From positions 1 through 64,000 of the forward strand of contig JBEWZL010000168.1 of NCBI GenBank assembly GCA_045837725.1: a stretch of 64,000 bases of DNA, written 5' to 3'. The notes under the pieces are model-generated. The model made no database searches. It was not told the origin of the DNA and worked only from the letters and a program-made list of their open reading frames with translations. The position numbers and the translations under genes were made by a program. Origin of the DNA: Vermamoeba vermiformis (taxonomy: Eukaryota). Positions 1 to 64,000 of this stretch are shown here, one piece after another; the first letter of the stretch is position 1, and the number at the start of each line of letters is the position of its first letter.

Positions 1-2032
1 GAGTGAGTCGCCGATTTTGTCCCAAACCCCTGATTTTGTCCCAACCGATTTTTTTGCGTAATTTCGCAAATTATTTTACCAACGGCATTCAATAAGTTGC
101 TTCGCACACGAACACGACAGCTTGTTGTTCAATAGTATTGATTTTATTTATAATTTTTCTGACCAGTAATGGCGAAGTATGAAAACGAAATTCATGAGAT
201 CAATCAACGGATTTCAGAAAACGGCGAGACAATTAGCGAAATTATTCGCGATTTGACGCGGAATAGTCCCAATAAATTCGAAACACTTCGCAAAGCCTAC
301 CAGCGGGCTCAAAAGAATAAAGAGAAGAAACATGGAAATCAGATGCTCACCAATCAGCAAGAAAAAAGACTATGCAGCATCATTTTAGCTTTTTCAGCAA
401 GCGGAATAGCTCTGTCGAGAAGTGTATTCATTAGTTTTGTACGTAAGATATTTGAGCTCCCTGAAGACTGGCGAGGCGATCACTGGTTTAGCAATTTTCT
501 GATCCGCAATTCAGATCGCATCTCTCACGCGTTTGGTAAAGACCTCGACATGGGACGTGTCAATTCTGTCACTATTGATATTATTGAGTCATTTGTGAAA
601 GAATACAAGAGGCTACTAGAAGAGAAAAGTTACACGGACGACTTCATCATCAACGCTGACGAATCTCCCTGTAAATTTACTGACGGAGAAAGTTCGAAGA
701 TTCTAACGAGTGCAAATTCGAAAAAGCAGGGTAGATTGAGTACTCCCAAGAGTCATCTACGCACTATACTTCCATTTGTTGCAGCATCTGGTCGTGTTTG
801 GATGATAGTGCTCATCTACAAGGACATGTCACAAAATGGCAACGAAAAGAAGAATTCGATTCCCGTCACTACAGAGCTGAGATATACTCGCAGCACTATA
901 CCAACTTATTATGCCACAACAGCTAATGGCTTTATTACAAATGAGTTGTGGAAGCAAATAATAGCGCGACTCGTGGAGCGACTTTCAGCGTTCAAGCAAG
1001 GACAACCAGCTCTTTTACTTCTTGACCGCCACTCCACCCACCTGGAGTTGACCAGCATCAACTTGCTATTAGATTCTGATATACAGCCCCTGTACCTACC
1101 AGCACATACAACTCATTTGCTTCAACCTCTTGACGACGTGATTTTTGGCTCGTTCAAACGCAAGATGCGTGTCAAGAGAGACCTTGAAAGAATGCGACGG
1201 CTCCTCACTGGAGAGACCCTGCACTCTGTTATTGAAGACATTATCACGGAGGAGAAGTCCAATATATTTGATAAAGAGGTCATTAAGGCAGGATTTCGAC
1301 ATACAGGCATTTGGCCATTCGATAGTGCACTTATCAGCAAGAAATTTCAGAACATGTACATGTTCGACACAAAACCTCAACTGCACACCAGTGAAGATGA
1401 AGAAGTTAAAGCTATGGCACTGATACTTAAGGAGGCCTTGATACCTAATCAAACCAAGACTCCTATCAAGCGAGTACGTGCCAATGAGCGGAATAAATTG
1501 GTGACTGGCCAGCAGTTGGTGATCTATGCCCGTGAGAAGGAGGAAAAAGAACTGAAAGAGAAGGAGGCTAAAGAACTTGCGAAGAAAGAAAGAGAGGACA
1601 AGAAGAGAAAGAGAGAAGAGGAGAAAGAAGAGCGACAAGAGCTCGTCAAGCGACGCAAACTTGACAAACAGAGTGATGTGATTAGTAGGACGTGCTCACC
1701 TTGCCGTCGTATCTATACCAAGAAGCACAAATTTTGGGTCTGCACCTCATGTAATAGCTATCAAGTATGCAAGAAGTGTCAAAAACGAGATATTCATGAT
1801 GAGCATGCTGCTGAATGCGGATCTGATCTGAGCGAAGAAAGATCCGATCTGGCCAGTGATGAAGGCGAATTGCACGATTAAATCAACTGTAATTCAAGTA
1901 TTCACTTATTATTTATCTATTTGTATTGAAATCACTCCATTAAATAAGTATTAAAATAAATTATTGTTAAATTTTAGTCCAAAATCGTTTGGGACAAAAT
2001 TGGGGGTTTGGGACAAAATCGGAGACTCACTC
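1..2032 (+). mobile_element. Complete pogo/Fot1-like (Tc1/mariner superfamily) DNA transposon
   Basis: 52-bp terminal inverted repeats at 1-52 and 1981-2032 (4 mismatches), each with two copies of ATTTTGTCCCAA. TA follows the right TIR (2033-2034). One transposase ORF lies inside. The left TSD is outside the window. Confidence 0.95.
169..1881 (+). CDS. pogo-family DDE_1 transposase (DD35D) with C-terminal Cys-rich zinc finger
   Basis: Intronless 570 aa. Catalytic motifs NADES, LLLDRHSTH and HLLQPLD, with 35 residues between the second and third Asp. Also GFRHTGIWP, a K/E-rich coiled coil and a CxxC..CxxC..CxxC tail. Confidence 0.93.
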   Translation: MAKYENEIHEINQRISENGETISEIIRDLTRNSPNKFETLRKAYQRAQKNKEKKHGNQMLTNQQEKRLCSIILAFSASGIALSRSVFISFVRKIFELPEDWRGDHWFSNFLIRNSDRISHAFGKDLDMGRVNSVTIDIIESFVKEYKRLLEEKSYTDDFIINADESPCKFTDGESSKILTSANSKKQGRLSTPKSHLRTILPFVAASGRVWMIVLIYKDMSQNGNEKKNSIPVTTELRYTRSTIPTYYATTANGFITNELWKQIIARLVERLSAFKQGQPALLLLDRHSTHLELTSINLLLDSDIQPLYLPAHTTHLLQPLDDVIFGSFKRKMRVKRDLERMRRLLTGETLHSVIEDIITEEKSNIFDKEVIKAGFRHTGIWPFDSALISKKFQNMYMFDTKPQLHTSEDEEVKAMALILKEALIPNQTKTPIKRVRANERNKLVTGQQLVIYAREKEEKELKEKEAKELAKKEREDKKRKREEEKEERQELVKRRKLDKQSDVISRTCSPCRRIYTKKHKFWVCTSCNSYQVCKKCQKRDIHDEHAAECGSDLSEERSDLASDEGELHD

Positions 2033-2462
2033 TAACGAGATCAACGAAGGAGGCGAGTTAACCATCGACTTGAATCTCATAGCAGACTCACTTTCGTTAT
2101 CGATAGAATATCCTGGATATTAAACCGTCAGTAAGCGATTCGTTATACTAAAATTAAAATTTTAAATTACCAGTGTAGTCTTTAAATTGCTCTGCATCAT
2201 CTTCTATTTCCTATCAAATTAAATATACAATTTAGTGACGCTACTATTTGATGCTCGGCTTTAAATTAATGAAACTCGAGCCGATCTAGATCAGGTGTTA
2301 CCCGAGGCCGCGGGAGTCACTCGAATACGTACAGAAATTACCGGAGTTACTTCTGAAAGAAATTGTTCAAAATTGTCAGCCATTGTGTGGATCAGATAAA
2401 TTTACGTAAATAAAAATCTTCTTCAAATTGAATTGCTCTTTTCTTACATACTTCGCAACGTA

Positions 2463-3731
2463 TTAATCAAGTTCTGTGGACTCGTCAAGAACTGAGTGCG
2501 GACAGCCGTTTTTAACTGCATACTCCAAGCATGCACGAGCACCAGGCCCACATGTTGAGAATGAAGATGAAGACTCGCGTGCTTTCTTTGTAGTCATCTC
2601 GTCCCAAGGGCAACCGTGTTCGTGTGCATATTTAAGGCAGGCTAATTGACCACGCATTGCTGCTGCAGAGCATACTTCAGCGTTCCATTCGCATCCGTTT
2701 TCATGCGCGTACTTCAAGCACTCAAGACTGCCTGAATCAGCTGCCTTCACGCAAGTCATGTAGTCCCATGGAACGCCGCTCTCGTGCAGGTACTTGAGAC
2801 AGCTGAGCGAGCCTCCCATAGCAGCTCCAAGACAAGTGTCAGCGTCACAAGGATAGCCGCGCTCACGCACGAATTTCAAGCATTCTAAGTGGCCTCGACG
2901 AGCCATTTCGTACGTCAGCGAATAGCCCAATATTCCAGCGAGTGTGAGATTGATTTTGAGGCCTTGTTTGTATCCGTAAGCCAAGCAGTCCAAGTGCCCA
3001 CCTTCGCCAGCTCTGTCAAGGACACTGGCCTCCCAAGGGCACCTGTTCTCGTGTGCGTACTTCAAGCACTCGAGGGAGCCATACTCTGCGGCCAAATCTG
3101 GTGTGGCGCTGTCCCATGGGCAACCATGTTCATGCGCGTACTTAAGGCACGCGAGGGAGCGTCCCGCAGCAGCTTTCGCACAGGTTTCTTTATCCCATTC
3201 GACGCCAGTCTCGTGTAGGTACTGAAGACATTCGAGCGAGCCTCGTTGTGCTGCTGAGTATGTAGCGACACGACCAAGTTTCAACCCGATCTGCACGGCA
3301 AATTTGTAGAACTGAATATCGCCGTACTGTTGAATCTGCGCTTGCAAGAGGTCGAGGTTGACTGGACAACCATTGTCGAAGAGATATTTGAATGTTTCGA
3401 ATTGACACGCTTGCAGTGCTGCTGTGATTGTGTGCACGCTCCACTTGCATCCAAACTCGTGCGCGTATTTTAAGCAGGATAAATAACCTTTCCTTGCATA
3501 ATAGCCGCATACATGCTGGTCTCTATTGTAATCGATGAAGCTTGCCAGCCTTGCATTCCTCCGAAGATAATCCAAGAGAAGTGGTTGTGCGATCTCGTTA
3601 TGCGCTTTTGATACCAACGTCAAAAAATACAGTTTAAAAGGCGTTGCCTTGCTAATATAAAATCTGTTCTTATCATGAGTGTGCACCAGCGCATTGATTA
3701 TCTCGCGCCAGATATCTTGCGGTAAATCCAT
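2463..3731 (-). CDS. F-box-like N-terminus plus ankyrin-like repeats of the 'LECLKYAHENGCPWD' type
   Basis: Intronless ~422 aa. N-terminal MDLPQDIWREII, then about 10 repeats of G(S/H)LxCLKYAHExGCPWD. Confidence 0.85.
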   Translation of the reverse strand: MDLPQDIWREIINALVHTHDKNRFYISKATPFKLYFLTLVSKAHNEIAQPLLLDYLRRNARLASFIDYNRDQHVCGYYARKGYLSCLKYAHEFGCKWSVHTITAALQACQFETFKYLFDNGCPVNLDLLQAQIQQYGDIQFYKFAVQIGLKLGRVATYSAAQRGSLECLQYLHETGVEWDKETCAKAAAGRSLACLKYAHEHGCPWDSATPDLAAEYGSLECLKYAHENRCPWEASVLDRAGEGGHLDCLAYGYKQGLKINLTLAGILGYSLTYEMARRGHLECLKFVRERGYPCDADTCLGAAMGGSLSCLKYLHESGVPWDYMTCVKAADSGSLECLKYAHENGCEWNAEVCSAAAMRGQLACLKYAHEHGCPWDEMTTKKARESSSSFSTCGPGARACLEYAVKNGCPHSVLDESTELD

Positions 3732-4105
3732 CAATTTTTAATCTACTCCAACAAAGCTCTTTTGAAGCTAAATTAATAAATATTAATTCAGTGTATTTTC
3801 TAAATATTTCCTATTTTAAGCAAATGGTTGTGGTAAGACGAATAATAGGATTCGCTGCGTGACATACCTGTTATTGCTAATTGTTCTTACCACCAACCCG
3901 ATATGTCCGCCACGTTTAGCAGCACAATTATTGTATTTGCTTCAAATTAAAGCTGTGACAAATAGCGACGCGAAAAGTTTGATTTGTGGGACGAAAAGGA
4001 CACAAGGTTCCAGAACCAATAATGTTAGCGCAACCAAATGTTTATTTCCATCGATATTGCGCGAACGTGCGTGTATTATAAACAAAATTTAATCAGTTAG
4101 TGCAG

Positions 4106-6972
4106 CTAGAGTTTTTTCGCTACTATCTCGCAAATGTCAGCCATACTCTGCAACGCAACCACAAATGTTAGCATCAGCAGTCAAAGACTAGACGATTATT
4201 GACTTACAGGTCTGTCGTTTGGATCAAACTTCCAGCACATCTGCATCAACTCCCTCAACGTTGGATCGCAATCGTCAGGAATTGCAGGGGTCAATCCTTC
4301 ATCACTATAGCATCGCATAATATATTAAAACCTCATTGCCTATAGAATGAAATTCTTACCGAATTTTACAAGCCACTTCAATTTGATTTGATCCCTGGTG
4401 CGGCTCGTGGCCATTGACGATCTCGCTAACTTTTAACGTTCAATTTTAGTTATGATAATGATAATAATACTTGCGGTATACTTACTAACGATGCCGAATG
4501 TCCAAACATCTGATTTTGTACTGTAAGCCATCGAATTGATACTCTCAGGTGCCATCCAGCGAATAGGACCAATGTTCGAGTTCGTTTGACCTTGTGCTTC
4601 TTCTTTCAGCACTCGAGACATGCCAAAGTCGCTGATCTTGGGCTTGCCTTTATGAACCTTTGATATCAAGCGTTAGGCTTGTTTCGGCGATTCACTAACT
4701 GCGAACTGATCAGTACTTACCAAGACATTTCTGACGGCCAAATCACGATGCACGATGTTGTGTGAGTGCAAATGATACAAGCCAAAGGCAAGACCTTTCA
4801 CAAGCTCTCGTTGTTGACTCTTCTTGATGTTCTGCTTGAACATAAGACCGTCGAGACTGCCACCATCGCAGTACTCGAGCACAATGTACGGCACATCTGA
4901 GTCAACACTCACACCGTATGTGAGCACAATGTTGGGGTGAGGCGGAAGACCACTGAAGTCATGTTAGAATGATCTTGTGCGGCCTTGTCGATAGCGACGG
5001 TCAGTACTTACGCAGTGAGCTTTGCTTCAGCAAGAAATGCTTCAGTGTCTGATGATCTCGTGCTCGATTTGATTGCGACATCTGCACCACGCCAGTGACT
5101 ACAAAGAACGAGTTAAACCTTGCACATCGTCACAGTACAGCACTGGCTTTGCTTACCCAATGAACACTTTGCCAAAGCTTCCTGCACCAATTTCTTTGTC
5201 GAACTGAAGCTCTTTGTACGGAATGAGCATCTTCGATGAAATGTCTTCAGCTCCCACGTCTGAATTTCTGGAAGGAAGCACATCGTAATTCGTGCCACCG
5301 CTCTTGCCCTCAGGATCTTCAGGCTTGATCTGTTTCTTTCGCAAGAAGAACACCAACAAAAAGATGCCAGCACCGACTGCTGCACCGACCAATGATGTCG
5401 TCAGTCCTGCTGTCAATGCGACGTTATCGGGTGTAGAACCATCAACAACTGCTTGTGGTGCTACCGTCGGCGCAACACCTGTCCCAGGCGTTCCACTCGT
5501 TACTGGAGAGCTCGCAGAAGGGGCCGTGCTTGGAGCGGATGGAGTAATGGTAGACTTTGGAGGAGGTTGTTGATAGTTCCAAAAGTCGTAACCAGCCCAG
5601 TGTGGCACGACGACAGTGTCTTGGAGACACGACATGACAAACCAATCTGAATCGACTGACCGTCTCTTTTCAGCAATCACTTTGAAGTTGTCTTGTGTGT
5701 CCAGTGCTACGAGAACGTAATCTGATGCCGAGGGGATATTGTCTGGCGATAAGAGCAGCACCAAAGATGTGTTCATAAGACACTGCGTTAAGTACGTAGA
5801 TCCGGGAGGAAAACCATTGTCGGCGTAAGTCGAATTCAATTCGATCAGGTTATTGGGATCAGCTGATGAAGTGCAAAGAAAGTTCGTTAGGCCTTTGCCG
5901 CAGCCCCACCACTCGTCGTTATCGTTCGCATCCAGAAAAAATTCATTCGCCTCGACTTTAGCGGTTTGCTCGCACAAAGTAGAGCTACATTTAAATATCA
6001 AAGTATAGCCGGAGTAAATGGGGAGCGCTACCCAAAATCGGTTGTCTAGAGGAAAAAACGTTAACGAATCCGCTGTGAAAACAAATGGAAGTGCTTACTA
6101 TTAACGTATCTAACATATTTGTTGGTAGTATTTTGGTCCGAGATACCAGTAAAGTAGGACATAGGCCCATTCAAGGACAAAGTATTGTTAAGGTACGACG
6201 TCACGTTGTAACCGCCCTAAAAAGGAAAGTTTGATAAATTATAACTAAAATCTTAAATCATTAACGCCTTACGCCCGAAGCTATAGTGACTAAGCTGTCG
6301 CCTGACCACACAACCGACGCTGCCCAATTATCTTGGTTCGGAACGACGGGAATAGGCGAGGACATGTATTGGGGAGTAGCACCGTTGCCCATTCCAAGAA
6401 CTGCGTACATTATTTGACCTCCTTGAACCTAACAAAAATTAGATTTATAATTATTACGCCATCCTGGACCAATTGTATGACTTTAATAACCAAAATTGAA
6501 TTTTCATTTTTTTTGGATTTTGAGCCGTTTCTCGTTAAGACCTGCTTACCGACGATATGGAGCCGTATGAGCATGGTGAATAAGGAGCACCTCTGATAAC
6601 CCAATGCGCAACGGAGTCCGCATTAGGAGGGTAAAGAGGGGCTTGCGAGGGTTCAACTCTGATGGAAGAAATACCAGTCCTCGAATTATAGGTGACGGTT
6701 TTTTGACTTGCTTGCTGGCCTGAATCAATACCGCAGGCCAAATAAATCCCGGTATCAGGATCGAAGGAAACAAGATGAATTTCTCGAAGCCAAGAGGAAG
6801 GATAACCCGCCAAGTTGGCGTTTTGAGTCGTAATATAGGTGAACTCTTTAAAATAAATTTAATTAATTTTGAATAAAATACCGAGGAAGAAATGTAGCGA
6901 CTTACTTTGGGATTGAACGAGCGTTATCGCCAACAAACAAACGAACAATGCTCGGGACAACACATTCCGCAT
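4106..6972 (-). CDS. Receptor-type tyrosine kinase(-like), copy A, multi-exon
   Basis: Signal peptide [22 protein letters not shown], ectodomain, S/T/P stalk and TM ([16 protein letters not shown]). Kinase motifs [31 protein letters not shown] and SDVWTFG are spread across GT-AG exons. Confidence 0.9.
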
Positions 6973-7692
6973 TATAAGTAATGTTTCTATGATGATAGCG
7001 TTGATGTTCACACTAGCGTTCAGTTGATGCAACTACTCAAAATTCCTGGCCCGATATTAGGCCCAACACGTGCTCGTATTTTCCAAACTTGGAATATGCT
7101 GGTTATTTTCGAATATACTTAACATGGTGCAATAACAAACAATGTACAATCTTTCGGCTCTTACCTTATTGGAGGAGGCAGACGTAGGCGAAAGAACGTG
7201 TGGCAGATCTTTCTATTTTTAGACACGGTTTGTAGGATCGTCTCGGTCTCTAAACAGTTAAGGCACGAGCAAATTGGGCGTCATGATATTCTGTGCTAAT
7301 TAAAAAGTTCAATGATCATTATTTTTGAAGTTGGGAAGATCGAAGATATTTTACGTTTATGCAGTTAAATCTAATTTAGCTGAATATTGTTCTGTTTTAA
7401 AAACACCATTTATATTGTATATTTTTCATAATTTATATTTAGCTTACGTTTCCTAATTTTTAAAATCGATTTTGACCAATCTTTCCTGAAAGAACATGCA
7501 CGGAGCTTATATCAGAAATAAATATTACCGACATGTTCCGCTTTTGCTATTGGTTGCAAGCTGCAGTACTGGTATGACAATGTCACTAAATCAAATCGTA
7601 ATCTCTCGCGATCTGTGCACTAAGCGGCCCGCTGGCACCAGAAGATGATACCCCATCGTCAATGAGGCCTAATATGCCGTTTCAGTGGAGCA

Positions 7693-8043
7693 TTGCAGTT
7701 TTCCGGTGCTTGCTATTGTATTTTTTCATTTCGATTACCAAACAAAACCCCACCCCAACCCCAACAACCATTCGTTGTTGTCCATATTAGGCAGCACATT
7801 ATATTTCTACAGCCTCACGAAGTGTATGTAGTGGGCAGCATAGACAAATTAGGCAATTGGGAGCCAAGAAACGGTCTCAAAATGCAATTATTCTCGCACG
7901 AACGATTGGAGGCGCAGATAGAAATTCCTAAAAATACGCGTAATATTATTGAATACAAGTACGTCTATATAACAAGCAATAATGGGCAGTTAAATTGGGA
8001 GTACGGAGAAAATCGGTTGATCCACAGAGTTCTCGACAATTGA
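7693..8043 (+). CDS. CBM20 starch/glycogen-binding domain protein (ends uncertain)
   Basis: VYVVGSIDKLGNWEP...IEYKYV...WEYGENR matches the CBM20 pattern. Confidence 0.7.
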   Translation: MQFSGACYCIFSFRLPNKTPPQPQQPFVVVHIRQHIIFLQPHEVYVVGSIDKLGNWEPRNGLKMQLFSHERLEAQIEIPKNTRNIIEYKYVYITSNNGQLNWEYGENRLIHRVLDN

Positions 8044-8131
8044 ATCGAGAGGAATGGATAAGTTCGATGTTCCGTGCCTGCAGTCACGTTGAATCATCAT
8101 GATGATCCAGCAATGAGGTCTATCCTTACTC

Positions 8132-10548
8132 CTAAAGCTTCTTCGATACGATATCACAAATATCAGCCATACTCTAAATATGATAAATATTCGTCGTTAG
8201 AATAGAAACCTTTCAAACGCTTGACATCTCACTTACAGGTCTTTGGTTTGGATCCATCTTCCAACACATTTGCATCAACTCTTTCAGCACAGGATCGCAG
8301 TCGTCAGGAATAGCGGGAGTAAAACCTTCGTCACTGTAATATATTGTTAGTGCAATTGTAAATAAATAATAGCTCCTCTTACCGAATTCTGCAGGCGATC
8401 TCGAGTTGATTTCCGTCTGCATGTGGTTCGTGTCCATTGACAATCTCGCTGACTATCAACGATATGTTTAGTCGTTGCACTCGCTAACAGATTGAAACAA
8501 CTTACTGACGATACCAAAGGTCCATACATCCGATTTGGTGCTGTACGTCATTGACTTGATGCTTGGTGATCAGGAATAGGAATTTGTTTTTTTTTTTTTT
8601 TTTTTTTTGTTTTTTTTTTTTTTTTTTCTCGATTTGATTGCGACATCTGCACCACGCCAGTGACTACAAAGAACGAGTTAAACCTTGCACATCGTTCACA
8701 GTATCAGCACTGGCTTTGCTTACCCAATGAACACTTTGCCAAAGCTTCCTGCACCAATTTCTTTGTCGAACTGAAGCTCTTTGTACGGAATGAGCATCTT
8801 CGATGAAATATCTTCCATTGGTGCAGCCATCGCTGAGTAACTGGTCGTTGAATTTCGGGATGGTGGAAGCGCATCGTAGGCTAGTTTGTTGTCACTACCG
8901 CTCTTGCCCTCAGGATCTTCAGGCTTGGTCTGTCTCTTTCGCAAGAAGAACACCAACAAAAAGATGCCAGCACCGACTGCTGCACCGACCAATGATGTCG
9001 TCAGTCCTGCTGTCAACGCCACGTCTGGTGCTGTTGGAGTGTTCGTGATGAAATCTTGCGGCGAAGTTGGCGCGGTTGGCACAGGAGAGTCAGCAGGTGT
9101 TATATCCGATACTGGAGAGCTTGTAGGGGCCGTGCTTGACACGGGGGTTGTAACGACAGGCTTTGGAGGAGGTTGTTGATAGTTCCAGAAGTCATAGCCA
9201 GTCCAGTGTGGCACGACAACAGTGTCTTGGAGACACGAAATTGCAAACCAATCTGTATCGGCTGTGCGTCTCTTTTCATTCACGATTGAAAAGTTGCTGG
9301 GAATATCGAGTGCCAGCAAGACGTAGTCTGTGATAGCGTTGTCCTTCGAAGATAAGAACAGCATCATGGTAGTGTTCATACGGCACGTGGAGATATGAGT
9401 GCCGGGTGGAGGATAATTCGTGTCGGCGTAAGTCGAGTTTAAAAAGATCAAATTGGTCGGATCCGCTGATGAAGTGCAAAAGTAGTTCGTTAAGGTTTTG
9501 CCACAGCCCCACCATTCGTCGTTATCATTCGCATCCATCCAAAAGTCGGCCGTGCCTTCAATTCGTAAATTTTGTTCGCAGTAAGTAGAATTGCACTTGT
9601 ATAACAAAGTGTAGCCAGCCGTAATAGGAAGTATCACCCAGAAGCGGTCGTCTGGAATTTAAATTAATCCAAAACGTGCAATAGAAAACGTCTTACTTAC
9701 TGTTAACGTATCGAACAATCTTATTTACTGCGTTCGAGGCAGGCGTATCTGCGAGATAAGAGAATGGTCCGGGCAAGGATAAAGTATTGTTGAGGTACGA
9801 GGTTAAATTGGATCCGCCCTAAAAAGGATATCAATTTGAATAACCGTCATCTTTACGAATCAAACGGCAAAGAAGTCTTACTCCCCAAGTGATAGTAATC
9901 AAGCTCTCACCCGACCACACAACTGACGCTCCCATGTTATCTTGGTTCGGGACGACGGGAATAGGCGAGGACATGTATTGCGGAGTGGCGCCGTTGCCCA
10001 TTCCAAGGACTGCGTACATTATTTGACCATCTTGAACCTAAAAAAATTAGATTTATAATTAAATTTAAACGTTTAACGCTAAATTAAATTTAAATTTAGT
10101 GGATCATTTGGGAATTCTTACCGCCGAAATTGCACCATATGAACACGGTGAATAAGGAGCACCTCTGATAACCCAATGCACCACGTTCTTCCACGACGGA
10201 GGATAAAGAGGATCTTGGGAGGGCTCTCTCGTGAGAGTAACGTCGCCAGTCTTCGGGTTATAAGTAATAGTCTTTTGACCTGCGTAATAGCTTGAATCAA
10301 TAGCGCAGGCCAAATAAATGCCGGTATCAGGATCGACCGAAACAAATTGTATCTCCCGAAACCAGACGTATTGATAGTTCAAGAGTTCATTTTGAGTTGC
10401 AATAAACGTAAGCTCTATTAAAACAATTATTATTAGTTTTTTAGACTAAGGAAAGAGGTAAAATGTAGCGCTTACTTTGGGATTGAACGAGTGTTATCGT
10501 CAAACAAACGAACAACGCGACGGACAATCGAGGCAAGAAGCTCCACAT
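8132..10548 (-). pseudogene. Receptor kinase copy B (tandem paralog), kinase core missing as assembled
   Basis: Same exon structure and near-identical TM/juxtamembrane DNA as copy A. The segment equivalent to ~4544-5063 (HRD, DFG, APE) is replaced by a ~64-nt mostly poly-T tract at 8564-8627. This may be an assembly defect. Confidence 0.6.
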
Positions 10549-11144
10549 AATGAATTTCGCTTAAGTAAGCACTCTTGTGCGATGTTCTTCTGCAATGATT
10601 TGAAATTCTGACCCAACCGGAAAGGGCTGGACAACTTTCCAAATACGGAGATTTTGCCGAGCTCTTACTTCTCGGCGTGTATTACACACGTGTTTACAAA
10701 TTAAATCATCTTATTTTAGCTTTACTTATTATTAGTTATGTACGTTAACTAGTTGCCTTTTTAAGACGCTTGGTTTTGACGCGAGGCAATTAAATTGGAC
10801 AATTAAATAATAATAGTTTAACGTACTCGATTATATTTTGGGTGTTATGTAACGCACCACGGAAATTTTATTTCAATTTTTTGACGTCATAGCTAATAGA
10901 TCAAATCTGCCAGATGTTGCACTTGTCACTTTAAAAGCTAATTTACCTTTATAGGTCAATAGGATTACTATGTGTTTCGATTAGCGAAACAAATGCGGCT
11001 CCTGGATTCAGTTGAGGTCATCATGTAATTATAAATTTGACTTTCAGCTTTCTTGTGCATTTAGACGATACCTGAGAATGGGAATCCGAATATTGTACTA
11101 CTAGCCAATGTACCCATTAATTGTTTGTACATTTATTTTTATAT

Positions 11145-12373
11145 TTACAAGGTTGTTTTGAAGATCTTGACAACTCGAACGATGTTGGCACGACAGATCG
11201 GACAAACCGCCAGAGAGCTGCTGCACGTCGAACAAATCGATGAGTGGCCGCACTCTAGCAGCACTGTGTCGATCTCTTCTTTCATACATATAATACAAAG
11301 CTCCTTTTCTTTCAGTCGTTCCAATTCACTCTTGATCAGCTCCACATCCGAGTCATCCCTGCTCGACGATAGCGGGCTTCTATCGCTATCTAAGACTGAG
11401 TTATTGTTCTTAGGACTATCGTGAACTTTAGGTATGCTATCAAACGAGTCGCTCGCTGATAAGGTTTTGATCTCTGGTTCTAGATCTGAGCCACTGGAAT
11501 TGCTCAGACTTAGATCACTGAAGCTTTTGTTCAATGCCATGGCATTATTATTGTTGTTCTCAGGCTCTGGGATCTCCGTGCTAACAGTCAACAAACCGCA
11601 ATGAGCAGCCATCAACTGCGCTAGTTCTGGATGCTTTGCTCGTTTGGCAACTTGAATAGCGGTCTCAGACGTGTCAATCGTTTTGAGTAAAGGGTCTGCG
11701 CCGTATCTTAATAACATCTTAATCACCTCTTCGTAGCCTTCTTCACTAGCAATATGCAGCGCTATGAATTGACACGTGTACGTTAGATCTTATTAAAACT
11801 CGTTTCTGCAAAGTCTTACCAGTGCACGTCTTTTTTCTGCCAGGAATAGGCACGTAGCCAACTCGAAGTGCAGGATTTTTTGATCTGAAGAATAATTCAG
11901 CAATTAGAACGAGCTAATTCTTTTTTTGAGACAGCAAGTCAAATCTGACTTTGGTGCTAACTTACTTGACAAACCAGATAGGCTTTGCACGATACTCATC
12001 TACGTGATGTTTTCCAGACTTTAATAGTGTTTCTACTTGCTTAACATCACCAAAGAAGCTGCAATAAATATAAGTAACAGATTTTGCGTTTGAGTCGATT
12101 TATTCGTAATAATTTGCCAATAATATACTATGATTAACGCATAAATATTATTAAGTTGGCTTTGGCAAGTAATGAGCTTGAGAAATAAATGAAATTTTGG
12201 AAAGATTTTATTTACCTTGCCCAATGCAGTGGCTTTTTTGCTTCGTTCCAATTTTCATTACCGTAGTCTATTTTTTTGGAATTTTCTTTCTTACTATTAT
12301 TCATATTTTTTGAATTGTTGTCATTATTTTGGTTGGGATCCTTCCCATCACCAGTCGAGTTGGACTTTTCCAT
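11145..12373 (-). CDS. Ankyrin-repeat plus C-terminal C3HC4 RING E3 ligase
   Basis: Ankyrin motifs (PLHWA, ALHIASEEGY...LLRYGADP) and RING CIICMKEEIDTVLLECGHSSICSTCSSSLAVCPICR. Start is approximate. Confidence 0.85.
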
Positions 12374-12781
12374 AGTACTATCACCGCCTTCGTAATACTT
12401 TGTATTCACTGTAACTAGAGAAGACCATACGTCAGTTGTTGTGTTATGTAAATCGTCAGGCGTCAGCGATAACGGAAAAAAGAAAAAATCAGAGAACACG
12501 AATTTATCCGTTACAACTAATTTGAACTGCCCTAGTTAGCTAAGGGTGCAGCAAACTGAACGGCTCCTTATTTGGCATTCGAAGAGATGGATCGAGTCAA
12601 ATTTCAGTTTAATTATAATGTACATATTACAAAGTCATTGATATTTACAGCGTAGTCTTTTAGCACATTATTAGTGTGCTACGTATTATTCTTTTGATAT
12701 AAATAGCAGAATCTCGAGTTTCGAGATTCGGATTCAAAATTGCCAGATGGTTAAATAAATAATGAATATTAACATCTATCT

Positions 12782-14448
12782 CTACTGTTTCCTCTCTTTC
12801 GCCGGCGACTCTGCCACCCCAAACATATTCAGCACTTCGCGGAAGTCTACAGAGTCCAAGGAAGGTGTCTTTGTCGTGGATGAGGTCAAGGGAGTCAAGT
12901 CGAACAGCGGTGGAATGTCACCACTGCCCAACTCGTTCTCCTTCTTGTCGTCTTCACGAGCTCGCTTGATAGCTCGGACACGGTCCCAGTCAATGTCAGC
13001 AAACACGGCAATGTCGAAGGGCGCAAGATCTTCGTGTTCCTCGCGCTTCCGTTTCCTACTGTTGTCGCGTGTCAGGTAACCAGGAAGGGTCTTTTGACCG
13101 GCCATTGCTATGGAGTAGTCCACTCGCGGTTTATCGCGAAGCCGACTGTCGTTCGTCCTTCCGTTCAAGCCTTCTTTTAACGGGAGTGTTGTTTGTAGGA
13201 CTGCTTCACGCCTTGTGTTGCGCAAGATTTGCTCGCGCTGCCATTCGGCAAAGCGCCTCGTGTGCTTCCAGCAATAAAAGAAGTGAACAATTTCGGGAAG
13301 AGTCTTAGTCTTGACGAAGAGTCGTTGCGCCAGCCTGAACTTGCGGTACTGTTGTGTCATTGCTTGCTCGAACAGTGCGACCTCTTGGCCGGTCCACTCG
13401 ACTGTTAAAATGATACTATTAGCCTAACACTACTATGAATGAGGTGTGCTTAAGGTCTTACCACTTGTGTGTTTAGTGTTGTGCCAAGCTAAGTTCTTCT
13501 GTTTCATTTCTTCGATCGCATCTTTGACGTTATACTTGTTGTTGTGTAGAATGGTGAGAGCTTGCTCCTCCGTTATTAGTTGCACGCCCGTAGCATTGCT
13601 ATTATATTCGGCACCAGGGTGCAAGGTGGTTCCACGAGTAAACGAGTACCTGAAGGACTCATCTGCCTCGTACTTGGTCTGTTTGAGATAGGCCTCCACC
13701 TCTTCTTCTGGCAAAGCAAAGGGGTCCCACGCGAGCTCTCCTGCTCTGGCTTCTTCAACTTCCTTGCTTTCCTTGCCATACGTCTCTGTTAAGCTAAAAT
13801 TAGATCCCGCCAAAAAGGTGAAGGATTGATTGATTGATTCATGGAAGGAGGAGCGTTTGGATACTTGCCTATAAAATCCTCGATATCGGCTTGGTGATTG
13901 GTGCCGATACATATCCTATTTACATCAGGGTTCACTGGAGGTTCTATCCACGTTCAATAATGTGTTAGTAAATTTAATTAATTTTCAAAATGTTACTAAA
14001 TGCAGTAAAATAATGCCCGTTGGCCTGATAAATTACTTGTAGTATATATATAATTATCGTAGCATTATAAAATTCTAATGTCAAGTTATTGGTGAGCTTA
14101 AGGATGGCTCGACGCATCGGAGATTTGGCAGTTCAGTGGTTAAATTTGCCATTATGACTTACCGTATGACTCGTCTGACTCGGAGTTATAATCTTCTAAG
14201 TTCATGTTGACATCTTTAACCTCACTCTCGTCGCTCTCTGAAAGTGTACGCGCATGTCAGTCAAATGCAGATGCCAAATGTCAGTGACAAGACGTACCTG
14301 ACTCAACAGAATCCGAGTCGACATTAGGAGAGGTTGGTTCTTCACCAGATTCAGGAGATTCATGCGGAGATGACATTTCAGGAATGGCTACGAAACAAGG
14401 AGGGCACTCATGCGCGACGTTCTTATGGCCGTTTGCGTTATGCTCCAT
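12782..14448 (-). CDS. ELM2-SANT domain protein (MIER/RERE-like HDAC co-repressor)
   Basis: ELM2-like IGTNHQADI...EQALTILHNNKYNVKDA, then SANT WTGQEVALFEQAM...KTKTLPEIVHFFYCWK. Confidence 0.75.
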
Positions 14449-14690
14449 TGCAGACTCTATGAGTAGAAGGTTGCGGATCGTTCTCGCGTCAGATCGGCAG
14501 TCTATTCGTAGAGGAGTACAAACTAGGTCAGTTGGTAAATCTGTCCACTGTGAATCCATGGTTGGAATAAGCTAACTACTGTTGAATGGTTTAGTTAAAC
14601 CACATGCCGATTCCAAAGATGAGCGGATCCAAAAGAACTATCGAAATTTCGAATTTTGTAATAAAAAATAATAATGTACAAAAATAAATA

Positions 14691-15340
14691 TTGTTAACCG
14701 GGCTCAAATCCCCCCGTAAACTGTTTTATAAAACTGTTCAAATTAATTATTTTAATTTTTTGGCAATTATTTATAAAATTATAATAATTAAATTTTTTGA
14801 TACCAGGCTCGCGGCACGTTCGAAGAATAATTTTTACAAACAAACGAATAGGTGCTCCTTTTAGCGACACCGTACGGGAGAAATGACGGGGACCGAACAG
14901 CCGCAAGGTCATTCGGATCAGAGGCGACTGGGGAGCGACGCACCGGCTCCCATTTTAAAGTTTAGGTAAGCCACAAAACCACACGATACACGGCGGGGTA
15001 GTGAACCTACCACCGCTACTGACACTCACAAGTGCACAACAGCTGTCCCGCGATGTACGTATATTTGTATTGCAACGTTAAATAAATTTATATACTTCCC
15101 TAAATACGTGTGATATTACTATTGCTAACGGGCGAGGGCAATGCATCGCACCGCCAGTATTGATTAATTAAAATGTTTAATTATTATTAAAATTTTTAAT
15201 TTATCGAATTCTTTCAACAAAATAAATTAAAAAGTTCTAAATCGCTTCGGAAATTAAACAATTGCATAAAATCAAAACTTAAATTTAATTTGAACAGTTT
15301 TATAAAACGGTTTACGGGGGGATTTGAGCCCGGTTAACAA
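14691..15340. mobile_element. 650-bp non-autonomous TIR element (MITE)
   Basis: 56-bp TIRs at 14691-14746 and 15285-15340 with one mismatch, flanked by TA on both sides (14689-14690, 15341-15342). No transposase. Confidence 0.9.
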
Positions 15341-15875
15341 TAAAATTAAATTCCCGCGCAACCTTTTTTTGACGAGACAGACGTCGTGTTGTGGTCAGGG
15401 GTTTTTTTTGGCTGGAAGAATGACAAATTTTGACCGGACATAACCAAAGTTTTTGGCCGTCAAAAATTTTTGCCTGTCAAAAATTGAACCCAAAGACCCT
15501 GTGTGACACGTCTTTTTCCCGAACCAAGCTCGTGAGGTCTTACCTACATACATAGCTTCTCTATTATTGAGGACCGTTTGGTTCTTTGACTCAATTCTTC
15601 CTTTTGCAATGATTAGTGAACATCACTTGTCATCGGTTGACGTGTCATAGATCTACCGTGGTAGAGTTGGCCGCAGACGATGGGGACCCAATGTTATGTA
15701 TTTTGGAAAAACGGGAAAACGGATCCACATCCTCCGTATAAAATGAGCGTTTCTCCTGAAATTTCCTGCGGTTTAATTTCTTGTCGTTCCGCGTCTCATT
15801 TTTATTTGAATGTTGTTACGAATAGCACGACTGACCACTAAACGATCAATATTGAGACAACTTTGGTTTGGAAGA

Positions 15876-17098
15876 ATGGAATCCACATCCCATACGCTAC
15901 AACTCAAGGCGCCCGTGCATGGATCTCACCGTGGAGGTGGCTCAATATTTGCGCCCGAAAATACTATGTATGCTTATAGAAAGTCGGTCAATGAGGTGAA
16001 AACACAGGTCTTAGAATTCGACGTCAGGCGTTCACTGGTAAGACTAAATTATTTTTATCAGCCAATTGATTATTGACGATTGAATACGTGGCGTAGTAAT
16101 TATTGTCAATTTTTTAAAATATTTTGGGTAAAGGATGGAAATTTGGTTCTAATGCACGATGATGAAGTGGATCGAACTACAGACGGTGATGGCAATATTT
16201 CTTTAATGACACTCGAGGAAATTAAGTAAGTGCTATTACTTTCGCTAGCGAACTCGCTGGGCTTACCTAACATTCGTCATAGGAAACTGGATGCGGCTTA
16301 CCACTTCTCACCGAACGGCGTTGATTATCCTTTGAGAGGCCGAGAGGACACTAAAGTTCCAACTTTAGACGAGTTGTTAACAGAGTTCATTCCTAAAGAG
16401 GATTTAATACTCTTCTTTGACTTGAAGGATATAACCGTAGTTGAAGATGTCATTGAAGTACGTCGATGCTTTGTGGGGTGTATATGAGGAATATTATCTA
16501 ATCGTGTTATGTAGATTATTAAGGACAGAAAGCTAGAGAAGAGGTCGATAATTGGCGCTGTTATGCCTGAAATTAACAAGAAGGTCATGGCCTTAAAGGT
16601 GCGTGCCCAAAAGCTTCAGTTTTATTAACTTCGTCTCATTAACGATTCGTTCTATAGCCACCAGAGGTCCCTGCAACGGTTGACGTCAGCACTATGAAGA
16701 AGATATATGCAGCGTATACTGTAGGAATGCTATGGAGTTATCCTGTTAAACACGAGATATTAGGCATCGTGCTGATGCATCCTGTCACAAAGGTGAGGCA
16801 GTACCATCGCATTTTTATCTTAGAACGTGTTCTAATACTCTGCAATTAGCTATTGACCGAGAATTTGGTAAAGGCTGTCCATAAGAAGGGCAAAAAGATT
16901 GCTGTCTTCGGACCAGATCTCAATGAAGTTGAGATGAAAAAGTTTTGTGTTCGCATCGGTGTTGATTATCTGTTTGCTGATCGACCAGACCTATTGAGAC
17001 AAGTCATAACAGAGCACGAGGAAGAGAAAAAGAACAACCCCGAGCCTGAGGAGCCCGTTGTCACCTCCAATAACCAAAGTAGCTGTTCTATAATGTAG
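15876..17098 (+). CDS. Glycerophosphodiester phosphodiesterase (GDPD family)
   Basis: SHRGG..APENT, LEFDVR, LVLMHDDEVDRTTDG and final GVDYLFADRPD across exons. Confidence 0.9.
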
Positions 17099-17186
17099 AT
17101 AGGCATGTAAATAGTGATGCGATGCTATTTGTAAATATAAAACGGAATAGTTCGTGTAAGAAGTATTTTTACATTATGTACAGGCG

Positions 17187-17869
17187 TTAAATATTATTTT
17201 GGAAAGAGCTGGGATGCGATAAATAGTTCGAGTCTCTGGGTATCCTATTCAAGATATTAGAGTTATAATACGAATTGCGAGGCTAACTTACCGAACGAAT
17301 TTCCGCTTCACCAATTCACGATCTCCCCTGCAATCGTGTATTAGCAAAATATTCTATTCGCTAAATTAAAGAATGGGCACATACCATTGAAATATGAATG
17401 TATCGTTATCTAATATTTCTACAATTTTGCCTGGGACCCATTCTTGGTTTTTGAAGTCCCTCTCCGCAATCTGAGAACTGAGGTTAGCGACACGAAGACC
17501 AATAAGAAATTGCAATCACCTGTATTCTACCATCGCCGTTTTTTAACGTGTCGACGTAAAATGATATCTCCCCTGCGGGAACGTGGACATCTCCCGTAAT
17601 CTAGAAAAAATATTTAGCATGATTTTAAAAATTCTCCTATCGTCAAAATATGCAATTACATAATGCAGTAGTTGAGTTTATACCTTTTTGGCAATTAAAA
17701 AATTATCTTTTTGTATTATTTCCAAAATTTCCAACCCGTGGGAACCATAGTCGGCAAGCCAGAATCCAGTCAAGTCGAAAATTACAAACAATGGATTTAT
17801 GTCAACCGTTTTTGATGCACTGCCGTTGCTCTGAGATTGATTTGGTTGCGGTGATCGAGATGACTCCAT
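17187..17869 (-). CDS. Small protein resembling the Cyclin_D1_bind/DUF3506 domain (FBXO31 C-terminus, EXECUTER)
   Basis: My spliced translation gives GFWLADYGSHGLEIL...LIAKK|ITGDVHVPAGEISF...SQIAERDFKNQEWVPG. Five exons with GT-AG introns. Confidence 0.7.
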
Positions 17870-18007
17870 AATTATTATTTACCACGATTCGGTTATCATT
17901 TACCAACTAATGAAATATAAACTGTTGTTCTATACAAACGAAGTATTATTATAATTTTAGTTTTTATTTAACACAGAAAGTTGCACTGAAAGCACGTGCT
18001 TGCTGCT

Positions 18008-20436
18008 CTAAGCGGCAACGTGTTCAGTTTCACGCTCGTAATGGCGGTGAATAGCAATAGCGTTGAATATCTCTGATCCAAATGTCACAGGACCTTCTTT
18101 GTTAATAGCCAAAGCAGATTCAGCGAAGTTCTTAATGGTAACGACGCCTAAGTCACTGACGACTCCGGAGGATTCGTTGGCCAACTTGACGTTGATCATT
18201 TGTTGCATAAAGAGCTTTTGAACCAAGTCAACGGCCTCGTCAATGGCAGCGATAGGCTTGCAGTGCTTGTAAGCCTCAACGATAAAAGCCTTGGCATTGC
18301 CAATGTTCTGCATCGCGTCAATGCTGGACTTGCCACCAACAATGACAACGGCGTCAAACATGACACTCTTCGTCATAGAGAAGCCAAATTGAGCAGTGGT
18401 CTTAGTGCCGTCATTGCCAATAATAGGACCCTTGTTGGGGCCGACAACGAAGTTGACTGCGCCTAAGCCAGCCATAGCAGCTTGAATAGCGGTGAGTTGA
18501 GGGCTGTTGAAGCCGGGACCAACGATGTAAGCAATTCGGCGTGACTTGATTGAGTCCTTGGCAGTAATGTTTTGGCTGACAGCAGGGGATTTCCTCTCGT
18601 AAGGTTGGCCAGCGAATGACTTGGGTGGCTCAACGCCGATGCCGAGGGCAACCTTGCAGGCCAAATTGAAGTCAATGTGGTTCAATCGATCAATCATACG
18701 CTCGCGAACGCCCATATCATCAACGTGACCGAGTTCGAAAATAGCTGCGTCGGTCAAGTGTTGCTTTTCCCAGCCCGACAAACTGTTGAAGAACATGATG
18801 GCTTGGTTGTAGTGCTCACCAAACTTGGGACCACGCGCACGAATTCTGTCGCCTTGAATGGGCACGCGTGAAGGAGTGTATCCTTCGTTGACCTTAGCAA
18901 CAGCCGGGCATCCGAATCGATTAGGGGTGTAGTTGACAGTTCCGCGGTTGATCGCCATTCTGTGGAAACCATCGCGTTGGTTGTTGAAGACAGGGCACAC
19001 GGGTCTGTTGATGGGAATCTCTTGGAAGTTAGGACCGCCCAGACGAGTGAGTTGAGTATCTTGGTACGAGAACATGCGGCCTTGGAGCAAAGGGTCATTG
19101 CTGGCTTCAATGCCAGGGACCAAATGTTGCGTGCAGAATGCGACTTGCTCCGTTTCAGCGAAGAAGTTGTCGGGGTTACGGTTCAAAACCATTCTGCCGA
19201 CGCGTCTGACGGGGACCAACTCTTCAGGGATAATCTTAGTCGCGTCTAACAAATCAAAATCGAACTTGTGCTCGTCTTCTTCATCGACAATTTGCAAGCC
19301 TAACTCCCATTCAGGGTAGCTGCCGCTCTCAATGGCGTCCCACAAGTCTCTTCTGTGCCAGTCGGGATCAGCACCGACGAGCTTTTGAGCTTCGTCCCAA
19401 ACGAGTGAGTGCGTGCCGAGAACAGGCTCCCAGTGGAACTTGACGAATCTGCGCTTGCCTTGAGCGTTGACAAGAATGAACGAGTGAACACCAAATCCTT
19501 GCATCATGCGATAGCTGCGAGGAATCGCGCGATCGGACAATGCCCACATAATCATATGAGAAGTCTCGGGGGTCAACTACAAAAAGGATTGTTAATTAAC
19601 AGTACTACTATAACCCGCTTGAGATCGTACCGAAATGAAGTCCCAGAAGTTGTCGTGAGCAGTTTGGGCTTGAGGAACTTCGTTGTGCGGCATTGGCTTG
19701 CCAGCGTGAATGATGTCAGGGAACTTAATGGCGTCTTGAATAAAGAAGACGGGAATGTTGTTACCAACGAGATCGAAGTTGCCTTGAGGGGTGTAGAACT
19801 TTGTAGCGAAACCACGAACATCTCTTACGGTATCAGCAGATCCTATTAATCACGATTAGCGATTATTCGATAATTAGGCATGCAGATCGATGCGATACTT
19901 CGCGATCAGGGATAGAAATTTCGTAGTGCGAAGTCGCAGATATTTAATAGTTTGCAGTATCTTAAATTGCATGAAATGGCAATAAAAAGATGTCATAAGA
20001 GGCCAAGCTTAATTAAATTACCTCTTGATCCGAGTACCGTTGAGAAACGAACGAAGACAGGTGTCTTCAGTGACGGGTCGCATAAGAAATGAGCAGTGGT
20101 ATACTCGGCAAGTGATTCGTAGACTTGGAAGTAGCCATGGGCTGCAGATCCTCTTGCGTGCACGACACGTTCGGGGATGCGTTCGTGATCGAAGTGGGTC
20201 ATTTTCTCGCGGAAGTGGAAGTCTTCCAGGAGAGTAGGACCACGTTCACCAGCCTTAGTACTATCATCGGTATGCGTAATACGAGTACCAAAGTTAGTGC
20301 TAATGGTATGGCCGGGCTTGGCATCTGTGACAACAAAGTTCTCCAGATCTTTAGTCTTGGCGTCTTGAGTCATAGCGGTAGTCATTTGCTCGACCTTCTC
20401 TTGCGCGCTATGAATGGCCTTCTTGATAGTATCCAT
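18008..20436 (-). CDS. Large-subunit heme catalase (KatE/HPII, clade 2) with C-terminal DJ-1/GATase-like domain
   Basis: [27 protein letters not shown] heme-ligand motif and tail FDAVVIVGG...EAYKHCKPI. Two introns. Confidence 0.95.
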
Positions 20437-21558
20437 GTTGTTGGCTTGTGGTAGTATGTCGCTTGGTATTTGAAAAGTTTTTCATCCTTGCAAACACGCT
20501 GATTAATTTTATTCTTGCTCGGTAGGAAATACTTCTTTGCAAAGTATAGTCAATAGAGGCATAGTCGCGAGTTTCTTCGTGGATCTGGCTATTTTACTGG
20601 TCTTTTCATCGAGTTTTCTGCGACAACGCGACATTAGATTGCCAGCCTAAATATTGTACCGCTCGAGTAATTACCTGTTAAATCGTAGCAATAATAATAA
20701 TTATTACTAACTCGCTGCTGGCACGAGGAAGAAGAAGAAACCAGCGCAACCTGCAACATTATTTTTTTCATCCGCAGTTTGAACACAAGCCCTTCAATTC
20801 TGACGTTAAGAGCGGCCTCCATTATATTGGTAAGTACTATGTTATTCTAAAGCAATGTTTGGTCAAATTAGTTTTCGGGTTGGATTTGATCAAAAAATCT
20901 TGCTTTGGTTTAATTTTTAAAACTAAACAAAAATTGCTATTAAATTCCGATCATATTTTTGTGTTAATTGCACCGGACTTGCTTCACTTTTAAAATTGGA
21001 TCGATCAACAGAAATAATACTCGCTGTTATGTTGCTCTCAAACTACAAACTTACCTTCCGTTTCTTTTTTTATTTAACAATTGCTTGTGCATTGGGCCTA
21101 ATGTAAACAAATTGAAGGTAACCGTTGTTTTCTACTCAAATTAATTTTGAAAAGTGCATTGAATAACGCGGTTGTAGAAAGGGGGTAGTTTAAATTTTTT
21201 TTTCGAAAATTGTACGGTATCGAAACATCAATTAGATAATTTTTGCTATTACACCGGTGATAATCGACCTTGTATATTTAGGGGACACATTTGGTTTTTT
21301 TGGTGCCCAATTCATCCATTTTATGATTTTACAATATTCGTCCCGGAGAATTCACACCAACCTACTACAATTGTTGTGATTCTTCGAAGCTTCGTTTATC
21401 GACTTCTTTTGACCTCGTCGACCAAACAAAGATCGAAAATCGTGCTTCCAGAAGAAGTTGTTTCCTTTTATGGAAACAAAGCGAAGCACGGTCCAACCCG
21501 TGGTTAAAAGCCGACTTCGTTCAGTGCCAATTGAATTAAATCAATCAAATTGACCACC

Positions 21559-26173
<4,615 letters not shown>

Positions 26174-26347
26174 CGCATAATATCATTAAAGAACACATAT
26201 GATGCACCTAGCACTGCCAATGCAAGTTTACGAATCAAATAGAGATCTGTTATCCGTTACACTGACAAAAGAAGAAAAAGCCAGCGTACGAAGAAAAGCA
26301 CCTAAATATAATTTACGCGAAAAAATAAACATAAGACAAATATGTTG

Positions 26348-27335
26348 TTAATTACTATAGTACAATTGCTTTATTGTTGCTTGCAAAATATGTGTTTCGG
26401 AGGAATCCTCCCCGTAGATAATCTCTTCTATTTGTTCTTCAGTAAGAGACGTAGCGGGCACATTATGTTTGACTGCAAAATCGTCTACAATCAATTTCTT
26501 TAGCTGGATTTCGATCTGACTCCATTCGTCGGCTGAAAACTTGGGCCAAATACGTTCTGGACCTATTGGTTCCCCTCTCGGGTTGATAATATGTTGTGCG
26601 GCATCGTTGTTGACTCTAAAGGCTTGCAAGAGTGTTATCAGACGGCGGAAAGCCATAGCAGGTGAGATCTCCATTAACCAATCGTCGTAGAGGATAAAGA
26701 AGATCAGTTTCGGCTCTGTTGCTGAATCTACGAGTTCTCTTATTTTTGGTAATCGGATCAAAGGCTTGAAATGGCATGAAAAAGGAGCAAGGCGTGAATT
26801 GAATCTCTGGAAAGTCGATCGCAGCTTTCTTTAGGAATGGTACGATAGCAGCTCGTGTAGTGAATATATTTCGAGGATGCAGAGGCTCGGGCAATGCTCG
26901 AATTAATGCTGCGAGTTCTTCAGAGGCAACTATCTTGGAGTGTTGTGCTCTCTTGGTCAATCCGGCCCATCTGGAGGTGTGAATGACTTTTAAAAACAAT
27001 TGACCGCTGTTCATATTAAACGTAAATAGTGCGCCGTTGATTGGAGTGGTAATAAGATTTCCTTCTTCTGTTTTGTGGATGGTGACTCTGTAGGTAGAGG
27101 TTTCGTCAAAAATCCAATCAATATGTCCGCTGTTATTTACTTTTGATAGGGCTATCTCTTTGAATTTTTTAAAATTAATTCTAGAGATATTTTCTTCTTG
27201 TGCATTAGATGTGGCATTGCTTGCCAGCGTAGCTGGGCTTTGTTCGGGTTGATTTGTGCCAATAAGAATTTGAGAATTATTATCGTCGTTAGTAGTAGTG
27301 TTAATCGCGTCTTCTGCTCTGTTGTTGGATTGCAT
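26348..27335 (-). CDS. Stand-alone, divergent Prp8 RNase H-like domain (PRP8 domain IV) protein with one frameshift near 26761
   Basis: [31 protein letters not shown]...GQLFLKVIHTSRWAG, LYDDWL..IS...AFRRL and IWPKFSADEW align with Prp8 [31 protein letters not shown]...GQLFLKIIHTSVWAG...LYDDWLKTIS...IWPTLTDEEW. Removing one T from TTT joins the two ORFs (PFQALIRLPK). Confidence 0.88.
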
Positions 27336-27832
27336 CTGTAATGAAGGTTTTAGATTGAGTCTTTAGAGGTATTGTATTGCGTGATCAATTGTTAGAATGA
27401 TATTTATTTACGATTATAAGCGATATTTATGTGCTTGTTTTCGTGTCTGCATGCGAATATCGTCTGCTGGGAAATCGCGTGAAAAATTCTTTGCTTTTGA
27501 TTCTGACGAATTTATTTGTCATCGTTATTCTCTGTGAACAACACTATAGGGCTCACATATCATGAGCATAGTAGAGGTTCGATAAATACAGTTTGGTAAG
27601 ATCCGAGCGTGTTTTTGCAGCAACCCAAGAGCACTTGCAAATCTAGGTGGATTTACACCACAAATTCAAATAACTGTAGTACTATATTAGTATATTTATT
27701 TTTGTAAAGCAATCGCGGATCATAACGATTAGATTTATTGGAAAATCAGATCTTTTAAACGGTCGACGTCGATCTAAACCTAATTAGCCGTTATCATTTT
27801 AGGTCGCAGCAAATTACATCAACATACCACAG

Positions 27833-29898
27833 ATGGGGGTAAGAATAATTTTATTATACAAACTTGACGGATGAATGACGGATATTTTACGAGATCTTGA
27901 AAATTAAATAATTATTAAAGTTTGGATAAACTCCACGACTTTATTACTTAAAAATTTATTATACCCGATAAATTATCTTTAATAGAGCAATTAGGATAAT
28001 AAAGTACGGCGGAGTATTTCCAAATTTCTAATTCAATTTGAAAATAGGATCCAACGCCCTCGGCCAAAGAAGGCGTAAAATACCAATATATAACGAAAAT
28101 AGAAGATGTTTCTGCTTCGTTAGAAGAGATTAAGAAGCATAGTATAATATGCGTTGACCTGGAAGGTAAATCCACCCCGATTTTAATTCTATCCTATCCC
28201 TATTTGCATCTATATAATAATACTAGTAATATATTAAATAAATAACTCCGCATAGATAAAATCTAAATTTAAATTGCAATTTGACGTTCGATTTCAAATT
28301 CGTTCTTTTGATTCTGAATGCAGTTTCATTTCTTTACGCATATAATACGCGGATCTTATGATATATAGAATATAATAGTGCATCTTAGGCTAGATTTACG
28401 TTGGAATTAATTCTAATATTTACTTTTTTAGGCATAAACCTAGGCCGCAAAGGACAAATAACGCTGCTGCAAATAGGCGTCAAAAATAATATTTATTTAT
28501 TTGACGTGCTTGAATTGCGCGAGAAATTATTCGATCAAGGCATGCGCGCCATCCTGCAAAGCAAAAAACAACTCAAATTATTCTTTGACTGCCGAACAGA
28601 CTCTGATGCGTTGTATCATCAATATAACGTCAAATTGAAGCGTGTGCATGATGTTCAAGTGTTCGATATATTATACAGGTGCGTACTAACATATTTTGAA
28701 TTTTTTGGATCCGCCTGATCCACTACCTTTACGAAGCATTTTTGATTCATGATGACATACTTATATGACACATATTTTATAATATGATAGTAGGACCCTA
28801 CTAGATTATACTATAGTTATGGTTGGAGTATTATTTATTAATGTAATATTGCTCAGGCGTATCAAAAAGTTCGGTGGAAAATATTTACGTGGCTACAATA
28901 ACTGCGTCAGCGCGTTTGTAAAAAAGATTGACCAGAGATTTGTTTCACTGAAAGAAAAGATCAGCAAGATTATGACAGACGGTTCTGACAATAATTTTTG
29001 GGGACGAAGACCGATCCCTGAGGCACGTGCACGAAAATTCTTGCAATTATTATTGCTTATATTAATATTTCCTTATTAGGAAGCGTTAGAATACGCCGCT
29101 TTTGACGTGAAATACATGTTTGATATTTATGAAACGATCATGACGGACATTGGCAATGTGCGCAACTTGGTCCAATCACTCGAGTACGGATCCAACAAGT
29201 ACGTCGAGTTATATCGCGACAACGAGGTGGAAGTTCCAAGACGAAAAGAAAACGCTGAAATTCCGACGGACTTGTTGCCCGCGTACAAATCGAACGGGCA
29301 ACTAGATCTGAGTTGTTACACGTGCTCCCTGTGCAAGGTCTCATTGCCCGCGACTCGATTCACGAACAAAGAGCGTGTGCTGGACGATAGAAAGTGCATT
29401 GAATGCTGGCGTACCTTCCGCGCACAAAAAGAATCGTCGAGTGATGAGTCGAGCAGATCTGACACTGATCGTCGAGCTAGTGTTGATGAGCCACCTAGTC
29501 CAGTGAGTGACACGTCATCGGTGTCAGGGGACGAGGCTCACGGCAGCAGTGCGTCGAATGGCAATCATCAGCAACAAAGCGCGAGTGGCAACAACCAGCA
29601 GGGGAACAGTGGTTTGAATCAGCAGCCCAAGAGTTACAACAACACTCATCGCGGCTACAATAACAATAATTATGGACCTCGACAAGGGCATCAGAACTAC
29701 GTGCCTAACAATTACAACAATCAACGCCGTCATCAGCCCAGGCCTGCCTATGTCTACGTGCCACGACAACCAATCCCCGTGGCCTATGCTGGACCAGGCC
29801 CTGTCTACCCAGTCTACGTGCAGCCTGTAGCTCCTGGATTTGTTCCTGTGTATAATGCTCCGCCGTACCCGAATCCTTATTATGTTTATCGGATGTAG
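27833..29898 (+). CDS. EXD1/Egalitarian-like DEDDy 3'-5' exonuclease with Stc1-like Cys motif and N/Q/P/Y-rich tail
   Basis: ICVDLEG|INLGRKGQITLLQIG, FDCRTDSDALYHQY, HDVQV and WGRRPIPE|EALEYAAFDV, then CSLC...RFTNKE...KCIEC. Start is approximate. Confidence 0.82.
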
Positions 29899-30010
29899 AT
29901 CCGAAAATCTTTTTTGTAAATAGGCTTTTTTGTATAAAGATTACGATAGGTTAAAAATATCTTTTATTTTATAGCAATGGATATTTTAACCTTTAATAAG
30001 ATCCGTGCCA

Positions 30011-32110
30011 TTACGCATTGTTGTTAGGGAATCCACCAGGCATCGCAAAATTGTGCATGAGTAAATTATAAGGTCCGCCAATTGGAAGTTGTGGTTCGAA
30101 GGGAGGAGGAACGGTATGGATTCGCGCAGGCATGCCCATCAAGGGTACTGGCACAAATTTTTGGACCAAACTAACGCATCTGCCTTTATCGGCATAGTCT
30201 CGCAATGTTGCTGCGTCTTGAACTATAGATAAATTACATTAAAAAGCGGTTCATAATTTTTTGCGGGATTAACGTACCGGAATAAACAGTCTTTTGACAT
30301 TTCTCGCAAAATCTTTCATTTTCGTTAGATCCAGTCATGGTTAGTTTCTCCCACAACATCGGGCACTGAAACTCGAATTCGCAGTTTTCTATCAAGTATG
30401 ATGAGCATGTTGCTATCAATACTTATCGAGGCGTACCTATTGGATGCGCTGGAAATGGCGAGAAGCTCTTGGACGACGGCAACTGAGCGCGGCGTGCTTT
30501 GTACATTTTGTACCACGACTTGACTTTCAATTTTGGATTTTGAAGGGGCCATGCTGACATGAATAAAGGCTGCCAGACTTCATTGCCTAGTACTTGTTGC
30601 GCGAACTTCTTTGACACCTATAGTTTGACACGTGTCAAATCAAGATCCGGAGTGCCAAATCATAATTAAGCTTACTAGTCTCATTTCTAATGCTTGTTTG
30701 GGATTCGCCGCAACAAAAGATAAACAATTGGTCACGATTTCGTCGGGCAGCTGGGCGATATAAGTCGTCGTGTTGGTTCTGTAATTAGGTACAGTTTTTG
30801 TGTCGAACATGAATGGGCCATCAAAATTCATCGTGAAATGTGCTTGCGAATCTTTGGCGAATGACACGCCTGGGAAACAATCCATGCCCTTGTGCACGCG
30901 CTCCGGGAACATTCCTGACAAAAATTGTCAGTTATTTTAATCAACTACGATTGCCTAAGAATATCATTGGCTACCAATAATTTGCCCGTTCTTTGTGAAA
31001 AACAAACGTCGTTGGTTGAAACTGTCCAAAAGAATTCCTGCGCCAACAGTGTCTCCAGCTAACGATGGATTAGAATTGCTAATTAATATAATAATACCTT
31101 ACTTACGTTTATAACTTGGCATAAGGGTAGGCGAGGGCGTTTCATTTTGTGCTATCTGTACAACCATCGTTAGATCCCGATCCAACACCAGCAGATCTGA
31201 CTTACTTTTCCGTCATTGAAGTACCCAAAACTGTTTTGTTGACCACCTAACATCTTAGTAGGCGTGAAGATCTGATTGCCTATGCCGATTGCCACTTGAT
31301 TATCTTCGGTGAAATTGTGAAAAGTGACTTCAAAGTACGCGTTGGGCACCGGTTCGGTGTCAATGGATGCCAAGTTCCAGGGATATTCGGCAATGATACT
31401 CGATTGTTGTGGACACTGATCGAGACCTTGATTGAGATGGTATGTGTTGCCATCAATTTTCAGTGAACCGTTTGCAGATAAAAAGCCCGCAACATAGCTC
31501 CATAGATTGGTCGGTTTTTTCGGCTGAATATCTCGCGAATAACTTGCACAGCATTCCTCGCACTCATCATAATCACTACATTCACTACAGTGGTATAATG
31601 GGCCAGTACTCAACTTGTGACACTTGTCGCAGTTGAAGGATCCGTTGTAAGCGCGCGGAAAAAAAATGTTGCGACCGTGTTCGTTTTTCGCAACGGGGAA
31701 TTGGAATAACTCGTGTGGGTGATGCGGGGGTTTTACAATTGTGGTCGATAGCTCGTTGAAATGATAGTGACATCTCGAACATAAATTAAAGCCCGGGCAA
31801 AATTCACAACAACTCGCTGCAAAATTCAGGTTAATAAGGTTAACAAAAATTTGTTACTCTTCGTACCTTGATAGCTAAACTTGGTACCACAAGTAGTACA
31901 AAGATTGCGAGTAGCAGTTTGGTGCGAGGTAAGCGGATGTGGATGGAATAATTTCAAATTTTTCTTGAATACTGTGAAATTAATTGTGCACAGCCAGTGT
32001 TCGGCTTCCTATAAAATATTTTAATAAAAATCATGGTGAAAATTAGGAAGTACCTTGTACGAGGAGGCGGCGAATGAAACTGGGTTAGACGGTCCGCTTA
32101 TATCAAACAT
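30011..32110 (-). CDS. Cys/His-rich (DC1/ZZ-like) + SPRY + F-box protein with C-terminal Cys-rich domain
   Basis: HPHPL..CxxC, FNCDKC...YHCSECSDYDECEEC, SPRY AYFEVT...VAIGIG...SFGYFNDG, F-box LPDEIVTNCLSFV and tail FQCPMLWEKL...RFCEKCQKTVY. Confidence 0.75.
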
Positions 32111-32568
32111 TTCAGCGTAATTTGCTGAATTAGCAATATAAGCATTATTGTAGGGACATAGTTCTATTTTATGCCATTCCTAAATTATTATGCATTAGAT
32201 TTTCGATTAAGTGATCTGCAGATTCAGTTACTTACATCGCCAACTTTATATTCTAATGTCGCATCAGAGTATAATTTAAGGTACGAATCAACCCACTTTG
32301 CCAGTCCTCCCCAAGGATTGTCTGCGGTTAATAATTTAACAGCTCCTTCCTTGACCACTGCTTGCATGTGTTATCTGTATACAAAATCTATAAAATAATT
32401 ACTGTCCGTCAAAATCAAGATTTGCTAAACCGAAACAAGTTTGACAACCGCGAATTCCACTTTTCGATCGCAAAAAGTCAGGAGCTCGAAATTAAAAAAT
32501 TTACGAGCTCATTCGGAATTTGTGCATTGATTTCCTTTTAATGTCGACAAAATCAAGTTCCGACACTG

Positions 32569-34604
32569 TTACATAAAGCCTTTTCGCTTGTGGATGTAGA
32601 TCTTCGGACTACGAATAATCTTAGGTGGCCATGACCATTGTACATAATCAAATCCATCAGCTTGGCCAACCAAATCAAAATAAGGCACTGTTGAGTTCTC
32701 TGTAAGCAGATGCGTGAATTGAGTAAAGTCAGTCACGTGCTCATCTTTCGAGTATCTGGATCCGGTTAGGTTAAAACAGATTATAGAGATATTTTACATA
32801 TAAGCACTTGCCTCCACCTATGATGTATTTCACCAAATCTTGTTACTCCCGTTTGCGCTGCAGCAGTATCAATGTGCACGTAAACTGGCATCAAACCAGC
32901 TATAAAAAAAATCGTTAGGGTAATTTCCTTATTTGGTAATTTTAATCTAACCACTATCAATGTCAACTTACATTCCATTTTGTGCAATCTTCTAAATGCG
33001 TAGCCGCCAGGATAGTTCGAGGCAGAGATGAACAATAAAAAGAGACTCGTGGCCAGAGTTGCAACGAACGCAGCACCGATGGCGTAGCGAATTAACGTGT
33101 CCATTCCCGCCGAAATTTTAGCTTTTTTGTCCTTATCCTCATCAGCAAGATGGAACCTGACTTATTGTTAGATCGCACGTAAGAGCCTGTCACAAAAGTC
33201 TTACAAGTATTCCATGCCAATAGCTGAAATCATGTTGAGTATAGGGAACACGTAGAATATGAACCGAAGCTCTTTGTGAGGCAAGAACGAATAGAGAATT
33301 AAAAATGCAGTGATGGGCACCACGATCTGAACGAGTCGTTTGAACTGCGCGAACAATCCAACGAACACGAGTGGAAAAGTGAACATTAAGGTCTTTGGAA
33401 TAGCTACTAGGAAGTACCAATAGAATGGGCTCGTCTGTAAGGTTGATTTAAAATTGCTGTTAACACGTGGATCTAGCGTTACTTACACCCCATTCATGGC
33501 TCTTATTCATGACAGTATTAAAGAATAATACTTCGCCTTCGGGCCATAACCATCTTCCCCAGAAGTACGAGTCAATTAATACAGTAGTAGCTGAGAGAAA
33601 TAATAATTAGATCTGCATCTAACGAGATCCAAAAATTAACTTGCCTAAGCTAATAACGCCGAAAATAACGCCAATAAATATTGTTTTGAAAAAGGGAATT
33701 TGTTTCGTGACTAATAGCGTTAAAATGATCGGGCCGAATAGTACTAAGACTTCGCTTCTGAAAACTACGATTGTGAACGTAAACCAGCCAATCATTGGCG
33801 TGAATTTTCCTTGCAGCCAGTAAGAATAGGCAATCATGACTATAGATAAAAAATTAATATAGATCACGGTGGAATAATTGGGGCGTATTTACCCAGTGCC
33901 AGGGCAAAAGTGTTTGGCAACGAGCGAGAGAAGTAAAAAGTCAGGTGAAACTGCGCCATTTGAACGATTGCAAGCCATTTAGCGACATTAAGACCAAATA
34001 CTCGTCCTACTTGAGCTTTAAATTTGGCAAAGGCGAAGATCAGCACCAAGCCTAAAACTGATCTCACTGTAATGCTTCGGAGTTAGAGACATATCGTTTA
34101 AAAGTATTATAGTTAAATCAAAGTACCTATATATTGCATAGTCCATTTTGAAAAGCCAAAATAAGACAGCAAGAGCTGGATCGGCTTTGAAAGTAAGGCT
34201 ACAAATAGAGAGCCAATGAAAGTTCTCGGCACAACACCAGGGAATTCAAAGTGATCGTACTATGCAGATAATGAAATTAGAATTATACTCGTTTGGAAGC
34301 TTCTAGATCCGCGTGTCATCAAGAAAAAAATAATTAAAATATACTGGCAAGATATTTACATGAATCCTAATAAATAATCGACTTGCTAGTATTTATAGAC
34401 TCTTAAAATATTTTTAGATCATTAATAGCCTACCTTTGGGAGATCAAATCCGTGGTATAACATGTCGTGCATTGCTTGCATATTGAAGCTCTCCTCTACC
34501 TTAGTAAAAGGTGCTAATGCAATATGTACTATAACTAGCACCCAATAATAGCCATCTTTTCCACCGTCTCCTTTTTTTGGAGGTTCTTGTTGTGCTCCAT
34601 CCAT
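32569..34604 (-). CDS. ALG12: Dol-P-Man alpha-1,6-mannosyltransferase
   Basis: [63 protein letters not shown] and AAQTGVTRF. Confidence 0.92.
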
Positions 34605-34668
34605 TTTTGCATTAAATTTTAATCTTCATAACGAGAACCACATCTTATTTTGTATTAACTTTAATAAA

Positions 34669-37600
34669 ATGGACGACGACGATGGTATGATGTTAAATAT
34701 CGTCTCTATTGAGGCACCCAAGAAGAAGAAAAAAGTGGGCAAAATCCGCACTTCGGTAAGATCGCGATCTAACCAAACATTGATTCAGTATTACGGAATA
34801 TATATTTTGATTTCGATATTATTGTTTTTGAAACACTACAATTATGCGTTGCGAATTTTCTACGTTGACATTTTGCTTGCGCATCTGGATAATCGTTACT
34901 GATTTTTGTTTATTTATACAGACGCCATCATTCAAGCAGTTGCGCGAAGGAGAGTTTAAAGGCGTAAGTATAACATTTAATATAATTTTCTGGGTCGTAA
35001 ATCCGATCTGATCCGATCTCGATCGCATCTCAAAAGTGAATTATGACTAATTTATATGCAGATGGCCCACTTAAAACACGAGGCCAAAGTCAAGTTAAAA
35101 GAGAAGAATGAGAAAAAGCAAGCTGCTGCTGAAGTAGAAAAACAACAAGAAAACGGATCGAGCACTGCCAAAAAATCAGAAACAAAAGACGTTGAAATGA
35201 AAGAAAATAATCAAGAGGTCAAAGCTGTTAAGCCAGTCACTAAGAAGCGACCAGCGGAAGAAATTACGAATGATGAACAAGGATCTGATCAACCTCCCCA
35301 GAAAAAACGCAAGACTGAAGAAGTAAAGCCAGAAATTACTAAAGAACCCGTTAAAACCGAAAAACCTGCCGAAGAAAAGCCCAAACCTAAAGCCGATTAT
35401 ACAAAAAGAGGCACCGTTCCGCAACCTAAAACGGCGACGGTACCAAATCCAGCCAACTTTGAGTTTGCTCCGAAATCATTGAGCAGATTAAAGCAAATGC
35501 AACAAGACGGAAAATCATTGAATAAGAAACAGTTATTAGAACGCACGAAGAAGGTCGTTTCGACTGAAACTTTGTTCAGCGAGAAAACATTCGCAGATCT
35601 CAATCTAGATGCGCGTTTGGTTAAAAACTTGGAAGGTAATGATACTAGTACCATACAACTACACATTATTAACGATCATTATTAATTATAGAGCACATGA
35701 ACATGCCTAAACCAACTTTAATTCAAAAAGCTGCCGTTCCAGCTATTTTGAGCAAGCACGACGCGTAAGTCACGATTAAAATTGACTTTACTATAGCAGT
35801 TAATATATTAACAATGATGTATATTTAGTTTGGTGCAAGCTGAGACTGGTAGCGGTAAAACGCTGACTTATCTCCTGCCGATCGTTCAAGATCTGGTTAG
35901 CGAACGACTTAATCGTACTGCTGGAACTTCAGGTACGTACAAATTAATATAAACTAATAATACGAATCATTTCAATTATTTAGCAATCATTTGAAAGTAA
36001 AATACTAACAATTCGTTTGTAGCGATTGTAATTGCCCCAACGCGTGAATTGTCGTTGCAAATCTTCGAAGTATTGACAAAGATGTTGAAGCCGTTCCATT
36101 GGATCGTTCCTGGTATTCTCATTGGAGGTGAGAAACGCAAATCCGAGAAGGCTCGAATTCGAAAAGGTAAAAATAGCTCAATAATAATTAAAATATGGTA
36201 CTAACATGTATTTTAGGCCTCAATATTGTCGTTGCTACTCCCGGTCGATTATTAGACCATTTGAAACAAACTAGTTGTTTCAATATTGCTCCGTTACGCT
36301 GGTTAATTCTCGATGAAGCCGATAGGTACGATAAATAATACTAATATGATAGGGTTTCCTAATATATATCATAAATAGATTGCTTGATTTGGGTTTCGAG
36401 AAAGATCTGACCGCGATTATTCATACTTTGAATTCTCGAAGCGCGAAGGTCCCTGTAGCCGGAAAATCAGAAAATGGCGACAATAAGAAGGCTAAGGAAG
36501 ACGAAGAAGTCAAGCCTAATGAACATAAGTCTAGACAAACTGTTTTATGTTCAGCGACCTTGAACAAAGTAAGATCCATGCATCTGCCTGGATTTAAAAT
36601 TAACAATATTGACTTAATTATTACTAGGATGTAGATAGATTGGCCATTATGAGTTTAATAGACCCGTTGTTTATTTCATTAGATGACCTTCGCAAAAAAC
36701 AAGGCGAGAACGGATCCGACAAGACTGAAAATACCGCTGAAGATAATAATAATGAAGATGAAAATGACGAAGAAAGAGAAGAAAGAGAATTCGATGAAGA
36801 GTTTAAATCGTTCTCATTGCCCAGTGGCTTGCAACAACATTCCGTTACGGTGCATCCGAAGTGGCGTCACGTGACTTTGGCCGCTTTTATTAGACAACAG
36901 GCCACTGATAAGTAAGTTTAATTAAGAATTCTTCCATTTATCTATATTTATTAATTTTTATTATAATTTTAGTCCGAAAGTCAAGATTATCGTTTTCATG
37001 TCGACGAGTGATGAAGTCGAGTTCTATTTTACCTTATTTGGAAGTATTCAAATACCTAAGATCCCTGCATATAAAGTCAAGTCGAATAGAGACTTACGTA
37101 AGTATCTTAACCTCGTTACAAAAATACTCAGAAACATTAATTAATGTAATTTTATTTCGGTAGCTATGGAAGAGTTGATTCCTATTCCAATGTTCAAGCT
37201 CTACGGAGATTTATCACAAGAAGTGCGTCGCAGCACGTACTTGAAGTTCTGCGAAATTCCATCGGGAGTGTTATTCTGTACCGATGTTGCAGCACGTGGT
37301 TTGGACATGCCGAACATCAGCTGGATCGTTCAATATGACGTGCCTAGTGACCCCAAGTCTTACATTCATCGAGTACGTATTACACTGAAAGGTCTTTGCT
37401 TGATAAAGCAACAAGCTAATCTCACTTTCAGATTGGTCGTACCGCGCGTATTGGTCACACTGGTGATGCTCTGTTGTTCTTATTGCCTTCTGAACGACCT
37501 TACGTTGATATTTTGAAGACTAAGCTGAACGTACGTTATTGTATTACAATATTGAGGTCTTAAAGTCAGATCTAACAGAAATATTAATAGATGCAATTTA

Positions 37601-38078
37601 ACGATTTATCTGTCGACGACATTATGGCCAAATTGAAAGTTAACATTGAGCGAAACGTGTCTAACGATCCGTTAGTCGAAGGTAAGCAGAGCAACTTTTC
37701 ACTGAACAAATCGTTCGTGAACAAACATTAACCCACGTGCTATTTTTAGCTGCGTCATTGCAAGGCTTGATTGAATCGACGGTAGAAGAGAGCAAAGAAG
37801 ATGATTTGAAGACTATGGCAGCCAAGGCCTATCAATCTTTCATTCGATCATACGCGACACACACGAAGGTCACCAAAGACATTTTCCACGTGAAGAATTT
37901 GCATTTGGGACATATCGCGAAGAGTTTTGGCTTGAAGGACCCTCCATCCGTGGTTGGCCGTGCATTGAGCAAACAACGCAAGAAAATTGACGGCAGGAAA
38001 CAAGTTGCTAAGGGCGTAAGAAAACAACAGTCACAGTCGGTCAAGAAGGTCAATGTACTCGATGAATTTGCTGCATAA
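34669..38078 (+). CDS. DBP7: DEAD-box RNA helicase Dbp7/DDX31 (60S biogenesis)
   Basis: N-terminal [55 protein letters not shown] and [12 protein letters not shown]. Confidence 0.9.
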
Positions 38079-38118
38079 ACAAGTAAGACAGAAGTTTACA
38101 ATGAAAAATTCAATTTTT

Positions 38119-39673
38119 TTATTCCGAGAATTTTTGGTCGAAATTAATTTCAAGCCACAATTGCTTTAATCGCTCTCTTATGACTTCTCTATCGTTATTC
38201 TTTTGGAGATCAGCCCTTCGGAGCGCAACGTTGATAATAGCGTCGGTTTGTTTCGGAGTGAGGTTGGATCTTGTTCGAGAATAACAAATCATGAACTTAA
38301 TTTCGTCGGGCAATATCGATAATAGACCATTTGAAGGCAATAATATTGTTCTAAATAGCGTCAAATATCTCTTGATTCGTTTGAACTCTTCGTGTTGTAC
38401 TGGTTTTGATGGCTTAATGACTATGAACGGATTTTGTTCGTTAGCTCGTGTAATATGGTCTTTTGTAATGGCCAGTTGAAAAGTAACGTGGCGTAATGAA
38501 GTATTTGTTCCGAGAAATTCGAGGAGCTCTAGATCCGGACTACCAGCACTTTTGAACGTTCTAATTGGTGAAGATGGTTGAAATAATTCTATCAGATCCG
38601 TAGTCCTTATTTGTTGGTGGCTAGGTCTCGGCGTTGAAAATTTTAATGTATGCAAGGATCTGAAATTGAAATCAGTTACGGTTACTTAGGGAACGAACGA
38701 CTTACCTCATGGAGCGAATGACATCAATCTCTTCTTTAGATTTGACTTCTGGAATATACAAACAGGTCAATTTCGAATTGTTCGCCAGTTCTTTAAGGTG
38801 TTCGGAAGATCCGCAGTTCATAGCAAAGCACGTAAGGTTTGGCAGCGAGTTGATCTCTCGCATAGCATTAATATTGATAAATCTGTCTTCTGTTTTAGTC
38901 CATGGAACCATAGGATCCATTCGAATGACTAATTTGCGGAGATTTCGATTTCTTCTGACAATTTCGGCAAGCGGATCGCCTTTCCACAATCCATCTTCTA
39001 CTATTAGCCAAAGTTCTTCTAAATTTCTCTTTTTAGCCAGGACTTTCAATAACTTGGTGGATTTGGTCGATCGAAGCGGCAAGATGAAATCCAAATTGAG
39101 AATTTTCAGTGTTTGGTTGTGCCTGAAAATCGAGTGAATATTTAGTCTATCGAATAAGTCTCGTGCGATGCTATTGATGCTGACACGTAAGGTGAGATCG
39201 ACAATTGTAGTGTTTTTCTTCAGCGCTTTCAAGAATTGTTTCGAATCCAAATGGAGCTCTATATCGAGTGCTTTTATCGTAGTACTATTTAAAAGCATTT
39301 TTTTGAATATTTTGTTGCCTCTCTGCGTCAAATTCATGCTTAGCATCAATTTTTCGATTTTGCATAGTTCAATAGCCGGAAGAAACCATTCCGCACTCTT
39401 GTCTTGTAATACATGAGAGTTGCGCATATTGGAGCATAATTCAATTTCTTTAATTGTATCGTAATTCTTTAGTTGAGCGCAGATCGGCTTTAGGGCTGGC
39501 CAAGATACGTAGCAACTGATCGACACTTTCGTAATTGGAATTGCTTTACGTGATAATTGCTGCTCGAGTAGATAGAGTACATCTAATCCCAATCGATCGT
39601 TAAGCTCGAGTACTGGAAGGTTCTCTTCCAATTTAAGTAATATCAGCCAAGCTATTTCTGTTCGCGATAGCAT
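38119..39673 (-). CDS. RNI-like leucine-rich repeat protein with C-terminal F-box-like motif
   Basis: Repeated N(x)T(I/L)xxL(x)(I/L) motifs and C-terminal LSILPDEIKFMI. One intron near 38661-38705. Confidence 0.55.
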
Positions 39674-39849
39674 CGTTTTGTTGGTAAATTATTTGTCCTC
39701 TTTACTGGTTTAATAATAATAATTGGTGCGATCAATTGAAATTGAGTTACAAAATTTCGCTGGGATCTGATGACAAATCCGAGAAAATTTGTTCGAGCTG
39801 AGCCTGACGAATTCAATAGAGCGAAAAGGTTTATAATTATAACGTGGAT

Positions 39850-41470
39850 TTACAATAATAAGCAAATAGTAATCCATACGGCAGCGAATGCTTCCACTAC
39901 AGATCCTGCACTCGTAGCTTTAGCGGTCGGAGTCTTGGACGTACCTACGGGAGCTACCGTACATCCATTAGCACCATATCCATCACCGCCATACCCACTT
40001 CGACACGTGCACGTGGTTGACAAGCCAACCTGGGCACAATCGGCATTGGCATTGCAGGGATTGAGTTCAGTGATGCACAAGTTGACCGGCAGCACAAACG
40101 TCGAGGTGACAGGCGTGCCATTGCCACCGCTATTGATGTACGAAATTCCTCCGTTGTCTTGAGTTCCTCCGTGCACCACCATATGACCAGCGATAGCACC
40201 GGACACTCCAAGCTCCAAGCGAGATCCGACTTTGTTGCTTGCGCTTGATTGGCGAAAAGCTCCGTACGTAGGGCCTTCTTCTACGTCATTTTGATTACCG
40301 CTAACGAATGCCCATTGTCCTAAGGTGATATTATAGCTCCAAACTTGACTCAAAGCAACGGTCGAAGTGAGGTTGGTGGCCCGAACACCGCCGTAGTAGG
40401 TGAGAACGTCATTGCCAGAATAGACTAAATTACCTCCATACGTACCAGCTGGCCAATTGTTCGCGGAGTATTGACCAATAGCGCCAAAAACAGGCGGGCT
40501 AAAGTCGAGGGAGCCGCCCATGTACGCCCATTCAAGCGTTGATGGTGTAAAGCGCCACAGCTCACTGGAGTAGCTAAAATAATCGCCGTCATAACTCTGG
40601 CCCGAATAAATCCTAAAAAGCAGTCGTAAGTACTAATATAAAGAAATTATTTTCTTCCTGAAGAAAAAGTTGTTCGATCTACGTACCAAGCATTGCCATT
40701 TTTGTCCGCAACTGCTTGCGCGTACCAACAGCTCGTAGGAATATAGTTCTTGGATGCCTCTCCAATCGCACCTTTAATCCCTTTTTGAAGAAATCCCGAA
40801 CCGCCACCATACCAAGCCCAAGTGTTCGCGCTGACGTTGTAACAGAACACATCATTCAAGAATTGGCTATTACTACCTCCATAGCCACCAAAAGACCAAA
40901 GCGCGTTTGTATCACTATCTACCCAGGTAGCAGCCCCGGAGATTCTTCCAGGATTGGATGTGTTCCCGAAAGGTTCGTACTCGGCGATAAAAGACCACTT
41001 TAGAGTGCTGATATTGAAAGAATAAAAATCGGAATAGATCTTATTGTAGAAATCCTTCGCTCCGCCAAATAAGTAAACAACATCTTTCAAGATCCAGATC
41101 GAGTAGTCACTTCGAGGAGAAGGGATAGAACCTGTTGTAGTAATATTTACCCACGTGTAGTTATTCTTAGCATCGAGCTTCCATACTTCAAAACCCAAAT
41201 CAGCGTACTCTTAAAAAAAACCGTAAATTTTGTAAAAACTTTAAAAATTATTTAAAATATATTACTGCTGTCTACGCCTCCGAACGTCCAAATGTTGCCT
41301 TTGGAATCTTGGACTAATCTGTGGTATAGCCTCTGGCCCATTGGGAATTCAGGACCGTTAACCCAGATGGGATCAAGGTACAGATCATTTGCTGCAGCTG
41401 CAGCTGCTAGCGCGAACGAAGCAACGAATGCAAAGAATAAAAATCTCGTATTAGGTGTTGTGGTAGCCAT
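39850..41470 (-). CDS. Secreted or surface Kelch-propeller protein with C-terminal EGF domain and hydrophobic (GPI-like) tail
   Basis: Signal peptide, repeated (W/L)xFGG Kelch blades, EGF CITELNPCNANADC...CTCRSGYGGDG and terminal AFAAVWITICLLL. Confidence 0.8.
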
Positions 41471-41533
41471 TTTAGCGCGAACAACAATTAAGTCAGAAAC
41501 CGATTTTTTTATTTATGTTATTTTTTGGCACGG

Positions 41534-42990
41534 ATGGAGGCACAAGCGAGTTTTTTCACGTGCCCGAAAGAGATCATATTAGAGATATTGTCTTGTTTGC
41601 CCACGCACTCCGTGGTGCAACTGGCAAGCGTGAATAAGAAAATGAAAAGTGTATTTTCCGAACATAATGGATATTATCAGCGATTAATAGCAAAAATGGG
41701 CTTATGGAGTGCTATAGGTAATATTAATAATTTATGTAATCAAAATCAATGTTGTTGACGGATGTCACTTTTTTTAATCCTTTTTCTTACTTTAGAGACA
41801 ACTGATCGCTCAATTTCTAATATGACTAGTTGGGAGGACGAATATAGAATAGTATCTTATTATTCAAACAAGATCCGCTCCAACAGAATTCGAACTTGGA
41901 AAGCGATCGCCAATTTCGACGACGAGCCTGTTCAGGAAATCATGGAAGAGGTGGCGCCGAACCACTTAAGATATAATCCAGCTAATGATACACTGAATAC
42001 GGATCCTAACGCATCTGATTCCCTTGTAAGTTGAACTCATCAAAGGGACCAATCGTGAACTTATATTTAAACCGACGCTTCGAATTAGGGCTTTCAAAGC
42101 ATAATGCCACTATATCCACATCCAGTAGGCTCGTGTAATGTCGCTTATTTCGAAGTTGAGGTGATCTGCACGAATCCAAACGAGTAGGTCCAGTTACGGG
42201 ACAAATGATATCATTGCTAATATTAGAAACAAAAGTATCCTTTTCTCAATCGGCGTTGCGTTAGAAAGGTACGGTGGATTGCCTGGCAGTACAAGAACCT
42301 CCTACGCGTACCGTGTTTCAGGCCAGATCCGTCTAGCGCTTGAATTTGTTCCCATCTCCGCACCTACTTTTGGAAAAGGCGATATAGGTGAGTTAATAAT
42401 TTTGATATTAGATTTAGCAAGATTTAATGACGATGGTAGTTGGATGTGGCATCGATTTCTCCAAACGCTCCGTCTTCTTTACAAAAAATGGCCAAATCGT
42501 TTCCGAGCATACGCACGATCATTTTGGCAATGAATTACGAGAGTTGAAAGCACTTCACGCAGTTGTTCATTGCGACTTTGTGGAGAGCGAGTGGAAGGTC
42601 AACTTTGGCGCCAGGCGGTTCGTCTTCGATATCCGAAAATACCAACAATTGAATGATCAAACAGAGGGCAAGCTCTTCTCTCACACTCGTGAGTACAAAT
42701 ATTAATGCGGTCTGAAATTCTTAGAAAATTAATCGTTTTTATTGAACAGTTCAATCCCACCTGCTTTATTATTCTGACCAAGAGACATACGAACTAATTA
42801 CCAATGGGAATTTCAAATGCTACGGCGTTCCCGACGGCAATATACTTCCGAACTCTGCGAAGGATCTGACAACGTTTCAACGACTGATCTTGTATGGAGA
42901 AACCGACAAATTTGACACCGAATTTCTGGAAGCATATGTAACATGTTCTCTCGTTCATACTACCAAAAATCTATTGGTCAAGTAAGAATC
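41534..42990 (+). CDS. F-box + SPRY domain protein (3' end unresolved)
   Basis: CPKEIILEILSCL F-box, and SPRY AYFEVEV...FSIGV...PTFGKGDI|VGCGIDF...VFFTKNG...VNFGARRFVFDI. Runs into a low-complexity patch near 43000. Confidence 0.75.
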
Positions 42991-43284
42991 TGTAAGAGCT
43001 CTTTAACGGATCGACTTAGTGCAGCTACAGTGACGCAGAAGGAGAGGCAGCGGAGGTTTGGCAGCCTGGGGAGAAGTCACGCGACACAATGGAAGTGAGA
43101 GAGGGACGCCACGCAAGAAAACTCGAAGAACCTTTTTTTTTTTTTTTCTTTTTAATTTTTTTTTTATTCACAGGGGGGGCTCTCGAGCCCCAACCCGTGG
43201 CGGGGGGTGACGGGGAGCCACCACCCCTAATAAAGCTGAATTTACCCCCACGAGCAGCGCAGGCATTCACAATTCAAATTCTCA

Positions 43285-44516
43285 GGCGGATCGATGACCC
43301 ATACGTTGATACACTTCTCACCCACCTCATGGATACTTATTACCCAGTATGACGTGGTATTTTCTAAGACAGATCTGTTATTAACTCAGTCAAATTTGTT
43401 TAGGACGCCGCGGATGAACTGCCTGCCCAGCAAAAGTGGGAACTTGTGTACCCAAAGGTATTAGTAGAATACATTGAATGTATTCTGCACGCCATTGGTC
43501 AAACTGAAAATGAGATTGTTAGTGCGGCTTTCAACGTACGTTCAACTATTATTTCCTTTTTTGGAAAATGACCATTGCATAATCGATTTTGTTTAGTCAG
43601 AGGAAGATACATGGGCAATTCCTTTACTGTCCTTTCATGCATTATTCAGTAAGCTCTGATCAATCCTTTGTTAAGTGCCATTGACATTCGTTTTCGAAAT
43701 AGAATATCCCACGGCACGTGTTCCCATCGATCAATTTTGGAAGCAGCTTCTGATTGGTCATCTACTTCGTGACTTCAACGTTAAAGAGGAATATTTGACT
43801 CCGCCGTACACTGCAAATCATTTGCAGTTTTTGACGTCCAATCTGTTTCAGCTTGTCTCCAGGTCCTCATTAACATTGTTTGATTATTAATTCAACAACA
43901 CTAATATTTTTGGTTATAGAGTGCAAGCCACATCTTTAGGGCAAGCAATTCAGTGCAAAAATGCTCTCAAGGCCACAGCAAGACAAAAGTATCTTGAAGA
44001 AGCCAAGGTAGGCACAACATTATATAATAATGAAATATTAACAAGGTATACTTGCAGCATATATTCAAGTCACCAAATTTTGATGAAGAAGTTAATATTT
44101 TCCTCAAATCAATTCCAATGCCCAGAACCAAATCCAACTTCTCTCGTACTCTTAGAATAGCTACAGCACTTAAGTATCACAACAAAAAGCTTCCTTGTGA
44201 TGCGTTTAAAGTAGAGGCTGTATTGTATGGACTTTACATGCTGAGGTTTGATCCCATGTGTTTCAACAGTGCTTCAACAGCTGAAAGTGATTTTTACATT
44301 GAAGTTGACCGAGGATTGGAACTAATAGCAACAAGTGAAGTCATTAGTCAGTACATTACTGATTTCATTGGTGTAGTGCAAAATATGGATGAATCACACA
44401 TGACTGAGGATGGTTATTTCAAAGACTTTATTGAGCCTTTGTTCAACTTCAAATATCCTGGCAACAATCCCAAACGAAAGCTGATTGAATTCCTTGAAAA
44501 TGAAGTCAACAAATGA
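43285..44516 (+). CDS. Hypothetical multi-exon protein, 5' end missing
   Basis: Exon-like ORFs linked by GT-AG introns, ending in a 154-aa ORF. No recognisable family. Confidence 0.4.
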
Positions 44517-44558
44517 CCAAACAAGATCATGGTTGAGTGACAGTGTCTGTCTTTCTGT

Positions 44559-47470
44559 TTATTTAAAATGCATTAAAATAAAAAAGACTTGGCCATAGAT
44601 GGCAAACCTGCTGCCGTTAACTTTACTTGGTCTTTTGCAACTTTGAAGCAGTTCCTTTCTGTTGCTTGATTCTTTTCTTGGTTTTTTGGTCTCTAGCAGA
44701 AAACAAAAATAACGGTGACAACCAATGCTCACCATTGCATGAAATGACTTGATGAGCTTTCTCCCACTCTTCAAGTGATTTTTTTTCATTCTCTTTTGCT
44801 GATCTGCTTGAGAGTGATCCATTAACATTTGGTGCCATCAGCATCCAGATCAAGTCCTGGTGCATTTCCAATTTAAATGTGAGGAGTTCTTTATAGACTG
44901 CAAATGGTTTAACCTGAAATAAATGAGTAAAGACTGCACTAGTTACAAGTAATTTGATTTGTTACCTTAGTACCTCCAACTTCAGCATATCTACATTGAA
45001 TGCAAAGCAACTTGGAATATTGAAAGCTTTCCTCCGTTTTAACATAAATTGGTAGCAACACATCTGCAAAGCTGGATTTCTGTTTGGTGATCATAACTGA
45101 AGGGTGGTTCAAATCCAATCTGCCTTTATAGTTGTTCAAATCTACTTGCACTGCAGTAGTGGTCACTCCATGCAAAGATACCTGCTTGCTGTTAGATATG
45201 ATATGAACACAAAAGCTAATTACATACAAAATGGGTCATCATCATGCCAAGGTACCAGTTTTGATAGTTGAATAAATTCTCCTATCTCTGCATTTAGACG
45301 GTAGCGAGCCCAGATAGATGATGCCACAGCCATTTCTAGTGTGTTTCCCTTTTCAGTCATGTCTGCAAAGGCATCTTTTGCTCCAACAATATGTAGCAAG
45401 TTAATGCTCATAGAGTTTTGAAGTTCTGGATTGCTTTTGAGCAGATGAACAGAGAATTTCTACAATGAAGTTGAGCAAAGGCATGTTTTTAGTTTGGAGC
45501 TTACTTCACAAGCTTCACCATAAAAATAGAATGGCATAGTGTATTGTCTCTTTATATCAGAGATATTAAACTTGAATGGCAATAGTGTTCCATCAGACTC
45601 CAACTCTGCATAAGTGCATTTACTAAGTAGATTAGTAAGTTTTCCTGCTAGCAAATCAAGACATACCCATAAATAACATTGCTAGGTGCTGCAGGCCTAA
45701 GCACAAGCTGGCACAAAGGCAAATCCTTTGCCAAATTTCTTCTGGTATTCCATAGGATGCAGCATCCAAAGAAGGCTTCTTGATAGAAAAGTATGAGGCA
45801 GCTGCATTATGCAATGCTTCAAAAATCTTCACTTCATTTGCATTTGTGATGTCGTCCAATGCCAGCATATCTTTGCATTTATGAATGGCTTGGAACAGAA
45901 ATTCAATGGCTCTTGGGATGCCAAGAGTTTTAACCCACATCTTGTGAATAATCTGCTTAGCACAGCCTGACAGTGCAGCTGCATCATTAGGTTGCCGGCG
46001 TTCTGGCAAGTAAAAGTGATTTAAAGTTAATGAACAAAGCTTGCTGAGGTACTCAAGATCAGTCAAGGGATCCAAAGGAATTTGCAGAGAGAAGAAGTTT
46101 AGACAGGGGAAAGAGAATAAGAGTAAGTTGCGCTCCTTTCCAGAGATATTAATCTTAATGTCAGTGAATATCTAAGAACTAATTAATGAAAAGTAATTGG
46201 GTTAGGGTGCCATCACACCTGGCATTCATCAATATTCACTAGAATTATTGGCTTGGCTCCTGCTGTTCCTGGAAAAACCTCTTCATAAGGAGTTTGATCA
46301 ACTCCAGCAAGGTAGAATCCAAAAAGATCATTAAAGCTGAATTTCTCTACCATTTGATAAGTTGGTTGTTGAGCATTGAAAACAGAGCCATCTGGGCGTC
46401 CTGATTTTTATAAAGCGATGTTGTATGGCTCTTGCAACAATTTCCTTGCTTAACTTGCCAGGATCTCTTTCCAAGACAAACAAGATTGCAGCAGTGGTGA
46501 GAATTCTGCCTTGCTTCAAGGTCTTGTGTAATTGACCCAAGAATGTAACTCTACGCTCTATATCTGCCAATTTGACTTCATCACTAATGTTCCAAAGTGC
46601 ACTGTAAATATTTTTACGGTCCTCAGGTTGCATCATTAATTGCTCCAACTTGATTGGTGTTTGTTGTTTATCCAGGGCTGATAATCCAAGCAGGAAAGAT
46701 GTAAATACTACTGGCATATGAAACACTCTGATTGCCCACTCCATCAATAGCCTGGTCTTGCCAAATCCAGGTGCTGCAATGGAAATGGAGTAGCTTGGCT
46801 TAGGAGTTTTGTCTATATAATTTGAATAACATTCAGAAAGCAGGTGGAAAACTGCATCACGCCTGTTGAAGAATGGTGGATCTTTAAATGAAGTCCAGTA
46901 TTGTTTTGCTGCCATTCCCACAGGAACTTCAAATGTGAATTTGGAAATCGAGTGATAAACTATGTGCTTTGACTTTGCTGCTTCCAATAAATTGCTCATT
47001 TCTTGTAAAGTTACTGCGTCTGCATCACGAATCAAGTCCTGAAATATTGCAAGGGGTGCAACTACAATGAATAATAATGAGTTATCTATAGAAAAGACAT
47101 GTAAAGCACTAGTGCATACACACTGCAAATGTGCACCAAAAATGCCGCGTAAATCTTACCTGGCTTCTTAAGTTTTTCAATCTCAGCCCATAGCTTTTGC
47201 AATGACGTCTTTGAAATATTCCCCTGCTTTGTAGATTCATTGAAATCATCGAGAAGCTCGTCAACTTTTTGGTAAGCAAGAAGTGCAAGCCCATCCACAT
47301 CCAAGTCGGAGAGCACGTTCGCGCTTTGTTCGGAAAAGTTCAAGACTTTTCGCGCCCAAATAGCAACTTGCCTCTTGTGCCAATCCGCCTTTGGTAGGGT
47401 GTCGTTCATTACATTATCACGCGCCCATGCTTCCAGTTGTTCATCAGACCAATCTCCAACTACTTCAAAG
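44559..47470 (-). CDS. Crinkler-like protein: SAM-like header + P-loop NTPase + PD-(D/E)xK-like nuclease, apparently frameshifted
   Basis: DWSDEQLEAWA / DWHKRQVAIWA...LSDLDVDGLALL (SAM-like), PPFFNR...AAPGFGKTRLL (Walker A), TLGIPRAIEF, and SSFADVLL...LLCIQCR (REase-like). Confidence 0.6.
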
Positions 47471-47992
47471 TCGAAAGATAAGAAGGTAGGATTAATTGAA
47501 ACGTAAGATTCGGTAGAAAAATGTTAGATCGGGTATTTTAAAAAATCGTTTTATTATTAGTATTTTATATTTTCAATTGGTGGCGCCATAATTAATTTTG
47601 CTAATGTCGGTAATTATATTGTTAAAAAATCAATTACCTCGAGTGTTAGCCATATCTATTTTTAAATTCGAAATTACAATGCGCGCAACAGATCTAGTAA
47701 CTGTTTTCGGCTACAAGACTTGTAGCAACGGCACTTTGGTGGTACATCAAAAATATGTTTGTTTTAAATGGAGATGTTGCGGGAGATTTGAGAGCCACCG
47801 TCCGCCAAAAAATACAGTTGCATCCAGTGTAGCCTTGTTTTGATAAGTATTAGCTTGATAGAGCATTATTATACGTTAAATAATATAACGATTAAAGTTT
47901 TTCGGCGTTTATTCAATTGCTTGGACACACACGCGCCAAACAACGTTAGTAACACCGCTGCCATATTTGGAAATAAACGATAAACAAACCTT

Positions 47993-50424
47993 CTACGGCT
48001 CAGGAATGTCGTCAAAGTTTAGCATCACGTTCTCAAACCGCGGGGCCTTCTTAGCACTTGCAGCTTTCTTCTTCACGGGCTCTTTTGGCGGTGAAGGAGT
48101 TGCGCGCAGGGTTGTACGAGATTGTTTCGCGGGTGAGGCAATCGAAACACCTTTCTTCGCAGGTGCCATGGTGAGCTGAGGTGTCGAGGGTGTCACAGGA
48201 AAAGACGCTGCTTGAGGAAGGCTTGGCAAGGTCGGCTTTTGGATCACTATTGGCGCGATCTTAACGGCCTCGTTAATGACCTCATGCATCGAAGACTTGA
48301 GTCCAAACACGTCCAAATCACCTCGTGGGATCTATCAAAACAATTAGGCGCGAAGACAAAAAGTAGAGAAATTTGTAAGAAAAAAAAGCGGTGATTGAGT
48401 CACTGGAAGAATACTACATCGGAAGCGGTGCTTCGAATGCATGCCCCGATGCATCTCGCATGCCCTAATAGACGCTCTACCAATTGAGCTAGACCTCCTA
48501 GGGATTGGAGATCCCGGGTTTCGATCCCGGTACCTTCTATCTTGCAGAAAGGACACGCGAAGTTATTTCCTCCCTCAGACATTGGAGCACCGTAAAATTC
48601 ACAACCAAAGAATTCCGAGACTCACGGAGTCTGACTCAAACGCTCATTCGTACCTGCTTTAGCTCTTTGCGCACCTTCTCTAATAACTGTGGATCGAGGT
48701 TGTCATTCACAGCGGACAGCGACTGTGGCAACAATTGCTCTTGTGACACCAATGCCTACGCGCAAGATTAGAGTAATTGGTTAGTATTACTCGAGTCAAA
48801 CGTGCCTTCATCAGAGAGAGTGCTGCTGTTGCGATCAGGAATCAAGGCAAAGTGCGTTTGTACAACATTCGCCGAACGTAGCTCGAAGTTGTAATGAGAA
48901 CTGACCAACATGAAGCTCTCCTATCAAAGCGATTAGCTAATTGATGTGACGCCAGTGAGGAGCACGTACCTCATCGCTGAGTATATTCACTAGGGCTTCT
49001 AATTCCTCCGAGCCGTCTCGCGCAGTTAGCACGAATGACTGATAGAAATGTCAATTTCGAAGTTGTTTATGATGCTTCAGTACCATTCCGTGGAGCAGAT
49101 CTTCACTCAGAGAGTTCAATGGGCATATCTGTTTGATGGTCATTGTTGGATCACTGTTCGTCTTGGCGAGCAGATCAGTTTGTGAGCACGGCAATGTTAT
49201 CTTGCCGAGCCTAATTCCTCGCGTAATGTCTTCTTCATCAAGCGTGGACTTGAGAATAGGACACGTCTTCTTGTCATTAGCACTCGAAGTGTCTGCCTTG
49301 CTACCCAAAGATGCCTGATGGCACGAGCAGATCTGAGCGTCATTAAGTAATTGGTAAATGAATGCTAAATACTATACTTACTGCAACAGGTTCGATCATG
49401 AGCGAAGACACTACTCTCGGTCTAGCTTTCAGCCGCCACGATTGAGAACCAAACCCGTGTAGAGTGAAACACGATCTCCTCTTTGAGACAATACTCCTCG
49501 ACGCGCTCTTTGAAGTACCGCTCGAAAGATGCAGCATCTAATATTTGAACAGTTACGGCATGGTATTTAAACGATATTTGAGTACCAGTCCCGATCCGGT
49601 GCAATCTGCAGTTTGGAAATTCTCGTAGTGCAACGGCCCAGTTCGCCAATGGAATGCTGACCTCTGTGAACTGTCTCTCATCGGGGCATATCTCCAACGA
49701 GTTGATGTTGACAAAGTCCACGAGCACTTGTTGTTGTTTGAGCTTCTACAAAGGTATAGGGTTAGCGCTGATCTCGGATCCTATATTCTCTTAGAACTTA
49801 CATCTAGAGATGATATTACGTCAGGAGATTGTGAAGGGCACTTTGTTGAAAGCCAAGCTAGCGTTCCGACAACTTTCATCTTTTGGGACGCCTTCTCGAT
49901 CAGCTTCGAAACGTGCCTAAGCAGATCGACCTCTTTTTCAAATTAACACAATTAGAACAAAGTCACTATGTCATTAATTACGAATCGGATCTGAAATAAG
50001 CGTATTTTAACGTACCTATACTAGCAGAGGCCTCTCCTTGTTCGACTTTGATAGCATCGATTGCTTTGTGTACCGCGTGGATATCGAACCTCTTCGGTTG
50101 CAGAAGGACCTATTGATATTTTGTTAGAGTCGTAGAATTGCTTAAAATAATGAATATTGAAGAAATAAGTTTAAAATAATTGTTGAATGAGGCGAGAAGT
50201 ACGACCGCTACCTGAAGCTTCTGGTGCACCAGGATGACTGCCAATAGGTTGTAGCCCTTAGTCTCTTCGGACACTATCGCGATAGAGTTGACATAAGTCT
50301 TCAGCGCGGCTTTAATATTGTCTAGGATCATCTGATGAAGCTCCTTCTGATCTGCAGTCAGATGTCGCATATCGACCGCGACGATCTCGAGAAAGGACCC
50401 TAGTTCGTTAGTTGATGCTTCCAT
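47993..50424 (-). CDS. Multi-exon hypothetical protein, weakly M1AP (meiosis 1 arrest protein)-like; host of the intronic ncRNA
   Basis: Consistent GT-AG exon chain. The C-terminal run IKQICPLNSLSEDLLHG...THFALIP...ALVSQEQLLP...LEKVRKELKQ recalls M1AP from memory only. Confidence 0.4.
48380..48387 (-). terminator. Possible Pol III oligo-T terminator
   Basis: T8 on the minus strand right after the last paired segment. It could also be part of the intron pyrimidine tract. Confidence 0.45.
48468..48547 (-). tRNA. Circularly permuted tRNA(-like) core: 3' half, 7-nt linker, 5' half. Anticodon ambiguous (GCA/Cys by numbering; body Ala-like)
   Basis: Minus strand reads CTGCAAG-ATAGA-AGGTA-CCGGG-ATCGAAA-CCCGG-GATCTCC-A, then ATCCCTA, then GGAGGTC-TA-GCTC-AATTGGTA-GAGC-G-TCTAT. 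Acceptor, D, anticodon and T stems all pair at canonical spacing. Confidence 0.8.
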
Positions 50425-50713
50425 AACGCGTTATATGATAACAAAGGATGTTTTCGCGATCAGAACGAACTTTGTCGTTGACCGAAGTTTGACCGCGAAA
50501 CAATAGTGCCAAAAACAAGCCAGAAGCATTTATCTTTAGCTAATTGATAATATGGGATCAGGTAATTATAACATATTCGAATTAGTAAAGCTATAGAACG
50601 ACGGAAGATTCGCGGAGTAAATTAATACGAGATTGAAAGTTGCGTTTGTTCTTTGTGTTTGTTTAAAAATTCTAATATGAATAGAATAAATCAAATACTA
50701 ATAGTGTTATTAA

Positions 50714-51022
50714 ATGATAGATACGCCGCAATTTTTGAAAAAGTTCTTGGTCCAAAATCTAGTCGCTTTGTTTTTGGCTTACTGGATTCGAGAAGCTACA
50801 TGGCTGATGCTAACATATGGCAGCTTTTTTGTATTATATAGCGTTATTTGTATCATATATCAAGTATTTAACCCAAACACGTACTCGCGGTCGCTCATCA
50901 GCAACATCGTGCCCAACATTCTTACTCTGATGCTTCCAGGCCTATTCTACGCATACGCAGCTTCATATTTCATGTCACATTCATATTCTATCTTTAGTGG
51001 CCTTGCTAGTTTGTTGTTCTAA
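50714..51022 (+). CDS. Small multi-pass membrane protein (possibly with an upstream micro-exon)
   Basis: 102-aa ORF with 3-4 hydrophobic segments. No family recognised. Confidence 0.4.
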   Translation: MIDTPQFLKKFLVQNLVALFLAYWIREATWLMLTYGSFFVLYSVICIIYQVFNPNTYSRSLISNIVPNILTLMLPGLFYAYAASYFMSHSYSIFSGLASLLF

Positions 51023-51482
51023 TGTTATACAAGTATTGAAAATAAAAATCTTCGTTCGAGATCGCGTGTACCAACCACCCGAAGTTACTTTTGGTACCCT
51101 ATCAGCTCCATAACCTTAAATATGCTAGTAATCTTGCAGGAATAGGAACAATAAGTTGTCGGGTCTCATTTTCCACCTACTCCCTGCACAGCGGCAAAAA
51201 TTCGCCCGAGGTTCCTTCACAAATTTTAGACCCAAGCGCAACGTGGAAGACCACTATTCTCCTTTGCTCTTATATTATTTTAATAACAAGATCGTGGTTA
51301 TTCGAAGAGTAAGAATCACCCACGCAAGCAGATTCGTTTATTTTCGAAAATTTGTTTACACGAAGTTTTGTGCGAATAGGACACGGCAAATATTTTTATA
51401 ATGCTATTCCGTGCTATTCCCATCGAAATAACTTCAAAAGATTCACGTAATTTTAATTTTTAATTTTAGATCAGGTTAGAAA

Positions 51483-54400
51483 ATGAGTTTGGTCGCGGAG
51501 ACTGGGGACTGGAAGACCAGAAAGATTAATCTCTTCAGCCTTATGAAGGGCTTTATTTCCCAGCTTAAGCCCGGTCAAGAATTGACGAAGGTATCCCTGC
51601 CAGCGGAAATCTGTCATCCCTACACCATGCTGGAAACGTTTGCGTATCGTCAAACTCCAGTTAGCTTTTTATTAAATGACTTGGACAAAGAAGCAAACCC
51701 CTTGAAGAGATTGCTGATAGTAGTCAAGTATTTCTTATCGCAGATCCGTCAAGAAACGTTCGAAAAGAAGCCATTAAACAGTGTGCTTGGTGAAACTCAT
51801 ATTGCTTGGATCGTGGATGACCGTGGAGAAAATATTGAATATTATGGCGAGCAAGTCAGCCATCACCCACCCATTTCAGCGGTGCACATCCGAAATCAGG
51901 CCAAAACTTTCTCGGCAGCTTGCAATATCTCTTTCGGAGTCAAGTTTGGTGGAAATTCTGCCGCCGTCACGCTTGCAGGTAACTATTTTATGGTGTCAAA
52001 TTTAACAGCAACCGCTGGCGAATTAAAATTTAAATTTTCGGACGCCATCCAGATCTTAGGCGAGATTACTCCTAAAATGCCGATTGCTCTGGCCTAATAA
52101 TACACAAAAAATAATATAGTACAATGGTTGCGCGAAGAATACGATTATTAATTTGATTTTGAAAATAGGAGGCGTACAGATCACATCTGAGAAGAACAAT
52201 GAAGTCTACGAGATGGACAAACCTTTGCCCGACATGTCCGTTAAGAACGTAGTGTTTGGAAAGAAATATATCGTTTGGGAAGGAGACGTTACCATTTCAT
52301 GCCCGAGCACTGGGTAAGCAAACAGCATCCGTTAATGAAACACGCTTTACGCTCATGAATGGCATAATATCATAATATACGAATAACCGATCCTTAAGAT
52401 GATTTATGTATCGCTAGATCTCTTTAAAGTAAGATCGCGGACTAATAGTTTTTAAGCTACTCCGCCATCATCAAATTTAAGGAAGATAAAGGCAAAGAAA
52501 ATTCGCTTAGAGGCATCGTGACTCACGTTGACTCCGCCGAGCCTGTTTTGGAGTTCGAGGGCAAATGTGGAGGCAAGGTTACGTACTTCATGACAGCAAA
52601 TCCAAAGGACGTTCAACTGCTCGTCGATGTTGAGACCATTCATATGGCTAGATTGAACTATTTGCCCGTAAGATCTCGTTATTGATAATATCACTCCGTA
52701 TTAATTTCAATTTTCGTACCTAGCCCGATAGGCAAGATACACTCAACTCGTTGAAAGTTTGGGCTAAAGTCAACGAAGCCATCGTCAGAGGCGAAATGTC
52801 GACCGCTGATAAGGTAATGCACGTTCAGATACTACAGACTAAGCGTGTTTTCTTTTGGGATCTCAGATCGGACCTGAATCTACTTTGTTAGTGTCTTTTG
52901 TTCAAAGCTTAACGACTTGATGTTTTAGGAGAAGAAGTTGGTCGAAGCTGAACAACGTAAGAGATCAGCAGCCGAAAAAGAAGCCGGAGTAGGTCACGAG
53001 GCAAAGTACTTCGCCGCGGATGAGAACGGGCTTTGGAAATTCAAGAACAATATTACTGTTGCTCAAGCCTTGACCGGAAAGATCGAGGAATCCGCTCCTA
53101 TTCCTGTGGCTAATACTAACGTAGTGAGGTAAGTAATTTTCATTGGCAAATCCGGATCAGTACATTCAAGGAATTTTTCAAAATTGACCAGTTTTCAGGT
53201 CCTCCTCTAAATTTAATCGAATTTGATTTTGAAGCGACTTTATTTCCAATTTTTTTATTGAAAAATGAAAAGCAATCGTCATGCGGTGGTCTAGATTTAG
53301 CCTGCTACTTGCAAAAAAAATTCTTGCATATTCAAGATTTCTAATATCGCTCAGTGAGCACAGGGATGATATACCTACAGTTACCGTCAATGGAGTCGGC
53401 GAGAAGAGGAGATCCAAACGCTTGTCGAGCAATCTCGCTCCTCCTCAACTTGGCACCCATGAGTACCACTCTGACTCCGAAGTTAACGAAAATATCGGAA
53501 ATCAATCTCCTCGCTCGCCAGATCATAACTCTCCTGACGCAGATGAGACCGCTACTAATTATGATTCGTTCAAACGCACAACGCTTGGTAAGCAGAAAAT
53601 ATTTAAAAGTATATTCAAAATACGGCTAAATATTTACTACTTTTGCCTTGTTGAAGTGTTTTGCTTTTCAAATCCATCTTTATTTTTAATGTTGTGTTAT
53701 TGCAAAGGTGCAGACGACTTGGCTCGAGCTGATCGTCTAAGCCGCTTGTCCGTCGAGTCAGGTTTTGAAAGTGACGACGGACAGAAGCGAGACAGCTTTA
53801 GTTGGAAAAATTCGTCAGGTCCGAAACGAAAAGGATCGGGCAAAGATCTCAAGATTGGACGCAAGCAAATCAAGGAAGAGCAGAAACAAATTATTAAAAC
53901 TGTTAAAGAAAGCGAGAAGAAGCGAAAGAGTGAAGGTAAGCGATCTTTTTAATCGAGTTTTCAACGCGATATTTGATCAAACCATTCAATTCGGTCAGAT
54001 ATTGAATTATACCTTTACTTCTGTTGAAAATATTATTATATACATTACAACACCAATATTCATGCAAACGGAATATTTAAAAGAGATTCTGGACACGCAC
54101 CGCCGGATCTCATCTGCGTTACGCAGTTTGAGACCGGCCTGTATATCTATATATGTAACTACAATGGCGTCCTAGTATCCTAATCCGTTTGTTAACTTTT
54201 TAATTCTTTTTGGTGCAGCTGATTATATATCAATCACCGCCTCTATTTGTTTAGATAAGGACGTCGTTATGGAAGGCTGGATGAAGCTCAGAAATCCCTT
54301 GAAGAAATGGTCGTTCAGGTATGTAATAATATCTTCATATTCATTTTTTATTCAGATTTATTTTGATTCAATACCTAAAAATAGCAAATTACTGGCGAAT

Positions 54401-55686
54401 TTGATTTCTTTTCAATACTGATCCGTTTGTTTTGTCAGATACTTCGTTTTGAAGCCAGGAAGATTGATCTTCTTCAAAGACCCTCACGAGGTTTCTAAAG
54501 CTCATTGCAGTGGCATTATTAATTTGCAAGGTTGCGAAGTCAGTATCCGCACGTCGAAGAAAGTCGGATCTTGCTTCAAGATCTTCCATTTGCTACAATA
54601 CAATATATACAGCAAACAAGGTCTTAAGGGCGAGACCTTGAAGTCAACGTTCATGCCATACAACTTGGACTACGGTATTCTTCGTGTAAATAATGATGCG
54701 GATCGTATGAAGTGGATGAAGGCCATTCAATCGGCTATTCCCGATTATGAAAAGAACAAATCACTATACACTCCGGTACGTACTATCACCCGCTGGATTT
54801 ATATTTTGGATTATTTTATTGTTTTGTTTTCGGAATAACACGTGATCCGTTAACTAATTTAGAACGGAGTTGAGTGTTTAGAGTGACTGTATTAACGTAT
54901 TGTTTCTGATATAGCAAGTCATTATTCGTCCTGAAAGTGATTCAGAGGACGAAGAAGATGAAGAAGACGACGATGAAGTTGCACCGGATCAACAAATACC
55001 TATTCAGCCACTCACAGCATTGTCGGCACCGAACCCGACACCAAACACTATTATTACTCGACCTAGTACGTGCTCACCTTGAAATGTATATGACGCAATT
55101 GGGTTTTAACGTAGTTTATTATCAGCGATTATCCCGGCTTCGCCAAGCCAAGCCTTAAGTTCTGCTAACTTGCACGGATCTGGCAGTGGAGCTATGAATG
55201 GTTCCCCTATGGAGCGCGAATTAGATGACTCGCTCGATAATGTTGAGTACGTAGTAGTCTCAGCTTTGAAGCTTCAAAAGTGGATCCGACGACGATGAAA
55301 TTAATGCTAACTCGTTCTCTTTTAGGGGTAATGGTAACTCTGAAGAGGTGTTGGAACAGATCTACAAGACTATTCGTCGCATTAGATCAGAGCAAAAGCG
55401 CACTAGCACCGTGTACGAAGACAATTTAAAGAAGGTTGAAGATCGTATTGCACAACTCGAAAAGAACATTACAAATCAATTCAAACAACAACAAATGCGC
55501 GAACAATTGAATAAGAGAGAAGAAAACAATAACAAAGTCGTTAAAGAGCCGAAGGGATTGTTGGGCAAGGTCCTTGCGAACCAACAACAGATTCAATTCG
55601 GAGTTGTCTTATTTTTGGTATTTTGGATCTGGTTGAGCATGCGGTCAATGTCCGCTCAAATTTCAAGCATGTCTTTAGCTAAGTAA
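51483..55686 (+). CDS. ORP5/ORP8-like lipid transfer protein with architecture ORD - coiled coil - PH - coiled coil - TM
   Basis: ORD with QLKPGQELTKVSLP, KKPLNSVLGE and EQVSHHPP. An in-frame intron (53129-53354) joins it to an ORP8-type PH domain (VLKPGRLIFFK...CEV..RTSKKVGSCFKIFHLLQ..IY.KQGLKGE). C-terminal TM FGVVLFLVFWIWL. Confidence 0.85.
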
Positions 55687-55971
55687 CTGCGTTGAATTAG
55701 TGCGAGTTAACTTTTAACTAAAGATCCTAACCAGATCAATCTTGATTTCTTTTTGTACTCTTTACTCACCGAATAATAAATGACTGCGCTCGAGCGGTCA
55801 TATTAATCAAATGAACAAATGTGCACGTGCTTTTGTATCTCAACACAATCTGGCAAGTTTAAAACAGACTTTTTTGGTTAACACTCGATTAGATTAGATT
55901 TTCGCTCTGTTGGTTGCAACTAGTGCCCAGTTAGTTAGTTTCGTTATATAATTTAATTAACGAGTGCTCCG

Positions 55972-57405
55972 ATGGAAGATTATGACTTTGATTGGGTAAG
56001 AGACATTAGTACGAGGCATTTAAATTGCCTCTTTTCATTAATTTTCTTAATGGCTTAACAATATGCATATTTATTCCTAGTAACTTGATATATTATTACT
56101 AATATTATTGATAATTTTGCACCAGAATAATAAATTATTAGGGTACGCCAGATAATTCAGATCCGACTGTAGATTTAAACGTAAAATGGTTTACCCTTCA
56201 CAGTTATTACGGTCCTGTATTTGATCAGGTTTGCGAGGGATTAAAGACCTCAACTTCGATTGAAACCTTTGGATGCGCGGTTGAAAAGATCAAAGACGAG
56301 CAACGTCTGACGCAACTCATGGAGGCCATCAAGGCCAGCCCATCAATAGAGCGTATAATAGTATATATAGACGAACCTATAGATAAACAACGTTTGCGGA
56401 AGCTGTTCGATGGTATTTCACAGGAACATTAAGTCCGTAACGCTGGATGTGAAGCAGGTCAGCGACAATCAAACATTATCTAGCTTAATTGAATGCAAAC
56501 TTCACAGTCCAACAAAAAATTTCAAGTTGTTTCTCGATGGATGCCAAGGCGAACTCCTGAACAAACAATTTTATGCGGATCACATTGAACTGCTGCAACG
56601 AAGTAATTTTAACAAAATTGTGTTGGTCTGAAGTCGATTTATTTGGTGACCCCGTTACTCTTAATCATCAAGGCTGGCAGGAATTCTGTGAATTTTTAAC
56701 AAAGACTGACAAATTGCGTACACTTAGAGCGTACACTGCGAACTTAACTTGCGCGGATGCTGCTGCATTAGCAAACTACGTATGTAATTCGAAGAATTTG
56801 ACGAATCTTCAATTTGGATTCACAGACAAAAGTCTTTCACCGGAGGAGATGGAAACGGTCGTTGACTTATGTAAAGCCGTAGCTCAAAGCAATATCCGAA
56901 TTGTTCAAATAGACTGTAGGCTGTCAGGTTCAGATACGTCATTGGGGATAGCAACGAGTAATATTATTAGACATTCGACCAAGCTGGAAATATTCCGGTT
57001 CGAATGTGATATGACAAACAACTGTGAAGAAGTGGTGAAAGCAATTAATGAAGGGTTACAAGACTCAGAGTCGGTACGAGTTTGCGAGGTGATAAATGGG
57101 AATTTTAAACAACGTGGAATAAGCAACGATCTTACACTACGGAACAGAAAATTACAAAATTCACGAGTACGAGCATGTTATAACGATTTTATTCAACATT
57201 GCAAGAGCGACATCATCGTCACCACAAATGAAACTACCACGTGCCACGTCATCAGTGTCATCATCAACAACACTACCACGTGACATTTGGCCAATCATCA
57301 TGTCATTTGTGCGTGTTCCAGGAGTGTCGCTTGACTTTGGACTGATCGCTCAATCGATTTTCAAAGACAGCACTGTTAGACGTGTCATTTACAAGCCCGT
57401 TAAAT
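55972..57405 (+). CDS. RNI-like LRR family gene, copy 1 (frameshifted as assembled)
   Basis: Paralog of 58719-60113 (EFCEFLTK, SNI, LRNRKLQN, LPRDIW). The frame changes near 56620 and 57180-57280. Confidence 0.6.
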
Positions 57406-57508
57406 AAAATAATTGGGCTATTAAAAGCGTTTGACTTGAATATCAATACGATCTTTATTCCTAAAGAGACTTCACAAATGCGATCAGAGTACAGGAAGAA
57501 AAATCATT

Positions 57509-58370
57509 TTATGGCCGTAGTTGTTCGAGATCTCCGACGTGATAGATCTGAACGTCAGTACCACACAGAGCAGTGATGTAACTTCTGTCCAGCGATTGGA
57601 ATTTCTTAAACTCAAACATTTCGCGCATTTGTCCCTTTGTCAAGCCTCCATTGAGCTCCATCCGGCTACGACAGCCTTCGCATCCGAAGTGCAACGGCTT
57701 TCTCGCTTTCTCCGGTACGAATCTGAACGAAAAAATGACGCAGTTAATCAATAATTTTCTAGAACGATTTGAGTTAAGAAGAATAACGCTACCTTAATAA
57801 AGGATGATGACAAATTGGATAATAATGTCCGCCAAAATAGCGAAGGTACAATGAGTTGAACAACGGCCTAATATATTCGATCAGATCTCTATCATCTTTA
57901 GGTTGTCTTTCTTTGTATTTTTGAATGAATATGGGTTTGAGTTCAGCCACGGTCATTTCATTTTTGTTCTTTTTTTGCTTCTTGCTGCCTTTGCCGCGTC
58001 GAATTGGAGGCCAGTTGAATTCTCGCTTCAATAAGTGTTTCCAAACTTGAACTTCATTGTAAACGGCATTATGATATTTGGAGACCTATAATGCATTAAA
58101 TCGATTAATTTAGCAGGGTTGATTTTCGCATTCGCCCAAAAAATTTGTTTGAGATAAGAATCTAATATCTCAATTGATATCGAGGAGTGACAAATTATGT
58201 AAATTAGTAAATATTATATAATTATTCAAGGTTTAATTTTAAGAGATTTAACCAACCTGCGTAAGAGCGAGCACGTGCTGAATTGGCAAATAACTGATTA
58301 AATTTAAGTGAAGGTCATTGATGCGAGTGATATTGCTGAGTATCGAATCGTCTATGAAGGTCTTTTCCAT
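57509..58370 (-). CDS. F-box-like family gene, copy 1
   Basis: DLHLNLISYLPIQHVLALTQ|VSKY...VWKHLLKREFNWPPIRRGKGSKK and C-terminal PLHFGCxxC. Three close paralogs in the window. Confidence 0.65.
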
Positions 58371-58718
58371 ACAATTTCCTAATCCGCAGACTTAAATGAC
58401 TCTAGCAAGTCTTGACCGAGCTAGAGTTTAGCAAAGCGCAGAATTTGCTTGTGTTGCTCTTTCTAAAGCAAATTAAACTGAATAAATGTTTGAACAGCCG
58501 GTGATTACGAGAAACCCTGTAAAAATGTCAGAAAAAGAACACCTTGGCTTCAGCAACACATGCCGATATAATTTTAAACGAGGTCTCAATTATTAAATTA
58601 ATTTCGGTACTGCATCGCTGGATAATCTCAGGAAGAGTGGAGTACGATAGATCACTTAATCCAATCCGATCTGCTGAGTCAAAATTAATTCAAATACCGA
58701 CGCCATCGTATCGAGAAT

Positions 58719-60113
58719 ATGAATATGGAAGCTACTAATGTAAGTTTATGGGAAGGAATTTTTGTTTGACCGGATTGCCTGCAATAAATTTTTTTGCGGT
58801 ACGAATGCGAATTAATTTACTTAAAAATTAAATTAACGGCAGAAATATTATGCTTAGCTCGATACAAGTACCTATGACCATTTTAAATTTGGTATTTATC
58901 TAAGCTTAATTTCTAGATCCTACCTATTTTACCCTGGTCACCGACGGAATTAACTCTCAATGGGAATCATAGACCAACGTTCAGTGCAATTTGTCAAGCG
59001 TTGAAAACTGCACCGAGAGTGCGATCGCTGAAAGTTGATTTTGAAATGGAGCCCGCTGAGTTTTTACTACTCAGCGACGCTATTGCACATAATCTATCAA
59101 TTGATAATATACGTTTGTTTATAGACGAGAATACGGACCGAGAAGCGTTCAAAAACTTCCTCGGATCCGCCAACAGAACATTCAAATGTATTGAAATTTC
59201 AGTAGGTTCCAAGGATGGAAGCAAGCTTTTGGTTCTTGAGAAATGTAAAGGACTACATGTACCTGCGAAGTATGTCAAGTTAGAGCTTAAAGACTGGGAG
59301 GATCTGGCCACAAATGAATTTTACCGAAAAATGATCGAAATATTGGAGACTACAAACGTGGATAACTTAGAATGGACTGATGAATCAATGTTTTCATGTC
59401 TTATGGTTGTAGGACTTGATGGATTCAAAGAATTTTGCGAGTTCCTTACAAAACACGATCGGATCAGAGTTTTAAAAATGCCCGAACGAGTTACGGCGAA
59501 TGCATTACCATATTTGGAAAGAGTATTAATAACGTGCAAAAAATTGCATACGATTGATATTGATGCTTATGCTCTTGACAAGAGTCAAATCCACGAACTT
59601 TTGGTTGCGCTCTCAAAAAGTAACATTAAGTCATTGTCGTTATGGTTCTACAAAGAATTAATAGATGAATCGACCATTAGACTATTACTAAAAATGGAAA
59701 AATTGACGAAATTGCATTTCTTGACCTCCGGGAAAGTCAAACAACTGGTATGGCCCGTAATTCAAGAATCAGAATCAATACGATCACTTCTAATAACAGG
59801 TGACAGTGCAATATTATCTCATGACGATGAAAATTTCTTTAAGACTGATGACGATGTAACAGCTTTTACGCTACGGAACAGAAAATTACAAAATTTACGA
59901 GTACGAGATCTGATCGTTCTCTTGTTCAACATTTCACGTGACACGTCATCACTGCCATCATCAACAACACTACCACGTGACATTTGGTCAATCATCATGT
60001 CATTTGTGCGCGTTCCAGGAGTGTCGCTTGACTTTGGATGGATCGCTCAATCGATATTCAAAGACAGCACGTTAGACGTGTCATTTATAAAAAGAAGAAG
60101 TTTTAATATATGA
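58719..60113 (+). CDS. RNI-like LRR family gene, copy 2
   Basis: 370-aa open terminal exon with LRR-like periodicity and C-terminal LPRDIWSIIMSFV. Confidence 0.7.
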
Positions 60114-60164
60114 TCTAAATTAGGTGTCATTTACATGAAGATATTCGCAACTTTACAAGTAGTT

Positions 60165-61120
60165 TTACAGCCGATCCAGATTTTTAACCCATTTCATAAC
60201 CGGTTCTCCACCGCAAACCTCGAACAAGTACTGCATTTTGTTATAATTCTTTGTTTTGAATAATTTGATTAATTGGCTTTTATTTAGCCCTCCACTCAGC
60301 GCGAGTCGTTGATGGCATTTTTGGCATCCGATGTGCAATGGTTTGCGAGCGTTAGATGGAATCAATCTAGTAATGAATTAATACAAATAATCAAATAATG
60401 ATAAAATAAGGTAATGTCCGTATCCAGTTCGGCGGATGAAGAAAAATTCCAGATCTGATGGACTTGAAACGTCGCCGCATTATTAAAATTAATAGGAAAA
60501 TATTGCAGATATTTAAAAAGCTTACCTAAGCTTGTGCTTGCAAGGATTGTCGACAAATAGCTGAAGGTAAGTGTACTCGTACAAAGGCCGCAGATGGTCA
60601 ATAACAACGGTGTCGTCAATGTTTCTTTCAGTAAATTTTTGAATATAAACCAATCTTAATTCCGCGACGGTCATTTCATTTTTGTTCTGTTGTTGCTTTT
60701 TGCTGCCTTTGCCGCGTCGTTTTGATGGCCAGTTGAATTCTTGCTTCAATAATTGTTTCCAAACGTGTTGCTCGTTGCATATCGTATTATAGTATTTTGA
60801 TACCTACAATACAATATTGTGTTAACAGGAACTTACAACTGGTGATTAATTTTATTGGATTCGGTAACGGAATTTACATTCAAGCGAATTTAGGATTGAT
60901 TCAATCAATTAATTCTTAATATCAATAATATTAATTGTGCCGTGTCATTTCTTAATTACGTAAGCAGAATATTTTAAGAAAATTAATTTTGTAATAATTG
61001 CCTTACCTCAGTTAAGGCAAGAATGCTTTGAATTGGCAAATAACTTATTAAATTTAAGTGAAGATCGTAGAGACGAGTGATATTTGCCAGTATTGAGTCA
61101 TCTATGAAAGTCTTTTCCAT
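60165..61120 (-). CDS. F-box-like family gene, copy 2
   Basis: Same exons as copy 1 (DLHLNLISYLPIQ, EFNWPSKRRGKGSKK, KPLHIGCQKC). Confidence 0.65.
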
Positions 61121-61494
61121 TCTATTTCCTAATCCGCAGACTTCAATTCGTGGTTTCTTGGCCACTGCTGCGAATAATTGTTGTGCAGTACAACACGAAG
61201 TTGGCGCTAGCTAAACTTGATTGCGATTAGGAATTGCGGCTAGGTGTGTTGTTCTAAACAAGAGTCTTAATTTTTTGACAAGACAAAGGACATTCGTACA
61301 GAAAGAAACTCAATCCGCTCTAATTTTATTACTTGATACTTCTATATGAATATAAGGCCTTAGTATCGTTCATCAACGTCGAATAAGCTTGAAAAAGTTG
61401 CCGTTCAGCAGATCTATTTCTGTGTGCTGCAATCAAATTATTGTTTTTGAATAATTCGTGCACTATAATACTATATGAATACACTACTAAAGTC

Positions 61495-62475
61495 TCACTT
61501 CCATTTTCCTTCCGCGTAACAAAAGCGAAGCTGATCCAAACTCGGAACTTGATGAAGATGCACGTTGGTCGTGCCGCAAAGAGCTAAATAGATTTTTGCC
61601 GTTGTAGAGCTTTTGTTTTTGAACAACTCACGCATTTGACCCTTGGTTAAGCCACCGTCCAGTTCTAATCTGGTAAGACAGCGATCGCATCCGAAGTACA
61701 ACGGCTTTTTAACATTATCCGGAGCGAATCTAAACAATAATAAGTTGTTAATTTTTAAATACTAATAGACTAAACTATCAAGTGCCTATTTTGGATCGAT
61801 TTAAAGACAGATCGAAAAAAACGAATCTCTTTAGTCTAATTTTACTCACCTCACTTTTGGATGCGTGCAAATACCTATATTCGGATCAAAGATGCGATTT
61901 CCAAATAATTGCGAGTAACGCTTCGAGAACAATTGCTTCATGAGTACGATCAGCTCCGAGTCGCTGGCCGCTGGTAGTCTAGCTTTGTATTTTTGAATGT
62001 AAACGGCTTTCAATTCCGCTAAATTCATCTCGCTGGTGTTTTTTTGCTTCTTGCTGCCTTTGCCGCGTCGAATTGGAGGCCAGTTGAAGTCTTGCCTCAA
62101 AAGTTGCTTCCAAACTTGAACTTCGTTGTAAACAGCGTAATAATATTTCGAAACCTATAATGCATATTCAGCTTTACAAACTAATGCAAAAGAAATGCGG
62201 ATTTCGAGAGGTTTTTACAATTGCTGAATTGTTTAAAGTCGCGCAATAATATTAATTGACGTGTATCAATGGTATATGGTACTTTGTTAGTTAATATAAA
62301 TATTTATATGCGAAATTTATTGACGCCACGAATTTTAGATTTTCAAAAGTAATGTAGATCTTACCCGAAGCAGAGCAATCACCTGTTGCAAGGATAAGAA
62401 GCTAAGCAATTTTAAGTGAAGGTCATTGATACGTGTAATGCTGGTGATTATCGCGTCTGAGAGGGTTTCTTCCAT
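61495..62475 (-). CDS. F-box-like family gene, copy 3
   Basis: DLHLKLLSFLSLQ, DFNWPPIRRGKGSKK, KPLYFGCDRC. Confidence 0.65.
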
Positions 62476-62812
62476 ACAACAAAGACCAAATCCGCTGCAC
62501 CAAATGCACGCTTAACCTTCGTACAGCGCAGATTTGCTTACTACTTGCTTTTGATTAATGTAAGCAAGAAATGAAAACGTGGTGGATAACACACGAAACA
62601 ATTCAAAAATTGGTAACGTTACCAATTTTATGTTGCAGCTGACTGACACAAACAGCGAAAATTAATATTAATATTTATATAAATATTAATACGCTCGTTT
62701 ATTTATACCATTCGTAAGCAGCAAAGGTGAAAAGCAAACCAAAGGATCTGCCTTGAAATTCCACATCCACAGAGAAACGTCAGACACAATAATTATCAAA
62801 CCACATTGTACA

Positions 62813-64000
62813 ATGGCAAGTTTATTCAAGGAAGAAATCATTAATGTAAGTCTGTCTATTAAAATCTCGACATGTTGTAAAAAAATATTAGTTTAAAATA
62901 CTAAACCGTTTCTTTTTATTATTCAGCGTATACTATAAATTTTGTGATAGATTATAAATTAATAATAATGATTTTACTTAGATCCAGAACGTACAGGGGC
63001 TTAAAAATATCTTCCCTTCCCCAGACAGAGCTTACAATATCGACATTAAAGTCCTACGGCTCGATTTTAATTACACCGAGAATTTTGTCAATATTTGTAA
63101 ATGCTTGAAGACTTCAACAACGATCAAATCGTTATTTTTAGATTTTTGGCTGGACGAATCTGGTCTTATTTGGCTCGCCGATGGTCTTGGCTCTAACAAC
63201 TCTATAACACATATTAGCTTATATATTGACAAGCCGATAGACAAACAAGCGATTGGTACTTTCGTCGCCCTGATCCAAAACAACAGAACATTGAAAACAA
63301 TTGAATTTCAATTAGAACCGAGTTCACAATTTACCAACGAACAGCTATTAGATAGTGTTAAAGGATTAAATATACCAACGAGACATTTCAAATTATTTAT
63401 TCCTAACTGTCATGACGCTATCAATACGAATCAATTTTACGACAAAATGATAGAAGTCCTGGATGCGACAAAAATTAGCAAAATTGAATGGTACCGCAAA
63501 GTGTCGTTATTTTCTACTGCTACGATTCACAACGCATTGAATGGATTTAAAAAATTCAGCGAGTATTTGGCGAAGAGCGAAAAAATCAAAACAATCGAAA
63601 CAATGGTTTTTGTAGATGATGTGACGTTGCCATACATACAAAACTTCACATTAAATTGCAAACAATTACGAACAGTTTCTTTAAAATTTGGACCAAGCGT
63701 TCCATCCAGACTCGAAAATTTTTTGGATGCACTATCAACAAGCACCATCAAAGATATGACAGTATGGGGACTAGGCGACGTAACATCACCATATCCGTGG
63801 CTAAATATAGCACGTGCATTAAAATCAATGCAGAAGTTGCAAGTGTTGTCTACGATTGGCGTGCAAAGAACGGCACAACAACAATTCGTCGAAATTATGA
63901 AAGAGTCAGAAGTGCTTCGAGAATTTTTATTTAGGACAACTGATTATGCTATCACAAATGATGTAAATGCCATGTACACTGCGAAACAAAAAATTACAAA
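62813..64000 (+). CDS. RNI-like LRR family gene, copy 3 (runs off the window)
   Basis: Micro-exon ending AAT|GTAAGT as in copy 2. Shared motifs NQFYDKMIEVLDAT and NGFKKFSEYL. Confidence 0.55.

What the first reader, a model, noticed from the sequence alone, without database searches (positions are those of the whole stretch)
48456..48560. Circularly permuted tRNA gene (3' half before 5' half) clamped by a leader-trailer helix
Seen: on the minus strand a complete tRNA 3' half (48547-48506) precedes a 7-nt linker and a complete 5' half (48498-48468). The halves pair with each other (GGAGGTC/GATCTCC, TCTAT/ATAGA). The flanks form an 11-bp helix with two G-U pairs (48560-48550 with 48466-48456) stacked on the anticodon stem. 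Known: permuted tRNA genes occur in Cyanidioschyzon, some green/chlorarachniophyte algae and Thermofilum, and mature by BHB cleavage and circularisation. Inference: this looks like a different, non-algal lineage. The junction is not a canonical 37/38 BHB, because the whole anticodon loop (TTCTGCAA) is a one-sided bulge. Processing, if any, would be atypical. Identity is mixed: GCA (Cys) by numbering, an Ala/iMet-type A54 T-loop, and A3-U70 rather than G3-U70.
Basis: partly seen in the sequence, partly recalled or inferred. Interest (0 to 1): 0.92.

Follow-up and report, generated by a model that had tools for sequence, protein, structure and literature searches.

The report
Back-to-front tRNA-like fold in an intron
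A perfectly formed but back-to-front alanine-tRNA-like structure, clamped by a 12-base-pair helix, sits in an unusually long intron of a microbial eukaryote's gene; it is real and odd, but it lacks what a working tRNA gene needs and a close relative does without it.

Summary
On the minus strand, 48561-48455 folds exactly as described: T-arm, 7-bp acceptor stem closed by a 7-nt loop, D-arm, 5-bp anticodon stem and a flush 12-bp leader-trailer helix. It is far beyond chance. Of 42,614 swapped constructs from across the window, only the two at this locus give an ARAGORN tRNA. The clamp energy is reached by 5 of 18,252 equally spaced window pairs.

The reading as a working permuted tRNA gene is not supported:
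- No bulge-helix-bulge motif sits at the junction.
- The junction (31/32 or 32/33) matches none of the five known positions.
- The identity is incoherent: Ala-type body, A3-U70, A73, GCA by numbering.
- It lies in the sense strand of a 322-nt spliceosomal intron whose neighbours are 45-83 nt.
- A close relative or allele in a water metagenome lacks the 277 nt that carry it.

Expression could not be tested. The architecture equals bacterial YrlA and permuted pre-tRNAs, but membership of either fails.

My best reading (0.5) is a young, dispensable tRNA-Ala-derived insert transcribed passively within the intron. A functional intronic tRNA mimic (0.2) is not excluded.

The parts
48332..48653 (-). 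Host intron: 322 nt, phase 0, GUACGA...UUGAUAG, the last intron of a minus-strand gene spanning about 50424-47993.
   Evidence: The sequence shows the splice sites. The relative's transcript-derived protein P0121 reads ...NELKQ|VPRGDLDV... straight across the junction. Other introns of the gene are 45-83 nt.
48550..48561 (-). Leader strand of the clamp helix (UUCGCGUGUCCU).
   Evidence: It pairs with 48466-48455 in the minimum-energy and centroid folds. The duplex energy of -19.5 kcal/mol is reached by 5 of 18,252 window pairs.
48542..48549 (-). One-sided 8-nt bulge UUCUGCAA, the anticodon-loop-like letters. With G48541, CUGCAAG reads as C32 U33 GCA A37 G38.
48506..48541 (-). tRNA 3' half: G38, anticodon-stem 3' strand AUAGA (48540-36), variable AGGUA (48535-31), T-arm CCGGG AUCGAAA CCCGG (48530-14), acceptor 3' strand GAUCUCC (48513-07) and discriminator A (48506).
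   Evidence: The 3' half matches 29 of 35 letters of a tRNA-Ala(GGC) from locus L005.
48499..48505 (-). 7-nt linker AUCCCUA closing the acceptor stem into a hairpin.
   Evidence: acceptor pairs 7 of 7 across the linker.
48467..48498 (-). tRNA 5' half: acceptor 5' strand GGAGGUC (48498-92), U8 A9, D-arm GCUC AAUUGGUA GAGC (48489-74), G26 (48473), anticodon-stem 5' strand UCUAU (48472-68) and U48467.
48455..48466 (-). Trailer strand of the clamp helix (AGGGCAUGCGAG). U48460 is C in metagenome X3, which turns the G48556-U48460 pair into G-C.
   Evidence: The variant comes, table 3: one contig at depth 3.5, which may be an error.
48415..48453 (-). Second, weaker hairpin just downstream. It holds a second copy of GGGCAUGC (48445-38) that could pair with the leader instead of the trailer.
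   Evidence: 75-nt stretch, z -1.78; 8 of 200 shuffles as good; sequence.
48380..48387 (-). Run of eight T, 67 nt behind the clamp. It could act as a Pol III stop or as part of the intron's pyrimidine-rich 3' region.
   Evidence: Sequence only; not tested.
48361..48637 (-). 277-nt part of the intron, holding the whole element, that one contig of metagenome X3 replaces with 31 other letters. That leaves an intron of about 77 nt.
   Evidence: tables 5, 5c and 8 (record 2: depth 3.1, shorter side 48 nt).
48549..48598 (-). Leader plus 37 nt upstream. One other X3 contig matches it at 88% (44 of 50) but has different flanks.
   Evidence: tables 7 and 8 (record 5: 294 nt, depth 5.6).

Best explanation
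This is a young, dispensable insert derived from tRNA-Ala, not a decoding tRNA gene.

Shown:
- A pristine tRNA body in the order T-arm, closed acceptor stem, D-arm.
- Its anticodon stem runs on into a 12-bp leader-trailer helix, with the anticodon-loop letters left as a one-sided bulge.
- It lies in the sense strand of the last intron of a protein-coding gene.
- That intron is 4-7 times longer than its neighbours.
- A near relative or allele lacks the element-bearing stretch.

Inferred:
- It is transcribed only as part of the host pre-mRNA and folds into an L-shaped tRNA mimic.
- Its 7-bp acceptor stem with A73 makes the linker a likely target of RNase P and RNase Z. They would nick the excised intron into two base-paired pieces, which are then degraded.
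- It cannot be circularised into a tRNA because there is no BHB.
- It cannot be charged as Ala (no G3:U70) or as Cys (no U73).
- It most likely arose from a tRNA-Ala dimer or a circular or dimeric tRNA transcript that fixed the 'inner' alternative fold. This is the scenario proposed for permuted tRNA genes and for YrlA.
- Its compact fold may be what lets an intron of this length still be spliced.
For: - Fold and controls.
- Ala-type body: all 12 tRNA-Ala among the 132 tRNAs of the fetched loci rank in the top 18 for similarity, the best at 54 of 66 letters. That set is biased towards this D-arm because of how it was fetched.
- The structure belongs to the RNA of the host-gene strand: z -4.08 against -1.36 on the other strand. 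All three non-Watson-Crick pairs of the clamp are G-U on this strand.
- Intron context: (sequence); the spliced junction in the relative's protein P0121.
- The rest of the intron is unstructured (z +0.90 upstream, -0.46 downstream).
- No BHB is stacked on the body.
- The junction is unlike all 34 listed permuted tRNA genes.
- Presence/absence: X3 record 2 joins 48360 to 48638.
- A second, diverged copy of the leader exists (X3 record 5). By my eye alone, its next 30 letters align to the loop and stem but lack an intact T-arm.
- Only one copy lies in the 64-kb window.
- The origin scenarios are in print: Soma 2014, part 1 of section 10, and passages of the YrlA structure preprint.
Against: - The body shows no decay at all: every stem is paired and U8, A14, G18G19 and U55C56 are present. 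The 12-bp clamp has no ready neutral origin.
- Neither flank shows significant similarity to the tRNA unit or to real tRNA-Ala genes, so the dimer origin is not demonstrated.
- The one variant seen in the clamp (48460) strengthens a pair.
- No target-site duplication, terminal repeat or A-tail marks an insertion mechanism.
- The absence in the relative could equally be a deletion there.
- Nothing is known about expression or processing.
Confidence: 0.5

Rival explanations
1. It is a functional intron-hosted tRNA mimic. The excised intron is trimmed back to the clamp, leaving a stable RNA of about 107 nt with the architecture of bacterial YrlA and of permuted pre-tRNAs (closed acceptor stem, anticodon stem made by the two ends). 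The RNA binds tRNA-recognising proteins, or RNase P/Z opens it into a two-piece CCA-tailed RNA.
For: - An intact L-shape core and a clamp far beyond chance.
- Strand-specific G-U pairs.
- The 48460 change gives G-C.
- A3-U70 would prevent charging by AlaRS (recalled rule).
- Mycobacterium smegmatis YrlA, which has a 7-bp acceptor stem, is cut by RNase P and receives CCA (passages of PMC4201824).
Against: - It is absent from a close relative or allele.
- Only one copy lies in the window.
- The second leader copy seems to lack the T-arm (judged by eye).
- No Ro60-binding motif occurs in the intron.
- The 28-bit YrlA match is no better than those at ordinary tandem tRNA junctions (21-26 bits).
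- There are no expression data.
Confidence: 0.2
2. It is a copy of a low-copy mobile or retro-copied element whose master gene, elsewhere in the genome, encodes an RNA with this permuted tRNA fold. The intron copy is a passenger.
For: - Presence/absence between close relatives.
- A second sequence shares the leader at 88% with other flanks, at higher depth (record 5).
- G-U pairs fit an RNA template.
- Imperfect 7-nt direct repeats, TGAGTCA (48638-32) and TGACTCA (48402-396), bracket a 229-nt segment (judged by eye).
Against: - No A-tail, no terminal inverted repeats and no clean target-site duplication.
- No other copy in 64 kb.
- With the B box ahead of the A box, the internal Pol III promoter of tRNA-derived SINEs would not work (rule as given in section 5 of the review).
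- Record 5 could instead be a distant orthologue.
Confidence: 0.15
3. It is a genuine circularly permuted tRNA gene, tRNA-Cys(GCA) by numbering, matured by an atypical cut-and-join at position 31/32 or 32/33 and then by RNase P/Z.
For: - Re-ordered halves give a tRNA in ARAGORN.
- The 7-nt linker is within the known range of 1-74 nt.
- A bulge lies on the leader strand where the 3' splice-site bulge of a BHB would be.
- A run of eight T lies downstream.
- Cys(GCA) is permuted in three prasinophyte algae (Table 1 of the review).
Against: - There is no second bulge and no 4-bp central helix.
- The junction position is unknown among the 34 listed genes.
- A73 instead of U73, and an Ala-type body with A3-U70.
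- It sits inside a spliceosomal intron.
- It is dispensable in a relative.
- The T-run is 67 nt away.
Confidence: 0.07
4. It is an assembly artefact (two ordinary tandem tRNA genes collapsed) or a chance resemblance.
For: Ordinary tandem tRNA pairs with spacers of -1 to 17 nt are common in metagenomes (16 of 16 pattern matches). No metagenome contig bridges the linker by 31 nt on both sides.
Against: - Independent X3 contigs show non-tRNA sequence ahead of the 3' half and behind the 5' half.
- Acceptor pairing across the junction is 7 of 7 here, against at most 5 of 7 in all 21 tandem junctions fetched from three collections.
- The chance controls argue against coincidence.
Confidence: 0.03

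Closest known systems
Circularly permuted tRNA genes of Cyanidioschyzon merolae, Ostreococcus, Micromonas, the Bigelowiella natans nucleomorph and Thermofilum pendens (Soma 2014 review, PMC3978253; abstract, sections 4, 5 and part 1 of 10 read)
   Same: The 3' half lies ahead of the 5' half. A short intervening sequence closes the acceptor stem (7 nt here; 1-74 nt known). The leader and trailer pair with each other. No CCA is encoded. The consensus tRNA nucleotides are present.
   Different: - No BHB.
- The junction is at 31/32 or 32/33, with the whole anticodon loop on one side, rather than at 15/16, 20/21, 37/38, 50/51 or 59/60.
- The identity is incoherent.
- It lies inside a spliceosomal intron on the sense strand.
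- It is dispensable in a relative.
- Expression is unknown.
Bacterial YrlA (Y RNA-like A; Rfam RF02553; passages of PMC4201824 and of bioRxiv 10.1101/312249 read)
   Same: The architecture matches: T-arm, acceptor-like stem closed by a loop, D-arm, and an 'anticodon' stem made by pairing the two ends, interrupted by a kink or bulge. A 7-bp acceptor stem, as in the RNase P-sensitive M. smegmatis YrlA.
   Different: - It occurs in a eukaryote, in an intron.
- It scores 28 bits against a gathering score of 69, and ordinary tandem tRNA junctions score 21-26.
- No GNCGAAN0-1G or GGUCCGA motif is present.
- No Ro60 gene is known nearby.
Dimeric (tandem) pre-tRNA transcripts able to adopt a permuted fold (Tocchini-Valentini 2012, known to me only as cited in section 10 of the review) and natural tRNA dicistrons such as tRNA-Ala(UGC)>tRNA-Ala(AGC) in locus L015
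   Same: [quoted passage not shown]
   Different: Here the outer halves are not recognisable. The two inner halves also match each other perfectly: 7 of 7 and 5 of 5 pairs, against at most 5 of 7 acceptor pairs at 21 natural junctions.
tRNA-like modules cut out of Pol II transcripts by RNase P and RNase Z (mascRNA of MALAT1; Rfam RF01684; recalled)
   Same: A tRNA-like fold embedded in a Pol II transcript, probably visible to tRNA-end-processing enzymes.
   Different: mascRNA is in normal order with an open acceptor stem. No RF01684 match was found here.

Membership tests
Circularly permuted tRNA gene | 3' half upstream of 5' half, joined by a short intervening sequence at the acceptor stem | tested here: met
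   48547-48506, a 7-nt linker, then 48498-48468.
Circularly permuted tRNA gene | Re-ordered halves give a canonical cloverleaf with the consensus tRNA nucleotides | tested here: met
   ARAGORN calls a tRNA in 5 of 5 re-ordered variants. U8, A14, G18G19, U55C56 and A58 can be read. tRNAscan-SE and Infernal could not be run on a re-ordered sequence.
Circularly permuted tRNA gene | BHB (bulge-helix-bulge) motif formed by leader and trailer at the junction | tested here: not met
   The fold has an 8-nt bulge on one strand only and an unbroken 12-bp helix. In the script enumeration, none of the top-listed relaxed BHB candidates (43 in all) is stacked on the anticodon stem.
Circularly permuted tRNA gene | Junction at a described position (15/16, 20/21, 37/38, 50/51 or 59/60) | tested here: not met
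   The junction would be 31/32 or 32/33, compared with Table 1 of PMC3978253.
Circularly permuted tRNA gene | Identity elements coherent with the anticodon, so that the product can be charged | tested here: not met
   GCA by numbering with A73 and an Ala-type body that has A3-U70. The rules G3:U70 for Ala and U73 for Cys are recalled, not tested.
Circularly permuted tRNA gene | [quoted passage not shown] | tested here: inconclusive
   AAUUUUA lies about 30 nt upstream. The run of eight T is 67 nt downstream. The locus lies in a Pol II intron.
Circularly permuted tRNA gene | Mature tRNA and circular intermediate detectable; the gene is needed for a full decoding set | not testable with these tools
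   No genome is held. RNA runs X14 and X16 laid only 1 and 2 partial reads on the 841-nt stretch, exons included.
YrlA / bacterial Y RNA-like (RF02553) | tRNA-like module: T-arm, closed acceptor-like stem, D-arm, with the ends paired | tested here: met
   (model positions 23-86 aligned).
YrlA / bacterial Y RNA-like (RF02553) | Rfam gathering score (69 bits) | tested here: not met
   28 bits. Seven control matches of 21-26 bits occur at or near ordinary tandem tRNAs in 4 loci.
YrlA / bacterial Y RNA-like (RF02553) | Ro60-binding motif GNCGAAN0-1G (or the metazoan GGUCCGA) in the 5' strand of the stem | tested here: not met
   None of the 130 GNCGAA matches in the window falls in 48332-48653. 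The only GGUCCGA-like match there (1 mismatch) is the 5' splice site itself.
YrlA / bacterial Y RNA-like (RF02553) | Encoded next to a Ro60 (TROVE) gene | not tested
   Only 18 of the window's reading frames were scanned against Pfam, and none was TROVE. No genome is held.
tRNA-derived SINE / retro-copy | tRNA-related head in normal order (A box before B box), tail, target-site duplication, many copies | tested here: not met
   The order is permuted. There is no A-tail or terminal repeat. There is one copy in 64 kb. One partial look-alike was seen in metagenome X3.
Two-piece (permuted) tmRNA | ARAGORN tmRNA call; G3:U70; degenerate D-arm; tag reading frame | tested here: not met
   ARAGORN found no tmRNA. 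The element has A3-U70 and a full D-arm.

The most novel reading that the evidence does not exclude
The element is an expressed, intron-hosted, circularly permuted tRNA mimic. That would make it a eukaryotic counterpart of the bacterial YrlA architecture, or a permuted tRNA gene caught at birth from a tRNA-Ala dimer. The spliced-out intron would supply the precursor, the clamp would protect it, and RNase P and RNase Z would open the acceptor loop to give a two-piece, CCA-tailed tRNA-like RNA. This would occur in a protist lineage where nothing of the kind has been described.
Probability: 0.2. Interest if true: 0.8.

Novelty: new variant of a known kind. Interest (0 to 1): 0.5.

Why it matters
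Permuted tRNA genes are listed from only six algae and one archaeon. How they arise (tandem dimer, or reverse-copied circular or dimeric RNA) is argued from models, not from intermediates (review).

A pristine permuted tRNA-Ala body with a ready-made clamp but without a BHB, present in one lineage and absent from its nearest relative, would be a natural intermediate or by-product of that process.

If it is expressed as a stable RNA, it would be the first tRNA mimic of YrlA-type architecture in a eukaryote. It would also be an example of a spliceosomal intron delivering such an RNA.

If it is silent, it is a curiosity that mainly warns annotators. Standard tRNA finders miss it, and a YrlA model picks it up weakly for generic reasons.

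Tried and rejected
- **Expression.** No RNA holder was listed for the stretch. I laid two RNA runs carrying the same species label (X14, X16). They gave 1 and 2 partly fitting reads on 841 nt, none on the exons, so they say nothing about expression.
- **Organism B (X9).** Its contigs covered only the exons and stopped at the intron border, so the orthologous intron was not seen.
- **Whole genome.** None is held, so the tRNA set, the copy number and a Ro60 gene could not be checked.
- **Decayed tandem array.**
  - Tandem Repeats Finder found nothing.
  - Local alignment of the flanks to the re-ordered unit was at shuffle level: 195 of 500 and 439 of 500 shuffles reached the score.
  - Flanks against 8 distinct real tRNA-Ala genes were not significant: 126, 863, 587 and 234 of 1,000.
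  - Colinear anchored alignments were not significant: 276 of 2,000 shuffles and 234 of 3,458 window segments downstream; 1,525 and 1,515 of 2,000 upstream.
  - By eye, the trailer UUAGGGCAUGCGAG resembles the loop plus 3' stem strand UUAGCAUGCG.GAG of tRNA-Ala(AGC) in the loci. This stays a lead only.
- **BHB in other registers.** Candidates exist, but none next to the body.
- **MITE or transposon reading.** There are no terminal inverted repeats or clean duplications.
- **Related elements elsewhere.**
  - One pattern (T-loop, 16-36 nt, D-arm) gave 16 matches in metagenome contigs, 4 in viral contigs and 1 in prokaryotic genomes.
  - All 21 are ordinary tandem tRNA genes with at most 5 of 7 acceptor pairs across the junction.
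  - The pattern is narrow, so diverged relatives would be missed.
- **Earlier findings of this scan.** Nothing for this genome or sequence. The word search gave only prokaryotic cases.
- **Literature.** Searches for 'permuted tRNA' (74 papers), 'circularly permuted' / 'tRNA-like' / 'spliceosomal intron', 'permuted tRNA' / pseudogene / retrotransposition, and tRNA-like / Y RNA / Ro60 / protist listed no such element in a spliceosomal intron or protist. I read listings only, apart from the papers named. Supplements were not seen.
Full report
**What is there.**

Read on the minus strand, the stretch 48561-48455 contains these parts in order:
- a leader, UUCGCGUGUCCU;
- eight unpaired letters, UUCUGCAA;
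- G plus AUAGA;
- the variable region, AGGUA;
- a T-arm, CCGGG-AUCGAAA-CCCGG;
- GAUCUCC and then A;
- the seven letters AUCCCUA;
- GGAGGUC;
- U and A;
- a D-arm, GCUC-AAUUGGUA-GAGC;
- G;
- UCUAU plus U;
- a trailer, AGGGCAUGCGAG.

RNAfold, with no guidance, returns the following as the minimum-energy structure:
- a 12-bp leader-trailer helix with three G-U pairs;
- a 6-bp 'anticodon' stem stacked on it, continuous along the trailer strand;
- a T-arm and a D-arm;
- a 7-bp acceptor stem closed by the 7-nt linker.

The energy is -44.5 kcal/mol with z -4.08, and 0 of 200 shuffles fold as well (for a slightly longer stretch). I add only a twelfth clamp pair (48561/48455) and the G48541-U48467 pair.

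**Is it more than chance?**

ARAGORN and Rfam at gathering thresholds see nothing in the window, because the order is permuted. When a script swaps the two halves by coordinates, ARAGORN calls a tRNA in all five junction variants tried: Cys(GCA), Ala(UGC) or undetermined.

The same swap applied every 3 nt on both strands gives a tRNA call in 2 of 42,614 constructs. Both are at this locus.

The leader-trailer duplex (-19.5 kcal/mol) is matched by 5 of 18,252 equally spaced segment pairs in the window and by 2 of 5,000 shuffles.

The complementary strand folds at chance level (z -1.36; 19 of 200 shuffles as good). So do the rest of the intron upstream (z +0.90) and downstream (z -0.46). The structure is therefore real, confined to these 107 nt, and a property of the RNA of the minus strand.

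**Context.**

The window is eukaryotic:
- It holds an oxysterol-binding-protein gene and others broken by short introns.
- No whole genome is held.
- Its long catalase is 91% identical to a protein of an unnamed EukProt transcriptome. The nearest named relatives are Mucoromycota fungi at 52-58%.

I cannot say whether the organism is an alga.

The element lies in the sense strand of an intron (48653-48332, 322 nt, phase 0). A 543-residue protein predicted from a 1,808-nt contig of a relative runs uninterrupted across the junction (...NELKQ|VPRGDLDV...). It maps onto the window as a gene from about 50424 to 47993. This is the last intron of that gene. The other introns of the gene are 45-83 nt, so this one is 4-7 times longer than the norm.

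**Independent DNA.**

A water-metagenome run (X3) carries near-identical contigs. One covers 48495-48640: upstream intron, leader, loop, 3' half, linker. Another covers 48334-48513: linker, 5' half, trailer, rest of the intron. Each shows non-tRNA sequence where a collapsed pair of ordinary tRNA genes would have the missing half, which contradicts the artefact alternative. Neither bridges the linker by 31 nt on both sides.

One difference falls in the clamp: U48460 to C, which turns a G-U pair into G-C. It comes from one contig at depth 3.5 and may be an error.

The same run holds a contig that joins 48360 to 48638 with 31 other letters in between. Its few differences in the flanking exon mark it as a close relative or an allele. 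In that sequence the intron is about 77 nt and the whole element is missing.

A further contig matches only 48549-48598 (44 of 50 letters), with other flanks. The 30 letters that follow the leader there can be aligned, by my eye only, to the loop and anticodon-stem strand, but not to an intact T-arm. I did not put those letters through any tool.

**Is it a tRNA gene?**

According to the review of Soma (2014; abstract, sections 4, 5 and part 1 of 10 read), permuted tRNA genes are defined by:
- the swapped halves;
- a short intervening sequence;
- a BHB motif at the leader-trailer junction, which lets the tRNA-splicing endonuclease and ligase make a circle;
- junctions at 15/16, 20/21, 37/38, 50/51 or 59/60;

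Here the first two are met and the third is not. There is one 8-nt bulge on the leader strand and an unbroken helix opposite it. An enumeration of relaxed BHBs finds none stacked on the body.

The junction would be 31/32 or 32/33, with the complete anticodon loop on one side. That matches none of the 34 listed genes.

By numbering the anticodon is GCA. However:
- the discriminator is A, whereas Cys needs U73 (recalled);
- the body is of the alanine type, with all 12 tRNA-Ala among 132 tRNAs of the fetched loci ranking in the top 18 (a biased set);
- yet it has A3-U70 where AlaRS needs G3:U70 (recalled).

A run of eight T lies 67 nt downstream. Its meaning inside an intron is open. Together with the absence from a close relative, this makes a decoding tRNA gene unlikely (0.07).

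**Comparison with YrlA.**

With relaxed thresholds, the only notable Rfam match is YrlA: 28 bits, E 6.5e-4, model positions 23-86 of 114. That region is the tRNA-like module of the bacterial Y-RNA-like family. Its architecture is the same as here: T-arm, closed acceptor stem, D-arm, ends paired (passages of the 2018 structure preprint and of Chen et al. 2014).

As a control, I searched four loci with ordinary tandem tRNA genes. Seven YrlA matches of 21-26 bits appear there, so the match reflects the order of the arms, not kinship.

The Ro60-binding motif is absent from the intron. None of the 130 GNCGAA sites in the window falls there, and the only near-match to GGUCCGA is the 5' splice site. 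The element works like a YrlA-type fold but is not a member of the family.

**Relatives elsewhere.**

One pattern (T-loop, 16-36 nt, D-arm) found 16 stretches in metagenome contigs, 4 in viral contigs and 1 in prokaryotic genomes. All 21 are ordinary tandem tRNA genes, mostly initiator-Met followed by Ala. Their acceptor pairing across the junction is at most 5 of 7, against 7 of 7 here. No second example of the arrangement was found, but the pattern is narrow.

**Origin.**

The literature offers two routes: a tandem dimer that loses its outer halves, and reverse copying of a dimeric or circular pre-tRNA. The YrlA authors propose a dimeric tRNA whose outer parts form the stem.

I tested whether the flanks are decayed outer halves. 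They are not recognisably so: every alignment test was at shuffle level. A by-eye likeness of the trailer to the anticodon loop and 3' stem strand of tRNA-Ala(AGC) genes remains a lead only.

No target-site duplication, terminal repeat or tail marks a transposition.

**Most likely reading.**

The element is a young, dispensable derivative of tRNA-Ala, carried in an intron and transcribed with it (confidence 0.5).

- Shown: the fold, the strand, the intron, the missing BHB and the presence/absence difference.
- Inferred: passive transcription; recognition of the 7-bp acceptor stem by RNase P and RNase Z (as for M. smegmatis YrlA); no charging; and a possible role of the compact fold in keeping an overlong intron spliceable.

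The perfect state of the body and the unexplained clamp keep a functional intronic tRNA mimic alive (0.2). A copy of a mobile or retro-copied family is also possible (0.15).

Expression is the open point. No RNA holder was listed, and the two RNA runs laid gave nothing even on the exons.

Noticed in passing
L001, L009, L012, L017 (also L002, L003, L014, L016): Identical or near-identical dicistrons of initiator tRNA-Met followed by tRNA-Ala(AGC), with only 1-4 nt between them. They recur in several metagenome contigs and in a contig labelled as a giant-virus MAG (L017).
   Followed up: partly
L015:335-486: tRNA-Ala(UGC) followed after about 5 nt by tRNA-Ala(AGC) in a GenBank WGS contig. This is a natural Ala-Ala dimer of the kind proposed as the starting point for permuted tRNA-like RNAs.
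   Followed up: partly
L004:913-964 and L019:4495-4540: Two tRNA-like units that abut with no spacer (computed spacer -1). ARAGORN and Rfam show further tRNAs packed directly behind them.
   Followed up: no
window:163-1881 (+): A 572-codon open frame with a DDE_1 (pogo/Tc1-type) transposase domain (E 4.7e-14), so DNA transposons are present in this genome.
   Followed up: no
window:18008-19576 (-): A large-subunit ('long') catalase with a DJ-1/PfpI-like C-terminal domain. It is 91% identical to an unnamed EukProt transcriptome protein; the next best is 67%, and named fungi and bacteria reach 49-58%.
   Followed up: partly
window:48438-48465 (-): GGGCAUGC occurs twice, 20 nt apart (48465-58 and 48445-38). 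The second copy could pair with the leader in place of the trailer and form an alternative, BHB-like but misplaced structure.
   Followed up: partly
window:48396-48402 and 48632-48638 (-): Imperfect 7-nt direct repeats, TGACTCA and TGAGTCA, bracket the 229-nt segment that roughly matches what the metagenome relative lacks. They could be a target-site duplication or the microhomology of a deletion.
   Followed up: partly
window:39850-40632 (-) and 2463-3737 (-): Open frames with an EGF domain plus an attractin-type beta-propeller, and with ankyrin repeats. No function was found for the host gene of the element (no Pfam match in the three of its exon frames scanned).
   Followed up: no

What the first reader, a model, noticed from the sequence alone, without database searches (positions are those of the whole stretch)
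48332..48653. Oversized intron folds into a ~260-nt RNA with a tRNA-mimic domain (YrlA/Y-RNA-like topology)
Seen: this intron is 322 nt against the usual 50-60 nt, and pairing continues outside the tRNA core. It includes TTGAGTCA (48639-48632) with TGACTCAA (48402-48395), GGAGGAA with TTCTTCC, hairpins AGACTC-cgt-GAGTCT and GCATCGG..CCGATGT, a possible kink-turn (CTGA / AGTGA) and a terminal T8. Known: bacterial YrlA Y RNAs have the order T arm - closed acceptor loop - D arm on a stem formed by the RNA ends, and bind Ro60 through a GUCCGA/UUGAC bulged helix. The outer helix here reads GUCAGA/GUGAC, which is similar but not identical. Inference: the product may be an unprocessed tRNA-mimic ncRNA rather than a decoding tRNA, possibly a new eukaryotic RNA class.
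Basis: partly seen in the sequence, partly recalled or inferred. Interest (0 to 1): 0.8.

Follow-up and report, generated by a model that had tools for sequence, protein, structure and literature searches.

The report
Back-to-front tRNA inside an intron
An unusually long intron of a protist gene carries an inserted, tightly folded RNA segment whose core is a tRNA written back half first, a layout described so far only in a few algae and one archaeon; here it is probably not a working tRNA and not a Y RNA.

Summary
The minus-strand intron 48653-48332 is 322 nt, against about 46-83 nt for the other introns of this gene. On the gene's sense strand it folds into a long clamp capped by a tRNA-shaped head.

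It is an exact circular permutation of one tRNA: positions 32-73, a 7-nt linker, then positions 1-31. Rejoined in a script, ARAGORN calls it tRNA-Cys(GCA). The pairing between the two flanks exceeds chance (0 of 300 shuffles).

A related, low-depth metagenome contig has the same intron without about 235 nt, so this looks like a lineage-specific insert.

It is not a YrlA or Y RNA. Rfam scores 28 bits against a cut-off of 69, and there is no Ro-binding motif.

It is not convincingly a working permuted tRNA either:
- there is no bulge-helix-bulge (BHB) motif;
- the junction would lie at 31/32, a position not on record;
- it has A73 with a Cys anticodon, A54, and A15/A48.

No RNA data could be obtained.

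Best reading (0.45): a permuted-tRNA cassette inserted into an intron. Its clamp keeps the splice sites at short-intron spacing, and the head is a non-decoding tRNA-like module.

The scan has noted permuted tRNA-like modules before on other DNA (phages, a DPANN archaeon), but none in this genome.

The parts
48332..48653 (-). Spliceosomal intron of an uncharacterised protein gene (GT at 48653, AG at 48332), 322 nt
   Evidence: frame shift fits 322 nt; the intronless relative P0121 reads across the junction.
48403..48637 (-). Insert of about 235 nt, absent from a related short (about 75 nt) version of the same intron. The boundaries are good to a few nt.
   Evidence: tables 5, 5c and 8: X3 record 3 joins 48363 to 48638 with 27 other letters in between. 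This is a single contig at depth 3.4 with 27 letters on its shorter side, so it needs caution.
48506..48547 (-). tRNA 3' half, positions 32-73: anticodon-loop letters CTGCAAG, anticodon-stem 3' strand, 5-nt variable loop, T arm (loop ATCGAAA), acceptor 3' strand, A73
48499..48505 (-). 7-nt linker closing the acceptor stem (the 'acceptor loop')
48467..48498 (-). tRNA 5' half, positions 1-31, plus one U that could serve as position 32: acceptor 5' strand, U8, D arm with G18G19, anticodon-stem 5' strand
48542..48549 (-). 8-nt bulge on the leader strand holding the anticodon-loop letters (GCA at 48545-48543)
48550..48561 (-). Leader strand of the 12-bp clamp helix, which stacks directly on the anticodon stem
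48455..48466 (-). Trailer strand of the 12-bp clamp helix (3 G.U pairs)
48567..48573 (-). Leader strand of the 7-bp clamp helix (GGAGGAA)
48405..48411 (-). Trailer strand of the 7-bp clamp helix (TTCTTCC)
48632..48639 (-). 5' arm of the 8-bp outer helix and inverted repeat, at the insert boundary
   Evidence: I1
48395..48402 (-). 3' arm of the 8-bp outer helix. This arm is older intron sequence.
48641..48645 (-). 5' arm of the outermost 5-bp helix (GAGCG); older intron sequence
48386..48390 (-). 3' arm of the outermost 5-bp helix (CGCTT)
48619..48631 (-). Small hairpin GACTC-CGT-GAGTC at the 5' end of the insert
   Evidence: A loop change at 48624 is seen in relatives.
48575..48618 (-). Peripheral stem-loop of the leader. 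It is not kept in close relatives: 2 of 3 stem changes break pairs.
48415..48453 (-). Trailer hairpin with a T-loop-like ATTCGAA loop
48380..48387 (-). T8 run, part of the older intron's pyrimidine tract; a possible Pol III stop
48343..48347 (-). Branch-site-like CTAAT, 12 nt before the 3' splice site
   Evidence: read by eye

Best explanation
A normal short intron has acquired an insert of about 235 nt. Read on the gene's sense strand, the insert is a circularly permuted tRNA cassette: the tRNA 3' half, a 7-nt linker and the tRNA 5' half, gripped by complementary flanks.

Shown:
- The permutation is exact.
- The clamp is stronger than chance and works better on the sense strand.
- The insert is missing from a related sequence.
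- No BHB motif is present.
- Several tRNA consensus or identity positions are off.

Inferred:
- The RNA is made as part of the pre-mRNA intron. A Pol III product ending at the T8 is less likely.
- The clamp zips the insert shut, leaving only about 4 + 50 unpaired nt between the splice sites. That is the size of an ordinary intron in this gene, so splicing still works.
- The head is a tRNA-shaped module that is not joined at the anticodon loop and does not decode.
- At most, RNase P and tRNase Z would open its acceptor loop, as happens with permuted pre-tRNAs and with Mycobacterium smegmatis YrlA.
For: - Exact permutation: 21 of 21 stem pairs form across the two halves. In-script rejoining gives an ARAGORN tRNA-Cys(GCA) for 2 of 2 junction choices, while the unrearranged window gives 0 tRNAs.
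- Clamp: the cofold gain is -23.4 against -7.9 +/- 3.6, 0 of 300 shuffles. The part inside the insert gives -17.7, 1 of 300.
- Strand: the minus strand folds to -94.7 and the plus strand to -79.0 kcal/mol. Five of the 35 clamp pairs are G.U.
- Insert: X3 record 3 skips 48364-48637.
- Outer helices: they use older intron sequence, and the unpaired remainder is 4 + 50 nt, against 46-83 nt for the other introns.
- No BHB that would leave a 7-nt anticodon loop.
- A73 with GCA, although U73 is a major Cys determinant (PMC9976931 passages). A54 and A15/A48, against the U54 and R15:Y48 expected of elongators (PMC3978253 section 4).
Against: - No RNA evidence of any kind exists for this locus.
- The short version rests on one low-depth 151-nt contig laid at 85% likeness, with only 27 letters on its shorter side. 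The tool warns about such joints.
- The splicing ('zipper') role is an inference from distances only.
- An exact one-period permutation with perfect stems is what selection on a permuted tRNA would give. A passive insert needs a special origin, such as a copy of a working permuted gene elsewhere or cDNA of a circular tRNA.
- In an organism-B contig, all 7 differences lie outside 48520-48597. This weakly suggests constraint on the core and inner leader. The region was chosen after seeing the data; a uniform spread would give about 0.02.
Confidence: 0.45

Rival explanations
1. Stand-alone tRNA-mimic ncRNA. A 200-260-nt RNA, either intron-derived or made by Pol III and ending at the T8, stays unjoined at the anticodon. 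It works through its tRNA elbow and closed acceptor on a long stem, by analogy with bacterial YrlA.
For: - The domain order is the same as in YrlA, and the YrlA model aligns to the tRNA-like part at E 6.5e-4 in a 601-nt search.
- The clamp is significant and favours the sense strand.
- The features that argue against decoding (A73, A54, no BHB) do not count against a mimic.
- One metagenome locus, L110, from an unrelated GC-rich organism has a similar layout: a permuted head, a closing helix and a T6.
Against: - 28 bits against the cut-off of 69, with nothing outside the tRNA-like part.
- No Ro/Rsr motif.
- A15/A48 breaks the Levitt pair that YrlA RNAs keep.
- The T8 predates the insert.
- A T4 at 48597-48594 lies inside the leader.
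- The element is absent from a related sequence.
- The L110 fold is not better than shuffles (z -1.03), and I could not show that L110 is homologous.
Confidence: 0.2
2. Working circularly permuted tRNA-Cys(GCA) gene. The leader and trailer are cut off, the ends are ligated into a circle, RNase P and tRNase Z open the acceptor loop, and CCA is added.
For: - 3' half, 7-nt linker and 5' half lie on one strand. The linker is within the known range of 1-74 nt.
- The cloverleaf is perfect after rejoining.
- U8, A14, G18G19, U33, purine 37, G53:C61, U55C56 and A58 are present.
- A 12-bp leader/trailer helix abuts the anticodon stem.
- A T run lies downstream.
- Permuted Cys(GCA) genes exist in Ostreococcus and Micromonas (Table 1 of PMC3978253).
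Against: - No strict or relaxed BHB gives a 7-nt loop.
- The junction would be at 31/32 or 32/33. All 34 listed genes use 15/16, 20/21, 37/38, 50/51 or 59/60.
- Eukaryotic endonucleases are tuned to 37/38 (PMC3978253 section 8).
- A73 instead of U73, A54, and A15/A48.
- It lies inside a Pol II intron and is absent from a relative.
Confidence: 0.15
3. Decaying remnant of a tandem tRNA gene pair or array. The inner halves of two neighbouring copies only look permuted, and the outer halves have decayed.
For: - The word CTCCAAT followed by 5-7 nt and then GGAGG occurs twice, at 48587-48569 and 48510-48494 (D6).
- The 7-bp helix GGAGGAA/TTCTTCC resembles the acceptor stem.
- The trailer hairpin has a T-loop-like loop.
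- At 60-70% thresholds ARAGORN makes weak collinear calls that reuse the intact halves.
- The tandem-duplication model is in print (PMC3978253 section 10 passages).
Against: - The leader is no more like the 5' half, and the trailer no more like the 3' half, than shuffles are (1985 and 1023 of 2000 shuffles as good).
- The 'units' do not align better than shuffles (z -0.5, -0.1, -0.9).
- Neutral decay would not spare exactly one period with 21 of 21 pairs.
- The low-threshold ARAGORN run also calls obvious junk.
Confidence: 0.1
4. Mobile element of a foldback, MITE-like or introner-like kind, with terminal inverted repeats and a tRNA-derived core.
For: - A presence/absence difference bounded by an 8-bp inverted repeat.
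- The insert begins GT and ends AG on the sense strand.
- The short version has a 10-nt palindrome at the site (table 5c).
Against: - No second copy in 64 kb.
- No target-site duplication seen by eye.
- One arm of the repeat is older intron sequence.
- The boundaries are uncertain by a few nt, so GT..AG may be chance.
Confidence: 0.07

Closest known systems
Circularly permuted tRNA genes (Cyanidioschyzon merolae, Ostreococcus, Micromonas, Bigelowiella nucleomorph, Thermofilum pendens; Soma 2014, PMC3978253)
   Same: - The 3' half lies upstream of the 5' half on one strand.
- A short intervening sequence (7 nt) closes the acceptor stem.
- Leader and trailer pair next to the junction.
- A T run lies downstream.
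- The rejoined halves give a full cloverleaf, and Cys(GCA) is among the known permuted tRNAs.
   Different: - There is no BHB motif.
- The break is at the 5' side of the anticodon loop (31/32 or 32/33) instead of 37/38 or the D- or T-arm sites.
- The clamp is long (12 + 7 + 8 + 5 bp, with extra hairpins).
- A73, A54 and A15/A48.
- It lies inside a spliceosomal intron.
- Nothing in the window points to an alga, though the taxon was not determined.
YrlA, the bacterial tRNA-like Y RNA (Rfam RF02553; Chen et al. 2014, PMC4201824)
   Same: - The order is T arm, closed acceptor-like stem, D arm, on a stem made by the two ends.
- The closed acceptor of M. smegmatis YrlA is cut by RNase P and receives CCA. 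This is the fate I infer here.
   Different: - 28 bits against a gathering score of 69.
- No GNCGAAN0-1G motif.
- No compensated 15:48 pair.
- About twice the length.
- A eukaryotic intron context.
- A full anticodon stem and anticodon-loop letters are retained.
Split tRNA genes of Nanoarchaeum equitans (mentioned in PMC3978253; the helix length is recalled, not checked here)
   Same: The two tRNA halves are held together by a long leader/trailer helix next to the anticodon region.
   Different: There the halves are separate genes, and a BHB at the junction is cut and ligated. Here there is one transcript and no BHB.
Structure-assisted splicing of long introns in short-intron organisms ('zipper' stems in yeast introns; recalled, no paper read here)
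   Same: Complementary segments near the 5' splice site and the branch region shorten the effective distance between them.
   Different: Here the stem encloses a tRNA-shaped cassette. No splicing test exists.

Membership tests
Circularly permuted tRNA gene | 3' half upstream of 5' half on the same strand, joined by an intervening sequence of 1-74 nt | tested here: met
   Positions 32-73 at 48547-48506, a 7-nt linker, and positions 1-31 at 48498-48468. The range comes from PMC3978253 Table 1.
Circularly permuted tRNA gene | Rejoined halves give a complete cloverleaf | tested here: met
   ARAGORN calls tRNA-Cys(GCA) for 2 of 2 in-script junction choices, and 0 tRNAs in the unrearranged window.
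Circularly permuted tRNA gene | BHB motif (strict or relaxed) at the leader/trailer junction | tested here: not met
   An enumeration of all leader/trailer registers found none that leaves a 7-nt anticodon loop. The best strict motif lies at D-loop 20/21. It is matched by 26 of 400 shuffles, and its product is not called a tRNA at default settings.
Circularly permuted tRNA gene | Junction at a position on record (15/16, 20/21, 37/38, 50/51, 59/60) | tested here: not met
   The junction would be 31/32 or 32/33.
Circularly permuted tRNA gene | Eukaryotic tRNA consensus: U8, R15:Y48, G18G19, U33, and U54U55C56 in elongators | tested here: not met
   U8, G18G19, U33 and U55C56 are present. But position 54 is A, and 15/48 is A/A (consensus).
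Circularly permuted tRNA gene | Identity set fits the anticodon (Cys: GCA plus U73) | tested here: not met
   The discriminator is A at 48506. The U73 requirement comes from PMC9976931 passages.
Circularly permuted tRNA gene | Upstream TATA-like element and downstream T stretch | tested here: inconclusive
   An AT-rich AATTTTA lies at 48599-48593, and the T8 at 48387-48380. However, the T run predates the insert, and the AT-rich word contains a T4.
Circularly permuted tRNA gene | Mature tRNA and circular intermediate detectable | not testable with these tools
   The two RNA runs laid gave 0 reads and 1 read on the whole 601-nt stretch, exons included, so they are no test.
YrlA / Y RNA | Reaches the Rfam gathering score | tested here: not met
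   28.0 bits against 69, model positions 23-86 of 114 only. No family in the window reaches its gathering score.
YrlA / Y RNA | Ro60/Rsr-binding motif near the 5' end (GNCGAAN0-1G; GGUCCGA in vertebrates) | tested here: not met
   0 matches in the 322-nt intron. 419 of 5000 shuffles contain the YrlA motif by chance.
YrlA / Y RNA | tRNA-like domain in the order T arm, closed acceptor-like stem, D arm | tested here: met
YrlA / Y RNA | Ro60/TROVE protein encoded by the organism and bound to the RNA | not testable with these tools
   No whole genome is held for this window.
Box C/D-type kink-turn | Box C (RUGAUGA) paired with box D (CUGA) next to a terminal stem | tested here: not met
   One CTGA at 48578 and no box C in the intron.

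The most novel reading that the evidence does not exclude
A eukaryote with no sign of being an alga carries, inside a spliceosomal intron, a functional RNA gene built on a circularly permuted tRNA. One possibility is a permuted tRNA matured at a new junction (31/32) without a BHB motif, which would imply an unknown cutting and joining route. The other is the first eukaryotic counterpart of the bacterial YrlA-type tRNA mimics. The presence/absence difference would then catch such a gene soon after its birth or insertion.
Probability: 0.3. Interest if true: 0.8.

Novelty: new variant of a known kind. Interest (0 to 1): 0.5.

Why it matters
A 2014 review and a 2026 review (PMC3978253, PMC13578239) know permuted tRNA genes only from a few unicellular algae, a nucleomorph and one archaeon. 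All of those have a BHB motif at the junction.

An exact permutation in another kind of eukaryote would matter in two ways:
- If the RNA is processed, it would widen the range of the phenomenon. This case has a different break point, no BHB, sits inside a Pol II intron, and is missing from a close relative.
- If the RNA is not processed, it would give a dated example of how such layouts arise.

It also offers a simple test of whether RNA clamps let short-intron organisms tolerate large intronic inserts.

Tried and rejected
- **RNA evidence:** no RNA holder was listed for the stretch. The two RNA runs labelled with the same organism gave 0 reads and 1 read on 601 nt, exons included, so they are no test.
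- **Own genome:** none is held.
- **Earlier notes of the scan:** nothing on this genome, its relatives or this sequence.
- **Other copies in the window:** none.
- **Metagenome scan** with a T-loop...D-arm pattern.
  - 114 loci have 5 or fewer complementary acceptor pairs. I read them as tandem tRNA pairs, mostly an A54-type tRNA followed by another tRNA.
  - L017 and L031 carry one sequence with 6 of 7 acceptor pairs but a T6 between the genes.
  - Only L110 looks permuted.
- **L110:** there is no clean anticodon stem and the fold z is -1.03. It shares no context with the window. Outside the parts fixed by my pattern, the alignment looked no better than chance to me, though I ran no shuffle test on it. 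It is kept as a lead only.
- **Viral scan:** 0 of 20 loci permuted.
- **Prokaryote genome scan:** 0 of 28 permuted. L143 and L162 have 6 of 7 acceptor pairs but no T stem.
- **Tandem-duplication relic:** the alignments are not better than shuffles.
- **BHB at D-loop 20/21** with the leader at 48591-48574: matched by 26 of 400 shuffles, and the 93-nt product is not called a tRNA at default settings.
- **ARAGORN with introns and low thresholds:** only junk-level calls.
- **Kink-turn and Ro motif:** absent.
- **Host protein family:** no Pfam hit for P0121. One exon has a sub-threshold Ku beta-barrel hit (18.7 bits against 25).
- **Taxon:** not determined. The catalase in the window is 91% identical to an unnamed EukProt transcriptome protein. 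The nearest named eukaryotes are Mucoromycota, at 52-58%.
- **Papers:** searches for 'permuted tRNA' with 'amoeb', with 'spliceosomal intron', and for 'YrlA / tRNA-like / protist' listed no paper whose title or abstract start points to a comparable case. I read only the listings.
Full report
**What is there**

The finding lies on the minus strand. An intron starts GTACGA at 48653 and ends GATAG at 48332, 322 nt in all. The reading frame changes from ...KELKQ to IPRGDLDV... exactly as a 322-nt gap requires. P0121 is a 543-aa relative encoded on an intronless 1808-nt contig, and it reads ELKQ|VPRGDLDV across the same point.

The other gaps between tblastn pieces of this gene are about 83, 56, 46 and 49 nt, and a neighbouring intron read by eye is 46 nt. 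So the intron is real and about five times oversized.

The host protein has no Pfam family.

**The tRNA core**

ARAGORN finds no tRNA in the window, and Rfam finds nothing at gathering scores. Read 5' to 3' on the minus strand, the middle of the intron is:

| Coordinates | Content |
|---|---|
| 48547-48541 | anticodon-loop letters CTGCAAG |
| 48540-48536 | anticodon-stem 3' strand |
| 48535-48531 | 5-nt variable loop |
| 48530-48514 | T arm, with loop ATCGAAA |
| 48513-48507 | acceptor 3' strand |
| 48506 | A73 |
| 48505-48499 | 7-nt linker |
| 48498-48492 | acceptor 5' strand |
| 48491-48474 | U8, A9, and a D arm with G18G19 |
| 48473 | G26 |
| 48472-48468 | anticodon-stem 5' strand |

This is one tRNA, cut at the 5' side of its anticodon loop and written back half first. 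No letter is missing or duplicated. All 21 stem pairs form, 12 of them between the two halves.

When a script rejoins the halves at either of the two possible points, ARAGORN calls tRNA-Cys(GCA) both times. The nearest known kind, though, is the circularly permuted tRNA gene.

**The clamp**

The two flanks pair in collinear blocks:
- 12 bp (48561-48550 with 48466-48455). On the trailer strand this helix stacks directly on the anticodon stem. It leaves the anticodon-loop letters as an 8-nt bulge on the leader strand.
- 7 bp (48573-48567 with 48411-48405).
- 8 bp (48639-48632 with 48402-48395).
- 5 bp (48645-48641 with 48390-48386).
- 3 bp outermost.

Pairing the flanks gains -23.4 kcal/mol against -7.9 +/- 3.6 in 300 dinucleotide shuffles, none as good. 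The part inside the insert gains -17.7, with 1 of 300 as good.

Five of the 35 clamp pairs are G.U. The minus strand folds 15.7 kcal/mol better than the plus strand. The structure therefore belongs to the RNA of the gene's sense strand.

**Relatives and the insert**

Fifteen public runs hold part of the stretch, and none is on record as RNA. I laid four of them.
- An aquifer metagenome (X3) has near-identical contigs that carry the element.
- X3 also has one 151-nt contig, about 88-90% alike, that is collinear with the locus but joins 48363 to 48638 with 27 other letters in between. That intron would be about 75 nt and would lack about 235 nt (48637-48403).
- The boundaries coincide within a few nt with the 8-bp inverted repeat. 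The short form has a 10-nt palindrome and a T6 there.
- This rests on a single low-depth contig whose shorter side is 27 letters, so I treat it as probable, not certain.
- A contig of 'organism B' (X15) covers 48520-48696 with 7 differences, none in 48520-48597. Five cluster in 48598-48624, where 2 of 3 stem changes break pairs of a peripheral stem-loop. That is weak evidence of constraint on the core. It also suggests that the peripheral stem-loop is not a conserved structure.

**Is it a permuted tRNA gene?**

From sections 4, 5 and 8 and passages of sections 6 and 10 of PMC3978253, the defining features are:
- the inverted order of the halves, with a 1-74-nt intervening sequence;
- a BHB motif at the junction;
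- junctions at 15/16, 20/21, 37/38, 50/51 or 59/60;
- the ordinary tRNA consensus;
- a TATA-like element upstream and a T stretch downstream;
- detected circular and mature forms.

The order, the linker and the cloverleaf are met. The rest is not.
- An enumeration of every leader/trailer register finds no BHB that leaves a 7-nt loop. The geometry explains this: a BHB leaves the break at the 3' side of the loop, and here the loop letters are attached to the 3' half.
- The best strict BHB in the matrix, at D-loop 20/21, is matched by 26 of 400 shuffles, and its product is not called a tRNA at default settings.
- Position 54 is A, which the review gives for initiators only.
- Positions 15/48 are A/A.
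- The discriminator is A, although U73 is a major Cys determinant in E. coli and yeast (PMC9976931 passages).
- The T8 predates the insert.

I therefore do not file it as a working member. I give that reading 0.15.

**Is it a YrlA or Y RNA?**
- In a 601-nt search the YrlA model aligns only its tRNA-like part (positions 23-86 of 114), at 28 bits against a cut-off of 69. Any permuted tRNA would do this.
- The motif thought to bind Rsr/Ro60 (GNCGAAN0-1G, or GGUCCGA in vertebrates; PMC4201824 passages) is absent from the intron.
- The 15:48 pair that YrlA RNAs keep by compensation is not formed.
- No box C partners the single CTGA.

Membership is not supported. 'Works like YrlA' stays possible at 0.2. 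The same paper shows that the closed acceptor of M. smegmatis YrlA is cut by RNase P and receives CCA.

**Search for relatives elsewhere**

One pattern, tying the T loop to the D arm at permuted spacing, was scanned in three collections.

| Collection | Loci returned | Permuted-looking |
|---|---|---|
| Viral contigs | 20 | 0 |
| One genome per prokaryote species | 28 | 0 |

The window's own element was not among the hits. Nearly all hits are tandem tRNA pairs.

L110 comes from a GC-rich organism. It has 7 of 7 acceptor pairs across a 9-nt linker, a 5-bp T stem, A73, a closing GAGGAGT/ACTCCTC helix and a T6. It has no clean anticodon stem, and its fold is no better than shuffles. I could not show homology beyond the parts my pattern fixed.

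**How it most likely works**

Shown: an exact permuted tRNA, a sense-strand clamp, an insert in an otherwise short intron, no BHB, and off-consensus identity positions.

Inferred:
- The RNA arises with the pre-mRNA.
- The clamp, whose outer helices use older intron sequence, leaves only 4 nt after the 5' splice site and 50 nt before the 3' splice site unpaired. That is the size of this gene's ordinary introns, so the intron stays spliceable.
- The tRNA-shaped head is not ligated at the anticodon and does not decode.
- RNase P and tRNase Z may open its acceptor loop.

Where the cassette came from remains open. It could be a copy of a working gene elsewhere in the genome, cDNA of a circular tRNA (a model discussed in PMC3978253), or a reduced tandem pair. 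The recurrence of CTCCAAT, 5-7 nt, then GGAGG at 48587-48569 and 48510-48494 hints at a vestigial upstream unit. The alignments do not support this.

**Limits**
- No genome of the organism, so no tRNA-Cys gene count, no copy number and no Ro60 search.
- No RNA coverage.
- The comparative data come only from sequences 96-99% alike, plus one short-intron contig.
- The taxon is undetermined. The nearest match to the catalase in the window is an unnamed transcriptome protein at 91%, and the nearest named eukaryotes are Mucoromycota at 52-58%.
- Supplementary files of the papers were not seen. Those of PMC4201824 hold the YrlA alignments.

Noticed in passing
L110:816-1000 (minus strand of the locus): A second permuted-looking tRNA module in a metagenome contig from an unrelated organism (GC 58%). 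It has a T arm, an acceptor 3' strand, A73, a 9-nt linker, an acceptor 5' strand (7 of 7 pairs), an identical D arm, a closing 7-bp helix and a T6. It has no clean anticodon stem.
   Followed up: partly
window 48569-48587 and 48494-48510 (minus strand): The word CTCCAAT, followed after 5-7 nt by GGAGG, occurs twice: once at the real acceptor 3' end, linker and 5' end, and once in the leader. This could be the boundary of a vestigial upstream tRNA unit, but the overall alignments are not significant.
   Followed up: partly
window 48429-48441 (minus strand): The trailer hairpin ends in a T-loop-like ATTCGAA loop about 55 nt downstream of the intact D arm (A-box region). Together with the T8, this could in principle form a Pol III unit that makes only the 5' half plus the trailer. 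Not tested.
   Followed up: no
L001-L117 (for example L013, L048, L079, L087): Many marine and freshwater metagenome contigs carry a tRNA with an initiator-type A54 T loop, followed after only 3-13 nt by a second tRNA. The second is often a Lys-type tRNA or a Tyr-type one with an intron. That is, these are very tightly packed tandem tRNA genes.
   Followed up: no
window 18008-19576 (minus strand): A large-subunit catalase with a C-terminal DJ-1/PfpI-like domain, in one 522-aa open frame. Its best match is an unnamed EukProt transcriptome protein (91%). Many bacterial catalases follow at 50-55%.
   Followed up: partly
window 5153-6094 and 8720-9658 (minus strand): Two neighbouring paralogous open frames with the same layout: a Cys-rich N-terminal part, a Pro/Thr-rich linker, a transmembrane stretch and the start of a kinase domain. 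They look like a tandem pair of receptor-kinase-like genes.
   Followed up: no
window 163-1881 (plus strand): A 572-aa open frame that I guessed to be a transposase of a DNA transposon, from the look of its sequence (recalled likeness). No family search was run.
   Followed up: no
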